Virus record (IMG/VR): IMGVR_UViG_3300020048_000019
Span: 64,001 to 128,000 of that record
Source: a virus
Taxonomy: Duplodnaviria > Heunggongvirae > Uroviricota > Caudoviricetes
Length of the DNA stretch: 64,000 bases
Strand: one strand, 5' to 3'
Position 1 is the first letter of the stretch. The number at the start of each line of letters is the position of its first letter. Under the pieces are notes generated by a model that was given only the letters and a program-made list of their open reading frames with translations, was not told the origin of the DNA and ran no database searches. Positions 1 to 64,000 of the stretch are shown piece after piece. The translations under genes and the position numbers were made by a program.

Positions 1-1690
1 GCGTACCGGTTGCACTAACAAAATATCCTGTGGTCTCGTTGGCCAACGTAGTACTTTGATGCCAAGTGGTGCCTAAAGTAGTACCAGTGTTGATCGTAAT
101 TCTTGGAAAGTTGGCATAATAAAATTGCTGCATTGTGCTTTCCAGCAGCGCTGGTTGCACTTGATTGATAATAACATCTGCAATTTCAGTTCGACTGGTC
201 CAAGAAAACAAAATGCTAGGAAGTATGTTTTGTTCCCACAACGCACCGTCGCTGCCAAATGAGTTTGTGCTGGAATATTTTCCAGTGTTGTCTACTAGGT
301 CCAGGTATCGACTTGTGCCAATACTTGCACGGTTTACTGCTTTGCTTTTTACAATGCTATTGTATTGTGTGTACGGGAACAGATTGTAATCTTCTCCGTT
401 GACCATGCGGTTTTGTGTGTAGTATCGAGCCGGAGCACGTTGTTTGATTGCCTCAATACTTTCACGAGCTTGTGAGTTACTAACTGGCTGTGTTATTCCG
501 CATGTGAATGTAATTGTTTCTAGATTACCTTCACGACTGATATAGCTGACAGGAATAATCACGCTTTGCATTTCTTCGGGATTGATAATGTATTGCAATC
601 CGTTTGATGCACGAACATAGCTGCGGAAAGTACCTACCGGAATCTCACTAAACACACCATCGCCAAACACCATGGTGATCTGATCATTAGTACGACTAGT
701 CACTGAATAGATAGGGCGCAAGGTTGTACCTAGTTGTTCTGCCGCTGCGGAATAGATGTTTTCGGTATATTCCCACTCACGAGTCACTGTGCCCACGTTA
801 TCCAACTGGAACAACCAACGGTCTTCGTTGTTAACGCCTTCGATGTTGATGTTAACAGTTCGATTGGCAATACGTTCAGCCAAGTTGAAGTCTTGATTTT
901 GCAACACCCCTTGCTTGAACATAAAAAAGTAACCAGTATTGGAACTTTGAAATCCCAAGCTGTCGTTACGGAATAACACATTAAACGGCGTATTGGGACG
1001 AGGGCTTGGTTCGTACAAATAATCTGCACCAGTGCTGGTACTAGTCACAGCTTCAAACGGCATAGAAACTCCGTCTACAGTGGCTGTGTACGGTACTATT
1101 GGTAAAAATCCTGGCACCATGTTTACAGCATATTCGTCAGTTCGAACCCCTAACAATGTATTACGATTGCCAGGGCGACCCACACGTTGAGTGTCCACTA
1201 GGCTGGCATTGATAATAGTTGTGAATTGTTCTTGCCAATCAGGGTTGGTAGTGTCGGCCCAGTTGATAACAATATTAGAGAGATTTACACCTTGATAATC
1301 AACAACATTCTCAGTAGTTTGTACTGAAAACACTTTGAGAAGGCCTTGCGCCGCTGTATTTCGTTTGGCAGTATAGCTAACAAGATTAGCAAGTCGTACC
1401 ACAGAATCACGACGTTCAGCGGTATCTAGATAATTTTCACGAGTGTTGAGATCTGTACGGAATGCAAGTGCTTGTCCCATGAACGCAATAACGTCCAAGA
1501 GAGCAATAAATTCTGACGACTCAATATAGTCGTTGAATGTTTCTGGGTAGTACAGACGAATATAGTCAACGAAACTCTTTCTTAAAGTTTCAAAATCATA
1601 ACTTTGGAAGTCGGCTTCGCGGTAAGTTTGGTAGATCTGTTTCCAGTCTTCTACACCAAATATTGCTGTTTGTCTTGTGGTTGTTGCCAT
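1..1690 (-). CDS. gp6: Baseplate wedge subunit, T4 gp6-like (partial, runs off the window start)
   Basis: Manual translation from ATG at 1690: MATTTRQTAIFGVEDWKQIYQTYREADFQSYDFETLRKSFVDYIRLYYPETFNDYIESSEFIALLDVIAFMGQALAFRTDLNTRENYLDTAERRDSVVRLANLVSYTAKRN, which matches the gp6 N-terminal pattern (DF..S...L.D..A......E.FL.TA..R.SV...A..L.Y). GAGG SD and ATAAATA lie upstream; it follows gp25. Confidence 0.9.
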   Translation of the reverse strand, partial: MATTTRQTAIFGVEDWKQIYQTYREADFQSYDFETLRKSFVDYIRLYYPETFNDYIESSEFIALLDVIAFMGQALAFRTDLNTRENYLDTAERRDSVVRLANLVSYTAKRNTAAQGLLKVFSVQTTENVVDYQGVNLSNIVINWADTTNPDWQEQFTTIINASLVDTQRVGRPGNRNTLLGVRTDEYAVNMVPGFLPIVPYTATVDGVSMPFEAVTSTSTGADYLYEPSPRPNTPFNVLFRNDSLGFQSSNTGYFFMFKQGVLQNQDFNLAERIANRTVNINIEGVNNEDRWLFQLDNVGTVTREWEYTENIYSAAAEQLGTTLRPIYSVTSRTNDQITMVFGDGVFSEIPVGTFRSYVRASNGLQYIINPEEMQSVIIPVSYISREGNLETITFTCGITQPVSNSQARESIEAIKQRAPARYYTQNRMVNGEDYNLFPYTQYNSIVKSKAVNRASIGTSRYLDLVDNTGKYSSTNSFGSDGALWEQNILPSILFSWTSRTEIADVIINQVQPALLESTMQQFYYANFPRITINTGTTLGTTWHQSTTLANETTGYFVSATGT

Positions 1691-1708
1691 TCTATGCGCC
1701 TCTTCTTT

Positions 1709-1715
1709 TATTTAT
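1709..1715 (-). promoter_or_regulatory. gp55-type late promoter (ATAAATA) for gp6
   Basis: ATAAATA on the minus strand in the gp25-gp6 gap, upstream of the SD. Confidence 0.6.
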
Positions 1716-1736
1716 CGAGACTAAAAACGGCTAGGT

Positions 1737-2114
1737 TTATACGAAGGATGCTGATCGAGTTTCTAGGTCAAAAAATACACTTAATCTTTCAGCATCAGTG
1801 CTGGCCACAATCTGTAACTGTAATTCTATTAGAATGCCGTTTCTCTGCGGATAGGCCTGGACATCTGAAATGTAGATTCTTGGGTCGCCGCCTGCTACTC
1901 TTTGTACTTCTTGTTCAATACTGCTTTGTAATTCTTCAACTTGATTTTCAAACAAGAAATCCCAAAGCACTGTGCCGTAGTCGGGGCGGCCAGGTAGTTG
2001 GCCTTGACGTATATTAAACGCATTTAAGAGATCACGTTTGACCAGTGCAAAGTCAGTAAGAGTAAACTTCTTGTACTGCCCTTGTGTATTGAACCCAATG
2101 AATTGTTGTACCAT
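1737..2114 (-). CDS. gp25: Baseplate wedge subunit gp25-like (GPW/gp25 family)
   Basis: 125 aa; LTDFALVKRDLLNAFNIRQGQLPGRPDYGTVLWDFLFE matches the gp25 L..L.T..GER...P.FG..L..LFE pattern; next to gp6. Confidence 0.9.
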   Translation of the reverse strand: MVQQFIGFNTQGQYKKFTLTDFALVKRDLLNAFNIRQGQLPGRPDYGTVLWDFLFENQVEELQSSIEQEVQRVAGGDPRIYISDVQAYPQRNGILIELQLQIVASTDAERLSVFFDLETRSASFV

Positions 2115-2119
2115 GATAA

Positions 2120-2126
2120 TATTTAT
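2120..2126 (-). promoter_or_regulatory. Late promoter (ATAAATA), 5 nt before the gp25 ATG
   Basis: ATAAATA-TTATC-ATG on the minus strand; overlaps the upstream TAA stop; no room for an SD. Confidence 0.7.
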
Positions 2127-3943
2127 GTTGGGGGCGGACCTTGAATATTGCTAGCAATTATGTTCATTCTGGACTTGGCTGTGGTTGAGAATGAAGCCAG
2201 TTGCTGAATGTAGTCTCGAGCAATTTGAATTGTTTTCTTGTAAGCAGTTTGTACTTGCGGTGATGCTCGTTCATATGACTCAAACAATGGTGCTATAATA
2301 GTAGTACGACTGTCATTGTATATGTAACGTGCTGCGGTCAGCTCATCCCATACTGCGTTCCATTGGGCTTGAGTAACAACTTGCTGGGCTGCAAGTGCAT
2401 CAATCTTTTTATCAACCACGCCAAATGCTGCGGTCACTTTGTCGCCAAGGTCTGCAAACGCATCAACTTTGGCCTTGATTTCAGCTCCTTGCGCCGCTGT
2501 ATCAGGCGGAGTAGGTGGGCCATAGTTGGGTTCGGGAACTTTGTCGTTGCCTACCACACGATTGCTGGCTGCGTTCACTGTGTCACGATTTACTGTGTTG
2601 CTTTTGGGTTCAGGTGTTTCAACTTCTTTAAAGGCTGGGGGGATTTTAGCATCAGTCAGCGCCACAGCAAATGCCCCATCGCGTACATTGGTTTGAAACG
2701 CTGCTTTTACTGCGCCAGTTGGATCGTTGGGAATTGTTGCTCCTTTAAGAAACGCTTCTGTACCCGGTACACTCTTGGCTGCATTTAATGCAATTCCAGC
2801 AATGCCCTGTGGTCCAAGCTTGTCTACTGGAATACCAATTGCTGCCATGTCCTTGATTCCCGAAGCCATGAGACCCTGCTGTAATGCTGCCTGGGTTGCT
2901 GGACTGTTCAACAGTGTTTGTATATTTTTGATACCATCTTTACCGGTAAATGCTGCAGGACTTTTAAGCACGTCTGTTAGGGCTGCGCCTGTGCTGTTGG
3001 CTAGTGCAGCCATACCTGGTTTAACAATGCCAGCTTTTTCCAACTGGTTGATATCAAGCCCAAACTCGCCTACACCTTTTGCATCAGACATGATGCTGGC
3101 GCCCTGCCCCACAGATTGTTTGGCTTGAGCTAGTACTCCAGTAACTTCACTTTGTGTCATACTAGCAATACCTGTTAACGCAGTAGGCGCTTTGCAAAAT
3201 CCAGTAATATCAATGGGATTGGTAACTGGCGTAGAAAGATTTTTGTTTATTGTGCCAATTGCAGTAGTTGCTAAACTACCAACAGATGCTGATGTTCCTA
3301 CCAGGGCTTTGCCAGCTGCAAGAGCCTGATTGGCTACACTAGATACTGCACCTGTTATACTACCGATTGCCGGCCCCACGATTCCAGTTATACCTGCTGC
3401 AATTCCTGCAACACTGCCGCCCAAGGCTCCCCCAGCAGCACCAATTGCTTTTGATATAGACCCAATTGCAGATGTTGCACCCGGAATGCTGCCTAATGCT
3501 CCAGTTACGCCTGACTGGGCTTGTGCTAACAATGCTTGTGCTTCTGGTAAACCTTGTGCAGCCTGCGTGGCTGCACTAAGAACTTCGCCGGGCTTGAAGC
3601 CTACTAGGCCGCCAGTTTTAACTTGTTGATCAAAAATAGCCTTGGCCTGTTCAGCCGTCATTCCTGGCGGACCTTTGATTTCAAAAGTCTGCGCAGTACC
3701 TGATGCACTAGGCGGTGCAGTGGGCGCTTCTTGTGGTGGGCGTGGTGATCCAATCTCGGCAAGACCAGGTAGTCCTCGACGAATACGCTCACTGTTTATT
3801 CTATCCCAGACAATGTAATCATCGCCACTGTAAGTTAGTTGGTTGTCGGGCGTGCCAGCGTACAAACCTTGATTGGCTGATTTTCCAGCTGCGCTAGCAG
3901 TGTCAGTTACTGCACCTGGTAAATTAAAAGTAAATGTTCCCAT
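2123..3943 (-). CDS. Putative virion/baseplate-associated protein of unknown function (Ala/Gly-rich)
   Basis: 606-aa ORF in frame between the gp5-like and gp25 genes with 1-8 nt gaps; no recognisable family. Confidence 0.6.
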   Translation of the reverse strand: MGTFTFNLPGAVTDTASAAGKSANQGLYAGTPDNQLTYSGDDYIVWDRINSERIRRGLPGLAEIGSPRPPQEAPTAPPSASGTAQTFEIKGPPGMTAEQAKAIFDQQVKTGGLVGFKPGEVLSAATQAAQGLPEAQALLAQAQSGVTGALGSIPGATSAIGSISKAIGAAGGALGGSVAGIAAGITGIVGPAIGSITGAVSSVANQALAAGKALVGTSASVGSLATTAIGTINKNLSTPVTNPIDITGFCKAPTALTGIASMTQSEVTGVLAQAKQSVGQGASIMSDAKGVGEFGLDINQLEKAGIVKPGMAALANSTGAALTDVLKSPAAFTGKDGIKNIQTLLNSPATQAALQQGLMASGIKDMAAIGIPVDKLGPQGIAGIALNAAKSVPGTEAFLKGATIPNDPTGAVKAAFQTNVRDGAFAVALTDAKIPPAFKEVETPEPKSNTVNRDTVNAASNRVVGNDKVPEPNYGPPTPPDTAAQGAEIKAKVDAFADLGDKVTAAFGVVDKKIDALAAQQVVTQAQWNAVWDELTAARYIYNDSRTTIIAPLFESYERASPQVQTAYKKTIQIARDYIQQLASFSTTAKSRMNIIASNIQGPPPT

Positions 3944-3944
3944 G

Positions 3945-5456
3945 TTATTTCGCCTGGATTTCTACACCAGGTGGCACAGGTACTGCACCAGGTGGAGGAC
4001 TTGGGGGGCCTTGTTCAAACGACACAATTGAATCTACACCTTTGTTGTGATATGGATAAGGCTCGTGCGTAGGCGCGCGACTCACAATACTTTCTAATCC
4101 ACCTGTGGTTACTTTCCAACCAGTACTGCTACTAAAACTCGTGTCATCCATGGTAGTTTTAGTAATAGGATTAGGAACTGACACAACATCTGCTGCGGGG
4201 CCGTTGAGATCTAGGCCACCTGCTTTGAGCCGCAGTGCCTCGCCTGCGCCCCATGAGCCGCCATTGCTGTTAAGTGTCAACGTACCATCTGCCTTGATTC
4301 CAATCTTGGCTTTGCTATACAATGTAATGCCAGTTTGAGTGTCAATGACTAGGCCTTTTGTGCTTTCAATTTGCATATCGTCTTTGCTTTTTAGATTGAC
4401 ATTTCGGCCAGCATACATGTTGAGGTCACGGTCTGCATGCAAATTAATATCTCCGCTGCTACGAAGATTAATAGAATTTGTACTGAACACATCTACTGTA
4501 CCTTCAACACCAAATTCTAACCAGGTTTGACCATTGGCATGAATAATATAAAAGAAGTTGCCCGAGTCACTCATGGTGATCTGATGACCCTTGGTAGTTC
4601 GTAAACGCACTAGTGCGTTGTCACCTTCAAGATCTCCGTCATCCATGACAAAACTGTGTCCGCCTACTCGTCCAATAACTTGTGCGTCATTGGGCTTGAT
4701 ACTACCTTCACTAAGTTTCTTACGAATGTCGTTGGGCTTTATACCGCCTTGATAAATCGGAATACCCGGGGTGTTAATACCAAAAACTGTGCTGGGTGTT
4801 TCACGCTGCGAGCTACTGCGAATTGTACCACGCTCAAGATCCTCAATAACGCCTTGTTGAAACAGGCCTTGTGCAAGATAACCATGCACTGGTTTGACAG
4901 ATTCAAAATAACGAGGATCATTGAACACTCCTTCATTATTGGTGTTGATTTCAGTAGTAGGCAGTCGCGTTGCTTTGCCAAGATAACCTTCTTGGCTTTT
5001 GTTGCCCATCTCAAAGCGAGTGCTAGATGGAATTGCTGGCACCATGTTGCCCAAGCCTTGCTCGGGGATAGAACCAATATAAAATCCTTGACTACGATCA
5101 CCGTTGACAAAAATACAAACCACCGTACCGCCAACGTCGGGCGGAGTAAACCACATGCCGTAGCTGGTTTGGTTACCCGGGAATGTTCCGTTACCATCAG
5201 TGCCACTTTGCGGAGTAGGGCTTGCTCCAAAGAATGGACTCATATAGCTCACTGTGGTCCACTTTGAATCATCTTGCATGGCTTCGGGGCCGCCGTCAGC
5301 AAATGCTTCAATATACACTCGTAGGCGACCCGACCGAGTTGGGTCAACTGCGCTCATGACAATACCAGTAAACGGACCAAACTCAGCAGGCGTGCCGCCG
5401 CGATCCATTTTGTAATTGCTCGGGCGACCTTTACTTCGTTGTGTACTCTCTGACAT
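3945..5456 (-). CDS. gp5: Baseplate central spike/hub, T4 gp5/VgrG-like (OB-fold plus beta-helix, no lysozyme domain)
   Basis: G.V....DP.RSGRLRVYI, YGMWFTPPDVG..V.C.F..G....G.YIG (gp5 OB-fold), GHSFVMDD..., RLRTTKGHQITMSD, then G.I..H.D.D.N..AG.N.N beta-helix repeats. Confidence 0.85.
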   Translation of the reverse strand: MSESTQRSKGRPSNYKMDRGGTPAEFGPFTGIVMSAVDPTRSGRLRVYIEAFADGGPEAMQDDSKWTTVSYMSPFFGASPTPQSGTDGNGTFPGNQTSYGMWFTPPDVGGTVVCIFVNGDRSQGFYIGSIPEQGLGNMVPAIPSSTRFEMGNKSQEGYLGKATRLPTTEINTNNEGVFNDPRYFESVKPVHGYLAQGLFQQGVIEDLERGTIRSSSQRETPSTVFGINTPGIPIYQGGIKPNDIRKKLSEGSIKPNDAQVIGRVGGHSFVMDDGDLEGDNALVRLRTTKGHQITMSDSGNFFYIIHANGQTWLEFGVEGTVDVFSTNSINLRSSGDINLHADRDLNMYAGRNVNLKSKDDMQIESTKGLVIDTQTGITLYSKAKIGIKADGTLTLNSNGGSWGAGEALRLKAGGLDLNGPAADVVSVPNPITKTTMDDTSFSSSTGWKVTTGGLESIVSRAPTHEPYPYHNKGVDSIVSFEQGPPSPPPGAVPVPPGVEIQAK

Positions 5457-5464
5457 TTATATCC

Positions 5465-8400
5465 TTAATAGTCCGTAGCAATCGGTTGATTGCTAGGTAT
5501 ACTGCTACTTACCGGCGAACCATCAGCCGCAGAACCTTGTTGATTGCTTGCACCTGTTGCTTGTTGGGCAACCGCCCGACGCTGTTGTTCTGTAAGGGTG
5601 TTCTGGCCTGCGCCAGCGGCTGGCATTTTTGGTGGGGCCGTGGTGACATTTTCTGTAACCGTGCTCACGGTACCTACTGAACCGCTATTGGAGCCTGATG
5701 AGGCTGGCCGCGGAGTACCTGCCGGCCGCAAAGTCTGGGTACTATTCAGCTGTTGCTGCAGACCACGAGCATACGAACTTGTAGGGACAGAACCAGTTAC
5801 ATTGGTTAGACCCTGTGCACGTTGCGCTGTTTGCTGCGCTCCTTGTATAGCTGCTAGGCCGCCGTCTGGCGAATCTCGTCTTCTAGGATCTCGTGCTGCA
5901 AAATCTGCGCGAGCTTGTTGTGCTTGTTTGTCAGTTAGGCCACTGCTGCGCCCTTTGGCTTTTTCGTTCGCCAGGCGCAGGCGGTTGGTTTCTGCAGAAC
6001 TTTGGTCTTCTTTGCCCGCAGCATTTGCAGCAGTGGTTTTTCCTGGAATTTCGTACTGCTTAAGAACGCCAGTTAGCGTCTGTTCAAATCTTCCTTGGCG
6101 GAATTCACTAACACAAGTCTTGGCCTGGAATACTCGACTTTGTATGCCTTTTCGCTTGCCTTGTATTTGACTCTTGCTAAAAGGATCTGCCAGACCAGTT
6201 GCTATATCGTAATCTTGCGGGCGCTGCCAAATCATTTCAAACATCACATCTGATGTATTAAAAGAAATACCCCCGTCGGATTGAAAGCCCGACTCTTGAA
6301 TTAGTTGTAACTCTTGCGGATTTGACAGATTAACAAATTCGTTACCTTGCGGAATCCATGACGGATCTCCGACAAGTTTTACCTTGACCTCGGTTATATC
6401 GCCTGGTGAATACAATACTTCGGCTGCATTTGCATTTGCTTCAAATTCTTTGCCATCGGCGCCTTGGCTACTTTGATTGCTGCGTGGAGAATACATGTAT
6501 TTGAGAATTTCACTTGCGTCACTAGTATATGCGTCTCTGATCTGTTTTGCTGCACTATTTTTTGGATCGCCACCGTTGACTGTGATATGGTACAAGGTAT
6601 TCATTGATTCTTGATAATCTATTACAGCAGTATTTTCCCCAGTGAACCAGAATGGATAACTTTTGTGTACACCGCCAAAGTCGCCGCGGGGGAAGTACCG
6701 ACTCAAAAAGTTTTGCACCACAAATGGTCGCACCACATAGGTAATATTATATGCAAAGTCGTTTCTCAAAGGGTCTTGCGTACCTGTGGGCTCAGCTTCC
6801 ATGGTTACTATGTACCACTTCATTTTTTTGTTTTTGTTTTCGGGACGAGGTTCGTACGAGCCGTCAGCATTGAGCGTTACTACGCTTTGTCCAGATATGT
6901 AACTACTGTTTCGTATTACGAGATCAATAGCTTGCAGCATTTGCATACCAGCAGTGATACTAAAACTTCGAGAGACATTATTTACTGCATTTTTTGATGG
7001 ATCTAGGGCCGTGCCGCCGGCTTGTGCAGTAGACGGTCCGCTGGCTGTTTTTGTTTTGTCTACTCTGGTATTAGGTAACTGAAGCTTTGCCCCGCTAATC
7101 GCTGTACCTGGTGTGCCATCAACACCATCTTCGTATCTGATACTGTACTTGTCAGGATAAGTGTATATTCCTTGTTTGACTAGCTCGGCTTGAAAATTAT
7201 TCATTGCAGCACACAAACCTGCTGTGATTGCGGTAGAGCTATATGCCGATGGTGCAGCATCTACTTTGGCAGGTGCTTTGGATTTTGCGGCGGCCGCATT
7301 TTGGTTGGCTAATCGATTTGTCTCAGCAGCACTTTGATTTGTTCCTTGAAGCAACAAAGGCCGTGCCAATGCCGCGCCAGCGCTTGTGTTAGCAAAGTTT
7401 GCAGCCGGTCCCCTGTTTCCTTGACGAGCTCGAAGTGCTGCGTCGGCTCGGTCATAGCTGCCGTCGTTGCTGTTGACTTCTGCACCAGCAAATGCTAAAT
7501 TGTCGCCCAGCAAGCCCCCCACTGACGAATCAGCCAACTGAACATCGTACGGAATTGTACCACGGCCAGTGTATCCACCGATCAGCAGATCTACCGGAGC
7601 ACAGTCCCACTCATAAGACACCATTTTGCTGCCCACACTCCAGTTGAGGTTCTTGATTCCAAATGGTATAAACTTTTCAATCACTGCTGTGGGGTCTGTT
7701 CGATTGCCGGATTGATCAGTTATACTGCCCTTGATTGGATCAACTAATACACCATTTTCATCATAGCCGTGAAATCTGATTGCCATGAGATACTGTGCCG
7801 CAGTATAGTTGACGGTTCCTTCGTAGCCTTTAGGAGCAGCATTGAATGCAGCTTCCCTTAAACAATCAATCAAGGTAATCCCGTTAGGCTCAATTACAGT
7901 AAACTTGAGCTCTGTAGTAATATGACTTGATCCGGAACCTTTACCCATCAAGGCTGCGTTCAATGTAATACTGTCAATATAAAAATCATTAGGGAAGAAA
8001 GGGTTACGGCCGTCTTCGGGGCCTGTTTGTTGTGGTGGTGCTGCGGCCTGCCCGCCGTTTTTGTCAGGAGCTGTGGGCGCTGCTGGAGCAGGGGCGCGGG
8101 CTCCAAATGCATTTGCTGGGGCGCCGCCTGACTGAAATAACAATTGATAACCGTCAATGCGTTTGTTCTTGGTTCTAAGCAATCTTTTGTACTGGTCAGA
8201 TGTCAGCAAATACACTGCTGCAGAATACGTGTAGCTGGCAAATTGGTCTAGAACATTGGACTGAGTTATCACTTTAAAAGTTGCAGGTTCAGTTGCGTTG
8301 ACTGTGGCCTGAGTATTGGTTGTATTTTTAAGGGCACTGTCATCTTTTGCAGATTGCCCAGCTTGTATTGATGCAGAAGGCGGAGCAGGTTCAGCTGCTG

Positions 8401-9031
8401 CTGTTTCAACAGCAGAGGTAGTGGGTGGTGGCGGTTCTTTTACTGCCTGCCCAGTGTTGCTTTCCGTATTGACTGCTTGCGTTTGTTCTCCTGTTTTCAC
8501 AGGAGCATCAGTGCCAGTTGTTTCGCCCGAACTGCCTGGTTGCTCAACTGGGATCTTATCTGCATTGGTTGCCGGTGCAGTTTCGGGTCGAGTGGTCACA
8601 CGGCCGTTGGCGCTGACTTCCTGTGAGGGAGTTGCATTGGGGCCTTTTGGCGCATCATCTTGAGCAGTTTGGCTTGCAGTTTGAGGAGGTTCTGGTTGTG
8701 GCGGCGGTGCTTCGTTGGCTTTTATGCCTGATGCTGTTTGCTGTGCCGCTGTCGGCGGAACACTACTTAAAAAGCTATTTCCTGTTACAGGATTTGTATA
8801 TCGGTACAGCCCAGTATTGGGATCTTGGCCTTCATATGTACCAGTTGTTGGGCTTTGATTAGAAGCTACTGCTAGTTCTCTTCTCAGTTCTGCCAGTCTG
8901 GTTCTAAGTTGCTCGCGTTTAGTGCCTAGCTCCTGATCATTGCCGCCAGATGCTCGGAACGCTGCTTGAACTGCATTAAATTCCGCTGATAATTTTTCAA
9001 TCTCTGCTTGGATTTCTGCTACGGTAGCCAT
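5465..9031 (-). CDS. Large baseplate hub protein (gp27/Mu gp44-like position) with low-complexity termini
   Basis: 1188 aa between gp53 and gp5; globular core NVLDQFASYTY...DFYIDSI...ELKFTVIEPNGITL...F.QTL.G; P/A/T/Q-rich ends. Assignment rests mainly on synteny. Confidence 0.55.
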   Translation of the reverse strand: MATVAEIQAEIEKLSAEFNAVQAAFRASGGNDQELGTKREQLRTRLAELRRELAVASNQSPTTGTYEGQDPNTGLYRYTNPVTGNSFLSSVPPTAAQQTASGIKANEAPPPQPEPPQTASQTAQDDAPKGPNATPSQEVSANGRVTTRPETAPATNADKIPVEQPGSSGETTGTDAPVKTGEQTQAVNTESNTGQAVKEPPPPTTSAVETAAAEPAPPSASIQAGQSAKDDSALKNTTNTQATVNATEPATFKVITQSNVLDQFASYTYSAAVYLLTSDQYKRLLRTKNKRIDGYQLLFQSGGAPANAFGARAPAPAAPTAPDKNGGQAAAPPQQTGPEDGRNPFFPNDFYIDSITLNAALMGKGSGSSHITTELKFTVIEPNGITLIDCLREAAFNAAPKGYEGTVNYTAAQYLMAIRFHGYDENGVLVDPIKGSITDQSGNRTDPTAVIEKFIPFGIKNLNWSVGSKMVSYEWDCAPVDLLIGGYTGRGTIPYDVQLADSSVGGLLGDNLAFAGAEVNSNDGSYDRADAALRARQGNRGPAANFANTSAGAALARPLLLQGTNQSAAETNRLANQNAAAAKSKAPAKVDAAPSAYSSTAITAGLCAAMNNFQAELVKQGIYTYPDKYSIRYEDGVDGTPGTAISGAKLQLPNTRVDKTKTASGPSTAQAGGTALDPSKNAVNNVSRSFSITAGMQMLQAIDLVIRNSSYISGQSVVTLNADGSYEPRPENKNKKMKWYIVTMEAEPTGTQDPLRNDFAYNITYVVRPFVVQNFLSRYFPRGDFGGVHKSYPFWFTGENTAVIDYQESMNTLYHITVNGGDPKNSAAKQIRDAYTSDASEILKYMYSPRSNQSSQGADGKEFEANANAAEVLYSPGDITEVKVKLVGDPSWIPQGNEFVNLSNPQELQLIQESGFQSDGGISFNTSDVMFEMIWQRPQDYDIATGLADPFSKSQIQGKRKGIQSRVFQAKTCVSEFRQGRFEQTLTGVLKQYEIPGKTTAANAAGKEDQSSAETNRLRLANEKAKGRSSGLTDKQAQQARADFAARDPRRRDSPDGGLAAIQGAQQTAQRAQGLTNVTGSVPTSSYARGLQQQLNSTQTLRPAGTPRPASSGSNSGSVGTVSTVTENVTTAPPKMPAAGAGQNTLTEQQRRAVAQQATGASNQQGSAADGSPVSSSIPSNQPIATDY

Positions 9032-9034
9032 ATA

Positions 9035-9334
9035 TTAAAATCCCAACACTGTTTTAAGAGTAGGTCCTTTGGGCAGAAATATGTTTACTCCAACATCAAA
9101 GTCCAAGGGCGGTGCTTGTAATGTGTTGGGGTTGCGTTGATAAAACACCCACCACAGCGACGGTGTTCCATAAAGATCATAGGCCAGCAAGTCAGGCCTG
9201 TATCGATAAGTCAAGTTGATAGTAAATTGCAAATCATCATTCTCTTTGGGGATGGCGCGATTGACCATAGCATCAAGAAAAAACTGACTGTAGCCGGTTT
9301 CAAAGTATGGGCTTGTTGCCCCGTATTGTGCCAT
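9035..9334 (-). CDS. gp53: Baseplate wedge protein gp53-like (LysM-like fold)
   Basis: YRYRPDLLAYDLYGTPSLWWVFYQRNP is the gp53 signature. Start placed at the ATG overlapping the upstream stop (TAATG); the track's 9340 start is TTG. Confidence 0.85.
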   Translation of the reverse strand: MAQYGATSPYFETGYSQFFLDAMVNRAIPKENDDLQFTINLTYRYRPDLLAYDLYGTPSLWWVFYQRNPNTLQAPPLDFDVGVNIFLPKGPTLKTVLGF

Positions 9335-12300
9335 TACCAAAATCCTCCTTTAAGTAGATTGCCGTTAGCAAAGTCCTTGAGACTGAACTGTTTGCTGACT
9401 TGGCTGCGTGTTTGTACCGGTACTAGTGTAATATCAATTTCCATCATGGTGGGCACATAGGTACTAAAATCACCAGTGTTGTTAACTCGTCCAGTGACTG
9501 AGTTGCTTTCTGGAGTTTGCGGAGTAGCACCTTTCGTCAACGGACCACTAGCAGTAATGGTATTGGCAAGTCGTCGAGCTCCTGCAAAGTTTATGCCGCC
9601 AGGTGATGCTTGAACTGGCGCACGTCGACTTGATAAATTTCCACCGTAGTCATTGACGTTTGTAGCACGTATATAGTCAACATCATTGGGCAGGGTGTAA
9701 CTAAACTGACTGACCAAACAAGGATGCTTGCTAAACTGATAATCACCTAGGCCGCTTAGATATACCAAGGGAGGAGGTGTTCCACGTTGCGGATCTTTGC
9801 CATAAAACATCTTGGTCACACTTCTAAAAAAGTGGATTGTGGCTAAAAGATAAGCAGCTTCAGTAGTGTCTTGAGCTGTGAATGTACCACGTATTTGTAT
9901 ATCATCAACTCTTGAACTTTTGTAATACACGCCACGGAAGTTGCTGTGTACTAGATCGTAATGCTCGTAATTGGCACGATACGCTGTGCTGATCTGCGGC
10001 ATGTACGGAAATATAACTCCATTGGATGCTGCTAGTGGTCTAAGAATCCCTACGTCTGCAGAGTTATAAAGATAATCTGAACTTTTTGCCAGACTAAGTC
10101 GAACACGCCAGTCAGTATTGCCTGGCTGCTTGTAACGACTCTGAAGTGTGGCTTGGTTAATAGTGTTGGCTTTGGCAGCAGATCGTTCTGCGGCTGCTTG
10201 TCGTTCAAGTAGTTCTTCGTCACTCAGGCCGCCAGGATTTTGTCGTGCCTGCTGTTCTTCATCAGATAGGCCACCAGGAACTCCTGGGTCAGCATTGGGG
10301 TTTACATCTGTGGGGCCTGACAATTGTTCGGGGCCAGTCTCCTCCTCTTCTCGCAGGGCTGGGTCACCCAGTTGCACCAATTCAGGATCTGCATCAGGAT
10401 CCACTGGTTCAGCTAGATCTGTAATTTCGCCATCTTGTAAATCAGGATCTCCCAACTGCTCAGGTTCGTCAGTAGGTGGCTCAGCTAGTTCAGTATACGG
10501 CTCTTCTTCTTCAGGCCCGGCCAGCAGTTCAGGATCAGCATCAGGATCTGGTGGCTCTGCAAGCTCTGTCAACGGCTCGTCTTCTTCGCCAGCTAGCAGC
10601 TCGGGATCTGATTCAGGGTCCACTGGTTCAGCCAAGTCTGTAATTTCTCCTTCGGTACCGGGTGGCTCTTGTAGTTCAGCATCCGCATCAGGGTTAACGT
10701 CCTCGGGGATAACAACGTCTGAAGTGGCTTCAAGTGGTGCAGCTACTGCTGCCTCTGCTGCTGCAAGTTCAAGGTCAACTTCTGCAATTACATCATCGGG
10801 AACAACAACATCAGGATTGTCTACTAGTTCTGCATCTACGTTGGCTTGGGCTGCTGCAAGTTCAGGGTCGTCCTCAACTGCTACTGCCGCATCAAGCGTA
10901 TTACCATTAGCAGAAAATGCCGCAGCATTTTCTACCACGACTTCTTGATTTGTCTGTATAGATTGCTGCTGCTGCTCGGTGTTTGTAGTAGCACTGTCAA
11001 TGTTGGTTTGTGTTTCGTCAATTATTGCTGCGTTTTCTGCAATGCTAGCTTGTTGTGCAGCATTGTTAGCTTCAAGTTCAGCTCGACGATCATCGGGCAA
11101 GTTTTCGTCGGCAAGTTCAGCATTGTTTTGATCAATAATTGCCTGGGCCTGGCGTTGTTGCTCTTGGGCAGAGGCCTGAGCTTCTTCATTGGCCAAAATT
11201 GAACGATTGTTGGCTTGAATATTTTCTTGAGCCCGATCAATCTCAACCTGTGCACCGCTAATATTTTCTAAATTAGTTTTCTCGTCATCAGTGAGATTAG
11301 TATTTTGTGTTTGAATTGCTGCTGCGTCGGCTGCTACTGCGGCTGTGTCAGGGGCAATGACGGGCTGGCCAGTTGTGGTACCTTGATCCGTCACTGCAGG
11401 TTTTGTTGGCGGAGAGAACAAGTTTCCAAGTGCGCCAAGCACGTTATCAATTATTGGAACGCCAGTTTTTATAGTACCAAAGCCAGGAGTAGCGGCTAGA
11501 GGCGAGTCTTGCAATTGCGGGATACCTAGTCTGGCCCGAATATACGGATCTGTAGGGTCAGCACCACCCAGGGCTTCGAGCTGTGCTGGGCTTAATCCAT
11601 AATATGGATCGTTGACACCAACTGCCGCGTCTGCAAGCTCTGACCTAGGCACAGCACTATCAGGGTCAAAAACACTCTCAGCTGGGTCTTGACGTGGATC
11701 AAATACTGACTCTTCAGTTGCTGGACCATTGTATGTTTGTCCTGGATCAAATACATTTTCGCCAACATCTTGACGTGGATCAAATACTGACTCAGACGCA
11801 TTGTTAACGTTACCGGGGTATCCTTGAAAATAGGTTTCGCCTGTTTCATTGTTGACAGCAAATCCATCTTTCAAATTTCCGTCATCGTCGTATGCAGGGA
11901 ACTGGCTAGGATCGCTGGCTGGATTAACTGGTTGATCTCTAGCAGTTTGCGCATTGGCCAGATTAACTGGAGTTCCAACTGCTGCTTGCGCTCCGGTTGT
12001 TGTTCCTTGTTGTGTTACTGTTGGCTTAGTAGGTGGCCCAAAGAAACTACTCAAAGATGATGCAAAGCTGCTGATTGCAGATATTGCTCCGTCAATCAAC
12101 GGAACTCCAGTTGGTTTAAATGCAGCAAAGCCGCCGGGATTTAGTGTTGATCCTGACAGTTGCGGAATCCCTAATCTAGCACGAATATACGGATCAGTAG
12201 GATCAGCGCCACCTAAGGCCTTGAGTTGTGCCGGGCTTAATCCATAATATGGATCGTTAACACCAACTGCTGCGTCTGCAAGCTCTGACCTAGGAACAGC

Positions 12301-13011
12301 GCTATCTGGGTCAAAGACATTTTCGCCAACGTCCTGACGTGGATCAAACACTGACTCTTCAGTTGTTGGACCATTGTATGTGGTGCCTGGATCAAATACA
12401 TTTTCACCCACATCCTGACGTGGATCAAATACTGACTCTTCAGTAGCAGGGCCATTGAACGTAGCACCTGGATCAAATACATTTTCACCTACATCTTGTC
12501 GTGGATCAAATACTGACTCTTGTGTAACAGGGGGCGTAGGGATTTTGTCTAAAATATATCCATTGCCAACAAAAGATTTGGCATAAGACTGTGGGTCAGC
12601 TGAGTAGTCGTCTAGTTCAGCTTGATCTTTAAACAACACAGTACCACCCGGCAAAGATAATGCAAAGCCTGAATTATTAGTAGTGGTAGAGCTACTTGGG
12701 GTAACGTTACCCGGAGGCGCACTGGCTTTTTCTGCATAATCCACTTGCTCAAAGTTAGATGAACTTTGAAGTCCTTGGGTAAATCTATTGCTTGCGGCTG
12801 CATCAGCCGCAGTTATGTTGTCATAGTCTACTCCAGCAACTTTCCCACTGCCAGCAATAGCAGCACCTAATTGGCCGTTACTGCCAAGTGCATAGTTTCC
12901 GGCAGCAGCGTCAGTAATGCCAGATTGAGAAAATGCGGCATCCTCAGACATTCCTGATTGTATCAGTTTGTTATAAGCTTCCGCTTTTTTTGGATCGTAA
13001 GACGTAGGCAT
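9334..13011 (-). CDS. Baseplate-tail tube junction/tube initiator (gp48/gp54-like C-terminal domain) with a ~950-aa acidic repetitive N-terminal extension
   Basis: C-terminal ~260 aa: DWRVRL...VIFPYMPQI...ANYE...VHSN...IQIRGTFTAQ...HFFRSVTKMFYG...PPPLVYLSGLG..QF...P..VSQFSYTLP.DVDY, a tube-protein-like fold; directly upstream of gp53. Confidence 0.65.
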   Translation of the reverse strand: MPTSYDPKKAEAYNKLIQSGMSEDAAFSQSGITDAAAGNYALGSNGQLGAAIAGSGKVAGVDYDNITAADAAASNRFTQGLQSSSNFEQVDYAEKASAPPGNVTPSSSTTTNNSGFALSLPGGTVLFKDQAELDDYSADPQSYAKSFVGNGYILDKIPTPPVTQESVFDPRQDVGENVFDPGATFNGPATEESVFDPRQDVGENVFDPGTTYNGPTTEESVFDPRQDVGENVFDPDSAVPRSELADAAVGVNDPYYGLSPAQLKALGGADPTDPYIRARLGIPQLSGSTLNPGGFAAFKPTGVPLIDGAISAISSFASSLSSFFGPPTKPTVTQQGTTTGAQAAVGTPVNLANAQTARDQPVNPASDPSQFPAYDDDGNLKDGFAVNNETGETYFQGYPGNVNNASESVFDPRQDVGENVFDPGQTYNGPATEESVFDPRQDPAESVFDPDSAVPRSELADAAVGVNDPYYGLSPAQLEALGGADPTDPYIRARLGIPQLQDSPLAATPGFGTIKTGVPIIDNVLGALGNLFSPPTKPAVTDQGTTTGQPVIAPDTAAVAADAAAIQTQNTNLTDDEKTNLENISGAQVEIDRAQENIQANNRSILANEEAQASAQEQQRQAQAIIDQNNAELADENLPDDRRAELEANNAAQQASIAENAAIIDETQTNIDSATTNTEQQQQSIQTNQEVVVENAAAFSANGNTLDAAVAVEDDPELAAAQANVDAELVDNPDVVVPDDVIAEVDLELAAAEAAVAAPLEATSDVVIPEDVNPDADAELQEPPGTEGEITDLAEPVDPESDPELLAGEEDEPLTELAEPPDPDADPELLAGPEEEEPYTELAEPPTDEPEQLGDPDLQDGEITDLAEPVDPDADPELVQLGDPALREEEETGPEQLSGPTDVNPNADPGVPGGLSDEEQQARQNPGGLSDEELLERQAAAERSAAKANTINQATLQSRYKQPGNTDWRVRLSLAKSSDYLYNSADVGILRPLAASNGVIFPYMPQISTAYRANYEHYDLVHSNFRGVYYKSSRVDDIQIRGTFTAQDTTEAAYLLATIHFFRSVTKMFYGKDPQRGTPPPLVYLSGLGDYQFSKHPCLVSQFSYTLPNDVDYIRATNVNDYGGNLSSRRAPVQASPGGINFAGARRLANTITASGPLTKGATPQTPESNSVTGRVNNTGDFSTYVPTMMEIDITLVPVQTRSQVSKQFSLKDFANGNLLKGGFW
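11515..12520 (-). repeat. Intragenic 645-nt-offset block duplication plus 81-nt (27-aa) tandem units
   Basis: TGGATCAAA(T/C)ACTGACTC occurs at 11695, 11776, 12340, 12421 and 12502 (81-nt period). The block SAVPRSELADAAVGVNDPYYGLSPAQL.ALGGADPTDPYIRARLGIPQL occurs twice, 645 nt apart. Confidence 0.9.
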
Positions 13012-13032
13012 GAATCTGTATTCCTTGTAGCT

Positions 13033-13039
13033 TATTTAC
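13033..13039 (-). promoter_or_regulatory. Late promoter (GTAAATA) for the baseplate operon
   Basis: GTAAATA 21 nt upstream of ATG 13011, with an AAGGAA SD between them. Confidence 0.6.
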
Positions 13040-13071
13040 CCAGATTTTTATCAGTATAGTTAATGAAAAGG

Positions 13072-13101
13072 TTGACTTTTGGCTGAACATTTTGTTAAAA
13101 T
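13072..13101 (+). promoter_or_regulatory. Host sigma70-type early/middle promoter for gp55-gp47-gp46
   Basis: TTGACT (13072-77), 18-nt spacer, TG-n-TAAAAT (13093-13101); AGGAG SD follows. Confidence 0.75.
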
Positions 13102-13129
13102 AAGTACACATTAGGAGACCTAGTCTAAC

Positions 13130-14050
13130 ATGACTTTACTACCAAAAGCGACACCGCGTGTCAATTACTTGAACAACAGAGACATCTTGAAAGAGATTCA
13201 CCACAGCAAAAACACATACTGCTGGTACCGAGATCGTGACCTTGATCACCAATACGATATTATTTTGCCCAGTATTGACAAAATCAATCAGCGCACAGTA
13301 GCCGAGGCACGCCGCAATCGTGCTGACCGTATCAAGCGCGAAACTGGCGAGATTGTAGACCCCACAAAAATTCCCAATACAGATGTAGTGTTCCGCATCA
13401 CAGCCTGGGAGCATATTCCCAAGGCACCTAAAAAACTCACCAAAGCAGAACAAAAAAAGCGCAAACTAGAAGACATCCTGGATCTAGATGACGCCACCGA
13501 AGATGATCCACTAGCCGATCTGGTAGATGTGCCAGTGTTGGACATGAACTATGTTAGACTCAACTTCCCACCGTTTGAACACTTCCGCTTGGACGAAAAC
13601 AAAAACACATTCATTGTGGGCCGCAGCCATTGGAAGGGCGACCTGGCCACAGGAGAGTTTTGCAGGGAACACGGCAACATGACACGCAAACTGGCCATGA
13701 TGTTTATGAAACTATGCGAACGGTATGCCACAAGGAGCAACTGGCGTGGGTACACCTACAATGAAGAAATGCGTGGACAAGCTTTGCTACAACTCAGTCA
13801 GATTGGGTTACAATTTGACGAGTCCAAAAGTCAAAATCCGTTTGCTTATTACACTGCTGCTATTACCAACAGCTTTACTCGAATTCTAAATATTGAGAAG
13901 AAAAATCAAAACATCCGTGATGACATTTTGGAAATGAACGGGCTCAACCCTTCGTGGACTCGTCAGAACTCTGGTGCCAAAAGCATGGCTGCTCTGTCCG
14001 GACCGGTTGTGTCTAGCCTGGATGATGTAGTACAATCAGTAGATGAGTAA
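13130..14050 (+). CDS. gp55: Late-transcription sigma factor, T4 gp55-like
   Basis: NYLNNRDILKEI N-terminus and NWRGYTYNEEM...QFDESKSQNPFAYYTAAITNSFTRILNIEKKNQNIRD match gp55; directly precedes gp47 as in T4-like phages. Confidence 0.9.
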   Translation: MTLLPKATPRVNYLNNRDILKEIHHSKNTYCWYRDRDLDHQYDIILPSIDKINQRTVAEARRNRADRIKRETGEIVDPTKIPNTDVVFRITAWEHIPKAPKKLTKAEQKKRKLEDILDLDDATEDDPLADLVDVPVLDMNYVRLNFPPFEHFRLDENKNTFIVGRSHWKGDLATGEFCREHGNMTRKLAMMFMKLCERYATRSNWRGYTYNEEMRGQALLQLSQIGLQFDESKSQNPFAYYTAAITNSFTRILNIEKKNQNIRDDILEMNGLNPSWTRQNSGAKSMAALSGPVVSSLDDVVQSVDE

Positions 14051-15059
14051 TCTATTTAAAAAAGCTGCAATCTTTACCGACATCCACTTTGGACTCAAGT
14101 CAAACAGTTTGCTTCACAACGAAGACTGTTTGGCTTTTGTCAAGTGGGCCACTGCTAAGGCAAAACAAGAAGGTTGCGAAACCTGTTTGTTCCTAGGTGA
14201 CTGGCACAACAACAGATCCAGCTTGAATATTGTTACTCTCAACTATAGTCTACAAGCTCTGGAGCACATGAATGCTAATTTTCAACGTGTGTATTTTATT
14301 CCTGGCAACCACGATCTATATTATCGTGACAAGCGTGATATTCAAAGCGTGGAGTTCGCGAAGCACCTCCCTAATGTGGAAATCTGCAATGATTGGTTTA
14401 GTCACGGTGATGTGGTTATTGCTCCATGGCTATGTGGCGATGATTATCGGCGTATTCCCAAGCTGAGTGGCAAGTACATGTTTGGGCACTTTGAGCTGCC
14501 TGGATATCTGATGAACGCCATGGTTGCCATGCCCGATCATGGTGAAGTACGGCGTGAAGACTTTGTGAACTTTGATCATGTGTATACTGGACATTTCCAC
14601 AAACGACAAACCAAAAAGAACATTACCTACATTGGCAATGCCTTTCCCCACAACTACGCAGATGCCGGCGACGACGATCGTGGCTTGACTATTTTGGAAT
14701 GGGGCAAAGATCCTGTATATCATGCTTGGCCAGATCAGCCTAGGTATCGTGTTTACGGCTTGGCCAACTTGATTGACAATGCGCCCACTTTGTTAACACC
14801 CAAGATGCATGTTCGTGTAAACTTAGACATTGAGATCAGCTACGAAGAAGCCAACTACATCAAAGAAACTTTTGTGGAACAGTACCATCTTCGTGAAATG
14901 AGTTTGATCCCAAACAAAACTTCTGGTGTCGAAGAAGACTTGGCCCCTGGTGAAGTCAAGTTTGAATCAGTTGATCAAATTGTCACTGATCAAATTACCA
15001 ACATTGAGTCTGAGTTTTACGATAACAAATTGTTGCTAAAAATTTATCAAACGTTATGA
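14043..15059 (+). CDS. gp47: Recombination endonuclease subunit gp47 (Mre11/SbcD-like metallophosphoesterase)
   Basis: DIHFG, GDWHNNR, PGNHD, GHFE and GHFH phosphoesterase motifs. Confidence 0.93.
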   Translation: MSNLFKKAAIFTDIHFGLKSNSLLHNEDCLAFVKWATAKAKQEGCETCLFLGDWHNNRSSLNIVTLNYSLQALEHMNANFQRVYFIPGNHDLYYRDKRDIQSVEFAKHLPNVEICNDWFSHGDVVIAPWLCGDDYRRIPKLSGKYMFGHFELPGYLMNAMVAMPDHGEVRREDFVNFDHVYTGHFHKRQTKKNITYIGNAFPHNYADAGDDDRGLTILEWGKDPVYHAWPDQPRYRVYGLANLIDNAPTLLTPKMHVRVNLDIEISYEEANYIKETFVEQYHLREMSLIPNKTSGVEEDLAPGEVKFESVDQIVTDQITNIESEFYDNKLLLKIYQTL

Positions 15060-15511
15060 GTTGGCGTTCTGTACAGCTAGGAGAAGAATTTTGTGATCAA
15101 GACAAACTAATTTTAAGTTTGTTTTCTAACAAAACTGTAAACTATGTAGGCAACGATATTGAGTTCCGGCATCGGTTGTCTCATAGTGCCGATTCAAAAA
15201 ATCTTATTTTAATCTTAAACGCCCCAATTTGGATATCTGGTATCATTGCTAGTTGCAAACAACATTTAACCAAACAAGTAGAAACTTTTTACATAGGTAT
15301 CAATCGGTACTGTGTTCAAGGCAACGACACTAACAAAGCATTGATAGATACTGGAAATCGAGGCAGTGATTTGATACATCTTGTGACAGAAATTGCAGAG
15401 CGCCAAGGATTTTTAGTATCAAAGTCTGGACAGTTTGACAATGATCAAGGCAGGTATTTTAATTTTGTGCAGCCGTTAACATGGGCTTATGGACATAACT
15501 TTACAAACTAA
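15056..15511 (+). CDS. Hypothetical protein (AT-rich insert)
   Basis: 151-aa ORF with an ATGA overlap on the gp47 stop; no family recognised. Confidence 0.6.
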   Translation: MSWRSVQLGEEFCDQDKLILSLFSNKTVNYVGNDIEFRHRLSHSADSKNLILILNAPIWISGIIASCKQHLTKQVETFYIGINRYCVQGNDTNKALIDTGNRGSDLIHLVTEIAERQGFLVSKSGQFDNDQGRYFNFVQPLTWAYGHNFTN

Positions 15512-16058
15512 AGTCAACGATATCAATCGCAGTCAGTTTTACCAACAAGTATACCATCATCAGTCTGATGCTAAACACTCTTTGGTAAATCTAGATATGT
15601 TTACCAACGACTGTATTCTCGTTGATTGTTGCGGTTGGTACTACCGAAGTTTGTTTCCTACTAAAACAATCATATGCTTAGAGACTATAAAAACTGCTCT
15701 CCAATTCAGGCTAGGTAGAAGCAATTTTGACAAACTAATCGACAATCAAAAAGATTCATATATCGGTTGGCCAGAATTAGATGTTGTTAATCCTGTGTTG
15801 ATCTTTGACAGATCCCCAATGTTAAAATATCAAACTGTTAACGATCTAATCAATTTGTTATCTAATGCGGTCAAAAAATACAATGCCAGTCAGTTGATTG
15901 TAAATTTAGATACATTGTTCATTGATGATAACAGACTGCAAGATCGATTTTACAGTCTTGCAGCAATTACTATTCCCAACTTTACAGTTAGCGAAGTTTT
16001 ATACAAAATTGATTCTAGCAAACTATTCATGCAATTTAAACGTAACTATGTTGAGTAA
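15489..16058 (+). CDS. Hypothetical protein (AT-rich insert)
   Basis: 189-aa ORF overlapping both neighbours; no family recognised. Confidence 0.6.
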   Translation: MDITLQTKVNDINRSQFYQQVYHHQSDAKHSLVNLDMFTNDCILVDCCGWYYRSLFPTKTIICLETIKTALQFRLGRSNFDKLIDNQKDSYIGWPELDVVNPVLIFDRSPMLKYQTVNDLINLLSNAVKKYNASQLIVNLDTLFIDDNRLQDRFYSLAAITIPNFTVSEVLYKIDSSKLFMQFKRNYVE

Positions 16059-16932
16059 TAAAATTCCAATAGACTTTGTTGCCGGTAGTCACGGGCATTT
16101 TCTAGAAAATACACTAAACAAACATTTTAACATTGTCAATAACACCAGTGACTTGTTTACAGCTACTGGTACTAGTCATCGAGTAACTCCTAACTACCTG
16201 GCTCAAAGATTATTTTATGCCGAGCATTGGTCAGAAAAATACAAGAATGAGTTGCATAATATTTCTCCAGTTATATCTATTAGATTTGACCTAGACGACT
16301 TGTTGTTACTTTCTTCTGTGAGCTTGTTAAGAGCTGTGGATCTAGGAATCAACAACGATGATCTCGAAATTAACACCGTAGGCAAACTCAACAACGTATT
16401 TTACAAAGACACGTTAGAGTTAATCTTACAATCTTATCCGTTTTTAAATCGTAGTGACAAAAATATTCCTAGATACGTGCTGAGAGAGTTTTACAAATTT
16501 GGATTCCGAGATCCATTACAAAACGGATACTGGAAAAAGTTAAAACAACTAACATATGATAACCAAAGTAGAGTTTTTTACTTCAATCTAAAGGACTTTT
16601 ATGATATTAATTTGTATGTTGCCCGGATCAAAGAGTTGGAAATATTTTTAGATCGACGGTTTGAGTTCTCCAGAGAATTTTATCAACAACATCAAAAGTT
16701 TATTTCGTTTATTCCTTACATTGATCACAAATCACAATGTGACAGCATTGTGTCTTGTGTTCAACAAGAAAAAGAAATTGACATACCAAAACTCACGCTG
16801 TTCCAAGAAAGTTACATCAACAGTAAATTAGAAAACATGTTCAACAAGGAAATGCCGTTTCACCAGGATAGATACTTTACATCTACAAAAGATGTGTTAT
16901 ACTATATTGCTACACATGCACCTAATCTATGA
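16048..16932 (+). CDS. Hypothetical protein, possibly P-loop/sulfotransferase-like fold
   Basis: Likely start ATG 16048 (MLSNKIPIDFVAGSHGHFL). The N-terminal beta-strand plus GSHGHFL loosely resembles sulfotransferase 5'-PSB loops. ATGA overlap with gp46. Confidence 0.45.
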   Translation: MLSNKIPIDFVAGSHGHFLENTLNKHFNIVNNTSDLFTATGTSHRVTPNYLAQRLFYAEHWSEKYKNELHNISPVISIRFDLDDLLLLSSVSLLRAVDLGINNDDLEINTVGKLNNVFYKDTLELILQSYPFLNRSDKNIPRYVLREFYKFGFRDPLQNGYWKKLKQLTYDNQSRVFYFNLKDFYDINLYVARIKELEIFLDRRFEFSREFYQQHQKFISFIPYIDHKSQCDSIVSCVQQEKEIDIPKLTLFQESYINSKLENMFNKEMPFHQDRYFTSTKDVLYYIATHAPNL

Positions 16933-19010
16933 TCCAATTTAAAAATTTAACTGTTAAAAACTTTATGAGTGTAGGTAATGCTACCCAAGGCATTGACTTT
17001 GATCGCAGCGACCTTACACTTGTGCTAGGTGAAAACTTAGATCTAGGTGGTGACGGAAGCCGTAACGGAACAGGCAAGACAACTATCATCAATGCGCTAA
17101 GTTATGCCCTATATGGCAACGCCCTAAGCAACATTCGCAAGGACAATCTTGTGAACAAGACCAATAGCAAAGGTATGTTGGTCAGTTTAGAGTTTGATGT
17201 TAACGGTAAAGACTACAAGATCGAACGTGGTCGTAAACCTAATGTACTAAAGTTCTATGTTAATCACGAAGAACAAGCAGCAACAGATGAAGCACAAGGT
17301 GACAGCCGGGAAACACAAGAAGCAATTGAACGTGTGCTCGGTATGAGTCATGACATGTTCAAACATGTACTGGCGCTAAACACCTACACCGAACCGTTTT
17401 TGAGCTTGAAGGCCAATGAACAACGTGCTATTATTGAGCAGTTGTTGGGAATTACTTTATTGAGTGAACGTGCCGACCGCATCAAAGAACTTAACAAACA
17501 AACCAAAGATGCAATCACTCAAGAAGAGTTCCGCATCCGCGCTGAACAAGAAGCCAACAAACGTATTGAAGAACAGATCGAAAGCCTGCGCCGTAGACAA
17601 ACACTGTGGAAAAACAAGTACGACAGCGACTTGGCCACTTTGGTCACACAGTATGATGACTTGTCAAAGATTGATATTGCTGTGGAATTAGCTGCTCATA
17701 AAGACTTAGGTGCATGGAGTCAGTTGTGCTCACAAAAAGAAACCCGTGACGCCTTGATTGCTAGATCCACTGCATGGCAGCAGCGTCACGATACCGAAGT
17801 TCAAGCTGCCAGCCGTGCATACCTCGACAAGAACCGTATCAGCATTGAAACAGAGTTAGCTAATTGGGCTGCTCTAGCTGCCTACAATCAAAAAGCTCGA
17901 GACATTGCTGAACTAGAAAAACTCATTGCTCGCTGTGTTGCAGACGAATCAAAAGAAGTTAAACTGATTGATAAACTCAAGGCTGAAATTGCCGAGTTGC
18001 AAAATCACAAGTGTTATGCTTGTGGCCAAGACTTTCATGACGATAGCCACGAAGCAGTGTTAGCAGCAAAAGAAAAAGCCTTGCAAGAAGCAGCGCTTCA
18101 AGCCTTGGCTACCAATACTCAATGGATCGAACACACGGATGCTTTGCTAAAGCTAGGCGAGCTTGGTGCCAAGTCCGCAACACATTACAAAACCGAAGCA
18201 GAGGCCATTCGACACAGTAGTGAACTCAACAGTTTGAAGCAGACTCTTGATTTGAAGGAAGCCGAGTCTGACCCTTTTGCCGAACAGTTAGCAGAGCTTG
18301 AAGCTGTTACAGTACCACCTATGCCAGTTACGCACTATGACACCGAATCAGAAGCCATCAAACACTCAAGTCAAGTTGACAACTTGTTAACACAGATCAC
18401 TAACAAGCATGCTGAAACTGATCCTTACGGTGAACAGATCACAGACATGCAACAAAAAGCATTGCAAACTGTCAGTTACGATGCACTCAACGATTTGGTG
18501 CGTGTACAGGATCACCAGGACTTCTTGCTAAAACTGTTGACCAGCAAGGACAGCTTTGTTCGCAAAAAGATCATTGATCAGAACTTGAGTTACTTGAACA
18601 GCAGGCTTACTCACTACTTGGATCGTATTGGTTTGCCACACACTGTGAAGTTCCAAAACGACTTGAGTGTCAGCATTGAAGAGCTGGGTCGTGAACTGGA
18701 CTTTGACAACTTGAGTCGTGGCGAGCGCAATCGACTGATTCTTTCAATGAGTTGGGCATTCCGGGATGTATGGGAATCGCTGTACCACCCCATCAACTTG
18801 CTGTTCATTGACGAACTGATTGACAACGGCTTGGACACACAAGGTGTAGAAAATGCACTTGCTATTCTTAAGAAGATGAGTCGTGAGCGCAACAAGAGTA
18901 TCTGGCTTGTGAGCCATAGAGAAGAACTAGCCGGACGAGTGGAGAACATCCTTAAGGTTGTTAAGGAAAATGGTTTCACGAATTACAATACTGATATAGA
19001 TGTTGCGTAA
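16929..19010 (+). CDS. gp46: Recombination ATPase subunit gp46 (Rad50/SbcC-like)
   Basis: KNFMSVG, Walker A NGTGKTT, zinc hook CYAC (18012-18023), signature LSRGE, Walker B LFIDE, H-loop VSH. Confidence 0.93.
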   Translation: MIQFKNLTVKNFMSVGNATQGIDFDRSDLTLVLGENLDLGGDGSRNGTGKTTIINALSYALYGNALSNIRKDNLVNKTNSKGMLVSLEFDVNGKDYKIERGRKPNVLKFYVNHEEQAATDEAQGDSRETQEAIERVLGMSHDMFKHVLALNTYTEPFLSLKANEQRAIIEQLLGITLLSERADRIKELNKQTKDAITQEEFRIRAEQEANKRIEEQIESLRRRQTLWKNKYDSDLATLVTQYDDLSKIDIAVELAAHKDLGAWSQLCSQKETRDALIARSTAWQQRHDTEVQAASRAYLDKNRISIETELANWAALAAYNQKARDIAELEKLIARCVADESKEVKLIDKLKAEIAELQNHKCYACGQDFHDDSHEAVLAAKEKALQEAALQALATNTQWIEHTDALLKLGELGAKSATHYKTEAEAIRHSSELNSLKQTLDLKEAESDPFAEQLAELEAVTVPPMPVTHYDTESEAIKHSSQVDNLLTQITNKHAETDPYGEQITDMQQKALQTVSYDALNDLVRVQDHQDFLLKLLTSKDSFVRKKIIDQNLSYLNSRLTHYLDRIGLPHTVKFQNDLSVSIEELGRELDFDNLSRGERNRLILSMSWAFRDVWESLYHPINLLFIDELIDNGLDTQGVENALAILKKMSRERNKSIWLVSHREELAGRVENILKVVKENGFTNYNTDIDVA

Positions 19011-19866
19011 TATAAAAGTACTTCACCTTGAACCCACAGACGTATGCCAAGCAGCATGCGCCTTGTGTGCTCGCGAGACTGATGTCAACTTCCGTAAGGA
19101 TCAGCAGCACCATCTTGACATGCACAAAATTCTGCAGGTGTTTGATGCTGACCAGATTGCTGTACTGGAAAAAATGTTCATGTGCGGCAACTACGGTGAT
19201 CCCGCTGCCGGCAAGCACACTCTTGATATCTACCAAGAGTTTCGCAAACTCAGCCCCAACATTGTGTTGGGCATGAACACCAACGGTGGTTTACAAAGCA
19301 CTCTTTGGTGGCACGAGCTTGGTAGAATTTTCAAGCAGCCGCAAGACTATGTGGTTTTTAGTATTGATGGACTAGAAGATACCAATCAAGTTTACCGTAA
19401 GAATGTAAACTGGACTAGGCTGATGGCCAATGCAGAGGCCTACATTGCTGCCGGGGGCGCTGCTCACTGGGACATGTTGGTTTATCGTCACAACCAGCAC
19501 CAGGTAGATGCTTGTGAACAACTGGCACGGGATATGGGATTTTCGTGGTTCCGTGCCAAAGTCAGCAAACGTGGATTTACAGACAGACTACAGCAACCAA
19601 TGTCTTGGCAGTTGCCAAATGTGAGCTCCGCTGCGATTGATTGTCATGCACTCAAAGAGCAAAGCGCATTTATAGATGCACAAGGGCGCATGAGTCCTTG
19701 CTGTTGGTTGGGCAGCAGACAACAGAATTTTATTACAGATTTTGACATGGTTCAAAATTCCTGGGCTAGCTTGCAGCCTGTTACGACTTGCATAGACGCC
19801 TGCGGAACCGCAGAAGGATCTAGCAGTTTTGCAAACCAATGGCAGCGAGAAACACCACTAAAATAA
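19000..19866 (+). CDS. Radical SAM protein with C-terminal SPASM/twitch-like Cys motif
   Basis: EPTDVCQAACALC (CxxxCxxC), CGNYGDP, NTNGG, FSIDG, and IDC...IDAQGRMSPCCW...C..AC. Confidence 0.88.
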   Translation: MLRNIKVLHLEPTDVCQAACALCARETDVNFRKDQQHHLDMHKILQVFDADQIAVLEKMFMCGNYGDPAAGKHTLDIYQEFRKLSPNIVLGMNTNGGLQSTLWWHELGRIFKQPQDYVVFSIDGLEDTNQVYRKNVNWTRLMANAEAYIAAGGAAHWDMLVYRHNQHQVDACEQLARDMGFSWFRAKVSKRGFTDRLQQPMSWQLPNVSSAAIDCHALKEQSAFIDAQGRMSPCCWLGSRQQNFITDFDMVQNSWASLQPVTTCIDACGTAEGSSSFANQWQRETPLK

Positions 19867-19922
19867 CAGGCAACCCTTTAATCATGCTAACTACTACATA
19901 AGGCAGCAACGCAAAACACTAC

Positions 19923-20351
19923 ATGACTTGGTTTTATCAAAACACCTCAGTTGAGACATTACCCGAAGAATGTATTGGATTTGTATACTTAATCACAAAT
20001 AATCTATCTGGACGCAAGTACATAGGCAAAAAACTAGCTAAGTTCTCAAAAACAACTTACAAGACAGTTACACAAAAAAACGGCATCAAAAAAAAGAAAA
20101 AGGTTAGATCAAAGGTCGATTCAGACTGGCGCGACTACTACGGTAGCAGCGATAATCTAACCACAGACATCACTCTATTAGGCACCGAAAACTTTACCAG
20201 AGAGATACTCTACTATTGCACATCAAAAGCTCAGTGTTCCTACATTGAAGCTCGCGAACAGTTTAATCGTAAAGTATTGGAATCACTAGATTATTACAAC
20301 GGCCATATCTCAGTCAGAGTACATGGCTCACACATTATAAACAAAATTTAA
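19923..20351 (+). CDS. Small GIY-YIG family protein
   Basis: GFVYLITNNLSGRKYIGKK motif, conserved YYGSS, REIL, E and YN residues; Lys-rich insert KNGIKKKKKVRSK. Confidence 0.85.
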   Translation: MTWFYQNTSVETLPEECIGFVYLITNNLSGRKYIGKKLAKFSKTTYKTVTQKNGIKKKKKVRSKVDSDWRDYYGSSDNLTTDITLLGTENFTREILYYCTSKAQCSYIEAREQFNRKVLESLDYYNGHISVRVHGSHIINKI

Positions 20352-20823
20352 TTCACGCAGTTATGGCTCGCACCAGCTAATATCGGGTGCCGAACAGAAG
20401 ATACCTGGACCGTTGTGTCGCAGGGAACCGAAGACTTGACGCTGCATCAAGCACTCAGCAACTATCCTTGACAGGACGACGATCGCTATCTAAATGCCGC
20501 GATTTTGCTGTTTGAACAGAATTTAAAAGGCCAAAAAGATGTAGCATCGCTGCTACAGTTTATAATACCCAGTTAGCGTTGAGTATTATAAATGCCGTTG
20601 TGATAAGAACTAAGCGAGCAGGTACCGGACAACCGCCTGTGTTGAGTAGCAATACTCTGTAGCTTTAACGCTAGTGACTGTGCCGACTCAGATGAAGCCC
20701 ACTCATTTTGCCCTGTGCGGGCAAAGTGTGACTGATAGATCTAGATGAATATTTAAATCGCTTTGCTCTTGTTTAAAACATGTGTGAGCGATAGCGAAAC
20801 ACATTGATGTACGAAGTACATCA
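20352..20823 (+). ncRNA. Candidate large structured non-coding RNA (family unassigned)
   Basis: ~470 nt with no ORF of 60 aa or more in an otherwise gene-dense genome; at least 10 stem-loops read by eye, including GAGTA-GCAA-TACTC (GNRA loop). Strand inferred from the GNRA loop, G-U pairs and the upstream gene. Confidence 0.55.
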
Positions 20824-21606
20824 TGATAAACGTTCTATTAGAATATCTTCAAACATCCTAGCATACTGATTGTTTGATTGTACACCAGGATGCAATTGAT
20901 CATTGTTAGTATCAATTCGACATGACCTCATGGAATTGTAAAGATTTAGCCATTGTAATGGTTTGATCCCACCTGCTTGTGCTAATCCATGATGCATTTT
21001 GTCATATAATTTGAAAATCTCTGAATCGTCTCTGTTGTCAATATTCAATAGCTTTTGTGTGTATTTGGTGTATTGGTTTGGCATCACGTTTGACAATTGA
21101 GTGAAAAAATCATTGTCCCAAGGACACAAACCATTCACAAAATACACCTGTGTTTGCACTACAGCGGCTAGTGCTGTGATTGAATTAGTATACTCAACTA
21201 GATTTAAAATTTCGTAGCAGTCGTGGCTTAGTGCAACAAATCGATCTTGCACTGTTGTCAGATAGCTCTTGGAATAGTTAATGTCGTTTAGATTATGGTC
21301 TCGACACTGTCCGTTTGGTGCAAATGACTGAAAAGTGTTGTATAGTTCAAATCCTAGTTCTATGTTGTATCGGGAACAGCTAGTCCATTGAACAATTGCA
21401 GTTTTTACTGGATGATTCAACAGTGCTTTTACAGTATCCTGAAACACCCCTGCATTGGATCTTCCTGCTGAGCTGATATTGAGCAGTTCGGTATCAGCAA
21501 ACATTCCAGAATACAACTGATTGACCCATAGATCAGGGTCTTGTTTCTCAAGATCAAACCCAGTGCCAGCGCTGTAGGAACATCCAGAAAATAGTGTGTA
21601 CTCCAT
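20821..21606 (-). CDS. SGNH/GDSL-like hydrolase
   Basis: Start reassigned to ATG 21606 (MEYTLFSGCSYSAG = block I); SSAGRSN (block II) and NDQLHPG (block V DxxH). Confidence 0.75.
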   Translation of the reverse strand: MEYTLFSGCSYSAGTGFDLEKQDPDLWVNQLYSGMFADTELLNISSAGRSNAGVFQDTVKALLNHPVKTAIVQWTSCSRYNIELGFELYNTFQSFAPNGQCRDHNLNDINYSKSYLTTVQDRFVALSHDCYEILNLVEYTNSITALAAVVQTQVYFVNGLCPWDNDFFTQLSNVMPNQYTKYTQKLLNIDNRDDSEIFKLYDKMHHGLAQAGGIKPLQWLNLYNSMRSCRIDTNNDQLHPGVQSNNQYARMFEDILIERLS

Positions 21607-21613
21607 TGTGATG

Positions 21614-21952
21614 TCAAAGATTAATATCTGGCCAGTCGCGGAAAAGTGCATGTTGAATAGTTGAGCAATCCACGAATTGATTAAAGCTCTTGTGTTTGTC
21701 TTCGAGTTCGCCTTCAAGTGGTGCAACTCGTTTAAATGCACTATCCATCTGTGCCATGTCATTGAACTCCATTAAAATCATAAATTCTGGCATGTCTGCT
21801 ATAGATCTAAATCCCATCTTGCAGCGTGTGATTCTGTAAGTTTCCATTCGGCCTTCTGAGATCAAGTGATCAAAAAAGCTTTTCATGTTGTTGACCCATT
21901 CAAGATCTGAAATGTCCCCGGCCTTGTTGGCCCAAATTGTATATACGTCCAT
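21614..21952 (-). CDS. DUF6614-like small alpha/beta-barrel protein
   Basis: 112 aa; YRITRCKMGF...EFMILMEF.DMAQMDSAF...H...N......ALFRDWPD resembles DUF6614 (dimeric alpha-beta barrel), from recall only. Confidence 0.55.
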   Translation of the reverse strand: MDVYTIWANKAGDISDLEWVNNMKSFFDHLISEGRMETYRITRCKMGFRSIADMPEFMILMEFNDMAQMDSAFKRVAPLEGELEDKHKSFNQFVDCSTIQHALFRDWPDINL

Positions 21953-21955
21953 GTG

Positions 21956-22390
21956 TTACTCCAAAGGTCCCAGTAGTTCGAACCCGTCTATTTCCTGTTT
22001 GTACAGGTGTGCTTGCTCAAGGTACAGGTATTCAAATCCCCGAGCTTTGTAAATTGCACACTCTGTTTTCATTGTTTCAATCCCCAATCGCAATCGAGGA
22101 TTGTTATAGTTCCAGGCGAATTGATCGCATAGTGCGTTTTTGTCATTGTATCGTTTGATCAAACTGAACGCTGCCAAGTTGTTTCCATCGTAGTAACCTA
22201 TAACGTCGGTCATGGAATCAAGATACCGACTGTCAAATATAGGCATCACACTTGCAAAATGTTTGTATTTGCAATAGTCTCGATAGATGGAGTTTAGCTG
22301 AGTGATATCAGGGTTAGACAGGTATTCCCACTTTACTGCTGGGCTGTAGTTGGTCTTGCTTAGATCAATTCGTGCAAATTGGTATGTCAT
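21956..22390 (-). CDS. Minimal aminoacyl-tRNA-protein transferase (Ate1/Bpt C-terminal GNAT)-like protein
   Basis: IYRDYCKYKH, YYDGNNLAAFS, LRLG...KARGFEYLYLEQ..YK align by eye with Bpt/ATE_C motifs LY.RY...RH, ..D.KL.AV, SLG...A...G..YLYLGY...YK. Confidence 0.6.
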   Translation of the reverse strand: MTYQFARIDLSKTNYSPAVKWEYLSNPDITQLNSIYRDYCKYKHFASVMPIFDSRYLDSMTDVIGYYDGNNLAAFSLIKRYNDKNALCDQFAWNYNNPRLRLGIETMKTECAIYKARGFEYLYLEQAHLYKQEIDGFELLGPLE

Positions 22391-22896
22391 AGGCGAGGGT
22401 CCTGTCTGTGTTGAAACAGAGCCTGCAAGTATGGTTCTGGCCAGGTATGATAAAATCCTTTGCTGGCCATCAGTTGCGCCTTGGTATTTAGATCACTCAA
22501 ACCTTGTACCAGGGCCAAGGCATACGTGCCTTGATTCATGCACACTCCGTTGACTATCTCAAGGTCTGCAGGATGATCTTCAAGTGCAAGTATATCACGA
22601 TGCAGCAAACATTCAGCATTGGCCTGAGCTATACTTGCACTAAACTGCTCATGACTCCATTCTGCAGGATCATAAGCATAGATAATTACTTCACGATTGC
22701 CCATGCCGTGTTGCCCGCAGTATTTGAGATCAAAGTAAGGATCACTACCTAGATACACTGAATAACTGCGCTTGATCCTGGCTGCTCTAGCATAAGGACA
22801 AGGACTCCAGCCTCCTAGTGCAGGGTGTGGCACCTCCAGGAAGTTGATCATCCAACTTTCGATGTCTGCTTGTACTGTGTCTATGTTTAGAACCAT
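22387..22896 (-). CDS. DUF1415-like protein (distant)
   Basis: W......P.....CPYAR and EDHP..N motifs echo the DUF1415 W..CPFA...FHP...N pattern; ATGA overlap with the downstream gene. Confidence 0.45.
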   Translation of the reverse strand: MVLNIDTVQADIESWMINFLEVPHPALGGWSPCPYARAARIKRSYSVYLGSDPYFDLKYCGQHGMGNREVIIYAYDPAEWSHEQFSASIAQANAECLLHRDILALEDHPADLEIVNGVCMNQGTYALALVQGLSDLNTKAQLMASKGFYHTWPEPYLQALFQHRQDPRL

Positions 22897-23075
22897 GGCA
22901 ATTTGGTCTTGTTTGTGGTTTCAATATTTTCTTTGATCAATTCACCAATAAGCTCTCGCTCACTGTGACTCATTTGTAATACATCTTCATAAGTTGCTCC
23001 ACCCCTCATGAACCATGACATTTTGAGGCTTTGTGCTCGTATTGCGTTGGCCTCCTGATCCATCTTGTCTACCAT
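22887..23075 (-). CDS. Small gp51-like baseplate/tail assembly protein; probably also the -1 frameshift extension of gp26
   Basis: SW.MRGG.TYEDVLQMSHSERELI..LIKEN.E resembles the phage tail-chaperone C-terminal 'one helix + ER' pattern; the frame stays open upstream to 23138, through the gp26 stop. Confidence 0.65.
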   Translation of the reverse strand: MVDKMDQEANAIRAQSLKMSWFMRGGATYEDVLQMSHSERELIGELIKENIETTNKTKLPWF

Positions 23076-23101
23076 GGTGCCAATCTCGTCAGCGGATGCT
23101 G

Positions 23102-23944
23102 TCAGGAGGCGGTTTCGAAAAAAGCTGTTTGGTCTAAGTTAAACTGTTGTTGATAGTCATGAGCACAGTTATCGCACTTGATAGCCAGCGGCTTGAGTTC
23201 GCTGGCAACTCTCAATCCAATGATGTGATCACGAATCTTGGTATACAATTTACGATCACAATTTTTAATAAATTCTTCAATGAAGTCGGGTTGATTGACT
23301 AGAGCTGTGGGAGTCTTGATACTGGCAATGCTCCACTTCAGTGCCGACATAGTCAGCTGAGTAATCTGCTGCAGAGACTCATTTAGCTGAGTAATTTTAT
23401 CTGCATCAGGCATGTCTGAGCTTTGAATCAGTTGAATATTTTTTTGTTGCTCAAACTGTGACTGGCTGCTGTCGTTTTGTGAACGATAGCTCATGGGCTG
23501 GAACGTAATGGTTAAATCTCCGTGAATCATTGGAGTTTCAAAGTCTCCAGCTTTGAGTTGATCCAGCACTTGACGCAGATCCAGAGTATAATCACCTTCA
23601 GTTTCGCACTTGGGACAGCGTGTGCCTACTTCAAGATCGTGCCCGTAACTGGCAATTCGAATAGCCACTAGAATAGCGTTTAGATCCTGAGCCGGAATGG
23701 CCCAAGGGTCAACAATAGCAGGTACACAGCTTTTGATAACGTTAACAACTGCTTGTCCGTTAAACAATGCATCAGGCGTGCGATATGTAATTTCATCAAT
23801 AGCAGTCATTGGATAAACTGGCAGTTCTTTGTTGTCTGGCATGCTGATACTGCCGTCTGGCCAGTACTCTCCTTGACTTGGCAAGCGCATGTAGATTGCA
23901 GGTTGTCTAAAAAATTGTTTTAGCGGGTTCACAGATTGGGACAT
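23102..23944 (-). CDS. gp26: Baseplate hub assembly protein, T4 gp26-like
   Basis: Y.RLPSQG..W, LPVYPMTAIDEI...PDAL.NG.AV..VIKSC, DL.AILVAIRIASYG, CPKC and C.NC zinc ribbons; ends ...AFFETAS. Confidence 0.85.
   Translation of the reverse strand: MSQSVNPLKQFFRQPAIYMRLPSQGEYWPDGSISMPDNKELPVYPMTAIDEITYRTPDALFNGQAVVNVIKSCVPAIVDPWAIPAQDLNAILVAIRIASYGHDLEVGTRCPKCETEGDYTLDLRQVLDQLKAGDFETPMIHGDLTITFQPMSYRSQNDSSQSQFEQQKNIQLIQSSDMPDADKITQLNESLQQITQLTMSALKWSIASIKTPTALVNQPDFIEEFIKNCDRKLYTKIRDHIIGLRVASELKPLAIKCDNCAHDYQQQFNLDQTAFFETAS
23117..23123 (-). promoter_or_regulatory. Putative -1 programmed ribosomal frameshift heptamer T TTT TTC
   Basis: In-frame GCT TTT TTC fits the X XXY YYZ pattern 4 codons before the gp26 stop; the -1 frame continues into the gp51-like ORF. 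Confidence 0.65.
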
Positions 23945-23950
23945 AATTCA

Positions 23951-23976
23951 CCTATAAATATACCAATACTTATAGG
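23951..23976. promoter_or_regulatory. Face-to-face late promoter pair forming an inverted repeat
   Basis: CCTATAAATA-taccaa-TACTTATAGG: + strand TATAAATA (23953-60) and - strand TATAAGTA (23974-67), between the divergent gp26 and tape-measure genes. Confidence 0.65.
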
Positions 23977-23985
23977 TACCTAACA

Positions 23986-26934
23986 ATGGCTGACGCAAAT
24001 TTTGAAGCACAACGAATGGCAGAACTCATGGCGCAAGTCAATGAGGAATTGCTTCGATACGGGCAAATAAGCAAGCAAACGCAATCTGAAGTTCAAGATG
24101 CGCAAATGAAGGCCAAGCATGGTATAGAAAACTATACCAAGGGCACTGCAAAGGGCGCAGAGGCAATCACTGCACTGGCAGGCGCTGCTGGTGCTGCTGG
24201 TAAAGCCATGCTAGATGGCAAAAAAGGTGCAACCGCGTTCAACGACAGTGTTGACCAGATGGCAACAGCAGCCACTGCTGCGGCTGCTGCTCTAGCATTG
24301 TTTGTACCTGTGCTGGGACCACTGATGCTGGCTGTTGGCCTAGCAGCAGTGGGATTTGCCAAGTATACCAAAGCAGCAAATGATCAAGCAGACAAGCTGT
24401 ACAAAGGATATCAAGGCCTAGCAAAGTCAGGGGCCGCTGCAAGCGATGGCATGACTGGCTTGTTTAACACTGCCAAGAAGCTGGGTTTGAGCATGAACGA
24501 ACTAGACAGCTTGGTAAGTCTAGTTGGTGAAAACAGTAGAGAATTGGCCATGTTTGGCGGTTCTGTAGCAGCAGGAACCAAGCGTTTTGCTGACATGGGT
24601 GCAGCAATGGAACCGCATCGTGTGGCTTTGATCAAGATGGGCATGTTGCCTGAACAGATCAACGAAGGCATGGCTGGGTATTTGCGTACTCAAACTCGAT
24701 TGGGCAATGCTCAACGCATGACCACAGACCAGTTGGCACAAGGTGCAAGAGAGTACTTGAAAGAACAGGATGCGCTGACCAAACTAACAGGTGAATCGCG
24801 ACAAGAAGCTGAAAAGAAACGCGAAGCTGCACTAATGGAGGAACAATTTGCCTCTAAGATACGGTTGTTGCAACTGAATAATCAAGGTGAAGCAGCTGAA
24901 AAGTTGCTAAAGATGAATCAAGTGGCCAGCAGCGTAAGCGAAGCTTACGGCCGCAGTGTCCGCGCTTTAGCAACTGGTAATATAGTCAATGAAGATGCTC
25001 GCAAACTTTACATGAGTACTCAAGGCACCGCCATGCGTGACCTTCAAGAAGTAATAGCAGGCACCAAGACACCCATGCAAGCACTGGATAGCATGGGTAA
25101 AGCTATTGGCCAAACCAATGACAAAATGGGCGTACAGCTAGGTTTGTATGGTGCTGCCAACAGCTTCCTGATGGGAGTTGGGGATGCTAGAAAAATTCAG
25201 CTGGCGTCAGAACAGGGGTACGCAAAACAGCTAACCGCAATTGAAAAAGACAATGCTGCACGTGAAAAAGGCGGTACTGATGCCGTACTAGATAATCAAG
25301 CCAAGTTGATTAATACTCAGATCAGAGCCAACGATGCCATGGATAAATTTATCAAAGAAGGTATTATACCTGCTCAAAATAAAATGATTGCCTTGGCCGA
25401 GGCCACTGGATGGGCTGCTAGAGGACTAAATGATCAATTCAAGGACAAGGGTGAAGCAGAAGTTGTTGGTGGTATAGGAGCAGGTCTGGCCGGTGCGGCC
25501 GCACTGGGGCAGTTTGGTGCTGCAATGGGTACTGCAATTACACCAGGTCTTGGTACTGCTATTGGTGCTGGACTAGGTGCCGCAGTTGGCGGCACAATGG
25601 GATACTTCACTGGCAGTTGGCTAGGTAAAAAAGCTGATGAATCGAGCAAAGTTCCAAAAGCAGCCGCCGGTGGCATGTTAACAGGTCCAACTTCGGGCTA
25701 TCTAGCAATGCTGCACGGCACTGAATTGGTGATACCTGAAAACATGCTCAAAGGATCAATGACTTCACTAGGTGGCGGAGCCGGAAGTAGTCCAGAAATT
25801 GACAAGATGACTACGTTGGCAACCGAAATGCTGAAAGATACTGAACAGCTGGTCAAACTAACTGACAAAGATCTAAAGAAACAACAACGCTACAGCATCA
25901 CTGCCAATAGACTGATTGATCTCAAAATGGATCTCATGGCAGATGAAATTGGTTTATTAGAAGAACAAAACTCAATGCTGACTGAGATGGAGAACACGCT
26001 TAAAAAGACCATGAGTGCAGAAAAAGTCAAAGAAACCATGCGTGCATTCAAGATGACCAGGATGAGCATCCCAGGTTTTGGTGGTTCTAGTGCAGGCGGC
26101 GCAGCGCCTGGCGGCGCAGCGCCTGGTGGTGGCGGAGCAGCTTCGGTTAGTGCGCCTAGTCCAGCAAAAGGTGGTGGTGGCGGATCCAATGTGGTAAGTG
26201 GGTCAGGTGCACCAGTGATGACAGGTGCTGGCGTACCGTTAACCTATGGCGAAGCAGCTTCAAAACAGGACCTTAAAGATCTGTTTGATTTTGGATCTGC
26301 TTCGGGTAGCAAAAATAATTTTGAACAACTTGAAGGCGGATTTAAAAATGCTGTGATCAAAGCAGCAGAAGAATACAATGCAACCACAGGTAAAAAATTA
26401 CGCATCAACAGCGCCAAGCGAGATTCTGAAGATCAACAACGACTGTACGATGATTACTTAGCCCGTGGCAAAACTGGTAGACCGGTTGGAAAACCTGGAA
26501 CCAGCCGACATGAACACGGTATGGCAGTGGACATTCAAAATCACGGCGACCCACAGGCCGTTGCTGCAATGAACCGTCAGGGTCTGTATCAAAAAGTGCC
26601 TAACGATAATGTGCATTTCCAGTTTGCCAAAGGTGGTATCAGCACAGGGCCGCGCTCGGGCTACCTAGCCACACTGCATGGACCCGAAGCTGTTGTGCCC
26701 TTGCCTGATGGTAAATCTATTCCGGTTAAAATGTCAGGTAATCGAGATTCCAGCAGTATGATGGACAGCTTTGGCGGCGACATGAACAACATGATGGGCC
26801 AAATCAAAGACGTACTAACAATGCTTTCGGATAAAATGAATGATCCTCAAATGGTTACGTTGATGGACGAAATGGTCCGCACACAAAAGAACAGCTTGGA
26901 TGTACAAAACAAGATGTTGCGAGCTACTGCATAA
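23986..26934 (+). CDS. Tape-measure-like protein with C-terminal peptidase M15 (VanY/L,D-type zinc peptidase) domain
   Basis: Long Ala-rich helical N-terminus, hydrophobic Gly/Ala segments, two GG...GP.SGYLA.LHG.E.V.P motifs; INSAKRD.EDQQRLY...PGTSRHEHGMAVDI...DNVHF is the M15 motif set. Confidence 0.75.
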   Translation: MADANFEAQRMAELMAQVNEELLRYGQISKQTQSEVQDAQMKAKHGIENYTKGTAKGAEAITALAGAAGAAGKAMLDGKKGATAFNDSVDQMATAATAAAAALALFVPVLGPLMLAVGLAAVGFAKYTKAANDQADKLYKGYQGLAKSGAAASDGMTGLFNTAKKLGLSMNELDSLVSLVGENSRELAMFGGSVAAGTKRFADMGAAMEPHRVALIKMGMLPEQINEGMAGYLRTQTRLGNAQRMTTDQLAQGAREYLKEQDALTKLTGESRQEAEKKREAALMEEQFASKIRLLQLNNQGEAAEKLLKMNQVASSVSEAYGRSVRALATGNIVNEDARKLYMSTQGTAMRDLQEVIAGTKTPMQALDSMGKAIGQTNDKMGVQLGLYGAANSFLMGVGDARKIQLASEQGYAKQLTAIEKDNAAREKGGTDAVLDNQAKLINTQIRANDAMDKFIKEGIIPAQNKMIALAEATGWAARGLNDQFKDKGEAEVVGGIGAGLAGAAALGQFGAAMGTAITPGLGTAIGAGLGAAVGGTMGYFTGSWLGKKADESSKVPKAAAGGMLTGPTSGYLAMLHGTELVIPENMLKGSMTSLGGGAGSSPEIDKMTTLATEMLKDTEQLVKLTDKDLKKQQRYSITANRLIDLKMDLMADEIGLLEEQNSMLTEMENTLKKTMSAEKVKETMRAFKMTRMSIPGFGGSSAGGAAPGGAAPGGGGAASVSAPSPAKGGGGGSNVVSGSGAPVMTGAGVPLTYGEAASKQDLKDLFDFGSASGSKNNFEQLEGGFKNAVIKAAEEYNATTGKKLRINSAKRDSEDQQRLYDDYLARGKTGRPVGKPGTSRHEHGMAVDIQNHGDPQAVAAMNRQGLYQKVPNDNVHFQFAKGGISTGPRSGYLATLHGPEAVVPLPDGKSIPVKMSGNRDSSSMMDSFGGDMNNMMGQIKDVLTMLSDKMNDPQMVTLMDEMVRTQKNSLDVQNKMLRATA

Positions 26935-26940
26935 TCACGG

Positions 26941-26946
26941 TAAATA
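26941..26946 (+). promoter_or_regulatory. Late promoter (GTAAATA core), 7 nt before the portal ATG
   Basis: G-TAAATA-ATACACT-ATG; no SD. Confidence 0.65.
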
Positions 26947-26953
26947 ATACACT

Positions 26954-28741
26954 ATGGCAGAACAAACTCAACAAGGCTGGCGCAAATATTTCAAGGTAGC
27001 AGATACCTCGGGACAAATGAGCCCTATATCAGGTAAAAACCAGTACGGCATGCCTGGTTACAACAAAAACGACGGCAACGGAGATGTGCAAGCAGACTTT
27101 GTGTTTCGTAACTATGCCAGTCGATTGCCGGAAGTATACTCAGGCCACCCCAACAGAGTGGAGCGGTATAACCAGTATGAGAACATGGACATGGACTCAG
27201 AAATTAACGCATGCTTGGATATTATTGCAGAATTTAGTACACAGGCCAATGAACAAAACGGCACACCATTTGACATCAAGTTCAATGACAAGCCTACAGA
27301 TCACGAAATTGATATTATCAAGAAGCAGTTGCAGCAGTGGGTCAAGCTGAACAAGTTAGATCAACGAATCTTCAAACTGTTCCGCAACACCATCAAGTAC
27401 GGTGATCAAGCATTTGTACGTGATCCAGAAACATTTGAAATGTACTGGGTTGACATGAGCAAGGTTGCCCGTGTTATTGTAAACGAAAGCGAAGGCAAGA
27501 GACCTGAGCAGTATATTATTCGTGACATTAATCCCAACTTTCAAAGCATGAGTATTGCTCAAAAGACCACTACTGATTACATGACCAACCCTGTAACAGG
27601 CAGTATCAGTGGCAACAGCAACTACACTTCACCCAACGGTGGCCAAGGTGGTGGCGCTGGTAACAGTCGCTTTATGCAGGCCATGAACGAAGTCTGTATT
27701 GATGCCAAGCATGTGGTGCATGTGAGCTTGAACGAAGGCCTAGATACATTCTGGCCATTTGGCCGCAGTGTACTAGAACAGATTTTCATGGTGTTCAAGC
27801 AGAAACAACTGCTGGAAGATGCTGTGCTGATCTATCGTGTGCAACGTGCTCCGGAGCGCAGGATCTTTAAAATTGACGTGGGCAACATGCCAAGTCACTT
27901 GGCCATGGCGTTTGTTGAGCGCATCAAAAACGAAATGCATCAGCGCAGAATTCCCACAGTGGGCGGCGGCGGACAGAACATGATGGATGCCAGCTACAAT
28001 CCACTCAGTATCAACGAAGATTACTTTTTCCCTGTCACTGCTGAAGGTCGTGGCAGCTCAGTTGACACCTTGCAAGGCGGACAGAACCTGGGCGAAATTG
28101 ATGACTTGAAGTATTTCAACAACAAGATGGCACGTGGTCTGCGTGTGCCTAGCAGTTACTTGCCTACTGGTCCTGACGACTCAGACCGTGTCACAAGTGA
28201 CGGCAAAGTTGGAACTGCACTGATTCAGGAGTTCCGCTTTAATCAGTACTGCGAACGTCTGCAAGCATTGATTTCACAAAAGCTAGACGACGAATTCAAG
28301 ATGTTCTTGAAGTGGCGCGGTTTCAACATTGACTCCAGCTTGTTTACTCTCCGATTCAACGAGCCACAAAACTTTGCCAGCTATCGCCAAAGTGAATTAG
28401 ACAATGCACGTATCAGTGCGTTTACCAGCTTGGAACAGTTGCCATACATGAGCAAGCGTTTTATGCTTGAACGCTTCTTGGGTCTGAGCGAAGAAGAAAT
28501 CAAACAGAACGAAGAAATGTGGCGCGAAGAACGTGACAATCCAGAGATGCAAGCAGCCACTGGACAAGATTTGCGAAGTGTGGGAGTTACCCCAGCTGGT
28601 CTTGAAGCAGACGTTCAGACTGGTGAAGAGATTGCTGGCATGGAACCTGCTGCAAGCGCAGGCACACCGGGTGTTGATGCTGGCCTAGCCGGCCCTGGAG
28701 CAGCAGCAGGTGCAGCCCCAACTATGCCACCAGCGGTATAA
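26954..28741 (+). CDS. gp20: Portal vertex protein gp20
   Basis: LEDAVLIYRVQRAPERRIFKIDVGNMP..A, EDYFFP..GRGSSVDTL.GGQNLGEIDDLKYF..K..R.L.VP.S.L, E..F..YCERLQ. Confidence 0.96.
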   Translation: MAEQTQQGWRKYFKVADTSGQMSPISGKNQYGMPGYNKNDGNGDVQADFVFRNYASRLPEVYSGHPNRVERYNQYENMDMDSEINACLDIIAEFSTQANEQNGTPFDIKFNDKPTDHEIDIIKKQLQQWVKLNKLDQRIFKLFRNTIKYGDQAFVRDPETFEMYWVDMSKVARVIVNESEGKRPEQYIIRDINPNFQSMSIAQKTTTDYMTNPVTGSISGNSNYTSPNGGQGGGAGNSRFMQAMNEVCIDAKHVVHVSLNEGLDTFWPFGRSVLEQIFMVFKQKQLLEDAVLIYRVQRAPERRIFKIDVGNMPSHLAMAFVERIKNEMHQRRIPTVGGGGQNMMDASYNPLSINEDYFFPVTAEGRGSSVDTLQGGQNLGEIDDLKYFNNKMARGLRVPSSYLPTGPDDSDRVTSDGKVGTALIQEFRFNQYCERLQALISQKLDDEFKMFLKWRGFNIDSSLFTLRFNEPQNFASYRQSELDNARISAFTSLEQLPYMSKRFMLERFLGLSEEEIKQNEEMWREERDNPEMQAATGQDLRSVGVTPAGLEADVQTGEEIAGMEPAASAGTPGVDAGLAGPGAAAGAAPTMPPAV

Positions 28742-28744
28742 ATA
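28737..28744 (+). promoter_or_regulatory. Late promoter TATAAATA, 5 nt before ATG 28750
   Basis: Exact T4 late consensus overlapping the portal stop codon. Confidence 0.75.
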
Positions 28745-28749
28745 TCACT

Positions 28750-28968
28750 ATGCTACTACAAGAGTTTTGGAAAAAAGAACCTGAGGCCTATCAGGACGTG
28801 TCGCAAGACAACAGCCAACCACAGCTGGGCGACTTGCGCAAGACTCGTCTCACCTTGAGACAACTTAACAAATTAAGAAAAATGAATGATGTCAGATCAG
28901 TAGAGTACAAAGAAAAACTCAAACTGATTAGACAACAATACGCCCCGCCCCCAGCACCTGTTGTTTAA
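28750..28968 (+). CDS. Small prohead-associated protein (gp67/gp68 position)
   Basis: 72 aa, basic helix RKTRLTLRQLNKLRKM; lies between portal and protease genes. Function from synteny only. Confidence 0.55.
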   Translation: MLLQEFWKKEPEAYQDVSQDNSQPQLGDLRKTRLTLRQLNKLRKMNDVRSVEYKEKLKLIRQQYAPPPAPVV

Positions 28969-29075
28969 GAATTGTGCAAGGCAGGCAATTTATCACCATT
29001 TTGACTCCTTAAACCACTACTTTTTCGGCGGTGTTGTAAATAACAGCACACTTTAACCCTACAGGAGTTTACCTT

Positions 29076-29924
29076 ATGAACAAATTTGAACAATTGATCG
29101 AATACGTGATCAATGATGAAGACCAAAAAGCCCGCGAACTTTTCCATGATATCGTTGTGGAAAAAAGCCGTACAATTTACGAAAGCTTGATGCAAGAAGA
29201 AGAAGAAATTGAAGAAGGCGCCGAAGAAGAAGAAGAGATCGAAGAAGGCATGATGGGCGGCGACGCACAAGACGACCTTATCGACGAAGTTGAAGCCGAA
29301 GAAGGCAGCGACATGAGCATGGAAGGCGAAGAAGACGAGTTCGGTTCCGATGATGACGGCGACACTGAAATGGGCGGCGACGACATGGGCGGCGACGACA
29401 TGGGCGGCGACGACATGGGTGGCAGCGGCGAGCCAGCTACCAAAGACGATATCATGAATCTTGAAGACAAACTGGACCAGTTGATGGCCGAGTTTGAAGG
29501 CCTAATGGACGATGGCGAAAACATGGGCGACGGCGACGGTTTTGATGCCGGAGAAGGCGGTGACGCTATCGAAATGGACGACACTGAAGAAATGACTCCA
29601 GGCATGATGGAAGCTGTCAGCTTGAAAGCTGCTCCAAAGCCAGTTACTAGTGAAGAAGGCGGCGTCAACAAGAAATCCGCAGTAGCAGCCAATGCTGGTT
29701 CAAAAGGCCCAATCGGCAGTACAGTTAAGCCTGTGCATGCTGGTGGCGAAATGGGTGGACACCACGACACTGCTGCTTATCGCAATACCACAAAAGACTT
29801 GATTGGCCGCGTTGGTAATTCGCCAGCACAAGGTACACAAAAGCCAAGTCCAGCTACTCGTCCTAATCTAGGCCAAGCTAGCGGTGTGAATACCAAGTCT
29901 ATTGTTCCTGGTAAGCACAACTAA
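29076..29924 (+). CDS. Highly acidic prohead core/internal protein candidate
   Basis: 282 aa, E/D-rich, with a perfect 15-nt repeat x3 (MGGDD, 29370-29414); TAAATA at 29037-42 and AGGAG SD; directly before gp21. Confidence 0.6.
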   Translation: MNKFEQLIEYVINDEDQKARELFHDIVVEKSRTIYESLMQEEEEIEEGAEEEEEIEEGMMGGDAQDDLIDEVEAEEGSDMSMEGEEDEFGSDDDGDTEMGGDDMGGDDMGGDDMGGSGEPATKDDIMNLEDKLDQLMAEFEGLMDDGENMGDGDGFDAGEGGDAIEMDDTEEMTPGMMEAVSLKAAPKPVTSEEGGVNKKSAVAANAGSKGPIGSTVKPVHAGGEMGGHHDTAAYRNTTKDLIGRVGNSPAQGTQKPSPATRPNLGQASGVNTKSIVPGKHN

Positions 29925-29926
29925 TC

Positions 29927-30559
29927 ATGAAAACTTTAAGAGAAACTCTTACGTTCCATCAAGCCAACATGCAAGTGTTGGAAGAAGCTGATTCGTCAGG
30001 CGGAAAGAGTCTCTATCTCAAAGGCATCTGTATCGAAGGCGATCGCAAGAACGCCAACGAACGAGTCTATCCCTTGTTTGAAATCAAACGTGCTGTGGAC
30101 GCTATCAACAAGCAAATCTCAGAAGGTTACTCTGTGATGGGTGAAGTGGACCATCCTGATGATTTGAAAATTAACTTGGATCGCGTTTGTCACACTGTTG
30201 AATCAATGTGGATGGATGGACATGCTGGTTGTGGAAAGTTAAAAGTTTTGCCTACTCCGATGGGCAACCTGATCAAGACACTGTTACAATCTGGAGTGAA
30301 ACTAGGAGTTTCAAGCCGTGGATCTGGCAATGTTGATGACAGAACAGGACATGTGAGTGACTTTGAAATAGTCACAATCGATGTGGTTGCCCAACCCAGT
30401 GCACCAAACGCTTATCCACACGCTATCTATGAAAGCCTCATGAACATGAAGTACGGACATAGACTGTTGGAAGTAGCAAAAGAAGCTGGTGAAGACAACA
30501 AAGTGCAAAGATATTTGAAAAGCGAAGTAATCAAGCTGATCAGAGATCTTAAAATATAA
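29927..30559 (+). CDS. gp21: Prohead core protease gp21
   Basis: LKGI.I.G..KNANERVYP, GEVDHPD...INLDRVCH, G..G.GKLK.L.TPMG, LGVSSRGSG, DVVAQPSAPNAY. Confidence 0.95.
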   Translation: MKTLRETLTFHQANMQVLEEADSSGGKSLYLKGICIEGDRKNANERVYPLFEIKRAVDAINKQISEGYSVMGEVDHPDDLKINLDRVCHTVESMWMDGHAGCGKLKVLPTPMGNLIKTLLQSGVKLGVSSRGSGNVDDRTGHVSDFEIVTIDVVAQPSAPNAYPHAIYESLMNMKYGHRLLEVAKEAGEDNKVQRYLKSEVIKLIRDLKI

Positions 30560-30572
30560 GGAGAATCTACTA

Positions 30573-31661
30573 ATGTTAGATGCAATCAAACCATTGCTAG
30601 ATAGCGACCTGATCAACGAGGACACTCGTAAAGAGATCAATGAAGCTTGGGAAATCAAGCTGAATGAGGCTCGTGAACAGGCCCGTGCAGAACTACGTGA
30701 AGAGTTTGCACAGCGCTATGAGCATGATAAGACAGTCATGGTAGAAGCTCTTGACAAGATGGTAACCGAAGGTCTAGCAGCAGAACTTCAGAAAGTGTCT
30801 GCTGAAAAGCGTTCACTAGCTGAAGACCGCGTCAAGTTCCAAGGCAAGATGAAAGAAAGTGCAACCAAGTTCAATTCGTTCTTGGTCACAAAGCTTGCTG
30901 AAGAAATTGGTGAACTGCGCCGTGACCGTAAAATGCATGCTGAAGGACTTGAAAAGCTCGAGTCGTTCATGGTGCATGCCCTGGCTCGTGAAATTCAAGA
31001 ATTTGCACAAGACAAGCGTGAGATGGTGGAAACAAAAGTCCGCCTGGTACGCGAAGCTCGTAGCAAACTGGAATCACTCAAGACACGTTTCGTTAAGGAA
31101 AGTGCTGAGAAAATGAGCAAGGCCGTTAGCTATCACCTCAAGGCTGAACTACACCAGCTCAAAGAAGACGTACAAGCTGCTCGAGAGAACAGTTTCGGAC
31201 GCCGTATTTTTGAAGCTTATGCAGCAGAATTCGGTGCTACTCACTTAAATGAGAAAGCCGAAGTACGCAAGTTGTACGATCTATTGTCTGACAAAGATCA
31301 AGCTCTTGCTGAAGCTATTGATCTCAGTTCAAAGGCGAAAGTCCTGATCGAGAACAAGAACCGCGAAATCCGTATGATCAAAGAGTCCAATGAGCGTCAA
31401 AGCACAATGGAAATGCTGTTGAGTCCCTTAAACCAGGAAAAAGCAGATGTCATGCGTAATTTGTTAGAAGGCGTCCAAACTAATCGTTTGAAAAACGCTT
31501 TCGAGAAGTATCTACCAGCAGTACTGGAAGATCGCTCTGCAAAATCCCGAAAGGTTATTGCAGAATCGGTAACAACAGTTACTGGAGATAAAACTGTTCC
31601 AAGTAGTCCACAGGAAGAACGCAGCAATGTGATCGACCTCAAGCGCCTGGCAGGGTTATAA
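30573..31661 (+). CDS. gp22: Prohead scaffolding protein gp22
   Basis: Long charged coiled coil between gp21 and gp23, C-terminal ...LKRLAGL. Confidence 0.8.
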   Translation: MLDAIKPLLDSDLINEDTRKEINEAWEIKLNEAREQARAELREEFAQRYEHDKTVMVEALDKMVTEGLAAELQKVSAEKRSLAEDRVKFQGKMKESATKFNSFLVTKLAEEIGELRRDRKMHAEGLEKLESFMVHALAREIQEFAQDKREMVETKVRLVREARSKLESLKTRFVKESAEKMSKAVSYHLKAELHQLKEDVQAARENSFGRRIFEAYAAEFGATHLNEKAEVRKLYDLLSDKDQALAEAIDLSSKAKVLIENKNREIRMIKESNERQSTMEMLLSPLNQEKADVMRNLLEGVQTNRLKNAFEKYLPAVLEDRSAKSRKVIAESVTTVTGDKTVPSSPQEERSNVIDLKRLAGL

Positions 31662-31682
31662 AATTAATTTTAGGAGACTTAA

Positions 31683-32879
31683 ATGTCACAAGAACTATTA
31701 GAAAGCCGCTGGGGCGAGACCAAGGAAGCATTGCTTGAAGGTCTGAATGGCACAAGAAAAAACAGCATGGCTGTTATCCTTGAAAACACCCGTAAGTACT
31801 TGAAGGAAAACGCTTCCGCAGGTAGTACCGCAAGTGGTAACATTGCTACATTGAACCGCGTGATTCTTCCCGTGATTCGACGTGTGATGCCTACTGTTAT
31901 TGCTAACGAACTAGTCGGCGTACAGCCAATGACTGGTCCAGTTGGTCAGATCCACACTCTGCGTGTGCGTTATGCCAACAGCTTGACAGACACTTCTGCT
32001 GCTGCAACCAGCGTTTCAGCTGGTGAAGAAGCACTGAGCCCATTCAAGATTGCTACTGCATACTCTACAGTTCCACAAGGCGCTGCTACAGCTACCAACT
32101 ACACAGGCGGTGCTACAGCAGTTATGGAAGGTACTGGCGGTAAGCAAATTTCCGTACAGATCTTGAAGCAAGCTGTTGAAGCTCGTACACGCAAGTTACA
32201 AGCTCGTTGGACTTTTGAATCTGCACAAGATGCACAAGCCATGCACGGTATTGACGTTGAAGCAGAAATTATGGCTGCTTTGGCTCAAGAAATTACAGCT
32301 GAAATTGACCAAGAGATTCTTCTGAGTCTTCGTAGTCTTGCAGCTACTGAGTTCACATACAACCAAGCTACTGTTTCTGGTACTGCTACATTCGTTGGTG
32401 ACGAACACGCTGCTTTGGCTGTTCTAATTAACCGTGTTGCTAACTTGATCGCCCAACGTACTCGTCGTGGCGCTGGTAACTACGCTGTGGTTAGCTCCGC
32501 TGCTCTGACAGTATTGCAAAGTGCTACAACTAGCGCATTTGCACGTACTACAGAAGGTACATTTGAAGCTCCTACAAACACCAAGTTTGTTGGTACACTG
32601 AACGGCGCTATGCGTGTGTTCGTTGACTCTTATGCTAGCGACACTACACCAGTGTTGGTTGGTTACAAGGGTAGTTCAGAAGCTGACGCTCCTGCATTCT
32701 ATTGCCCATACATCCCGTTGATGAGCAGTGGTGTTGTGTTGGATCCGTCAACATTCGAACCAGTCGTGAGCTTCATGACGAGATATGGCTACATTGAATT
32801 GACAAACACTGCGTCTTCTTTCGGCAATGCCGGAGATTACGTGGGAGAAATTGCCGTAAGTAATTTGTCGTTCTCGTGA
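31683..32879 (+). CDS. gp23: Major capsid protein gp23
   Basis: LPVIRRVMPTVIANELVGVQPMTGP.GQI, ARTRKLQARWTFE.AQD..AMHGIDVEAE, YCPYIPL, F.P...F.TRYG; strongly biased codon usage. Confidence 0.97.
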   Translation: MSQELLESRWGETKEALLEGLNGTRKNSMAVILENTRKYLKENASAGSTASGNIATLNRVILPVIRRVMPTVIANELVGVQPMTGPVGQIHTLRVRYANSLTDTSAAATSVSAGEEALSPFKIATAYSTVPQGAATATNYTGGATAVMEGTGGKQISVQILKQAVEARTRKLQARWTFESAQDAQAMHGIDVEAEIMAALAQEITAEIDQEILLSLRSLAATEFTYNQATVSGTATFVGDEHAALAVLINRVANLIAQRTRRGAGNYAVVSSAALTVLQSATTSAFARTTEGTFEAPTNTKFVGTLNGAMRVFVDSYASDTTPVLVGYKGSSEADAPAFYCPYIPLMSSGVVLDPSTFEPVVSFMTRYGYIELTNTASSFGNAGDYVGEIAVSNLSFS

Positions 32880-32903
32880 TCGACTTGTTGCTTTGCAACT
32901 CAT

Positions 32904-32929
32904 AAAAAACGCCCTTCGGGGCGTTTTTT
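32904..32929. terminator. Rho-independent terminator (bidirectional) after g23
   Basis: AAAAAACGCCC-TTCG-GGGCGTTTTTT, C(UUCG)G loop with A and U tracts. Confidence 0.92.
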
Positions 32930-32976
32930 GTTGGCTATGATTTTAAGAGAAAGTTAAGTTGGTCATAAATAAATGT

Positions 32977-33762
32977 ATGAACAAATACACTCTTTGGTAC
33001 AACAACATTACAGAACGTGCTCGCACACGTAAGATTGCCGGATACGTTGAACGCCATCATATACACCCGCGAAGTCTTGGGGGTACAGACGACAAGAATA
33101 ACTTAGTTGAGTTGACTGCAAGAGAGCATTTTATTTGCCATTGGCTACTGACCAAGATGCACACTGGTGAAGCAAAATCAAAAATGATCTATGCCTTAAA
33201 CGGAATGAAACGTGGGAATGAATTTGCACAACGATATGAAACTAAAATTACGGCTCGAGTGTACGAGAACCTTAAAAAAGAGTTTTCAAAGGTTCATAGT
33301 TCTACAATGAAAGGAACGATTCCTGTAAACAAAGGTCGTGCAATGAGTGAAGAGCAGAAGGCAAAAATTCGAGCAACTAAAGCAGCTAATCCTTATAAGT
33401 GGGATGAAGAAACACTTGCAAAAAGAGTAGAAAAACAAATTGGAACAAAACGCAGTCAGGAAACCAAAGATAAAATACGAAACGCACTTAAAGGCAAAGT
33501 AAAAGGACCTATGAGTGACGAGAATAAATTAAAAATCTCTCAAGGAACTAAAGGTAAATCTAAACCCGAAGGCATGGGCGCAAAGTTGTCAGCTACAGTA
33601 GCTGCACAAAAAGCTGCTGGTACTCACTATACTCAACAGCCAAAGTTAACTTGTCCGCACTGTGGAGTTCAAGCTGCAAAACATAGGTACAATGCCTATC
33701 ACGGTGATAAATGTAACCACCGCCACAGTGCCAACTGCCAAGAGAAAATCCGCACATCTTGA
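32977..33762 (+). CDS. Free-standing HNH homing endonuclease with NUMOD3-like repeats and C-terminal zinc finger
   Basis: ERHHIHPRSLGGTDDKNNLVELTAREHF..H; repeats MSEEQKAKI, RSQETKDKI, MSDENKLKI; CPHC...H..C. Start at ATG 32977, 5 nt after ATAAATA (32965-71). Confidence 0.9.
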   Translation: MNKYTLWYNNITERARTRKIAGYVERHHIHPRSLGGTDDKNNLVELTAREHFICHWLLTKMHTGEAKSKMIYALNGMKRGNEFAQRYETKITARVYENLKKEFSKVHSSTMKGTIPVNKGRAMSEEQKAKIRATKAANPYKWDEETLAKRVEKQIGTKRSQETKDKIRNALKGKVKGPMSDENKLKISQGTKGKSKPEGMGAKLSATVAAQKAAGTHYTQQPKLTCPHCGVQAAKHRYNAYHGDKCNHRHSANCQEKIRTS

Positions 33763-33856
33763 CGGGTCAGTTCAAGAGCGGCGCGGATCAAGTAATATAG
33801 TTTAACGACCTTGCTAGTATAGTATCCTATAGTGGATACATGCTTATTATAGCAAG

Positions 33857-35005
33857 TTAAACCTTGAACCACGACAGGTATTGAGCGACTTTTTTGATTA
33901 CACTTGCCCAATCATCTCTCACTGGTTGTCTAAACAATCGCACCTGACTGTACCAAGGACTGTTATCCCTGCCCAGCAACCAACGCCAGTCTGTTGAATA
34001 TGCGTTGAGCATGATCCAAGTGGGTCGGCCCAGGGCAGCACTCAAATGACTCACTGCGGTATCTACTCCTACCACAACATCCATGTGTGAGATCAAGGCC
34101 GCAGTATCAGCAAAGCTGTTTACAGCACCAGGATACATGCTAACCCCTGCGTCAGCCAGGGCCGCAGTTTCTTCATCACTAGCGTCAATTTGCAAGTTGA
34201 CCCATTCATATTCAGGTGCAGCACGTATCATGTCTAGTATCACCGGGAATGGTACACTCTTGTGTTGATTCAGCCAACTATCTCGTCGCCCACTCCACGA
34301 AAATCCAATTCGCATGCGTTTTTTTGCACCCAAGGTAGCAGCCCACTTCTGTGTTAATGCTTGATCAGCTGTCAAGTAGCTTTGCATGTGCGGTAAATTT
34401 TGCAAAGTAATTCCTAGAATTCCAGGAATACTCATGATAGGAACCCAGTAGTCAAACTCGCCCATGTCATCTGTGTAACGTCCCACTTGAGCAATCACTT
34501 GACTAGGGGCCAGTAACGGAACAAGACCGTCTGTGACTTGCAGCTTGACTACAGCACCAGCAGCATGCAGATTGAAACAAAAGCGAACAAACTGAATATT
34601 GTCACCGTGTCCTTGTTCGCCTACCACAAGAATAGTTTTGTCTTTGAGATCTTCACCACGCCATCTTGGTTGTGCAAATTGTGGCTCAGTACCAGCTAGG
34701 TGCTCGTATTGCCAACGTTCTTCATAAGCTGGCCAGCCGCGAGCATAGTCTCCCATGAGCAAATATGAAATTGCCAGATTGAATCTAGCGGTGATATTGT
34801 TGGGCTCTAGAATTACTGCATGTTGCAAGAATGGGATAGACCGTGCCGGTTGTCCAAGTTCTCTCATGACATTGCCATAGTTGTTGAATGCTCCAGCATG
34901 GTCGGGATTTTCCACAAATGCCTGGGCGTAGCATTGCAGAGCCATTTCAGGTTGACGAGCAGCACGGTATTGATTACCTTGCTCAATTAAAAATTCTGTG
35001 TTCAT
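33857..35005 (-). CDS. TPR-repeat protein fused to a GT-B (GT9/heptosyltransferase-like) glycosyltransferase domain
   Basis: Start ATG 35005, 4 nt after GTAAATA. TPR motifs AFNNYG.V..ELG and ARFNLA; GEQGHGD.IQF.RF, RIGFSWSG, DTAALI..MDVVV.VDT...HL.AALG.PTW, SPWY...RLFRQ. Confidence 0.85.
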   Translation of the reverse strand: MNTEFLIEQGNQYRAARQPEMALQCYAQAFVENPDHAGAFNNYGNVMRELGQPARSIPFLQHAVILEPNNITARFNLAISYLLMGDYARGWPAYEERWQYEHLAGTEPQFAQPRWRGEDLKDKTILVVGEQGHGDNIQFVRFCFNLHAAGAVVKLQVTDGLVPLLAPSQVIAQVGRYTDDMGEFDYWVPIMSIPGILGITLQNLPHMQSYLTADQALTQKWAATLGAKKRMRIGFSWSGRRDSWLNQHKSVPFPVILDMIRAAPEYEWVNLQIDASDEETAALADAGVSMYPGAVNSFADTAALISHMDVVVGVDTAVSHLSAALGRPTWIMLNAYSTDWRWLLGRDNSPWYSQVRLFRQPVRDDWASVIKKVAQYLSWFKV

Positions 35006-35046
35006 ACAATATTTACTGCCGGTCAGCCCATGAACTAACATTTTTC

Positions 35047-35053
35047 ATAAATA
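35047..35053 (+). promoter_or_regulatory. Late promoter ATAAATA for the fibre/structural cluster
   Basis: ATAAATA followed by an ~85-nt structured leader and an AAGGAG SD. Confidence 0.65.
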
Positions 35054-35138
35054 CTTGTCAATGCAATAGTGCATTTTATGCAGGACACCACTGCGTAGCG
35101 GCTAGAACCCGCATTGGGCTTCTATAAGGAGAAATCAA

Positions 35139-35939
35139 ATGGGAAGAGCTCTTAAAATACAAAAAACTGGCGCCAATCAGGGCGTTGGTTCGCCAGGCGC
35201 GTCAGTACTACTTGACGCAGGTTATCCAAATTTTGGATCGTTGACCAATCCAGTTTACAACTCAGACAATACATTAACACCGACCAACTTCTTGGGCGTG
35301 GTTGGCGGTGCACCGGTAATCAGTTCACCATCTGCACAGTTTCCAGAAATTTTAGCAACTGTAAACATTGCATTGCCAGATGGCTCGGGTCAAGGCAGTG
35401 CCGGTGGTCGTATTATCCGTCAAAAAGGTTCTCACAAATTCTTGGTGTCCAGTAACACCACTGTTAACGATGAATCCATGGTAGTTGGCGCAACTTACAT
35501 GATCGTTACTTTAGACACCACAAACTGGCAACAAATGGGTGCTCCAGTTGGTGCCGCAGCCGGTACAATTTTCCTTTGTACAGCACTGTGCGCTGATCCA
35601 CAAAACGGTGCTGGTGTGCTAGTTGGACAATGTGTGTTGGCCAATACAGGCTCTCCAGCTGCCGGTTTCATGAGCATCTCTTTCAGTCTTGGAGATAGTC
35701 AAGCAGTGTATGCTAGTTACATTACCAACAAGTGGGTACGTGATTGGTCAGGCATGACTTATGGCAACTACAGCAACTCCAATCTTGGTGTTAACATTCA
35801 AAGTGGCGAAAACTTCTATCCAGCTAACTTCTTTACTGATGAAGGCACAGTTACATGGAGTGGTGCTGAAATTGTTGGCGGTGCTCAAGCACAAAACGGT
35901 ACTCTGCAATTGGCACAAATTGCCAGCGTTGTTTCCTAA
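35139..35939 (+). CDS. Putative virion structural protein
   Basis: 266 aa, strong SD, late promoter, own terminator; contains an RIIRQKG.HKF motif; no family recognised. Confidence 0.6.
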   Translation: MGRALKIQKTGANQGVGSPGASVLLDAGYPNFGSLTNPVYNSDNTLTPTNFLGVVGGAPVISSPSAQFPEILATVNIALPDGSGQGSAGGRIIRQKGSHKFLVSSNTTVNDESMVVGATYMIVTLDTTNWQQMGAPVGAAAGTIFLCTALCADPQNGAGVLVGQCVLANTGSPAAGFMSISFSLGDSQAVYASYITNKWVRDWSGMTYGNYSNSNLGVNIQSGENFYPANFFTDEGTVTWSGAEIVGGAQAQNGTLQLAQIASVVS

Positions 35940-35958
35940 TTGATTTAAGCCCCCGAAG

Positions 35959-35986
35959 CCTCCCAGCTACATACTGGGAGGTTTTT
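35959..35986 (+). terminator. Rho-independent terminator
   Basis: CCTCCCAG-ctacata-CTGGGAGG-TTTTT. Confidence 0.85.
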
Positions 35987-35988
35987 CT

Positions 35989-36576
35989 ATGAATACAGCA
36001 TTTGTGTTAGGTAACGGTATAAGTCGACGAGCAGTTGATTTAACAGTGTTGAGCACACTGGGAGAAGTTTATGGGTGTAACGCATTATATCGTGAGTTTG
36101 CTCCGGCGGTACTAGTCAGTACAGACGATCCCATCAGCCACGAAATACAACAGTCGGGCTACAGTAAAACTCGTTATCATTATACTAGAAAGCCTCTTTC
36201 CAACTCAGGAGCTCACAAGATTCCTGAACCATATTATGGATTTAGCTCAGGCCCAGCAGCAGTAGCGATTGCAGCCATCAATCACAATAGATCAATATAT
36301 CTTGTGGGTTTTGATATGGGGCCAAATCAGCAAGGCTTGTTCAACAACATGTATGCTGGTACTGAATTTTATAAATCCACTTCGGCTGGTCCAACATTTA
36401 CTGGCAATTGGGTACGCCAATTGCTGCAAATTGCAAAAGATTTTCCTAAAGTTAGTTTTGTTAGAGTCATGGGAGATACTACTGCAAATATACAAGAGCT
36501 TAGTGGCTCCCGGAATTTGTCAAACATGAGTATGGAAGACTTTTTAAACCGAATAAATAACACAAAGGAACTCTAA
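35989..36576 (+). CDS. DUF115/Maf/CstII-like (sialyltransferase-type fold) glycosyltransferase candidate
   Basis: AFVLGNG.SR, VYGCNA, SSG..A..IA, IYLVGFD match the I.G.GPS / ..CN / .SG..A / I.L.G.D motifs of this fold. Confidence 0.65.
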   Translation: MNTAFVLGNGISRRAVDLTVLSTLGEVYGCNALYREFAPAVLVSTDDPISHEIQQSGYSKTRYHYTRKPLSNSGAHKIPEPYYGFSSGPAAVAIAAINHNRSIYLVGFDMGPNQQGLFNNMYAGTEFYKSTSAGPTFTGNWVRQLLQIAKDFPKVSFVRVMGDTTANIQELSGSRNLSNMSMEDFLNRINNTKEL

Positions 36577-38076
36577 ATGTCTACTTACAAGCGTATCGCT
36601 GGTAATCTTGTCGTTCAAACCGTTGGTGCAACTGATACTGTCACTTTCCAAGGTCTTACCGCCAATGCTGCTACCATAATTATTGACGGTAATTTAACCG
36701 TAACTGGCAACGCAGCGTTGACTGGTAACATTTCGGGTGATAACATATTCAACGGTACTACTAGTATTGCAATTCCTGCGCCGAGTGGCAATGCCAATAT
36801 CACCGTAGGCGGAACATCAAACATTGCAGTGTTCAGTACTGGTGGTGCAAACATCGCTGGTTATATGAGTGCATCAGGCAACGTTACCGGAGCCAATTTG
36901 ATCACAGCAGGACTTGCTACAGTTACCGGTAATGTTATAGGTGCCAACTTGAATACTGCAGGCAATGTTTGGATCTCCCGTGATGCTAGCGCAGGACAAC
37001 CTACAATTCGATTTACTGATACTGATGTTGATATTGCTGACGGGCAAGTGTTTGGCGCAGTAGAATGGTACACCAGTGATGTATCAAGCACCGGTCCTAG
37101 AGTTACTGCAGGTATTCGTGCCGTGGCAGCAGGTTTACTAGGCAATGCAAACGTTCAAATTCTTACCTCAACTGGTGGCTCAGCAGCAACTCCTAAAGTC
37201 ACAATTGACAACATTGGTAATGTGGGTATAGCTAACCTTGCGCCATTACATACTCTTGCAGTAACTGGCACAGTATATGGATCAAGCACACTTGATATAG
37301 TGGGCAACATAACAGGTGGCAACTTGACCACAGCTGGCCGTGCAAGTGTAACTGGCAACGTGGTTGGCGGAAACATTATCACAGCAGGATTAATCACAGC
37401 AACTGGCAATATTACAGGTGGTAATCTAGTCACAGCTGGTTTGGTTAGTGCTGGTGCCACAGGGATCACTGCCACAGGCAACGTGCGTGGTGGTAATATA
37501 GTAAGTGATGATCAAGTAAGTGCAACTGGTAACGTGTATGCCGGCGGCAACTTAACTACTCAGGGCAACGTTAGTGCAACCGGAACTTTGATAGGTGCAA
37601 CTCTGCAAGTAGCAAACGCCAATGTTAGTGGTAACATGTTTGGTACTGGGATTGGTGTTGAAAATACTGTGTGGCAAAATATTGCAAACACTATTAGTTC
37701 AGCGTCAATGGCCGATGTTGGAGTACTGCAATTTAATGCCTTGGCAAACCAAAGTTACAAATTTCAAGCAATATTACCAACCATACCGGATGGTGCCACT
37801 ACCACAGCATTTTCTATGCTATTTTCTTCGGGCGCCTGTAACTATGTTCTAGAAACTCAAACTACTGCAACTTCTGTATGGTCAGTAGCCTCGTCAAATA
37901 CTAGTGATTCTACTGGCACCACGCAAGCCATGACGGGGACCACTTTAAGAACTGTTAGAATTACTGGTACATTCTACAACACAGCCAACACTGCTGTGGT
38001 TGTTCGTGCCCAGACCAGCGCCGCAAACCTTACTGTTCCGCCGGGCGCGACCCTAACATATGCAAGAATTGGATAA
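36577..38076 (+). CDS. Tail-fibre-like protein with G-N-V/I-T repeats
   Basis: 499 aa; TAG.ITATGNITGGN repeats and a beta-rich C-terminal domain. Confidence 0.65.
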   Translation: MSTYKRIAGNLVVQTVGATDTVTFQGLTANAATIIIDGNLTVTGNAALTGNISGDNIFNGTTSIAIPAPSGNANITVGGTSNIAVFSTGGANIAGYMSASGNVTGANLITAGLATVTGNVIGANLNTAGNVWISRDASAGQPTIRFTDTDVDIADGQVFGAVEWYTSDVSSTGPRVTAGIRAVAAGLLGNANVQILTSTGGSAATPKVTIDNIGNVGIANLAPLHTLAVTGTVYGSSTLDIVGNITGGNLTTAGRASVTGNVVGGNIITAGLITATGNITGGNLVTAGLVSAGATGITATGNVRGGNIVSDDQVSATGNVYAGGNLTTQGNVSATGTLIGATLQVANANVSGNMFGTGIGVENTVWQNIANTISSASMADVGVLQFNALANQSYKFQAILPTIPDGATTTAFSMLFSSGACNYVLETQTTATSVWSVASSNTSDSTGTTQAMTGTTLRTVRITGTFYNTANTAVVVRAQTSAANLTVPPGATLTYARIG

Positions 38077-38125
38077 AACTTATTCCTGATCTTTTGGTAA
38101 ATACTCCAGAGGACCAGGAATACCT

Positions 38126-41100
38126 ATGGCACAAAACATAATTGATATTGGACAAGAAGCCAATGATGGAACCGGCGACCCGTTACGCAATGCATTTGAT
38201 GCGGTAAACAATAATTTTACCCAGATTTTTGCTGCAGGTCCGGTTGATAGTAATATCGTCATCACCGGCAACACTATTGCAGTAACTGGAACCAACAACA
38301 ATTTGGTATTGCAAGCCAATGGTATTGGTAATATTCAGGCCAACAGTACCATTATGCCTAGTGTGGCTAGCGTCTACAGTATTGGCAGCACAGCTAAACC
38401 CTTTGATACAGTCTACGCTGATTATTTTGTAGGTAATGGCGCTTTGCTCACAGGAATCTCTGGTGGCAATGGCGCAGGAAATTCAATCAGCTTTGGTGTT
38501 AGTAATGTTAACATTCCAGTAATAGATGGCAATGTAACATTTTCAATTGATAATCGTAGCAACATAGTAGTAGTCAGCAGACAAAAAGTAGAATTTGCTG
38601 GCAATTTAGTGCCCAACGCCAACGTAACATACAGCTTGGGATCAAGCACACAAGCCTGGAATGATCTGTATTTGTCCAACAGTACAATCTACCTAGGCAA
38701 CACAACAATTAGTTCGGATAGTAATTCGTTATCAATTACTACCCCCACAGGCGGAACACTGATACTACAAGGACCGGGCACAATAACTCCTTACAGTAAC
38801 GCCAATGTTGCAACATATTTGCCAACTTATACCGGTAATGTAGCAGGTGGTAATATTTCCGTAACTGGCGCAGCTATTGCAGCAACTTTTACTGGCTCGG
38901 CCGCAGGCCTAACTGGTATTGTGGGCGCCAACGTTACTGGCACTGTGGCCAATGCTACATATGCAACCAATGCAGGTGCAGTAACAACAGCAGCACAACC
39001 CAATATTACTTCGGTTGGTACATTAACTAGTGTATCAGCATCAGGCACAATTTCTACTACTGGCAACGTACAGGGTGCGTTTATTATTGGTGACGGCGGC
39101 TTTTTGAGCAACGTAGTTGCAACTGGAAACGTTGCAGTAACTCAACTGGGCAACGGCACAACAATATTACGAGTAGCAGGCAGTGGTGGTAACATTGTGG
39201 CCACAGTTGGCGGCGTCGCTAACGTAACTGTGGTAACACCGGCTGGTCTAGATGTTATTGGCAATCTTACCTCCTCAGCAAATATTATTGGAACATACAT
39301 TATTGGTGATGGTAGCCAACTTACTGGACTACCTGCATCTTATAGCAATGCTGATGTGGCACTGTATTTGCCAATCTATACTGGAAACTTAGCTAGCTTG
39401 CTGGGTAATGTCATTACTTCGGCAAATGTTTCAGCAGCATATATTCTTGGAAACGGTTCTGGATTAAGCGCAATTACAGGTGCCAACGTTACTGGTGAAG
39501 TAGCCAACGCTGCTTATGCGACAAATGCGGGTGCAGCCACTTCAGCAACCACAGCTGGTTCAGCAACTACTGCAGGAACAGTAACCACAAACGCACAGCC
39601 CAATATTACCTCAGTGGGTATTTTAAGCTCAGTTAGCGTAACTGGAAACGTTGACGGTGGAAATATTAGAACTATTGGCCAGGTCAGTGCCGCTGCAAAC
39701 ATCACAGCAGCAAACGTAACCACATCGGGGCTGGTTAACGCTACTGGTAATTTAGTTACTGATGCTAATGTGATTGCAGCTGGATATATTTCTGCAACTG
39801 GCAACATTGTTACCGCAGGCAATATTTCAGGCGGCAACTTGAGCCTAACTGGCACATTCGGTGCAGCAAGTTTGAGCTCTTCAGGTAACATCCAAGGTGC
39901 AAATCTTGTAACTCAAGGCATAGTAAGTGCCTCGGGCAATATTGTTACTGATGGTTATTTTGTTGGTAACTTTTCTGGAAACATCACTGGTAACTTAACT
40001 GTTCCAGGTTCTAACACACAAGTGTTATTCAACTCAAACGGCAATGCTGGCGCAGCCGCAGGATTTACATACGCTTCTGACTCTAATACAATGTCTGTGC
40101 TGGGAGTAATCTCTGCGCAAGGTAATATTGTTGGTGGAAATCTTTTTGTCAATAGTGGCGGCCAAGTTAGTGCAGCTGGTAATGTTTCTGGTGGAAACAT
40201 CAACACTGCTGGCTTAATTAGTTCGCTTGGAAATGTCGTTAGTGGTAATGTTATCACTACTGGCATAGTCAGTGCAACCGGTAACATAAACGCTAATGTA
40301 TTTGTAGGTAATGGTGCTGGTTTGTCTCAACTGGTAGGTAGCAATGTTGTTGGCGCAGTTGGATTGGCAACAAGTGCAACCACTGCTGGTACAGTAACCA
40401 CAAACGCACAGCCCAATATTACCTCAGTAGGTATTCTGAGCTCAGTATCTGTTACTGGCAACGTTGGTGGTGGCAACATCAACGTGGCAGACGCAATCAG
40501 TGCTGTTGGCAATATTACTGGTAGTGTATTTACAGGTAACGGTTCTAGACTTAACTCACTCGCCGGTGCAAACGTTACTGGAATTGTGGCCAATGCTACA
40601 TATGCAACCAATGCAGGTAGTGCTACCACAGCTGGATCTGCAACCACTGCTGGTACAGTAACCACAAACGCACAACCCAACATCACAAGTGTTGGGCAGC
40701 TAACATCAGTTACTGTAACTGGAAACGTTGTTGGTGGAAATATTCGTACTGCAGGCGTAGTAACTGCAACTGGCAGTGTTACCGCTGCCAATGTGTTTAC
40801 TGGCGGCTTGAGTCTGAGCGGCAATGTGATTAGTGAACTCAACTCTACTAGCAACGTAACAACCACTGCTAATATTCAAGCTGGCTATTTTATTGGCAAC
40901 GGTAGCCAACTCACAGATCTTACAATACCAGTTGGCACTACGATTGCAAATGGCAACAGTAATGTATCAATTAGCCAAGCTGCTGGCAATGTTACAATAT
41001 CTGCTTACGGTACTGCCAATGTAGTAGCGGTATCTAATCTAGGCGCTGCAATTAGTGGAACAGTTACTGCTACAGGAAACATCACTGGTGGCAACTTAAT

Positions 41101-44100
41101 TACTAATGGCTTGATTACTGCTCTGGGAAACATCACTGGTGGCAATTTAATTACTACTGGCTTGATTACTGCAACTGGTAATATTCAAGGAAATGTGTTC
41201 TTGGGCAATGGTGCTGGACTAACTTCACTTACTGGTGCAAACGTCACTGGTATTGTAGCCAATGCAACATACGCAACAAATGCAGGCACAGCAACTACAG
41301 CAGGCACAGCAGGCACAGTAACTACGGCAGCTCAGCCAAATATTACCAGTGTTGGCACACTAACAAGTGTAAGTGTTAGTGGCAACATTACAGGCGCAGG
41401 CGGAACTACCAGCATTGACAATATCAAAATTGGCTTTAATACCGCAGCAACTGGTGCATTTACTGATATATCATCTTCAGGAACAGCAAGTGCAACTGGC
41501 AATATTACTGCTGGAAACCTGATTACTGCTGGCATTATTACCGCAACTGGCAATATCAGGGGTAACGTGTTTATTGGTAATGGTGCTGGACTAACATCAA
41601 TTACAGGGGCAAACGTCACTGGCACGGTGGCCAACGCCACTTATGCGTTATCGGCTGGTAGTGCATTATCAGCAACCACAGCTGGCACAGTAACCACAAA
41701 CGCACAACCCAACATCACTAGTGTTGGAACATTAACGTCAGTGTCAGTTAGTGGAAACGTTGACGGCGGCAATGTAAACTCTACATTTTATGGATCAGGC
41801 GCAGGACTGACTAACATCACAGGCGCTAATGTTACCGGCACGGTGGCCAACGCCACTTATGCATTATCAGCTGGATCAGCAACCACAGCCGGCACAGTAA
41901 CCACAGCAGCGCAGCCTAATATCACCAGTGTTGGCATATTATCATCAGTGTCAGTTAGTGGAAACGTCGTTGGTGGCAATTTGCTAACTGGCGGAACTAT
42001 TACTTCAACTGGTAATGTTACTGCTCCAAATTTCATTGGAAACGTAATTGGTAACATTTCGGGTAACATCGCAGTCACTGGTTCTAACACTCAGGTTCTG
42101 TTCAATGACAATGGATTGATAGGGGCAACTACTGGATTGAGTTTTGACAAGATTACAAATCAATTATCAGTAACTGGTAATATTGTAAGTGCAAACGTAA
42201 ATGCGGTTGGATTAAGTTTAAGTGGTAATGTAACAAGCCCATTAAATGTTACTGGTAACATATCTAGTGGCAACATCAATACTACTGGAGTTGTAAACGC
42301 AACAACAGTGACCACAACTGGCAATGCTGTGATTGGTGGAGACTTGATAGTCAACGGTAATGTTAGCTATCTTAACATTAGTAATTTACAAATTGAAGAT
42401 CCAATCATTGGTCTCGGACGTGGAGCAAATGACTCACCACTAGTGGCCGACGACGGCAAGAGTCGAGGCATGCAGTTATGGTATTTTGATACTGCTGAAC
42501 GTAATGGGTTCATGGGATGGGATGATGCTAATTCCAAAATGATTTCGGCATCAAATGTTTCAATTTCGAATGAAATTGTAACTGTTAATAGTTATGGAGT
42601 TTTTGAGACTGGTAATGTTGTTGCTGGCAATGTTTCTGCAACTGGTAATATTGCAGGTGGCAATTTAACCACAGCAGGACAAGTGGTAGCAACTGGTAAT
42701 ATTGCAGGTGGCAACTTAACCACAGCAGGCTTGATTGCAGCAACTGGTAATATTGCAGGTGGCAACATTGTCACTAGTGGCAACATTACTGGAGCCAATG
42801 TAGTATCTGCAACTACGTTTAACGGCACCACTGTATCAGTAACCGGCAATGTCACTAGTAATAATTTAAATGCTGTTGGGTTAAGTCTGACAGGTAATAT
42901 TTTGAGTAGCTTGAACGTTACTGGTACAATAACTGCAAGTGCAAACATCAATGCAATTGGTAATATTGCAGGTGGCAATATTTCTACAGCAGGCTTGATT
43001 GCAGCAATTGGTAATATTGCAGGTGGCAACCTAACCACAGCAGGATTGATTGAAGCAATTGGTAATATTGCTGGTGGCAACCTAACCACAGCAGGATTGA
43101 TTGCAGCAACTGGTAATATTGCAGGTGGCAACTTAGTTACAACAGGCTTGGTAAATGCAGCAAATGCATCAATCGTGGGAAATGTAACTACTGGTAACAT
43201 CAGTGCAACTGGAGTGATCAGTGCCGCAGGAAATGTAATTGCATTAGCAATCAATGCAACTTCGCTGAGCTTGACTGGTAACGTCCTAGGCGCACTCAAT
43301 GTAACTGGTAATGTTACCAGTGGCAACTTGATCAGTGTTGCACAAGTACAAGGAGCAACAGTTACCGCAACTGGTAATATTGCTGGCGGTAACGTCAATA
43401 CAATTGGGACTATTACTGCAATTGGCAATATTTCAGGTGGTAATATTGAAACTGGAAATGCAGTTTTGGCGCAAACATTGTTTGCAAGTAGCACAATTAG
43501 TGCAGTTGGAAATGTAACCGGCGGCAATGTTAGTACAGCTGGGTTGGTTACTGTAACTGGCAATATTTCAGGCGGCAACATCAATACTGCTGGCCTAGTA
43601 AGTGCCACTGGTGGCATAATTGCTGGGACAACAATTAGTGCAGTTGGAAATGTAATCGGCGGCAATGTAAATTCTGCTGGACAAATTAGCGCAGTGGGCA
43701 ATATCACTGCAACTGGTAATGTTATTGCACCTTACTTTATTGGTAATGTGCAAGGTAATATTGTTACTCCGGGCGCAAACACTCAAGTCATGTTCAACCA
43801 GGATGGTATACTGGGCGCCGACTCTGGTTTAGTATATGATTATATTGGAAATGCATTAACAGTTGGTGGAGACATTGCTACCGGCAACGGTGGTAACTTG
43901 ATTGTTACTGGTGCATTGAGTGTTACTGGAAATATCACAGTCAGTGTTGGTAATATCAACGGTGGAAATATATTAGGCTCTGCTATTATTTCTAGTGGAA
44001 ATGTCAGTGGTGCCAATTTGACTGCGTCTGGCTTGATCACTGCAACTGGCAATGTAACTGGCGGCAATATCGACACAGTTGGTTTGATCACTGCAACTGG

Positions 44101-44764
44101 CAACATTACTTCTACAGCAAACGTAGCAGGTGGAAACATTGTTACTGCTGGCCTGATTACTGCAACTGGTAACTTGGTCACAGGTGCTAACGTGGTTGCA
44201 ACTGGGTATGTCACAGCAGTTGGCAACGTCACTGGTGGTAACATAGTTACTGCTGGCCTGATTACTGCAACTGGCGCTATAACCTCAACAGCAAACGTCA
44301 CTGGCGGCAATATTCAAACTGCTGGTGAAGTTTCGGCAATTGGCAATGTAATTGGTGGCAACATCAATACTGTGGGATTGGTTAGCGCAACTAGCAACGT
44401 GACGGGCGGCAATATTCGAACTGCTGGTGAAGTTTCAGCAACTGGCAATGTAATTGGTGGTAACATTGTGTCGGTTGCTGCACTATCGGGTGTCACTGTA
44501 ACTGCTACTAGTAACATAGTTGGCGGTAATATCAGCACAGCTGGTTTAGTAAGTGCAATTGGCAACGTAACTGGTGGCAACTTAAACGCAGCAGGGTTAA
44601 GTCTAAGTGGCAACGTGATTAGTGCATTGAACATGATTACCAATATCACCACAACTGGCAACATTACCGCTAACAATATCACAGCAACTACTTCCATAAA
44701 TATTGCAGGAGATCAAGTTGCTACAGTGGATGACGCTACAGCGTTGGCAATAGCATTAGGATAA
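38126..44764 (+). CDS. Giant beta-solenoid fibre/adhesin-like virion protein
   Basis: 2212 aa; N-terminal IDIG..ANDGTGDPLR.AF..VN.NF (gp9/10-type baseplate-anchoring motif); ~17-aa TAGLITATGNITGGNI repeats; 7 copies of QPNITSVG; C-terminal ALAIALG; TAAATA at 38098-38103. Confidence 0.75.
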   Translation: MAQNIIDIGQEANDGTGDPLRNAFDAVNNNFTQIFAAGPVDSNIVITGNTIAVTGTNNNLVLQANGIGNIQANSTIMPSVASVYSIGSTAKPFDTVYADYFVGNGALLTGISGGNGAGNSISFGVSNVNIPVIDGNVTFSIDNRSNIVVVSRQKVEFAGNLVPNANVTYSLGSSTQAWNDLYLSNSTIYLGNTTISSDSNSLSITTPTGGTLILQGPGTITPYSNANVATYLPTYTGNVAGGNISVTGAAIAATFTGSAAGLTGIVGANVTGTVANATYATNAGAVTTAAQPNITSVGTLTSVSASGTISTTGNVQGAFIIGDGGFLSNVVATGNVAVTQLGNGTTILRVAGSGGNIVATVGGVANVTVVTPAGLDVIGNLTSSANIIGTYIIGDGSQLTGLPASYSNADVALYLPIYTGNLASLLGNVITSANVSAAYILGNGSGLSAITGANVTGEVANAAYATNAGAATSATTAGSATTAGTVTTNAQPNITSVGILSSVSVTGNVDGGNIRTIGQVSAAANITAANVTTSGLVNATGNLVTDANVIAAGYISATGNIVTAGNISGGNLSLTGTFGAASLSSSGNIQGANLVTQGIVSASGNIVTDGYFVGNFSGNITGNLTVPGSNTQVLFNSNGNAGAAAGFTYASDSNTMSVLGVISAQGNIVGGNLFVNSGGQVSAAGNVSGGNINTAGLISSLGNVVSGNVITTGIVSATGNINANVFVGNGAGLSQLVGSNVVGAVGLATSATTAGTVTTNAQPNITSVGILSSVSVTGNVGGGNINVADAISAVGNITGSVFTGNGSRLNSLAGANVTGIVANATYATNAGSATTAGSATTAGTVTTNAQPNITSVGQLTSVTVTGNVVGGNIRTAGVVTATGSVTAANVFTGGLSLSGNVISELNSTSNVTTTANIQAGYFIGNGSQLTDLTIPVGTTIANGNSNVSISQAAGNVTISAYGTANVVAVSNLGAAISGTVTATGNITGGNLITNGLITALGNITGGNLITTGLITATGNIQGNVFLGNGAGLTSLTGANVTGIVANATYATNAGTATTAGTAGTVTTAAQPNITSVGTLTSVSVSGNITGAGGTTSIDNIKIGFNTAATGAFTDISSSGTASATGNITAGNLITAGIITATGNIRGNVFIGNGAGLTSITGANVTGTVANATYALSAGSALSATTAGTVTTNAQPNITSVGTLTSVSVSGNVDGGNVNSTFYGSGAGLTNITGANVTGTVANATYALSAGSATTAGTVTTAAQPNITSVGILSSVSVSGNVVGGNLLTGGTITSTGNVTAPNFIGNVIGNISGNIAVTGSNTQVLFNDNGLIGATTGLSFDKITNQLSVTGNIVSANVNAVGLSLSGNVTSPLNVTGNISSGNINTTGVVNATTVTTTGNAVIGGDLIVNGNVSYLNISNLQIEDPIIGLGRGANDSPLVADDGKSRGMQLWYFDTAERNGFMGWDDANSKMISASNVSISNEIVTVNSYGVFETGNVVAGNVSATGNIAGGNLTTAGQVVATGNIAGGNLTTAGLIAATGNIAGGNIVTSGNITGANVVSATTFNGTTVSVTGNVTSNNLNAVGLSLTGNILSSLNVTGTITASANINAIGNIAGGNISTAGLIAAIGNIAGGNLTTAGLIEAIGNIAGGNLTTAGLIAATGNIAGGNLVTTGLVNAANASIVGNVTTGNISATGVISAAGNVIALAINATSLSLTGNVLGALNVTGNVTSGNLISVAQVQGATVTATGNIAGGNVNTIGTITAIGNISGGNIETGNAVLAQTLFASSTISAVGNVTGGNVSTAGLVTVTGNISGGNINTAGLVSATGGIIAGTTISAVGNVIGGNVNSAGQISAVGNITATGNVIAPYFIGNVQGNIVTPGANTQVMFNQDGILGADSGLVYDYIGNALTVGGDIATGNGGNLIVTGALSVTGNITVSVGNINGGNILGSAIISSGNVSGANLTASGLITATGNVTGGNIDTVGLITATGNITSTANVAGGNIVTAGLITATGNLVTGANVVATGYVTAVGNVTGGNIVTAGLITATGAITSTANVTGGNIQTAGEVSAIGNVIGGNINTVGLVSATSNVTGGNIRTAGEVSATGNVIGGNIVSVAALSGVTVTATSNIVGGNISTAGLVSAIGNVTGGNLNAAGLSLSGNVISALNMITNITTTGNITANNITATTSINIAGDQVATVDDATALAIALG
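42641..43135 (+). repeat. 51-nt near-identical intragenic tandem repeats (17 aa)
   Basis: (A)CTGGTAATATTGCAGGTGGCAA units at 42641, 42692, 42743 and a further run from ~42958 to ~43135. Confidence 0.8.
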
Positions 44765-44767
44765 AAA

Positions 44768-45103
44768 ATGGCAAATACTTTTACACGAAAACTCAGCAGA
44801 GGAGTAGGAACATCTGCAGATAATGTGGGATCTTACACAGTAGGATCAAGCACTACAACAATTGTGGTCGGACTATCTGTCACCAATACGTCTGCTAGTG
44901 CAATTACTGCTAGTGTTTATATCACTGATGTAGCAACTAACAACACTTATCTTGTTACAAATGCTCCTATTAGTGCTGGTTCTAGTCTGGTAATAAGCGG
45001 CGGTGATCAAAAAATTGTATTGATCACTGGAGACAAAATGTATGTAGAAACTAGTGCTGCTAGCAGCGCTGATGTAGTAATGAGCATAATGGAAATTACA
45101 TAA
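44768..45103 (+). CDS. Small virion protein (fibre adaptor candidate)
   Basis: 111 aa, all-beta pattern; follows the ALAIALG-terminated fibre gene. Confidence 0.55.
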   Translation: MANTFTRKLSRGVGTSADNVGSYTVGSSTTTIVVGLSVTNTSASAITASVYITDVATNNTYLVTNAPISAGSSLVISGGDQKIVLITGDKMYVETSAASSADVVMSIMEIT

Positions 45104-48100
45104 TGAGTTATATTGGCCTTGACCCACAAACCCCTTTACTGAATACCAGTACAGAGTTCTTTAGTGGCAACGCAGTCAACATGCAGTTTACACTGGCTCG
45201 CAGTGTAGCTTCTGCATCTGACCTTGATGTCATAATTGGCAATGTGGCTCAACGTCCATTTGCTGATTATACTGCCCAGAACTTAACACTGCTATTTGCT
45301 GCACCGCCTGACGCAGGCACAAACAATGTCACTGTTACATATCGTGCAGGCGCTCTGATTAGCTTGGACCTAACTGCCGACGCATTTCCTGCAGGCACAG
45401 TTGGTGCGCCTGGCTTGTATTCAGTAGCGGCCAACAACACCGGTATCTATTGGCCTAGTGCTGGTAATATGACTGTGACAGTAGCTGGAAGTAATCGAGT
45501 ATCATTTACTAGCGCTCCAAATTCAACAAGTACCACAACAGGTGTAATACAAATTGCAGGCGGCACCGGAATTACTGGCAATGTCAATGCTGGAGGCTTG
45601 GTAAATTTTAGTAATGCCACCGAAAGTACCAGCGTATCAACCGGTGCGCTAAAAGTAGCAGGCGGCGTTGGTATTGTGGGTAACTTGAATGTTGGCGGCG
45701 ATATTACTTGCGTTGGCGACTTCACTGTAAACGGAACGTTCACCACAACTGGAACTGACAGTTTGGAAGTAGCAGATCCGTTTATCTTTTTGGCCAATGC
45801 TAACCCAGGCGACACCTACGACACAGGTGTCATTAGCGAATACTACGATGGTTCAATTACTCGTTACACTGGATATTTCCGTGACATTACTGACAACAAG
45901 TTCAAACTGTTTGGAAATTTATCAGTCAAGCCTAGTACCACAGTGGATACCGGCAACGCAAGTTTTCAATATCAGGATCTAATTCTTTCCAACTTGAGTG
46001 CAACTGGCAACGTGGCTGGAACTTATCTTATTGGTAACGGCAGTCTGTTAACAGGTATCAGCACAGATACTACTCGTATCCAGAATGCCAACAGTATTGT
46101 GACTATTCCTAGCATAAACGGGAATGTAATAGTCAATATCAACGGCGTTACAATTGGTACTTTTAGCAGTGCTGGTGTTGTATTTGTTGGCGGTGCATCG
46201 GCTACTGGTGCAATTAGTGCAACTGGTAACGTCATAGGCGGCAATATTGATACTGCTGGTCTAGTGACTGCCACTGGTAACGTTACTAGTGCTGGTAATG
46301 TATCGGGTGGTAATCTTGTAACTGGCGGCCGTGTTGTTAGTACAGGCAACGTGGTAGGCGGCAACATTGTTACTGCTGGTCAAGTTACTGCTGGTTCTAA
46401 CATCACTGGTGCCAACATCAAAACTGCAGGCCTGATGAGCGCTACTGGCGACATTTATGGTAATAACTTTATCGCTACTACAGCAATTAATGCAACTGGC
46501 AACATAACTGGTGGCAATCTTATTACGCTAGGCGCGGTTGAAGTAGGAACTGGGATCACAGTCAGCACAGGTGGTATTAGTGCGTCAGGCAACATTATTG
46601 GTGGCAACATTAATACTAGTGGACTAATCAGCGTTACTGGTAACTTAGCTGGCGGCAACGTAACCACTACTGGACAACTAACATCTACCAAAACTGGCAG
46701 TGCTGCTACAGGCAGCGGACAATTGTATCTTAATGGTACAGGTAACAACCGAATTGATTTCAACACCAACGGTACTGGAGCACCGGCGTTTACCACAAGA
46801 AGTGCTGGTGCAAAGCTAGTGCTATTTCCCAACATTGGTGCTTCGGCAGCAGATTATGCACTGGGCATTGATTCTGGTGTGTTATGGTCTGGCGTTCCTG
46901 ATTCATCAGGGCAATTCAAATGGTATGCAGGTACCACTCAAGTAGGTTTATTGAGCGGCAGTGGCGCCTTATCTGTAACAGGCAACATTACTGGGGACAA
47001 TGTCAACACTGGCGGATTAGTAAGTGCAATTGGTAACGTAGTTGGTGGCAACATAAGTACCGCTGGTTTGATTACAGCAACTGGCAACATCACGGGCGGT
47101 AATATCGCAGCAACTGCACATACTGGAACTACAGTTAGTGTAACAGGCAATATCACTGGCGGCAACATTACAACTGCAGGTTTGATTACAGCAACTGGTA
47201 ACATTGGTGGTGGCAACATCAACACTGTGGGGTTGGCCAGCGTTGGTGGAACAGTTATTGCAACCGGTAACATCACAGGCGGCAACATTATTACGAATGG
47301 CCTGATCACCGCTGGCGGTGCAGTAATTGCGACTGGCAACGTTACTGGTGGCAATATTGTTACAGCAGGGTTGATCACAGCAACTGGTAACATCACTAGT
47401 ACTGCCAATGTCCGAGGCGGTAATGCAATTTTTACTACCTTGGTACAAAGCGCAACAATCAGTGCCACCGCCAACGTGATTGGTGCCAACGTGCAAACTG
47501 GTACACTGAGCCTAAGTGGCAACGTTATAAGTGCAATTAACACAACTAGTACAATTATTACAACTGCCAACATTGCAGGTGGAAATATTAGCACTGCTGG
47601 GTTGATTACAGCAACTGGTAACATTGGTGGCGGCAACATTAACACTGCTGGGTTGATTACAGCAACTGGAAGTATTACTGCAACTGCAAATATTGCAGGT
47701 GGAAATATTAGCACTGCTGGTAATTTAGCTGCTCCAACCGCTGCACAAAATACCAATACCACACAAGTAGCCACAACTGCTTATGTTATTGCACAAGCAA
47801 GTTCCACCACGCCAACTTCAATTGGAACCAACACCGTAGGAACAGCAACTACATTTGCCAGAGCAGATCACACTCATACTGGCGTTGCTACTTTGACTGG
47901 TGGTGGCGGCATCACAGTTAGCGCATCAACTGGAGCAGTTACACTAGGATCTACAGCAACCAGCGCAAACACAGCTGGTGCTATTGTTGCACGTGGGGCA
48001 AGTGGAGAATTTAGTGCAGGGGTAATAACCGCAGTTGCAACATCAGCTCGTTATGCTGACTTGGCAGAAATGTATTGTTCAGACGTAGATTACGCTCCAG

Positions 48101-48426
48101 GCACTGTGTTGATATTTGGTGGTGATCAAGAAGTCACAATTGCAGCTACACCCAATGACGCAAGAATTGCTGGAGTAGTTTCTACAAATCCTGCTCACTT
48201 GATGAATTCTACACTAGAGTGTAACAATGCAGTAGCTGTGGCCCTGACTGGACGAGTTCCAACTTTTGTTGTTGGTACAGTGCGCAAAGGTGACATGATG
48301 GTTAGTGCAGGCAATGGCCAAGCAATGGCTTGTGCAACCCCTGCCCTGGGATCTGTAATTGGTAAAGCTCTAGAAGATTTTACCGGTGATCAAGGCACAA
48401 TTGAAATTGTGGTTGGTCGACTATAA
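45103..48426 (+). CDS. Tail fibre/spike with C-terminal peptidase G2-like intramolecular chaperone domain
   Basis: 1107 aa; GN repeats; C-terminal ARYADLAEMY...PGTVL...IAGVVSTNPA...VALTGRVP..V.G...KGDMMVS...IGKALE resembles the phi29 gp12* autocleavage domain. Confidence 0.7.
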   Translation: MSYIGLDPQTPLLNTSTEFFSGNAVNMQFTLARSVASASDLDVIIGNVAQRPFADYTAQNLTLLFAAPPDAGTNNVTVTYRAGALISLDLTADAFPAGTVGAPGLYSVAANNTGIYWPSAGNMTVTVAGSNRVSFTSAPNSTSTTTGVIQIAGGTGITGNVNAGGLVNFSNATESTSVSTGALKVAGGVGIVGNLNVGGDITCVGDFTVNGTFTTTGTDSLEVADPFIFLANANPGDTYDTGVISEYYDGSITRYTGYFRDITDNKFKLFGNLSVKPSTTVDTGNASFQYQDLILSNLSATGNVAGTYLIGNGSLLTGISTDTTRIQNANSIVTIPSINGNVIVNINGVTIGTFSSAGVVFVGGASATGAISATGNVIGGNIDTAGLVTATGNVTSAGNVSGGNLVTGGRVVSTGNVVGGNIVTAGQVTAGSNITGANIKTAGLMSATGDIYGNNFIATTAINATGNITGGNLITLGAVEVGTGITVSTGGISASGNIIGGNINTSGLISVTGNLAGGNVTTTGQLTSTKTGSAATGSGQLYLNGTGNNRIDFNTNGTGAPAFTTRSAGAKLVLFPNIGASAADYALGIDSGVLWSGVPDSSGQFKWYAGTTQVGLLSGSGALSVTGNITGDNVNTGGLVSAIGNVVGGNISTAGLITATGNITGGNIAATAHTGTTVSVTGNITGGNITTAGLITATGNIGGGNINTVGLASVGGTVIATGNITGGNIITNGLITAGGAVIATGNVTGGNIVTAGLITATGNITSTANVRGGNAIFTTLVQSATISATANVIGANVQTGTLSLSGNVISAINTTSTIITTANIAGGNISTAGLITATGNIGGGNINTAGLITATGSITATANIAGGNISTAGNLAAPTAAQNTNTTQVATTAYVIAQASSTTPTSIGTNTVGTATTFARADHTHTGVATLTGGGGITVSASTGAVTLGSTATSANTAGAIVARGASGEFSAGVITAVATSARYADLAEMYCSDVDYAPGTVLIFGGDQEVTIAATPNDARIAGVVSTNPAHLMNSTLECNNAVAVALTGRVPTFVVGTVRKGDMMVSAGNGQAMACATPALGSVIGKALEDFTGDQGTIEIVVGRL

Positions 48427-48435
48427 GGAACAAAA

Positions 48436-48828
48436 ATGAGCTATTTAGGTTTTTCGCCGCAGATTGGTCAGTATCGAAAAATGGATACGTTAACATTCAA
48501 CGGTGCCACACAGACTTTTAACATCCTGGTAGGGGGTGTAAGTTTTAGTCCTCCTACTGCTTTTGCTATGATGGTAGTGCTCAACGGAGTAACGTTGAAC
48601 CCTGGAGTAGATTTCAGTATCACCGCAGCTACCATTAGCTTTGCAACACCGCCTGCGGAAAACACACCATTTTTTGCACTGCTGTTTGGAGATACACTAT
48701 ATACTGGAACCCCCAGTGACAACACAGTTATCAACAGTAAAATTTCAAACGGTGCAGTGAGTTATGAAAAATTTGACTCCAACACTCAAGCAAGATTGCT
48801 TGCCAATCAAATTATTTTCGGAGTTTAA
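48436..48828 (+). CDS. Small virion protein, paralogous to the N-terminus of the preceding gene
   Basis: MSYLG..P...F.G....F...V.LNGV...P..D......I.F..PP parallels MSYIG..P...FSG....F..L.V.I..V...P..Y.....L.F..PP. Confidence 0.6.
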   Translation: MSYLGFSPQIGQYRKMDTLTFNGATQTFNILVGGVSFSPPTAFAMMVVLNGVTLNPGVDFSITAATISFATPPAENTPFFALLFGDTLYTGTPSDNTVINSKISNGAVSYEKFDSNTQARLLANQIIFGV

Positions 48829-48831
48829 AAA

Positions 48832-51800
48832 ATGTCAAGAAAACGTTTATATGAGTATTCATTCACACCAGGCACAGCTGGACTAGGTACTGTTAAAGTT
48901 CCCGACCGCTACAATCTAGCTGACATTCTGGCCATCTATGATACCACAACCAATACCAACATCTATAACTTTGCAGATACTACACTTGGCGGCACAACAT
49001 CTTGGGCAGCAGGCGTTACAGCTACATTTCCCACAGCATACGCCGGTGTAACCACAATAACTCTGGACACAGACACACAGACACTGAGTGCTAATGACAA
49101 GTTAGCAATTTACATTGAAGATCAAAATTTATCTGTGCAGCCCTGGTCATTTGGCATGGATGCCATTGGTCGAGAACGTGTGAGCAATCCAGAAAGTTTA
49201 ATTGACGCTGACTTTGAATATGGACTCCAACAAACCAAATGGGAAAACGTATCAACGGTCAGCAACATCCCCACATTTTACGAAGATATTGGCGCAGACG
49301 TTGTGTACAATACCAACGGCTATGTGAGTTTGTTGGCCGGCGATGACTTGATCACAAGCAATGTTGACACAGCAATCAGGTTGGAAAATCCTGGCAGCCC
49401 ACCATGGGTAGCAAATGACTATGCATTGGTTGTTAGTCAAACACAAGGTAACGTTACTCCGTTTACGTCAAACTACATCACAGCCAATGTCGACAGCTCA
49501 GCTGAACGTACATTTACCATGGCCAGCACGACAGGATTCACAGCAGGCGATACTGTGTTAATCATTGGCCGCCCCACCACAGGCGGAACCACATTGGCTG
49601 TAGCCAATATTGTCAGCACAGCAACAACTACCGTAAACTGTGCCAACGTAGCAGCAGCACCCTTGATTGTTGACGGCAGTTATATTATTGTGCAAACTGA
49701 CACAGCCGATGTGTACGAAGTCATGGCAATTACCAATGTGAGTGCTAATGCTCTTACGGTGCTTCGTCAAACCAACAACACCAACGGCGCAGGCGCCAAC
49801 ATCACAATTGGCAACGCAGTGTATCCTGTGAGCACGCTGGAAGTAGCACAAGTACAATCAGTTACTGATTCAACTACTTTGCAATTGAACCGCGGCTGGT
49901 ACAATATTCCAGCGGCTAATACTTTTGTTTCTGGATCAGTACTGCAAAAACTATCTAGCAACGTTGAACTAGTGCAACACACCGCGATCAGCTCAGCAGT
50001 CAACGGCGTTCAAACAATCACCCGTGGCGAATTCAATACCACGGCCTTGACTGCTGCTGGTGCAGGATCTCCTATGATTCGTATGACTGGTATGTTTTAT
50101 GCCACTGGAGCAAACACAATACCACAGGTAGGTGTCAATCAAAGCGACACACCTCTGGATACTAACGAGTATGTGAGTACACAAAACACAGCCAACTCAA
50201 ATGCTGAAGGTGTGGGCTTGGTATTCCAAGCCAACTCCAACAATTTCTTCTACTATCCAAAACGCTCACCAAGTCTTGCGCCCGGATATCCACTCAATCA
50301 AACTGATACAGTTATTCGTCAAGCATACCCATACACCGGGGCCGACCTGGACGTGGTGTCGATTACCAGCGACGGTGCCAACCCTAGTACGATTACAGTG
50401 ACAACTACATACGCACATGGACTGGTACCCGGCACACCGTTGCTGGTCAATCTCAGTGCAGGAACCAATGCTGCCTATGCAGAAGGCAGCTTCTTTATTA
50501 TCAGTGTGCCTAGTACAACAACATTTACCTACACAGCCAAAACTGGTGCCGCAGTATCGGGCAGCATTGCAGGACTTGTGTTTGTGCGTAGCAATGCTGC
50601 ATTCCTGCCAAGACCGTTTGATGGCGGTGTGTTGATTGGCCCCGGAACACCCACACGTGGTGCAAGTGCAGTGCGTGTTACTAAAAAGTACTTTCGTTAT
50701 CAATCTGGTAAAGGTATCTTTTTCTCCACTGGTACAGTGTTGGCACCAACATTTGACATCTCAGCACTCAGTGCAGATGGAACAACACCGTCTAGCAATA
50801 TCACTGTAACTACTGATTTGGAGCACGGTCTCAATGCCGGTGCCGGCGTGTCTATTACCGGAATAACCACATCCGGTTATGACTCGCCAAGCTACATTGT
50901 AACCAGTATTGTTAGCGATGTTAGTTTTATAGTTGAAGCACAAGGCACACTGGGCAGCACAACTCCTGAACTAGGACAGCAGCCTAAACTCAACATTGAA
51001 TCCTGGCACGGTTCCAGTATTCGTACTGGAATTTTTGATGATCAAAACGGCCTGTACTGGGAAAACAATGGTATCACTGTAAATGCAGTTCAACGTTCCA
51101 GCACATTCCAGTTGGCAGGCCTGTGCAGTGTGGGTGCAGGATCTAATCTAGTAGCAGGAGATGGCAATTGCAGATTCCAAGATCAACTTAACAACGGAGA
51201 CATTGTTGTCATTAAAGGTATGACGCATACAGTTACCAGTATTCTTGACAACAACAGAATGACTGTGGTACCTGCATTCCGAGGTGTATCAAATCAAAAT
51301 CGTGTGAGACTGGCGCTGCGCAACGAAATACGTGTGCGTCAATCAGACTTCAACATTGACCCTTTGGATGGCACCGGTGTCAGCGGCTTTACCTTGATCC
51401 CCAGCAAAATGCAGATGTATGCATTAGAATACTCATGGTACGGAGCTGGCACTGTTATCTGGATGCTGCGTGGCCAAAATGGTAGCTTTGTGCATGCACA
51501 TCGTAGACCCAACAACAACTTGAACAATGAAGCATACATGCGTTCTGGTAACTTGCCTGCACGTTACGAAGCCATAAATGAAACACCTGTAACAGGACTT
51601 GCAGAAGTTCTAGACGACAGCGAAACCACAATCACACTGGTTGATGCAACTGACTATCCTGATGCCAGCGTAACATATCCTGTGTTTGTGATGATTGACA
51701 GTGAAATTATCAAGTACTCAGGTAAAGCGGGCAACGATCTCACTGGCTGCACACGTGGTGCAACATTTACCCAGTGGGTCGAGGGCCAAAGTCGCAGCTT

Positions 51801-52794
51801 TACATCCAGCGCATCTGCTGCTCACGCTATCAATACTGGGGTGATATTGATTTCTAATACTTGTGTGCCATTGGTCAGCCATTGGGGTTCGGCGATCATC
51901 ATGGACGGCAACTTCAACGGTGACGAAGGCTACCAGTTTACCTACAGTCGTGTGAACTATGGCTTACCAGCCACTGTTGGCGACAAAGCAGTGGCATTTG
52001 CCATGCGCCTGGCCCCATCAGTGTCCAATGGTATCATTGGAGATCTAGGCGTGCGCGAGCTGATCAATCGTGCTGCACTGACACTGAGCAACTTGAACAT
52101 TCAGGTCACTGCTGGACGTTACTTGATTGAAGGTATCTTGAATCCGTCAAACATTGACTCGGCGAACACTGGTTGGCAAGGACTCAACAACTCAGGTGGT
52201 GGGTTTCAGCCCAGCTTCTCACAGTTCTCAACTGCGCCTCGATTCACATCAGAAACCACAGGTGGTTTGACATCAGCGCCATTCAACACCACAGGCGGTA
52301 TGACACGTTCAGGTGTCAAGGTAGCGTTCTCTAAAGCCAGAACATTTGCAAACTTGACTCCGGTCAACGTGTCCAGTTCTGGTGCCAATGCCAAAATCAC
52401 AGTGCAGTTGACAGCAGCAGGCACAACATACACAACCATTACCACACAGATCAGTGTGCAGACCGCAGGTGACGGATACGCCGTGGGCGACACCATCAAG
52501 ATCCTGGGCAATGTGATTGGTGGATCAACCACCACCAATGACCTGGCCATGACCATCACAGCTATCACAAGTGAACTAGAAGGTGGCGAAAGACTGTTTG
52601 CGATCCCAATTTCAACAACCAACTCGGGTGTATTGGACTTGAGTAGTGTCAAACAGATTGGTACAAGCTCAATTCCAGGAACAGGAACCTTCCCTAATGG
52701 ACCAGAGGTGCTGGCTGTGCAAATTACTGCGCTGTCAACGTCTACAAACCCAGTTGGAGAGATCCAACTACAGTTCCAGGAAAGCCAAGCCTAA
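48832..52794 (+). CDS. Large virion structural protein (beta-rich, multidomain)
   Basis: 1320 aa; RVSNPESLIDADFEYGLQ.TKWE, ITVTT..HGL..G modules, R.TKKYFRYQSGKG, YSWYGAG, YMRSGNLPARYE; co-oriented in the late fibre cluster. Confidence 0.65.
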   Translation: MSRKRLYEYSFTPGTAGLGTVKVPDRYNLADILAIYDTTTNTNIYNFADTTLGGTTSWAAGVTATFPTAYAGVTTITLDTDTQTLSANDKLAIYIEDQNLSVQPWSFGMDAIGRERVSNPESLIDADFEYGLQQTKWENVSTVSNIPTFYEDIGADVVYNTNGYVSLLAGDDLITSNVDTAIRLENPGSPPWVANDYALVVSQTQGNVTPFTSNYITANVDSSAERTFTMASTTGFTAGDTVLIIGRPTTGGTTLAVANIVSTATTTVNCANVAAAPLIVDGSYIIVQTDTADVYEVMAITNVSANALTVLRQTNNTNGAGANITIGNAVYPVSTLEVAQVQSVTDSTTLQLNRGWYNIPAANTFVSGSVLQKLSSNVELVQHTAISSAVNGVQTITRGEFNTTALTAAGAGSPMIRMTGMFYATGANTIPQVGVNQSDTPLDTNEYVSTQNTANSNAEGVGLVFQANSNNFFYYPKRSPSLAPGYPLNQTDTVIRQAYPYTGADLDVVSITSDGANPSTITVTTTYAHGLVPGTPLLVNLSAGTNAAYAEGSFFIISVPSTTTFTYTAKTGAAVSGSIAGLVFVRSNAAFLPRPFDGGVLIGPGTPTRGASAVRVTKKYFRYQSGKGIFFSTGTVLAPTFDISALSADGTTPSSNITVTTDLEHGLNAGAGVSITGITTSGYDSPSYIVTSIVSDVSFIVEAQGTLGSTTPELGQQPKLNIESWHGSSIRTGIFDDQNGLYWENNGITVNAVQRSSTFQLAGLCSVGAGSNLVAGDGNCRFQDQLNNGDIVVIKGMTHTVTSILDNNRMTVVPAFRGVSNQNRVRLALRNEIRVRQSDFNIDPLDGTGVSGFTLIPSKMQMYALEYSWYGAGTVIWMLRGQNGSFVHAHRRPNNNLNNEAYMRSGNLPARYEAINETPVTGLAEVLDDSETTITLVDATDYPDASVTYPVFVMIDSEIIKYSGKAGNDLTGCTRGATFTQWVEGQSRSFTSSASAAHAINTGVILISNTCVPLVSHWGSAIIMDGNFNGDEGYQFTYSRVNYGLPATVGDKAVAFAMRLAPSVSNGIIGDLGVRELINRAALTLSNLNIQVTAGRYLIEGILNPSNIDSANTGWQGLNNSGGGFQPSFSQFSTAPRFTSETTGGLTSAPFNTTGGMTRSGVKVAFSKARTFANLTPVNVSSSGANAKITVQLTAAGTTYTTITTQISVQTAGDGYAVGDTIKILGNVIGGSTTTNDLAMTITAITSELEGGERLFAIPISTTNSGVLDLSSVKQIGTSSIPGTGTFPNGPEVLAVQITALSTSTNPVGEIQLQFQESQA

Positions 52795-53228
52795 TGAGTT
52801 GCAAGATCCTGCTCAACCAGCAGGATTTTGCTTTGTACAGCTTCAAGATTGATAGTGCTCCAGAGTCCCGGGTGCATGGGTTTTGGCCAGACACCGGCGT
52901 CTAGCCAGGCATAGCCAAGATGTTCATGATTGAGTCTAGGAGTGAATTCGGTGTCAATCACACATACCCAAGTGTGATATTCAAACGCTCGATCTGCAGA
53001 AGTAAACTTTTCCAAAGGCATCAAACGCAAGTAGGTGGGAAAAAACCCCAATTCCTCTATGCACTCACGCTCCATGCCGCCTAGGAGTGTTTCCCCAGTT
53101 TCAATTTTGCCCCCAGGCAAGCCCCAAGCACCTGGATGCTTGACATCATTGCGTAGTAGATAAAGATAACGTCCAGTGTCTCGACTACGAAACCAAACGC
53201 CAACAGCTTTTAAAGTACCAGTCTCCAT
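52791..53228 (-). CDS. NUDIX hydrolase
   Basis: Nudix box GGKIETGETLLGGMERECIEELG (GX5EX7REUXEEXG). Confidence 0.92.
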   Translation of the reverse strand: METGTLKAVGVWFRSRDTGRYLYLLRNDVKHPGAWGLPGGKIETGETLLGGMERECIEELGFFPTYLRLMPLEKFTSADRAFEYHTWVCVIDTEFTPRLNHEHLGYAWLDAGVWPKPMHPGLWSTINLEAVQSKILLVEQDLATH

Positions 53229-54607
53229 GTTCCTCCGGGATACGCGCCTTGGTAGCTTTTTACCCAGCTGCTACCATTCCATTCGTATTGTACCCCAGTA
53301 GTTATGTTAGTAACGTACTGTCCTGCAGGTTGTTGAGCCGCTGGAAATATTACCCTCCAGTACCCATCTCCGTACTGAATGATATCGTTGGAATTGGCAA
53401 CAAGTGGTCGGCCATTTGCACCTAACCAAGCCACAGCTGGTTGTGCATTACCACTTGCTCCGATCGCTTCAGTTAACAAATATCTTTGGCCAACAACTGC
53501 AGGAGCAAGACCGTTCGAAGGCCCTGAAATTGAAGGATCAATTACGGCATCAATTGGAGGTAAAGTATTTTGTGGCACAGTGTCTGTGTCAACGTCTAGT
53601 ACTAGAAATCGATCATCATTGGGATCTAGTACAATGGTTCCAATAACTTCAGAACCGTCTTCCTGCTCTAGTCTTAGTTGACTAATACCAGGTCTGAGTG
53701 TACCGTATAAATCAATCACAGCAGGCCATAACAAATTGCTATCGGGAATAATAACAGTTTCGGTGGTTGAATTATTATCACTGGCTTGACTAACCAATTG
53801 TTGTTGCAAGCACTGTGCTTTGTTGCCAATTACCACAACACCATAATTAAACGGTGTGATAACTTGCCGTGTTCCTAGTAATAAATCATTTCCAGTGATG
53901 GCATTGTTCAAATCACCTTGTGCATCGTACATGCTGGCAATTACTCGTTCAACAACACCTAGCTTCTTGACCTTGGCAGGAGAGCTTAACCAAATTGGTA
54001 CATTGAATTTTAGTGTGGCGATATCAATGGGGTTTTCTGTGCCCATAGGAATAGTTCTGCTGCTCCAAGTCACACTTTCAAGTTCCATAACAGTCAAGCT
54101 GGTCCAGTCAATGTAGTTGTCTGTGCTTTGCAGTTCCAGACTGGGATTAAACAAAGTGAGAATCTGCTCTAACAATTGAAACTTTTGATTGGTATTGCTA
54201 GTCCATAAATCTACACTGATACTCATTTTGTATGGTACAGGCATCAAGCGTTCAATGCTGAATGCATTGCCTTGTGTGGTTTCGTAAGTGTCGGTTTCGG
54301 TATCATAAGTGCGTTGTCGCACAGCAATCTTGTTCACATGATATGGTTCTTGCATGCGAGGACGATCATAGTCCAAGCTGCTGATATAAAAAGTCATGAG
54401 TGGACTTGATGGCAAGCTGTTGGCAGAGTTTTCTTGCAGAATAGTTTGAGCTTGGCGACTGGCATCGCCATATCTTACTGGAACTCGCAGCAAGGCGGCT
54501 GCATTGCTGTCAGCTTCGCGGCCGTACTCAATTTGGAATCCTGAAAAGACTCGCGTGATTTGCAGTAGGAATCTGCGTATTTGAGCGTCATAAAAGAAAC
54601 TTTGCAT
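53210..54607 (-). CDS. gp15: Tail sheath terminator/stabiliser gp15-like with C-terminal extension
   Basis: FFYDAQIRRF...F..F...RVPVRYGD, R.MPVPY.....D.W..N..Q..Q.LEQIL..FNP, IATL.F. Confidence 0.85.
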   Translation of the reverse strand: MQSFFYDAQIRRFLLQITRVFSGFQIEYGREADSNAAALLRVPVRYGDASRQAQTILQENSANSLPSSPLMTFYISSLDYDRPRMQEPYHVNKIAVRQRTYDTETDTYETTQGNAFSIERLMPVPYKMSISVDLWTSNTNQKFQLLEQILTLFNPSLELQSTDNYIDWTSLTVMELESVTWSSRTIPMGTENPIDIATLKFNVPIWLSSPAKVKKLGVVERVIASMYDAQGDLNNAITGNDLLLGTRQVITPFNYGVVVIGNKAQCLQQQLVSQASDNNSTTETVIIPDSNLLWPAVIDLYGTLRPGISQLRLEQEDGSEVIGTIVLDPNDDRFLVLDVDTDTVPQNTLPPIDAVIDPSISGPSNGLAPAVVGQRYLLTEAIGASGNAQPAVAWLGANGRPLVANSNDIIQYGDGYWRVIFPAAQQPAGQYVTNITTGVQYEWNGSSWVKSYQGAYPGGTWRLVL

Positions 54608-54615
54608 AATAATAA

Positions 54616-55917
54616 TTATCCGCCGTTGTCGGCTTGTGGTTTGAGAATTTCACTGAGACTCTGGCGACTTGGAATAGGACCACGATCAGTTGTTGGCACG
54701 GTAGCAGTGTTGTTGACAAAACCGCTTCGTAATGTTTCGTTAGTAGGACCGTTGTTGAGATTTGTACGAACCTTTTCTTCAATCTTGACCCAACGAACTC
54801 CGTCGTAACGGAACAGTCGGTTGGGTTTGTAATCAACTCGCAATGCAAAGTCGCCGGCTATTGCATTAACTGGAAAATTAGTACCAGCAGTTACTGGAAG
54901 ACCGTTGGGTGCAATTCCGTCTCCAGTCAAGTAACCTACTGTGTACCCATCAGCTTGTGGAGTAGTGTTTGCACCACCTTGTGTTCCGTCTACCGTGGTA
55001 GCTGTGCCATCAGCAGTTAATGAAGTTGGATTAGCTGGCATGCCATTAATTGTTGGCTCAATATAGAACTTCTGGGTATCATAGCCCGACAATGGCACTT
55101 CAATGTCGGCTTGCGTAAGGATCGCATCATTAAGAGAGTAATCTTTTTCTCTTGTTCCTTGCAAGTCGCTGATAGTTGGTGGCGTATATACTGTCCAATA
55201 AGTGGTATTGGTAATAGCTGTACCGGCTGGAACGTTTTGTTGAGCTCGATAATACACATCGCCTTGATTCACAATTGTACCAGAAGGATAAAAGTTACCG
55301 TTGTCCCAGATGTTTTCTTCAACCATGGGTTGATCAGTTACTTGTTTGAATTCTTGGCTGTCAGTTAGCGGAGTTGCTTTGAGCCGCCACAAGTGCGGCA
55401 ACCAGGTTTGGCTGAAACCTTCGCTGGCAAATGCAGCATCCTGCACCACATAAAATTTGGGCAAGCCGCGTGGCAAGTTTGGATTCAGTGGATGAAAATC
55501 TTTAAGGTTAGGAACCTCTAGCACATCGCCGCTCATAAGTTTGCGACCAAAAGTGTTGATCATGTCATTGTAATGCACAGTGATAAACAAGGTATCATTG
55601 TTCAAAAACAAACCAAATTGACTCAAGTCAAAGTCCACGTCTTGTGTACGATACACGCCGCGCATGATATAGATGTCAGGATCGTATGCTCGATCACGGT
55701 TTTCTAGCAACAGCAAGTCCTGAATATCCAAGGGATTTGCAGTGTCGTAAATTGGGATAGTAGCATCATTGGTACCAGTAGTCTCTCCAGGCTGTGTGCC
55801 CAGATACTTGTGGACATAGAGGTCAATGCCGCCAACGGTGTACATCTCCGAAATCGTGCGGTCCAGGAATTGGTAATCGCGTGTGCGATTTGGGCGGTAA
55901 AGTGACAGTCTTGGCAT
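54616..55917 (-). CDS. gp14: Neck/head-closure protein gp14-like with inserted CBM5/12-like module
   Basis: GGIDLYVHKY, LLLENRDR.Y, DFDLSQFGLFL.ND.LFIT, GDVLE.P, F.VV.D..F; insert WDNGNFYPSGTIVNQGDVYYRAQQNVPAGTAITNTTYW. Confidence 0.8.
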   Translation of the reverse strand: MPRLSLYRPNRTRDYQFLDRTISEMYTVGGIDLYVHKYLGTQPGETTGTNDATIPIYDTANPLDIQDLLLLENRDRAYDPDIYIMRGVYRTQDVDFDLSQFGLFLNNDTLFITVHYNDMINTFGRKLMSGDVLEVPNLKDFHPLNPNLPRGLPKFYVVQDAAFASEGFSQTWLPHLWRLKATPLTDSQEFKQVTDQPMVEENIWDNGNFYPSGTIVNQGDVYYRAQQNVPAGTAITNTTYWTVYTPPTISDLQGTREKDYSLNDAILTQADIEVPLSGYDTQKFYIEPTINGMPANPTSLTADGTATTVDGTQGGANTTPQADGYTVGYLTGDGIAPNGLPVTAGTNFPVNAIAGDFALRVDYKPNRLFRYDGVRWVKIEEKVRTNLNNGPTNETLRSGFVNNTATVPTTDRGPIPSRQSLSEILKPQADNGG

Positions 55918-55924
55918 AGTGTAC

Positions 55925-55931
55925 TATTTAT
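55925..55931 (-). promoter_or_regulatory. Late promoter ATAAATA, 7 nt before the gp14 ATG
   Basis: ATAAATA-GTACACT-ATG; no SD. Confidence 0.7.
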
Positions 55932-55938
55932 TAACAGG

Positions 55939-55967
55939 TTGACCAATAAACAAAATGGTGCTATAAT
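55939..55967 (+). promoter_or_regulatory. Host sigma70-type early promoter
   Basis: TTGACC, 17-nt spacer, TG-c-TATAAT; AGGAG SD at 55984-88. Confidence 0.85.
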
Positions 55968-55993
55968 TACACTAATTGAACACAGGAGCCCAC

Positions 55994-57130
55994 ATGAAAG
56001 TTGCATCTAAACCCGTTAAACTACTGAACCCACGTAGCGCAGACACCGGCGTCATGGGCACAGAACCTACTTGGGAAAATCAACCCACAGCTGGCCGCTT
56101 CAGCGCTTTGAGCAAGGCATTCAGCTGGTACAACTACTTTTATGGCAAAAAGGATGCTCGAGATATGATTGTAGCGTACTTAGAACTGCATGGCCGCAAG
56201 AGTGACGTACGACTGCTTCGTGGTGTTGCAGATAGCGCAATTCGCTTGACTACAGGTTGGCTGTGCCGCATGAGCATTGTGGGCCTGGAGCTTAATGAAC
56301 ATGAGCAAACCAAGCTGGATACACTGCTAACAGAGCTTTTGTCAACTAAACAACAAGAAATTGCAGAACCAGGTGCCGAGCCCGCGATCCCCAAGTTGAC
56401 TATTCAAGACCGTTTGCGTGAGAAGCTGAGTGAATGTGCTGGTGAAATGGACGGCTTGTTTGATGAATTTATAATCAACGGTGCCAAGATGTCGGCTGAC
56501 TACAAGCCAATTGTGTTGATGCGTAGTCTCAACGTTGCCCCGCAAATGGTCGGCTCACTTGGTACTATTTGGAAACGCAAACTAGCCGAACTTGAAGAAG
56601 CTGCTAAAGGCCAAGACAAACAACTAGCAGAAGGTTATGCTTTTTTAAGCAAGGTACAGCTTCGCAATGCTATCAAGTTTTGCGAAACTGTGGTTAATGA
56701 CTGTGGCGCCTATGTGCAAATCAAGAAGGTTGAACGCAAACCTCGTGTGGCCAAAGCAGTGTCTCCTGAAAAGAAAGCAGCCAAGTTCAAGGTATGCATG
56801 GAGTTTGCAGATCTCAAGCTCAAAGGCTTGCCCGCGGCACAGCTGGTGGACAAGAGCGAAGCTTGGTTATACGATACCAAGAAGCGTAAACTGATACATC
56901 TGGTGGCAGACTCGCACACACTAAGTTTCACAATCAAAAGCAACTCAATCATTGGGTTTGGTGTTGCGGAGTCTTCGCAGAAAACTTTACGCAAGCCTGC
57001 AGATGTTCTCAAAGCCATTATGTCTAACGGCAAGCCTGCAACACGTAAAGTGTTCAAAGATCTAACCACAACTGAGACACCATTTAATGGTCGAGGCACT
57101 GAGAATTTAATAGTACTTAGAGTCTGGTAA
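55994..57130 (+). CDS. Early-expressed hypothetical protein
   Basis: 378 aa from ATG 55994 (SD-supported); helical and Lys-rich; no family recognised. Confidence 0.7.
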   Translation: MKVASKPVKLLNPRSADTGVMGTEPTWENQPTAGRFSALSKAFSWYNYFYGKKDARDMIVAYLELHGRKSDVRLLRGVADSAIRLTTGWLCRMSIVGLELNEHEQTKLDTLLTELLSTKQQEIAEPGAEPAIPKLTIQDRLREKLSECAGEMDGLFDEFIINGAKMSADYKPIVLMRSLNVAPQMVGSLGTIWKRKLAELEEAAKGQDKQLAEGYAFLSKVQLRNAIKFCETVVNDCGAYVQIKKVERKPRVAKAVSPEKKAAKFKVCMEFADLKLKGLPAAQLVDKSEAWLYDTKKRKLIHLVADSHTLSFTIKSNSIIGFGVAESSQKTLRKPADVLKAIMSNGKPATRKVFKDLTTTETPFNGRGTENLIVLRVW

Positions 57131-57159
57131 ATAGAAGTGGGCCACATGCCCACTTCTAT
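57128..57159 (+). promoter_or_regulatory. Late promoter (TAAATA) overlapping a perfect 12-bp hairpin that abuts a start codon
   Basis: TAAATA 57128-33; ATAGAAGTGGGC-cacat-GCCCACTTCTAT 57131-59; ATG at 57160. Confidence 0.7.
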
Positions 57160-58092
57160 ATGCGTCATATTGGTAAAATTGAATTCTACATCACTAACGT
57201 TTGTAATTTAACTTGCGAACAATGCAATCGATACAACAACTACGATTTCCGCGGGTGGCAACGTTGGAGTGACCATCAGGCTGATCATATCGAATGGGCC
57301 AAACGGATCACACTAGATGGCCTTGTTATACTTGGTGGAGAACCTTTATTAAATCCCACAATTACTGATTGGGTACGCGGACTTAATCGTATATTTGGAA
57401 AGCCAGCTCAAATACTTTCAAACGGCACTCGATTAAACGCAGTGTCGGGTCTGTATGATGCCATGCATTTTGACATTGATGGTAGCTCTTTTAAAGAAAA
57501 AAACTGGATAGGTATCACAGCGCACCATATAGATGATATCCCTCAGCATATTGAAGCCATACATCAATTTCTTCAAGGGCCTGTAAAAGATATTTCAAGT
57601 CTTGACCCGTATGGCGCCAGATTGGTATTCATGGACAAGAACGAAACCATAGTACGCTTATGGTTAACTGATACTTTTAATACGTCTAACTTAAAACCAG
57701 CTCCAGTTAAAATAGTAGATCGGCGGGCGTCTACTACTGATCAACTTTCCTTGTATAATAATAATCCTGCAGAAGCTCATGCAGATTGTGGTTTTGCTAT
57801 TTGGAAAAACTATCACATGATCCGTGGCCAATTGTACAAATGTGGACCAGTGGCCTTAATGCCAGAATTTGACAAACAATTTTCTTTAGTATTGTCCGAC
57901 GAGGACCGTGCGCTATTAAACAGTTATCGGCCGCTGTCGCCTTGGGATACTGATCAATTTCATAATGAGTTTTTTGCTGAGCTTGATAACTATATTCCTC
58001 AATGTAAGTTTTGTCCAGTACATACTCAACGCAAATCTATTCCTATACGCCCTGTGACTAAAAAACATGGAAGTAATTCTGTATTTGATTGA
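57160..58092 (+). CDS. Radical SAM protein
   Basis: EFYITNVCNLTCEQC (CxxxCxxC), LGGEPLLNP, SNG, C....G.LYKC, C..C. Confidence 0.9.
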   Translation: MRHIGKIEFYITNVCNLTCEQCNRYNNYDFRGWQRWSDHQADHIEWAKRITLDGLVILGGEPLLNPTITDWVRGLNRIFGKPAQILSNGTRLNAVSGLYDAMHFDIDGSSFKEKNWIGITAHHIDDIPQHIEAIHQFLQGPVKDISSLDPYGARLVFMDKNETIVRLWLTDTFNTSNLKPAPVKIVDRRASTTDQLSLYNNNPAEAHADCGFAIWKNYHMIRGQLYKCGPVALMPEFDKQFSLVLSDEDRALLNSYRPLSPWDTDQFHNEFFAELDNYIPQCKFCPVHTQRKSIPIRPVTKKHGSNSVFD

Positions 58093-59185
58093 CATGTTTT
58101 TAGACAACTTCTATCAAACACACAATGGCGAAATATTTGTAAAAACTCAATGCATTTACCACGAACATGCATTGCATAATCTGTTGGCCAGCATGCTTGG
58201 ACATCTAGGTTATTGCCAATTTGGTGAATTAAATCGGCAATGGGAACGAAATCGCAAGCAAGAATTTTATCAGGTGCGACGGGAAGCAGTAGTTAGTCTT
58301 GCTGATAGTTTTAGATTGTGTGGCAATAATACTCGTGATCCCGAGCAATGGTTTGGTAAAAATGCTGTGATAATCACTGACAATTATGCATTGTTTAAAC
58401 CTGAATATACTATCTGTCAGACTCCTAGCAGCTATTTTGGAATTTTTAACTACGTCCCTAAAAATCAAAAATTTTGTCCTCAACGCCGATTTGGACTATC
58501 TGTAAATAGATTTGACAGATCACGGCAATTGATTCTCCTAGAATTACTTAATCAATCTGGAGGAATTGACACTGTACTGAACGAAGACTATGTTAATTTC
58601 AACGTTTGGGGTCCTGACAGTAATAACAACTCAATACTTGACATACGAAAGACTTTTGCTAATGCATGGGAAGCAAACTCAGTACTGGTGCCTGAATATC
58701 AATCCTACTATGATCAAGCATTTGGTGCAATACCTATTAGGAATCATGAGCTTACAGTAGAGCAGGCACATGTCAGTGCGTTTTTAACATTAGTAATAGA
58801 AACCTATGCTGATGATGTAGTAATTGCACTTAGTGAAAAAATATTTAGAGCGTTAGTTACCCCGGCACCCTGGACAGTGTACGCCGCCCCTAACACAGTG
58901 AATTATCTCAGATCCTTGGATTTTGATGTACTTGATGATCTAGTAGATCATTCGTATGACAGTGCTGTAAATACCTTTTCGTCTAATAGAAACGAAAAAA
59001 TAATCAATTATATCACAAATGGCTTTGCTAACTATGACAATCTGCGTACACAGCCTATTGACCAGCTGACTGCTAGGTGCCAACGAGCAGCCGCACACAA
59101 TCAAGGATTGTTGAACCGCATGCAACAACAATGGCCTGCAGATTTTGCAGCTTGGATACCTTCAGTAATAGCATTGCTCCAATAA
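58067..59185 (+). CDS. Hypothetical protein, possibly glycosyltransferase-like (GT10-type C-terminal motif)
   Basis: LVIETY....LSEKIFRA...P......YLRSL.FDV.DD..DHSYD resembles the GT10-like ..ET...TEK..KP..GF..DESYD pattern; true start may be ATG 58094. Confidence 0.4.
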   Translation: MEVILYLIDMFLDNFYQTHNGEIFVKTQCIYHEHALHNLLASMLGHLGYCQFGELNRQWERNRKQEFYQVRREAVVSLADSFRLCGNNTRDPEQWFGKNAVIITDNYALFKPEYTICQTPSSYFGIFNYVPKNQKFCPQRRFGLSVNRFDRSRQLILLELLNQSGGIDTVLNEDYVNFNVWGPDSNNNSILDIRKTFANAWEANSVLVPEYQSYYDQAFGAIPIRNHELTVEQAHVSAFLTLVIETYADDVVIALSEKIFRALVTPAPWTVYAAPNTVNYLRSLDFDVLDDLVDHSYDSAVNTFSSNRNEKIINYITNGFANYDNLRTQPIDQLTARCQRAAAHNQGLLNRMQQQWPADFAAWIPSVIALLQ

Positions 59186-59205
59186 ATATAACACTGGAGT
59201 TCTTT

Positions 59206-59967
59206 ATGAGTGAAAACACACTACCTGAATTAAAACAAAATTTGATAGAATATGTCAAACTTCAGCTGGGTGACCAAATCATTGATCTTGAACTTGATCC
59301 CAGCCATTATGAAGCAGCGTACCAAAAGACTATCGGTACTTACCGCCAACGGGCCAACAATGCCTACGAAGAAGCCTACATCTTTATGGAGCTGATTGAT
59401 GATCTCAACATCTATACTCTGCCCCAAGAAGTTGCAAGTGTACGCCAGATTTTTCGACGAACATTTGGAAATGCCCAAGGTCCGTTTGCATCAAACTTTG
59501 ATCCGTTTGCACAGGCCAGTATTAACGTTTACCTAATGAACTTTAACACAGCAGGTGGCCTGGCCACATATGACTTCTATGCACAATATGTAGAACTTGC
59601 TGCTAGAATGTTCGGTGGCTTTATGAACTACACATTCAATCCTGTAACCAAGAAGCTGCAACTGATTCGTGATCCCAAGGGTTCTGGCGAGAATGTACTA
59701 CTCTGGACTTGGCAGCTTAAACCTGAAATTCAATTGCTCAGCGATCATCAAATTGGACAATGGATCAAGGATTATATGGTGGCCAACTCCAAGATGATCA
59801 TTGGCGAAGCACGTGAAAAGTTTGCTACAATTGCTGGCCCACAAGGCGGCGGTAGCTTGAACGGTGCAGCAATGAAAGCTGAAGCCAAAGAAGCTATGGC
59901 AGATCTCATTGAGCAGCTCAAGAACTATGTGGATGCAAGTCAGCCGCTGACCTGGGTTATTGGCTAA
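59206..59967 (+). CDS. gp13: Neck protein gp13-like
   Basis: Start ATG 59206 (ATAAATA 59182-88, GGAG SD); IEYVKLQLGDQIIDLEL, W.KDY..A.SK..IG..R.KF..I.GPQGG.SLNG..M..EA..EM..L. Confidence 0.88.
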   Translation: MSENTLPELKQNLIEYVKLQLGDQIIDLELDPSHYEAAYQKTIGTYRQRANNAYEEAYIFMELIDDLNIYTLPQEVASVRQIFRRTFGNAQGPFASNFDPFAQASINVYLMNFNTAGGLATYDFYAQYVELAARMFGGFMNYTFNPVTKKLQLIRDPKGSGENVLLWTWQLKPEIQLLSDHQIGQWIKDYMVANSKMIIGEAREKFATIAGPQGGGSLNGAAMKAEAKEAMADLIEQLKNYVDASQPLTWVIG

Positions 59968-59974
59968 ACAGCCC

Positions 59975-60003
59975 TACACAAACATCAAAAAATCTGTTAT
60001 ACT
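59975..60003 (+). promoter_or_regulatory. Extended -10 sigma70-type promoter, probably leaderless
   Basis: TACACA, 17-nt spacer, TG-t-TATACT, then ATG 5 nt downstream. Confidence 0.55.
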
Positions 60004-60008
60004 ATGGT

Positions 60009-60533
60009 ATGGCAGACTTAATGATCGACTTAGAAGGACTTGCAACAGGTCCCGACACATGCATTTTAACTATTGCGGCTCAAAGCTTTGACCCGTTTGG
60101 ACATGGCCATTCAGGCAAATCTTATTATGCCAGGGTAACTTTGGAAAGCCAGGAAAACAGATCAATTGATCAAGGCACAATTGATTGGTGGGCAACGCAA
60201 CCGGCACATGCACGAGAAGAAGCATTTGCTGAGGAAGGACGCATACCATTAGATCAGGCACTAGACGAATTGGGCCGGCTGATTTGGCACTCCGGGCGCA
60301 TCTGGGCGCAAGGTCCTACGTATGATATGAACATCCTGGAGCATGCTTACAAAAGCTACAACAAACCCCTGCCTTGGAAATACTTTCAAGTATGCGATAG
60401 TCGTACACTGTTTAGATTGTGGCCTGATCAACCTATTCCCCCTACCAGCCACCATGCGCTAGAAGACTGCCGCAGGCAAATTGGCATGTTGCAAAATACA
60501 CTAAAACACCTTAACGTAACTGTACTCAAATGA
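60009..60533 (+). CDS. DEDDh 3'-5' exonuclease (Rv2179c/DUF5051-like)
   Basis: DLMIDLEGL, IWAQGPTYDM.IL, PWKYF.VCDSRT, HHALEDC..Q. Confidence 0.88.
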   Translation: MADLMIDLEGLATGPDTCILTIAAQSFDPFGHGHSGKSYYARVTLESQENRSIDQGTIDWWATQPAHAREEAFAEEGRIPLDQALDELGRLIWHSGRIWAQGPTYDMNILEHAYKSYNKPLPWKYFQVCDSRTLFRLWPDQPIPPTSHHALEDCRRQIGMLQNTLKHLNVTVLK

Positions 60534-61138
60534 ACATCTTTGAAACTCATAAACCATCTGTACAAAAGCCTGAACTACCTAAATTGCTAGTTATTGGCAA
60601 TGCACGCCACGGCAAAGACACAGTATGTGACATTCTCAAACAAGAGTTTGGCTACAACTTTAGATCCAGTTCGGACTTTTGTGCTGAAAAGTTTATCTAT
60701 TCAGAGCTAAAAGACCGGTACGGGTACACCACTTACGAGCAGTGTTTTGAGGATAGACACAATCATCGTGCTGAATGGTACGACATGATTCATGCTTATT
60801 GTAAAGATGACTATGCCAGGCTTGGCCGGGAAATTTTTGCTGAAAACGAAATCTATTGCGGGCTTCGTAACAAAGCAGAGTTCCATGCCATGAAAAACAC
60901 CAGTGTGTTTGACTATACTATTTGGGTAGATCGTAGTGATCATTTGCCCCAAGAAGACAAAAGCAGCATGAACTTGGAAATCTGGATGGCTGATTATGTG
61001 ATTGACAACAACGGTACCCTAGCAGATTTGCAGCGCAATACTCGTGAGCTAATCACACGTCTGGTTGTAGGTCACCAGATCGCCACACCGAGTCAGATTT
61101 CGCTAGATCAACTTCGCAATTACGGCACACAGTTTTAA
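60530..61138 (+). CDS. Deoxynucleoside monophosphate kinase-like P-loop protein
   Basis: LLVIGNARHGKDTVCDIL Walker A variant, GLRNKAE, D.VIDNNGTL.DL. Confidence 0.7.
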   Translation: MNIFETHKPSVQKPELPKLLVIGNARHGKDTVCDILKQEFGYNFRSSSDFCAEKFIYSELKDRYGYTTYEQCFEDRHNHRAEWYDMIHAYCKDDYARLGREIFAENEIYCGLRNKAEFHAMKNTSVFDYTIWVDRSDHLPQEDKSSMNLEIWMADYVIDNNGTLADLQRNTRELITRLVVGHQIATPSQISLDQLRNYGTQF

Positions 61139-61400
61139 GATTCTTGGGCTCACAATGAGTGAGATTTCCGTCCATATGATACACTAGGGTTTGCGCCGAA
61201 TATCGTGCTCTAAAGCTACATCGATCACAAATCATTTTCTTTTTATACCCAGCTGACTCCCAACTGGGTTTTCTTTTGGGCAAGTTTTTACCTTTGCGTA
61301 TACAGTTCTCGCAGCGGCTGCGATAATGCACAACATCGTCACGACGATAGTTTATAGCGCATGGGCGCTGACTACAAACAGTACAAAGAGGTCTTTTCAT
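61053..61400 (-). CDS. Zinc-binding degenerate HNH-like protein
   Basis: Start ATG 61400, 4 nt after TATAAATA (61412-05); CxxC pairs plus VYHMDGN.....NL.TVCRNC. Confidence 0.7.
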   Translation of the reverse strand: MKRPLCTVCSQRPCAINYRRDDVVHYRSRCENCIRKGKNLPKRKPSWESAGYKKKMICDRCSFRARYSAQTLVYHMDGNLTHCEPKNLKTVCRNCEVDLAKSDSVWRSGDLQPDV

Positions 61401-61461
61401 GCAGTATTTATAGGTGGACCTTTGCAAAGGGCAGTGTAGACGGCTGTTTTTTCAATATACC

Positions 61462-61469
61462 TATAAATA
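61462..61469 (+). promoter_or_regulatory. Late promoter TATAAATA for the tail sheath gene
   Basis: Exact consensus followed by an AAGGA SD and ATG 61494; back-to-back with the minus-strand TATAAATA at 61405-12. Confidence 0.8.
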
Positions 61470-61493
61470 TCTGTAACTTAAAAGGAACCCACT

Positions 61494-64000
61494 ATGGCTC
61501 TAGTATCACCCGGCGTAGAAGTAACAGTAATTGACGAGAGTCAATACATCCCTTCAGCAGTCAACACAGTACCTTACTTTGTTGTTGCTACTGCACAGAA
61601 CAAAGTATCCAGTGACGGCTTGACCGTTGCAGCAGGAACTCTTGCAGCAAACGCTAACAAAACATATCTCATTACCAGTCAGCGCGATCTGGCTGCAACC
61701 TTTGGTGTACCGTTCTTCTACAACACTACTACAGGCACTCCAATCAACGGTTACGAACTCAACGAGTACGGCTTGTTGGCTGCATACTCTGCTTTGGGCG
61801 TTACTAACCGCGCTTATGTTCAACGTGTGGACGTCAATCTGACAGAACTTACTGCCAGCCTGAGTCGTCCAGTTGGCACACCAAACAATGGTACTTACTG
61901 GGTTGATGCATTGACATCAACTTGGGGTATCTTTGAATGGAATCAAACAACCAACACATTTACAAACAAAGTGCCAATGGTAATTACTAGTGCCGCCGAT
62001 GTTGAAGGCGGTGATGGGTCTAATCCTATTGCTGACAACGCACCAATTAGCTCGATTGGTAGTATTGGCGATTATGCGATTACCGCAGTAGATGTTCAGA
62101 TTTTTGGTTACTACAAGCGTTATGATAACGTTTGGGTTCAGGTTGGCGGAAATGAGTGGAAAAACGCTTGGCCAACAATAACAAGCACCAACGCTCCGAC
62201 TACTCTGACAGTAGGCAACAATATGTTCATCAATGGTACATTGGTAGCCGTTGATGCCACCAATACCGTTGCCGGATTTGTTAGTGTGATCAATAATGCT
62301 GCAATTACCGGAGTAACTGCTCGATCAGTTAGTGGTAAATTGGCCCTGTACGCAGACGCTTTTGCTTCGAGTGATGGAAGTTCTTTAGTTTTTAACGGAT
62401 TAATTCATATTATTCCAGGACCCAACGGCGGCGCAACATTGTTTACAGCACTTGGTCTGACAGAAAATACCTATGCCGCCCCTGAATATTTCCCAGGCTA
62501 CAGCTATCAAAGCCCACGTTGGAGAACCACAGACGGTGCAAATTCTCGTCCTACAGGATCTGTATGGCAAAACTTGAGCACTGCAAACAACGGCCTGGAT
62601 ATCAGTGTCAAGCAATACAGTACTGCTCTGGGTGTGTTTATTGAACAAAACTGTCCAGCATACGCTCTTGATCGCAATGCAATGCTGGGACTTGACAGCA
62701 CAGGCGGCGGCAAAAATATTCCGGTGGGATCTACCTACGTTTCGTATGATACAGTGAGTTATTTGACAAATCCTATATCAAATACATTTGCCATGGAAAT
62801 CTTTGAACGGTTTGCCATTGGTGCATTAGAAGTTACTGGCGATACTGTGGTCAGTACTGGTACTCCGTTTACCCCAGCTAATGCCTTTGCTATTACTGGT
62901 ACCGCTGCCGGACAAGATACTACTAATTCTGGAACCGCAACAATTGGCGGAACAGGAACAGCAGCGGACTTTGTTGCCGCAGTTAGTTCGGCCAATGTTC
63001 CCTACGTATCTGCAACAGTTAACAGTGCCGGTAAAATTGTGTTTACGCACAGCCAAGGTGGTACAATTACATTACAGAACCAAGGCGGCGGCACCGCAGT
63101 AACTGCTGCAGGTTTTACAGTAAATACTAGCAAATGTCGTCAAGCTTCGACAGTTGCAACGGTATTGGTATTGAGCAATTGGGTAACAACTCCATTGTTT
63201 ACCTACACCGCTAGTGCAACTGCGCCAGATCAGGATCCAGCAGATGGTCGCCTGTGGTATTATAGCAGCGTGACTGATCTGGATATCATGATCCAGGACA
63301 ACGGCACATGGCAAGGTTATCAAAACGTTACCAATGATGTTCGTGGTTTTGATCTAAGCTTGACTAATGCAACTGGTCCTATTGTTGCTGCAACAGCACC
63401 ATTGACACAAAATGACACTGCAGAAAGTCCTTTGCAGCAAGGCGACTTGTGGCTGGACTCCAGTGACTTAGAAAACTATCCAGTGATCTATCGTTGGGAA
63501 TTAGTAAGTGGACAACAACAATGGATATTGATCGACGACACTGATCAAGTTACTGAAAATGGTGTGTTGTTTGCAGACGCACGCTGGGCTCCTAATGGAA
63601 CAACTGATCCAGTATCAGCAGCTTTCCCAACTATTGAAAGCTTGCTAACCAGCGATTATTTGGACCTTGATGCTCCAAACCCAGCATTGTACCCACAAGG
63701 TATGTTGTTGTTTAACACACGCCGTAGCGGATATAACGTCAAGAGTTTCCAGAGCAACTACTTTAATGCTACTAGCTATCCTGATGATGTGTTACCAGTT
63801 GTGCAGTCTACTTGGCTCAGCGCTAGCGGTAATCGCGACAACGGTGCTATGTGGGGCGGTCGCCTTGCACAGCGTCAATTGATTGTTAAAGCACTCAAAG
63901 CTGGCATTGATACTAGCATTGCAGCACGTGAAGAACAAAATCAGTTCAACATTATTGCTGCTCCGGCATATCCTGAATTGACACCCAACATGATTGCACT
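61494..64000 (+). CDS. gp18: Tail sheath protein gp18 (partial, runs off the window end)
   Basis: Manual translation MALVSPGVEVTVIDESQY..., ITSQRDL..TFG.P.FY, ELNEYGLLAAYS.LG..NRAYVQR; the window ends in ...NIIAAPAYPELTPNMIAL. Confidence 0.92.
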   Translation, partial: MALVSPGVEVTVIDESQYIPSAVNTVPYFVVATAQNKVSSDGLTVAAGTLAANANKTYLITSQRDLAATFGVPFFYNTTTGTPINGYELNEYGLLAAYSALGVTNRAYVQRVDVNLTELTASLSRPVGTPNNGTYWVDALTSTWGIFEWNQTTNTFTNKVPMVITSAADVEGGDGSNPIADNAPISSIGSIGDYAITAVDVQIFGYYKRYDNVWVQVGGNEWKNAWPTITSTNAPTTLTVGNNMFINGTLVAVDATNTVAGFVSVINNAAITGVTARSVSGKLALYADAFASSDGSSLVFNGLIHIIPGPNGGATLFTALGLTENTYAAPEYFPGYSYQSPRWRTTDGANSRPTGSVWQNLSTANNGLDISVKQYSTALGVFIEQNCPAYALDRNAMLGLDSTGGGKNIPVGSTYVSYDTVSYLTNPISNTFAMEIFERFAIGALEVTGDTVVSTGTPFTPANAFAITGTAAGQDTTNSGTATIGGTGTAADFVAAVSSANVPYVSATVNSAGKIVFTHSQGGTITLQNQGGGTAVTAAGFTVNTSKCRQASTVATVLVLSNWVTTPLFTYTASATAPDQDPADGRLWYYSSVTDLDIMIQDNGTWQGYQNVTNDVRGFDLSLTNATGPIVAATAPLTQNDTAESPLQQGDLWLDSSDLENYPVIYRWELVSGQQQWILIDDTDQVTENGVLFADARWAPNGTTDPVSAAFPTIESLLTSDYLDLDAPNPALYPQGMLLFNTRRSGYNVKSFQSNYFNATSYPDDVLPVVQSTWLSASGNRDNGAMWGGRLAQRQLIVKALKAGIDTSIAAREEQNQFNIIAAPAYPELTPNMIA

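Follow-up and report, generated by a model that had tools for sequence, protein, structure and literature searches.

The locus raises the question of what is encoded in a 469-nt gap free of open reading frames (ORFs) that starts at the stop codon of a small GIY-YIG gene in a phage genome, and whether its product works together with the adjoining protein. The window, the whole 64-kb stretch of DNA analysed, is part of a 177-kb virus record that is about half complete and carries T4-like genes, identified by PHROG matches as late sigma factor, gp47, gp46, baseplate hub, and portal. The gap had been singled out as the largest in the window; counting ORFs of at least 60 amino acids, it ranks third, and longer gaps lie at 1030–1536 (507 nt) and 61843–62399 (557 nt). 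Upstream, a plus-strand operon (13130–19866) of T4-like phage character encodes a gp55-like late sigma factor (13130–14050, PHROG 12791/234), a gp47-like protein (14043–15059, PHROG 100), a gp46-like protein (16929–19010, PHROG 77), and a radical SAM protein (19000–19866, Pfam Radical_SAM), and read-through from it into the GIY-YIG/RNA locus is conceivable. On the other side, a convergent 313-aa ORF on the minus strand (20821–21762) is a variable neighbour outside the element.

The hexamer TAAATA precedes 21 of the 147 ORFs in the phage genome, against 1.5 expected, and marks late genes. An Rfam freshwater-2 RNA (35059–35141 of the window, plus strand, 75.5 bits) directly follows such a TAAATA late promoter and lies 5′ of a start codon. 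The late-promoter-like hexamer ahead of the GIY-YIG gene is TAACTA (19888–19893, plus strand), where we infer the start of the transcript carrying both the gene and the RNA. Since TAACTA, TAATTA, or TAAGTA lies within 60 nt of the GIY-YIG start in 120 of 135 distinct relatives, the gene and the RNA are probably made as one transcript. RNA sequencing runs gave contigs of relatives only, and one 618-nt contig (depth 38.7) spans part of the element; such contigs show neither ends nor level and hence are no evidence of transcription.

The gene itself (19923–20351, plus strand) encodes a 142-aa SegE-type protein without a DNA-binding tail. The original prediction of a bare GIY-YIG domain was confirmed by PF19835 (E 3e-31), by PHROG 447, and by a predicted fold resembling the catalytic domain of I-TevI (1ln0; Z-score 8.0, r.m.s.d. 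2.7, 82 aligned residues), and the protein has a long basic β-hairpin (strands 40–50 and 56–66). Just before the conserved Trp69, where Arg is usual, we noticed by eye an Asp residue, and nuclease activity is therefore putative. PHROG 447 and many GenBank records label this family 'NAD synthetase', which looks wrong because both the sequence and the fold give a GIY-YIG domain. The protein shows a 37.7% match to PSSM2_218, and the GOS11034/PSSM2_218-like genes belong to the same GIY-YIG family.

The gap encodes a real, knotted non-coding RNA that has been partly catalogued. Nucleotides 20365–20513 match the full Rfam Polynucleobacter-1 model (RF01718) with 91.9 bits against a gathering threshold of 37, and a scan of the region at E-values up to 1 gave this family only, without any HEARO, GOLLD, ROOL, OLE, or intron match. 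The RNA had been taken for a member of an unassigned family, which does not hold for this 5′ third; the remainder, which extends to about nucleotide 20823 and brings the element to about 460 nt in all, lies outside the Rfam model. All twelve stems read by eye in the original prediction exist at their positions; the hairpin at 20644–57 is an insertion in this genome rather than a conserved element. Three pseudoknots and a pair of identical boxes were absent from that list.

Folding energy alone was unconvincing, with z-scores of −1.84 for the plus strand and −3.44 for the minus strand. The structure was supported by covariation in a MAFFT alignment of 51 relatives of the same RNA class (class A), which was not fitted to any structure. 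Across 61 named pairs, 91.7% of the cells were paired, a figure lowered by a register offset in part of one helix, as compared with 77.5% in shuffled alignments and 33–43% when the partners were slid; compensatory changes occurred at 46 of the 61 pairs. G-U pairs outnumbered A-C combinations in the body (211 vs 21), indicating that the plus strand is the folded strand. Each of the three pseudoknots was 90–98% paired in this alignment. The 5′ domain (20365–20513, plus strand), which is the Rfam family, contains the first (20365–68 with 20375–78). The core (20514–20673, plus strand) is a multiloop outside the Rfam model with the other two, both 98% paired: 20597–20601 with 20629–20633, where three of five pairs are compensatory, and 20574–20579 with 20668–20673, where five of six are. 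A single copy of the element was found in each of five large genomes, four of which are more than 90% complete, and a blastn search with the element against cultured phages gave no match.

The 5′ part of this RNA and its neighbourhood to the gene were known. The Polynucleobacter-1 motif was described downstream of GOS11034/PSSM2_218-like genes (Weinberg et al. 2010, PMC2864571), so the association of RNA and gene was already published in the supplement of that paper. Our element agrees with RF01718 at 20365–20513 and in its position downstream of a PSSM2_218-like gene. It differs in extent: the Rfam model covers 141 nt, and some further 3′ columns exist in the 2010 alignment file (PMC2864571), whereas the element of about 460 nt has two more pseudoknots, the twin boxes, and a tail. 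The 2010 description also gave no function, phage assignment, or island context. With HEARO/OMEGA, GOLLD, ROOL, and OLE the element has in common a large ornate RNA, a small adjoining nuclease, and location in phages. HEARO/OMEGA systems, however, combine an HNH/RuvC nuclease (IscB, IsrB, TnpB) with multiple copies and a variable guide, whereas here we found a GIY-YIG protein, one element per genome, and no variable guide; for GOLLD, ROOL, and OLE there was no Rfam match, nor a tRNA near the element. A group I intron with a GIY-YIG homing endonuclease was considered and rejected, as no Rfam intron matched, the flanking genes are variable and unrelated, and the protein ends after the nuclease domain.

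The linkage between the RNA and the gene is tight among the relatives of this phage. We gathered 160 related loci by the protein, of which 132 had at least 700 nt of downstream sequence, and every one of the 132 holds the element 3′ of the gene: 57 belong to class A, 59 to class B, and 15 to class C, and the last is a weak class A element that has an Rfam hit. Starting from the RNA, the GIY-YIG gene was present in 42 of 42 loci, and the linkage holds down to 57% protein identity. In close relatives, the 5′ domain is swapped for unrelated 5′ domains: classes B and C, both missed by the RF01718 model, have unrelated 5′ halves, B retains the central core, and the 3′ module is common to all classes. 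Class C RNA has little of the body in common with the other classes, yet it is found with an identical protein. Identical proteins accompany RNAs of classes B and C (loci L016 and L017), and the boxes differ next to identical proteins (L015 and L099), which implies that the protein reads neither the 5′ half nor the boxes. In 18 loci, cargo genes of up to 1.7 kb are inserted between the GIY-YIG gene and the RNA, which there mostly lacks a promoter of its own. The protein family also occurs in 458 records of cultured phages, and none of the five inspected has such an RNA. Two viral contigs (L192 and L194, one of 518 kb) carry a twin-box element resembling an alphaproteobacterial island class, with no GIY-YIG gene within 3.5 kb.

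The element contains a pair of identical 7-nt boxes, AGATGAA, at 20690–20696 (box 1) and 20743–20749 (box 2), both on the plus strand and with a spacing of 47–61 nt in phages and up to 72 nt in islands. The boxes are identical in 130 of 135 phage loci, and the window of identity is exactly 7 nt: these positions are 95–100% identical, while the boxes differ at positions −1 to −3 and at +8. Parsimony on RNA-body trees that left out the boxes required 64 changes in box 1 and 62 in box 2, and only 67 for both together, meaning that the boxes changed in concert about 60 times. Eighteen different matched words were found, eight of them in island RNAs with near-identical bodies. We left out L188, a chance repeat, and L169; the latter is a mis-binned phage contig that carries a twin-box element and a baseplate hub gene within a Fischerella MAG. 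The exceptions include two islands that combine AACAAAA with TCCAAAA, as well as A/T mismatches at position 7. K-turns or box C/D motifs, sigma-70 promoter pairs, iterons, recombination cores, and ribosome hopping were each rejected because variants break them and the spacing is not helically phased.

What could hold two boxes identical over so many changes? A complement of the box was not found at any fixed place in the RNA, with only six scattered matches in 109 elements, so the pairing partner must be the other strand. The direction of the rare mismatches points the same way. In a direct scan, 13 contigs have G in box 1 where box 2 has A, and none shows the reverse. These contigs represent six sequence lineages, and a seventh occurs in islands; together they may be only four to seven independent events, some possibly of shared ancestry, for which a sign test gives about 0.02–0.12 in this small sample. 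Such an asymmetry would be expected if box 1 pairs with the opposite strand at box 2, because G can pair with the template T, whereas A cannot pair with C. The box data thus suggest that box 1 pairs with the DNA strand complementary to box 2, and we propose that box 1 might act as the 3′ pairing end, or self-guide, of the RNA.

The hairpin between the boxes (20706–20726) has on average 9.2 pairs on the top strand and 8.7 on the bottom strand over 136 elements; being nearly Watson-Crick, it is able to form on either strand. An A/T-rich linker of variable length follows box 2 in all classes. On the bottom strand, a C-GAA-G mini-hairpin is found in 43 of 51 class A and 9 of 10 class C elements and is rare in class B and the islands; its slot in this genome (20758–20768, minus strand) is degenerate. 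The tail 3′ of the linker (plus strand) comprises a tandem-GA hairpin (20780–20804) and a perfect hairpin with a C-GAA-G loop (20805–20823), the latter coinciding with a terminator-like match on the minus strand (20823–20805). Tail loops are of the type C-GNA-G in 68 and C-GNNA-G in 25 of 129 cases, as against C-GNA-G in 0 of 105 body hairpins. Mini-hairpins of these types are far more stable in DNA than in RNA, and are found at the initiation sites of G4, RSF1010, and N4 (PMC13037366). Judged by these patterns, the element resembles an RNA body fused to a tail of DNA character.

The same RNA is encoded in bacterial chromosomes. A search with a pattern taken from the 2010 Polynucleobacter sequence identified 25 genome stretches. 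Most of these hold the full element, and they belong to Polynucleobacter, to other Betaproteobacteria, or to some alphaproteobacterial bins, with several in isolate chromosomes. No GIY-YIG gene was found near the bacterial copies. They reside in islands, often at tRNA genes, with a conserved layout: an integrase is joined by a gp44-like clamp-loader ATPase, two unknown proteins, and a 188-aa tyrosine recombinase, together with the RNA and a DUF6641 gene of divergent orientation. In genome G001, an island lies at tRNA-Phe with a 66-nt repeat (89%) 10.8 kb away; this genome has two islands bearing the RNA, which lie 18 kb apart and differ in their boxes. The phage-type late hexamer TAAATA is found 5′ of the RNA in all 21 bacterial copies with enough upstream sequence, and in 83 of 89 islands it keeps a fixed distance from DUF6641. 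The islands have a second TAAATA that points at the 3′ end of the RNA. In 12 island loci, a second TAAATA drives a small protein starting with M-K/R-x-x-E-hydrophobic, as do many phage late genes; this start recalls the T4 capsid-targeting sequence. DUF6641 was found in 100 of the 201 Polynucleobacter genomes searched, with up to eight per genome, which points to these bacteria as the hosts.

The RNA is not essential to the island family and is one of several exchangeable modules. The twin-box RNA was scored in 27 of 89 DUF6641 islands and seen by eye in a few more, about a third, and the slot is otherwise occupied by a repeat-rich leader with a 150–177-aa ORF, or by a small ORF with another structured RNA bearing the same tail hairpins. 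The leader is self-complementary, about 200–240 nt long, and follows the late promoter (L368:132-373, L370:131-323), ahead of a 149–177-aa ORF of no known family. The other structured RNA (L374:520-880, L375:430-830, L373:440-850) lies 3′ of a 98–127-aa ORF, and no matched boxes were found in it. A further island RNA class has altered box flanks (L307, L316, L343, L350, L351, L361, L362, L367, and L263, the last from a genome below the Rfam cut-off), with boxes such as AGTAAAG, AGCAAAA, and AGCAATG. Homology between DUF6641 and the GIY-YIG protein was rejected, as only the basic hairpin aligns (probability 0.9%). A fold search with DUF6641 gave no meaningful match, and neither the 260-aa and 250-aa island proteins nor the alternative slot proteins matched a family or structure. 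DUF6641 is not encoded in any of the five phage records, and a scan of IMG/VR for it returned nothing.

We read these islands as putative satellites or defence islands of the phages. Like PICMI (PMC10803314) and PLE satellites, they are small integrase islands at tRNA genes with signs of dependence on a lytic helper; no structural gene, capsid gene, or recognised primase was among the island proteins scanned. Their core, however, consists of DUF6641, the gp44-like ATPase, the short tyrosine recombinase, and late-promoter cassettes, whereas PICMI has AlpA and a primase and integrates at fis; neither AlpA nor a primase was among the core proteins scanned, which cover part of the island ORFs. An integrase, integration at a tRNA gene with a flanking repeat, and the lack of virion genes among the proteins scanned are features of phage satellites in general. 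The DUF6641 islands (L255–L261 and L278–L383) apparently constitute a satellite-like family that had not been described before, marked by T4-type late promoters and a gp44-like ATPase. A literature search on the island family, DUF6641, and capsid-targeting satellites, with most subscription journals outside its reach, found nothing, and we found no paper joining the phage RNA to bacterial islands.

How, then, might the RNA work? The original prediction had suggested, as a possibility and by analogy with HEARO, a ribonucleoprotein in which the RNA supplies specificity to the nuclease. A compact nuclease beside an ornate RNA would fit a HEARO- or OMEGA-like programmable nuclease whose variable guide addresses other DNA, but neither a hypervariable guide directed at a target elsewhere nor a second copy, nor any match longer than 19 nt in its own genome, was found, and Rfam gave no HEARO match. 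The occurrence of protein without RNA in the five cultured relatives inspected, and of RNA without gene in the islands and two viral contigs, also speaks against this model, as does the pairing of identical proteins with different RNA classes. A related idea is a DRT- or telomerase-like template RNA for a jumping reverse transcriptase, since DRT templates, like our element, have a short stretch bounded by identical boxes. RVT_1 (PF00078) is, however, absent from the five phage records, four of them over 90% complete, and the tolerated mismatch is opposite to that predicted for cDNA realignment. Both forms are largely refuted, and we give them hardly any credence. A ribonucleoprotein aimed at its own locus, in which the RNA is bound by the GIY-YIG protein and directs, through box 1, a nick to box 2 that starts replication, recombination, or packaging, with islands using the helper protein in trans, is unlikely rather than refuted. 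It would explain the linkage seen in both search directions and the long basic hairpin, and a constant protein with altered boxes is what RNA guidance predicts; it has to contend with a protein family that is common without the RNA, cargo genes that separate the two, a class C RNA with little shared body beside an identical protein, twin-box contigs with no GIY-YIG gene within 3.5 kb, and an Asp before Trp69 that makes nuclease activity putative.

The partner of box 1 could also be an antisense RNA from convergent late transcription, acting as a switch or terminator. Convergent genes follow many phage copies, the second island TAAATA is aimed at the 3′ end of the RNA, the minus strand has its terminator-like match, and the same wobble rule would hold; nevertheless, many class A phages have as their next gene one that runs in the same direction and possesses a late promoter of its own. 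If template switching across the hairpin kept the boxes identical without selection, an abrupt end to homogenisation after 7 nt, next to flanks that stay fixed and different, would not be expected. We consider explanations of this sort improbable. Somewhat easier to entertain, if still doubtful, is a late RNA acting in trans as a scaffold, decoy, or anti-defence factor, whose boxes are either bound by one protein in two copies or dock symmetrically; its island look-alike would be expressed as a payload by which the island interferes with the phage or exploits it. An elaborate RNA-type body with three pseudoknots behind late promoters, its interchangeability with other modules in the island slot, the swapping of classes A, B, and C among near-identical phages as in arms-race loci, and a box spacing without helical phasing would all suit such a role. 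However, a protein reader would have to change at each concerted box change, including those among islands with near-identical bodies, and none of the genes next to the RNA was seen to co-vary; neither the G/A asymmetry nor the DNA-type tail loops are predicted.

We tentatively favour, as possible though short of probable, a cis-acting role in which the transcript would pair with the DNA of its own locus and serve as an R-loop primer or as a mark for packaging, a function that satellites have borrowed. This reading draws on the co-change of the boxes, the G/A asymmetry, the lack of a complement in the RNA, the DNA-type tail loops, the single copy, and the island architecture. The gap holds the Polynucleobacter-1 RNA in its full-length form, at a single-copy locus of freshwater T4-like jumbo phages, and this RNA is presumably made as the 3′ end of the GIY-YIG transcript. 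The RNA might act on its own DNA, with the pseudoknotted body ending at box 1, which could anneal to the template strand at box 2 across the hairpin that forms on either strand, creating a short R-loop. The R-loop might prime DNA synthesis or mark the site for processing and packaging, and the A/T-rich tail with its DNA-type mini-hairpins could serve as loading signals. The co-transcribed GIY-YIG protein might be active in the same step without reading the boxes, and the host integrase islands, with their own copy behind a phage-type late promoter, may borrow the function during infection.

There are precedents for parts of this scheme. In ColE1, RNA II forms a hybrid in cis that is used as a primer. 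The origins oriF and oriG of T4 and ColE1 RNA II resemble the element in having a transcript followed by an A/T-rich stretch, with a cis hybrid as primer being our proposal for the element; the duplicated 7-mer occurs in neither, and no sequence likeness was seen. At T4 origins, R-loops serve as primers and an A/T-rich element lies downstream; the known origins have middle promoters and are shut off late by UvsW (PMC3016281). They span about 100 bp and need no folded RNA, whereas the promoter nearest to our element is of the late type, and this difference from middle-mode, UvsW-silenced origins weighs against an R-loop origin, with read-through from the gp55-47-46 operon as a possible other source of the transcript. 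So does the absence of a skew switch: GC and keto skew at fourfold sites over the 177-kb half genome showed no change point at the element. A hybrid of 7 bp is also short, and the RNA is optional in the island family.

In summary, the 5′ motif and its link to the gene were known before, and this analysis adds the context of the islands, the asymmetry of the mismatches, and the DNA-type tail. As the phages of the Polynucleobacter-1 motif are uncultured, it has lacked a function since 2010; the full copies that lie behind a phage late promoter in cultured Polynucleobacter chromosomes now make the RNA experimentally accessible, and the box rule provides a sharp genetic test by mismatch and rescue. 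It is conceivable, though we regard the combined claim as doubtful, that T4-like jumbo phages start their replication or packaging by means of a large RNA that targets its own DNA via a 7-nt box of freely changeable sequence, whether or not the GIY-YIG protein takes part, and that an undescribed, very common family of Polynucleobacter satellites carries its own copy under the late promoter of the helper. If the box rule holds, the element would be a self-pairing initiation RNA and might reveal a route by which satellites tap T4-like jumbo phages.
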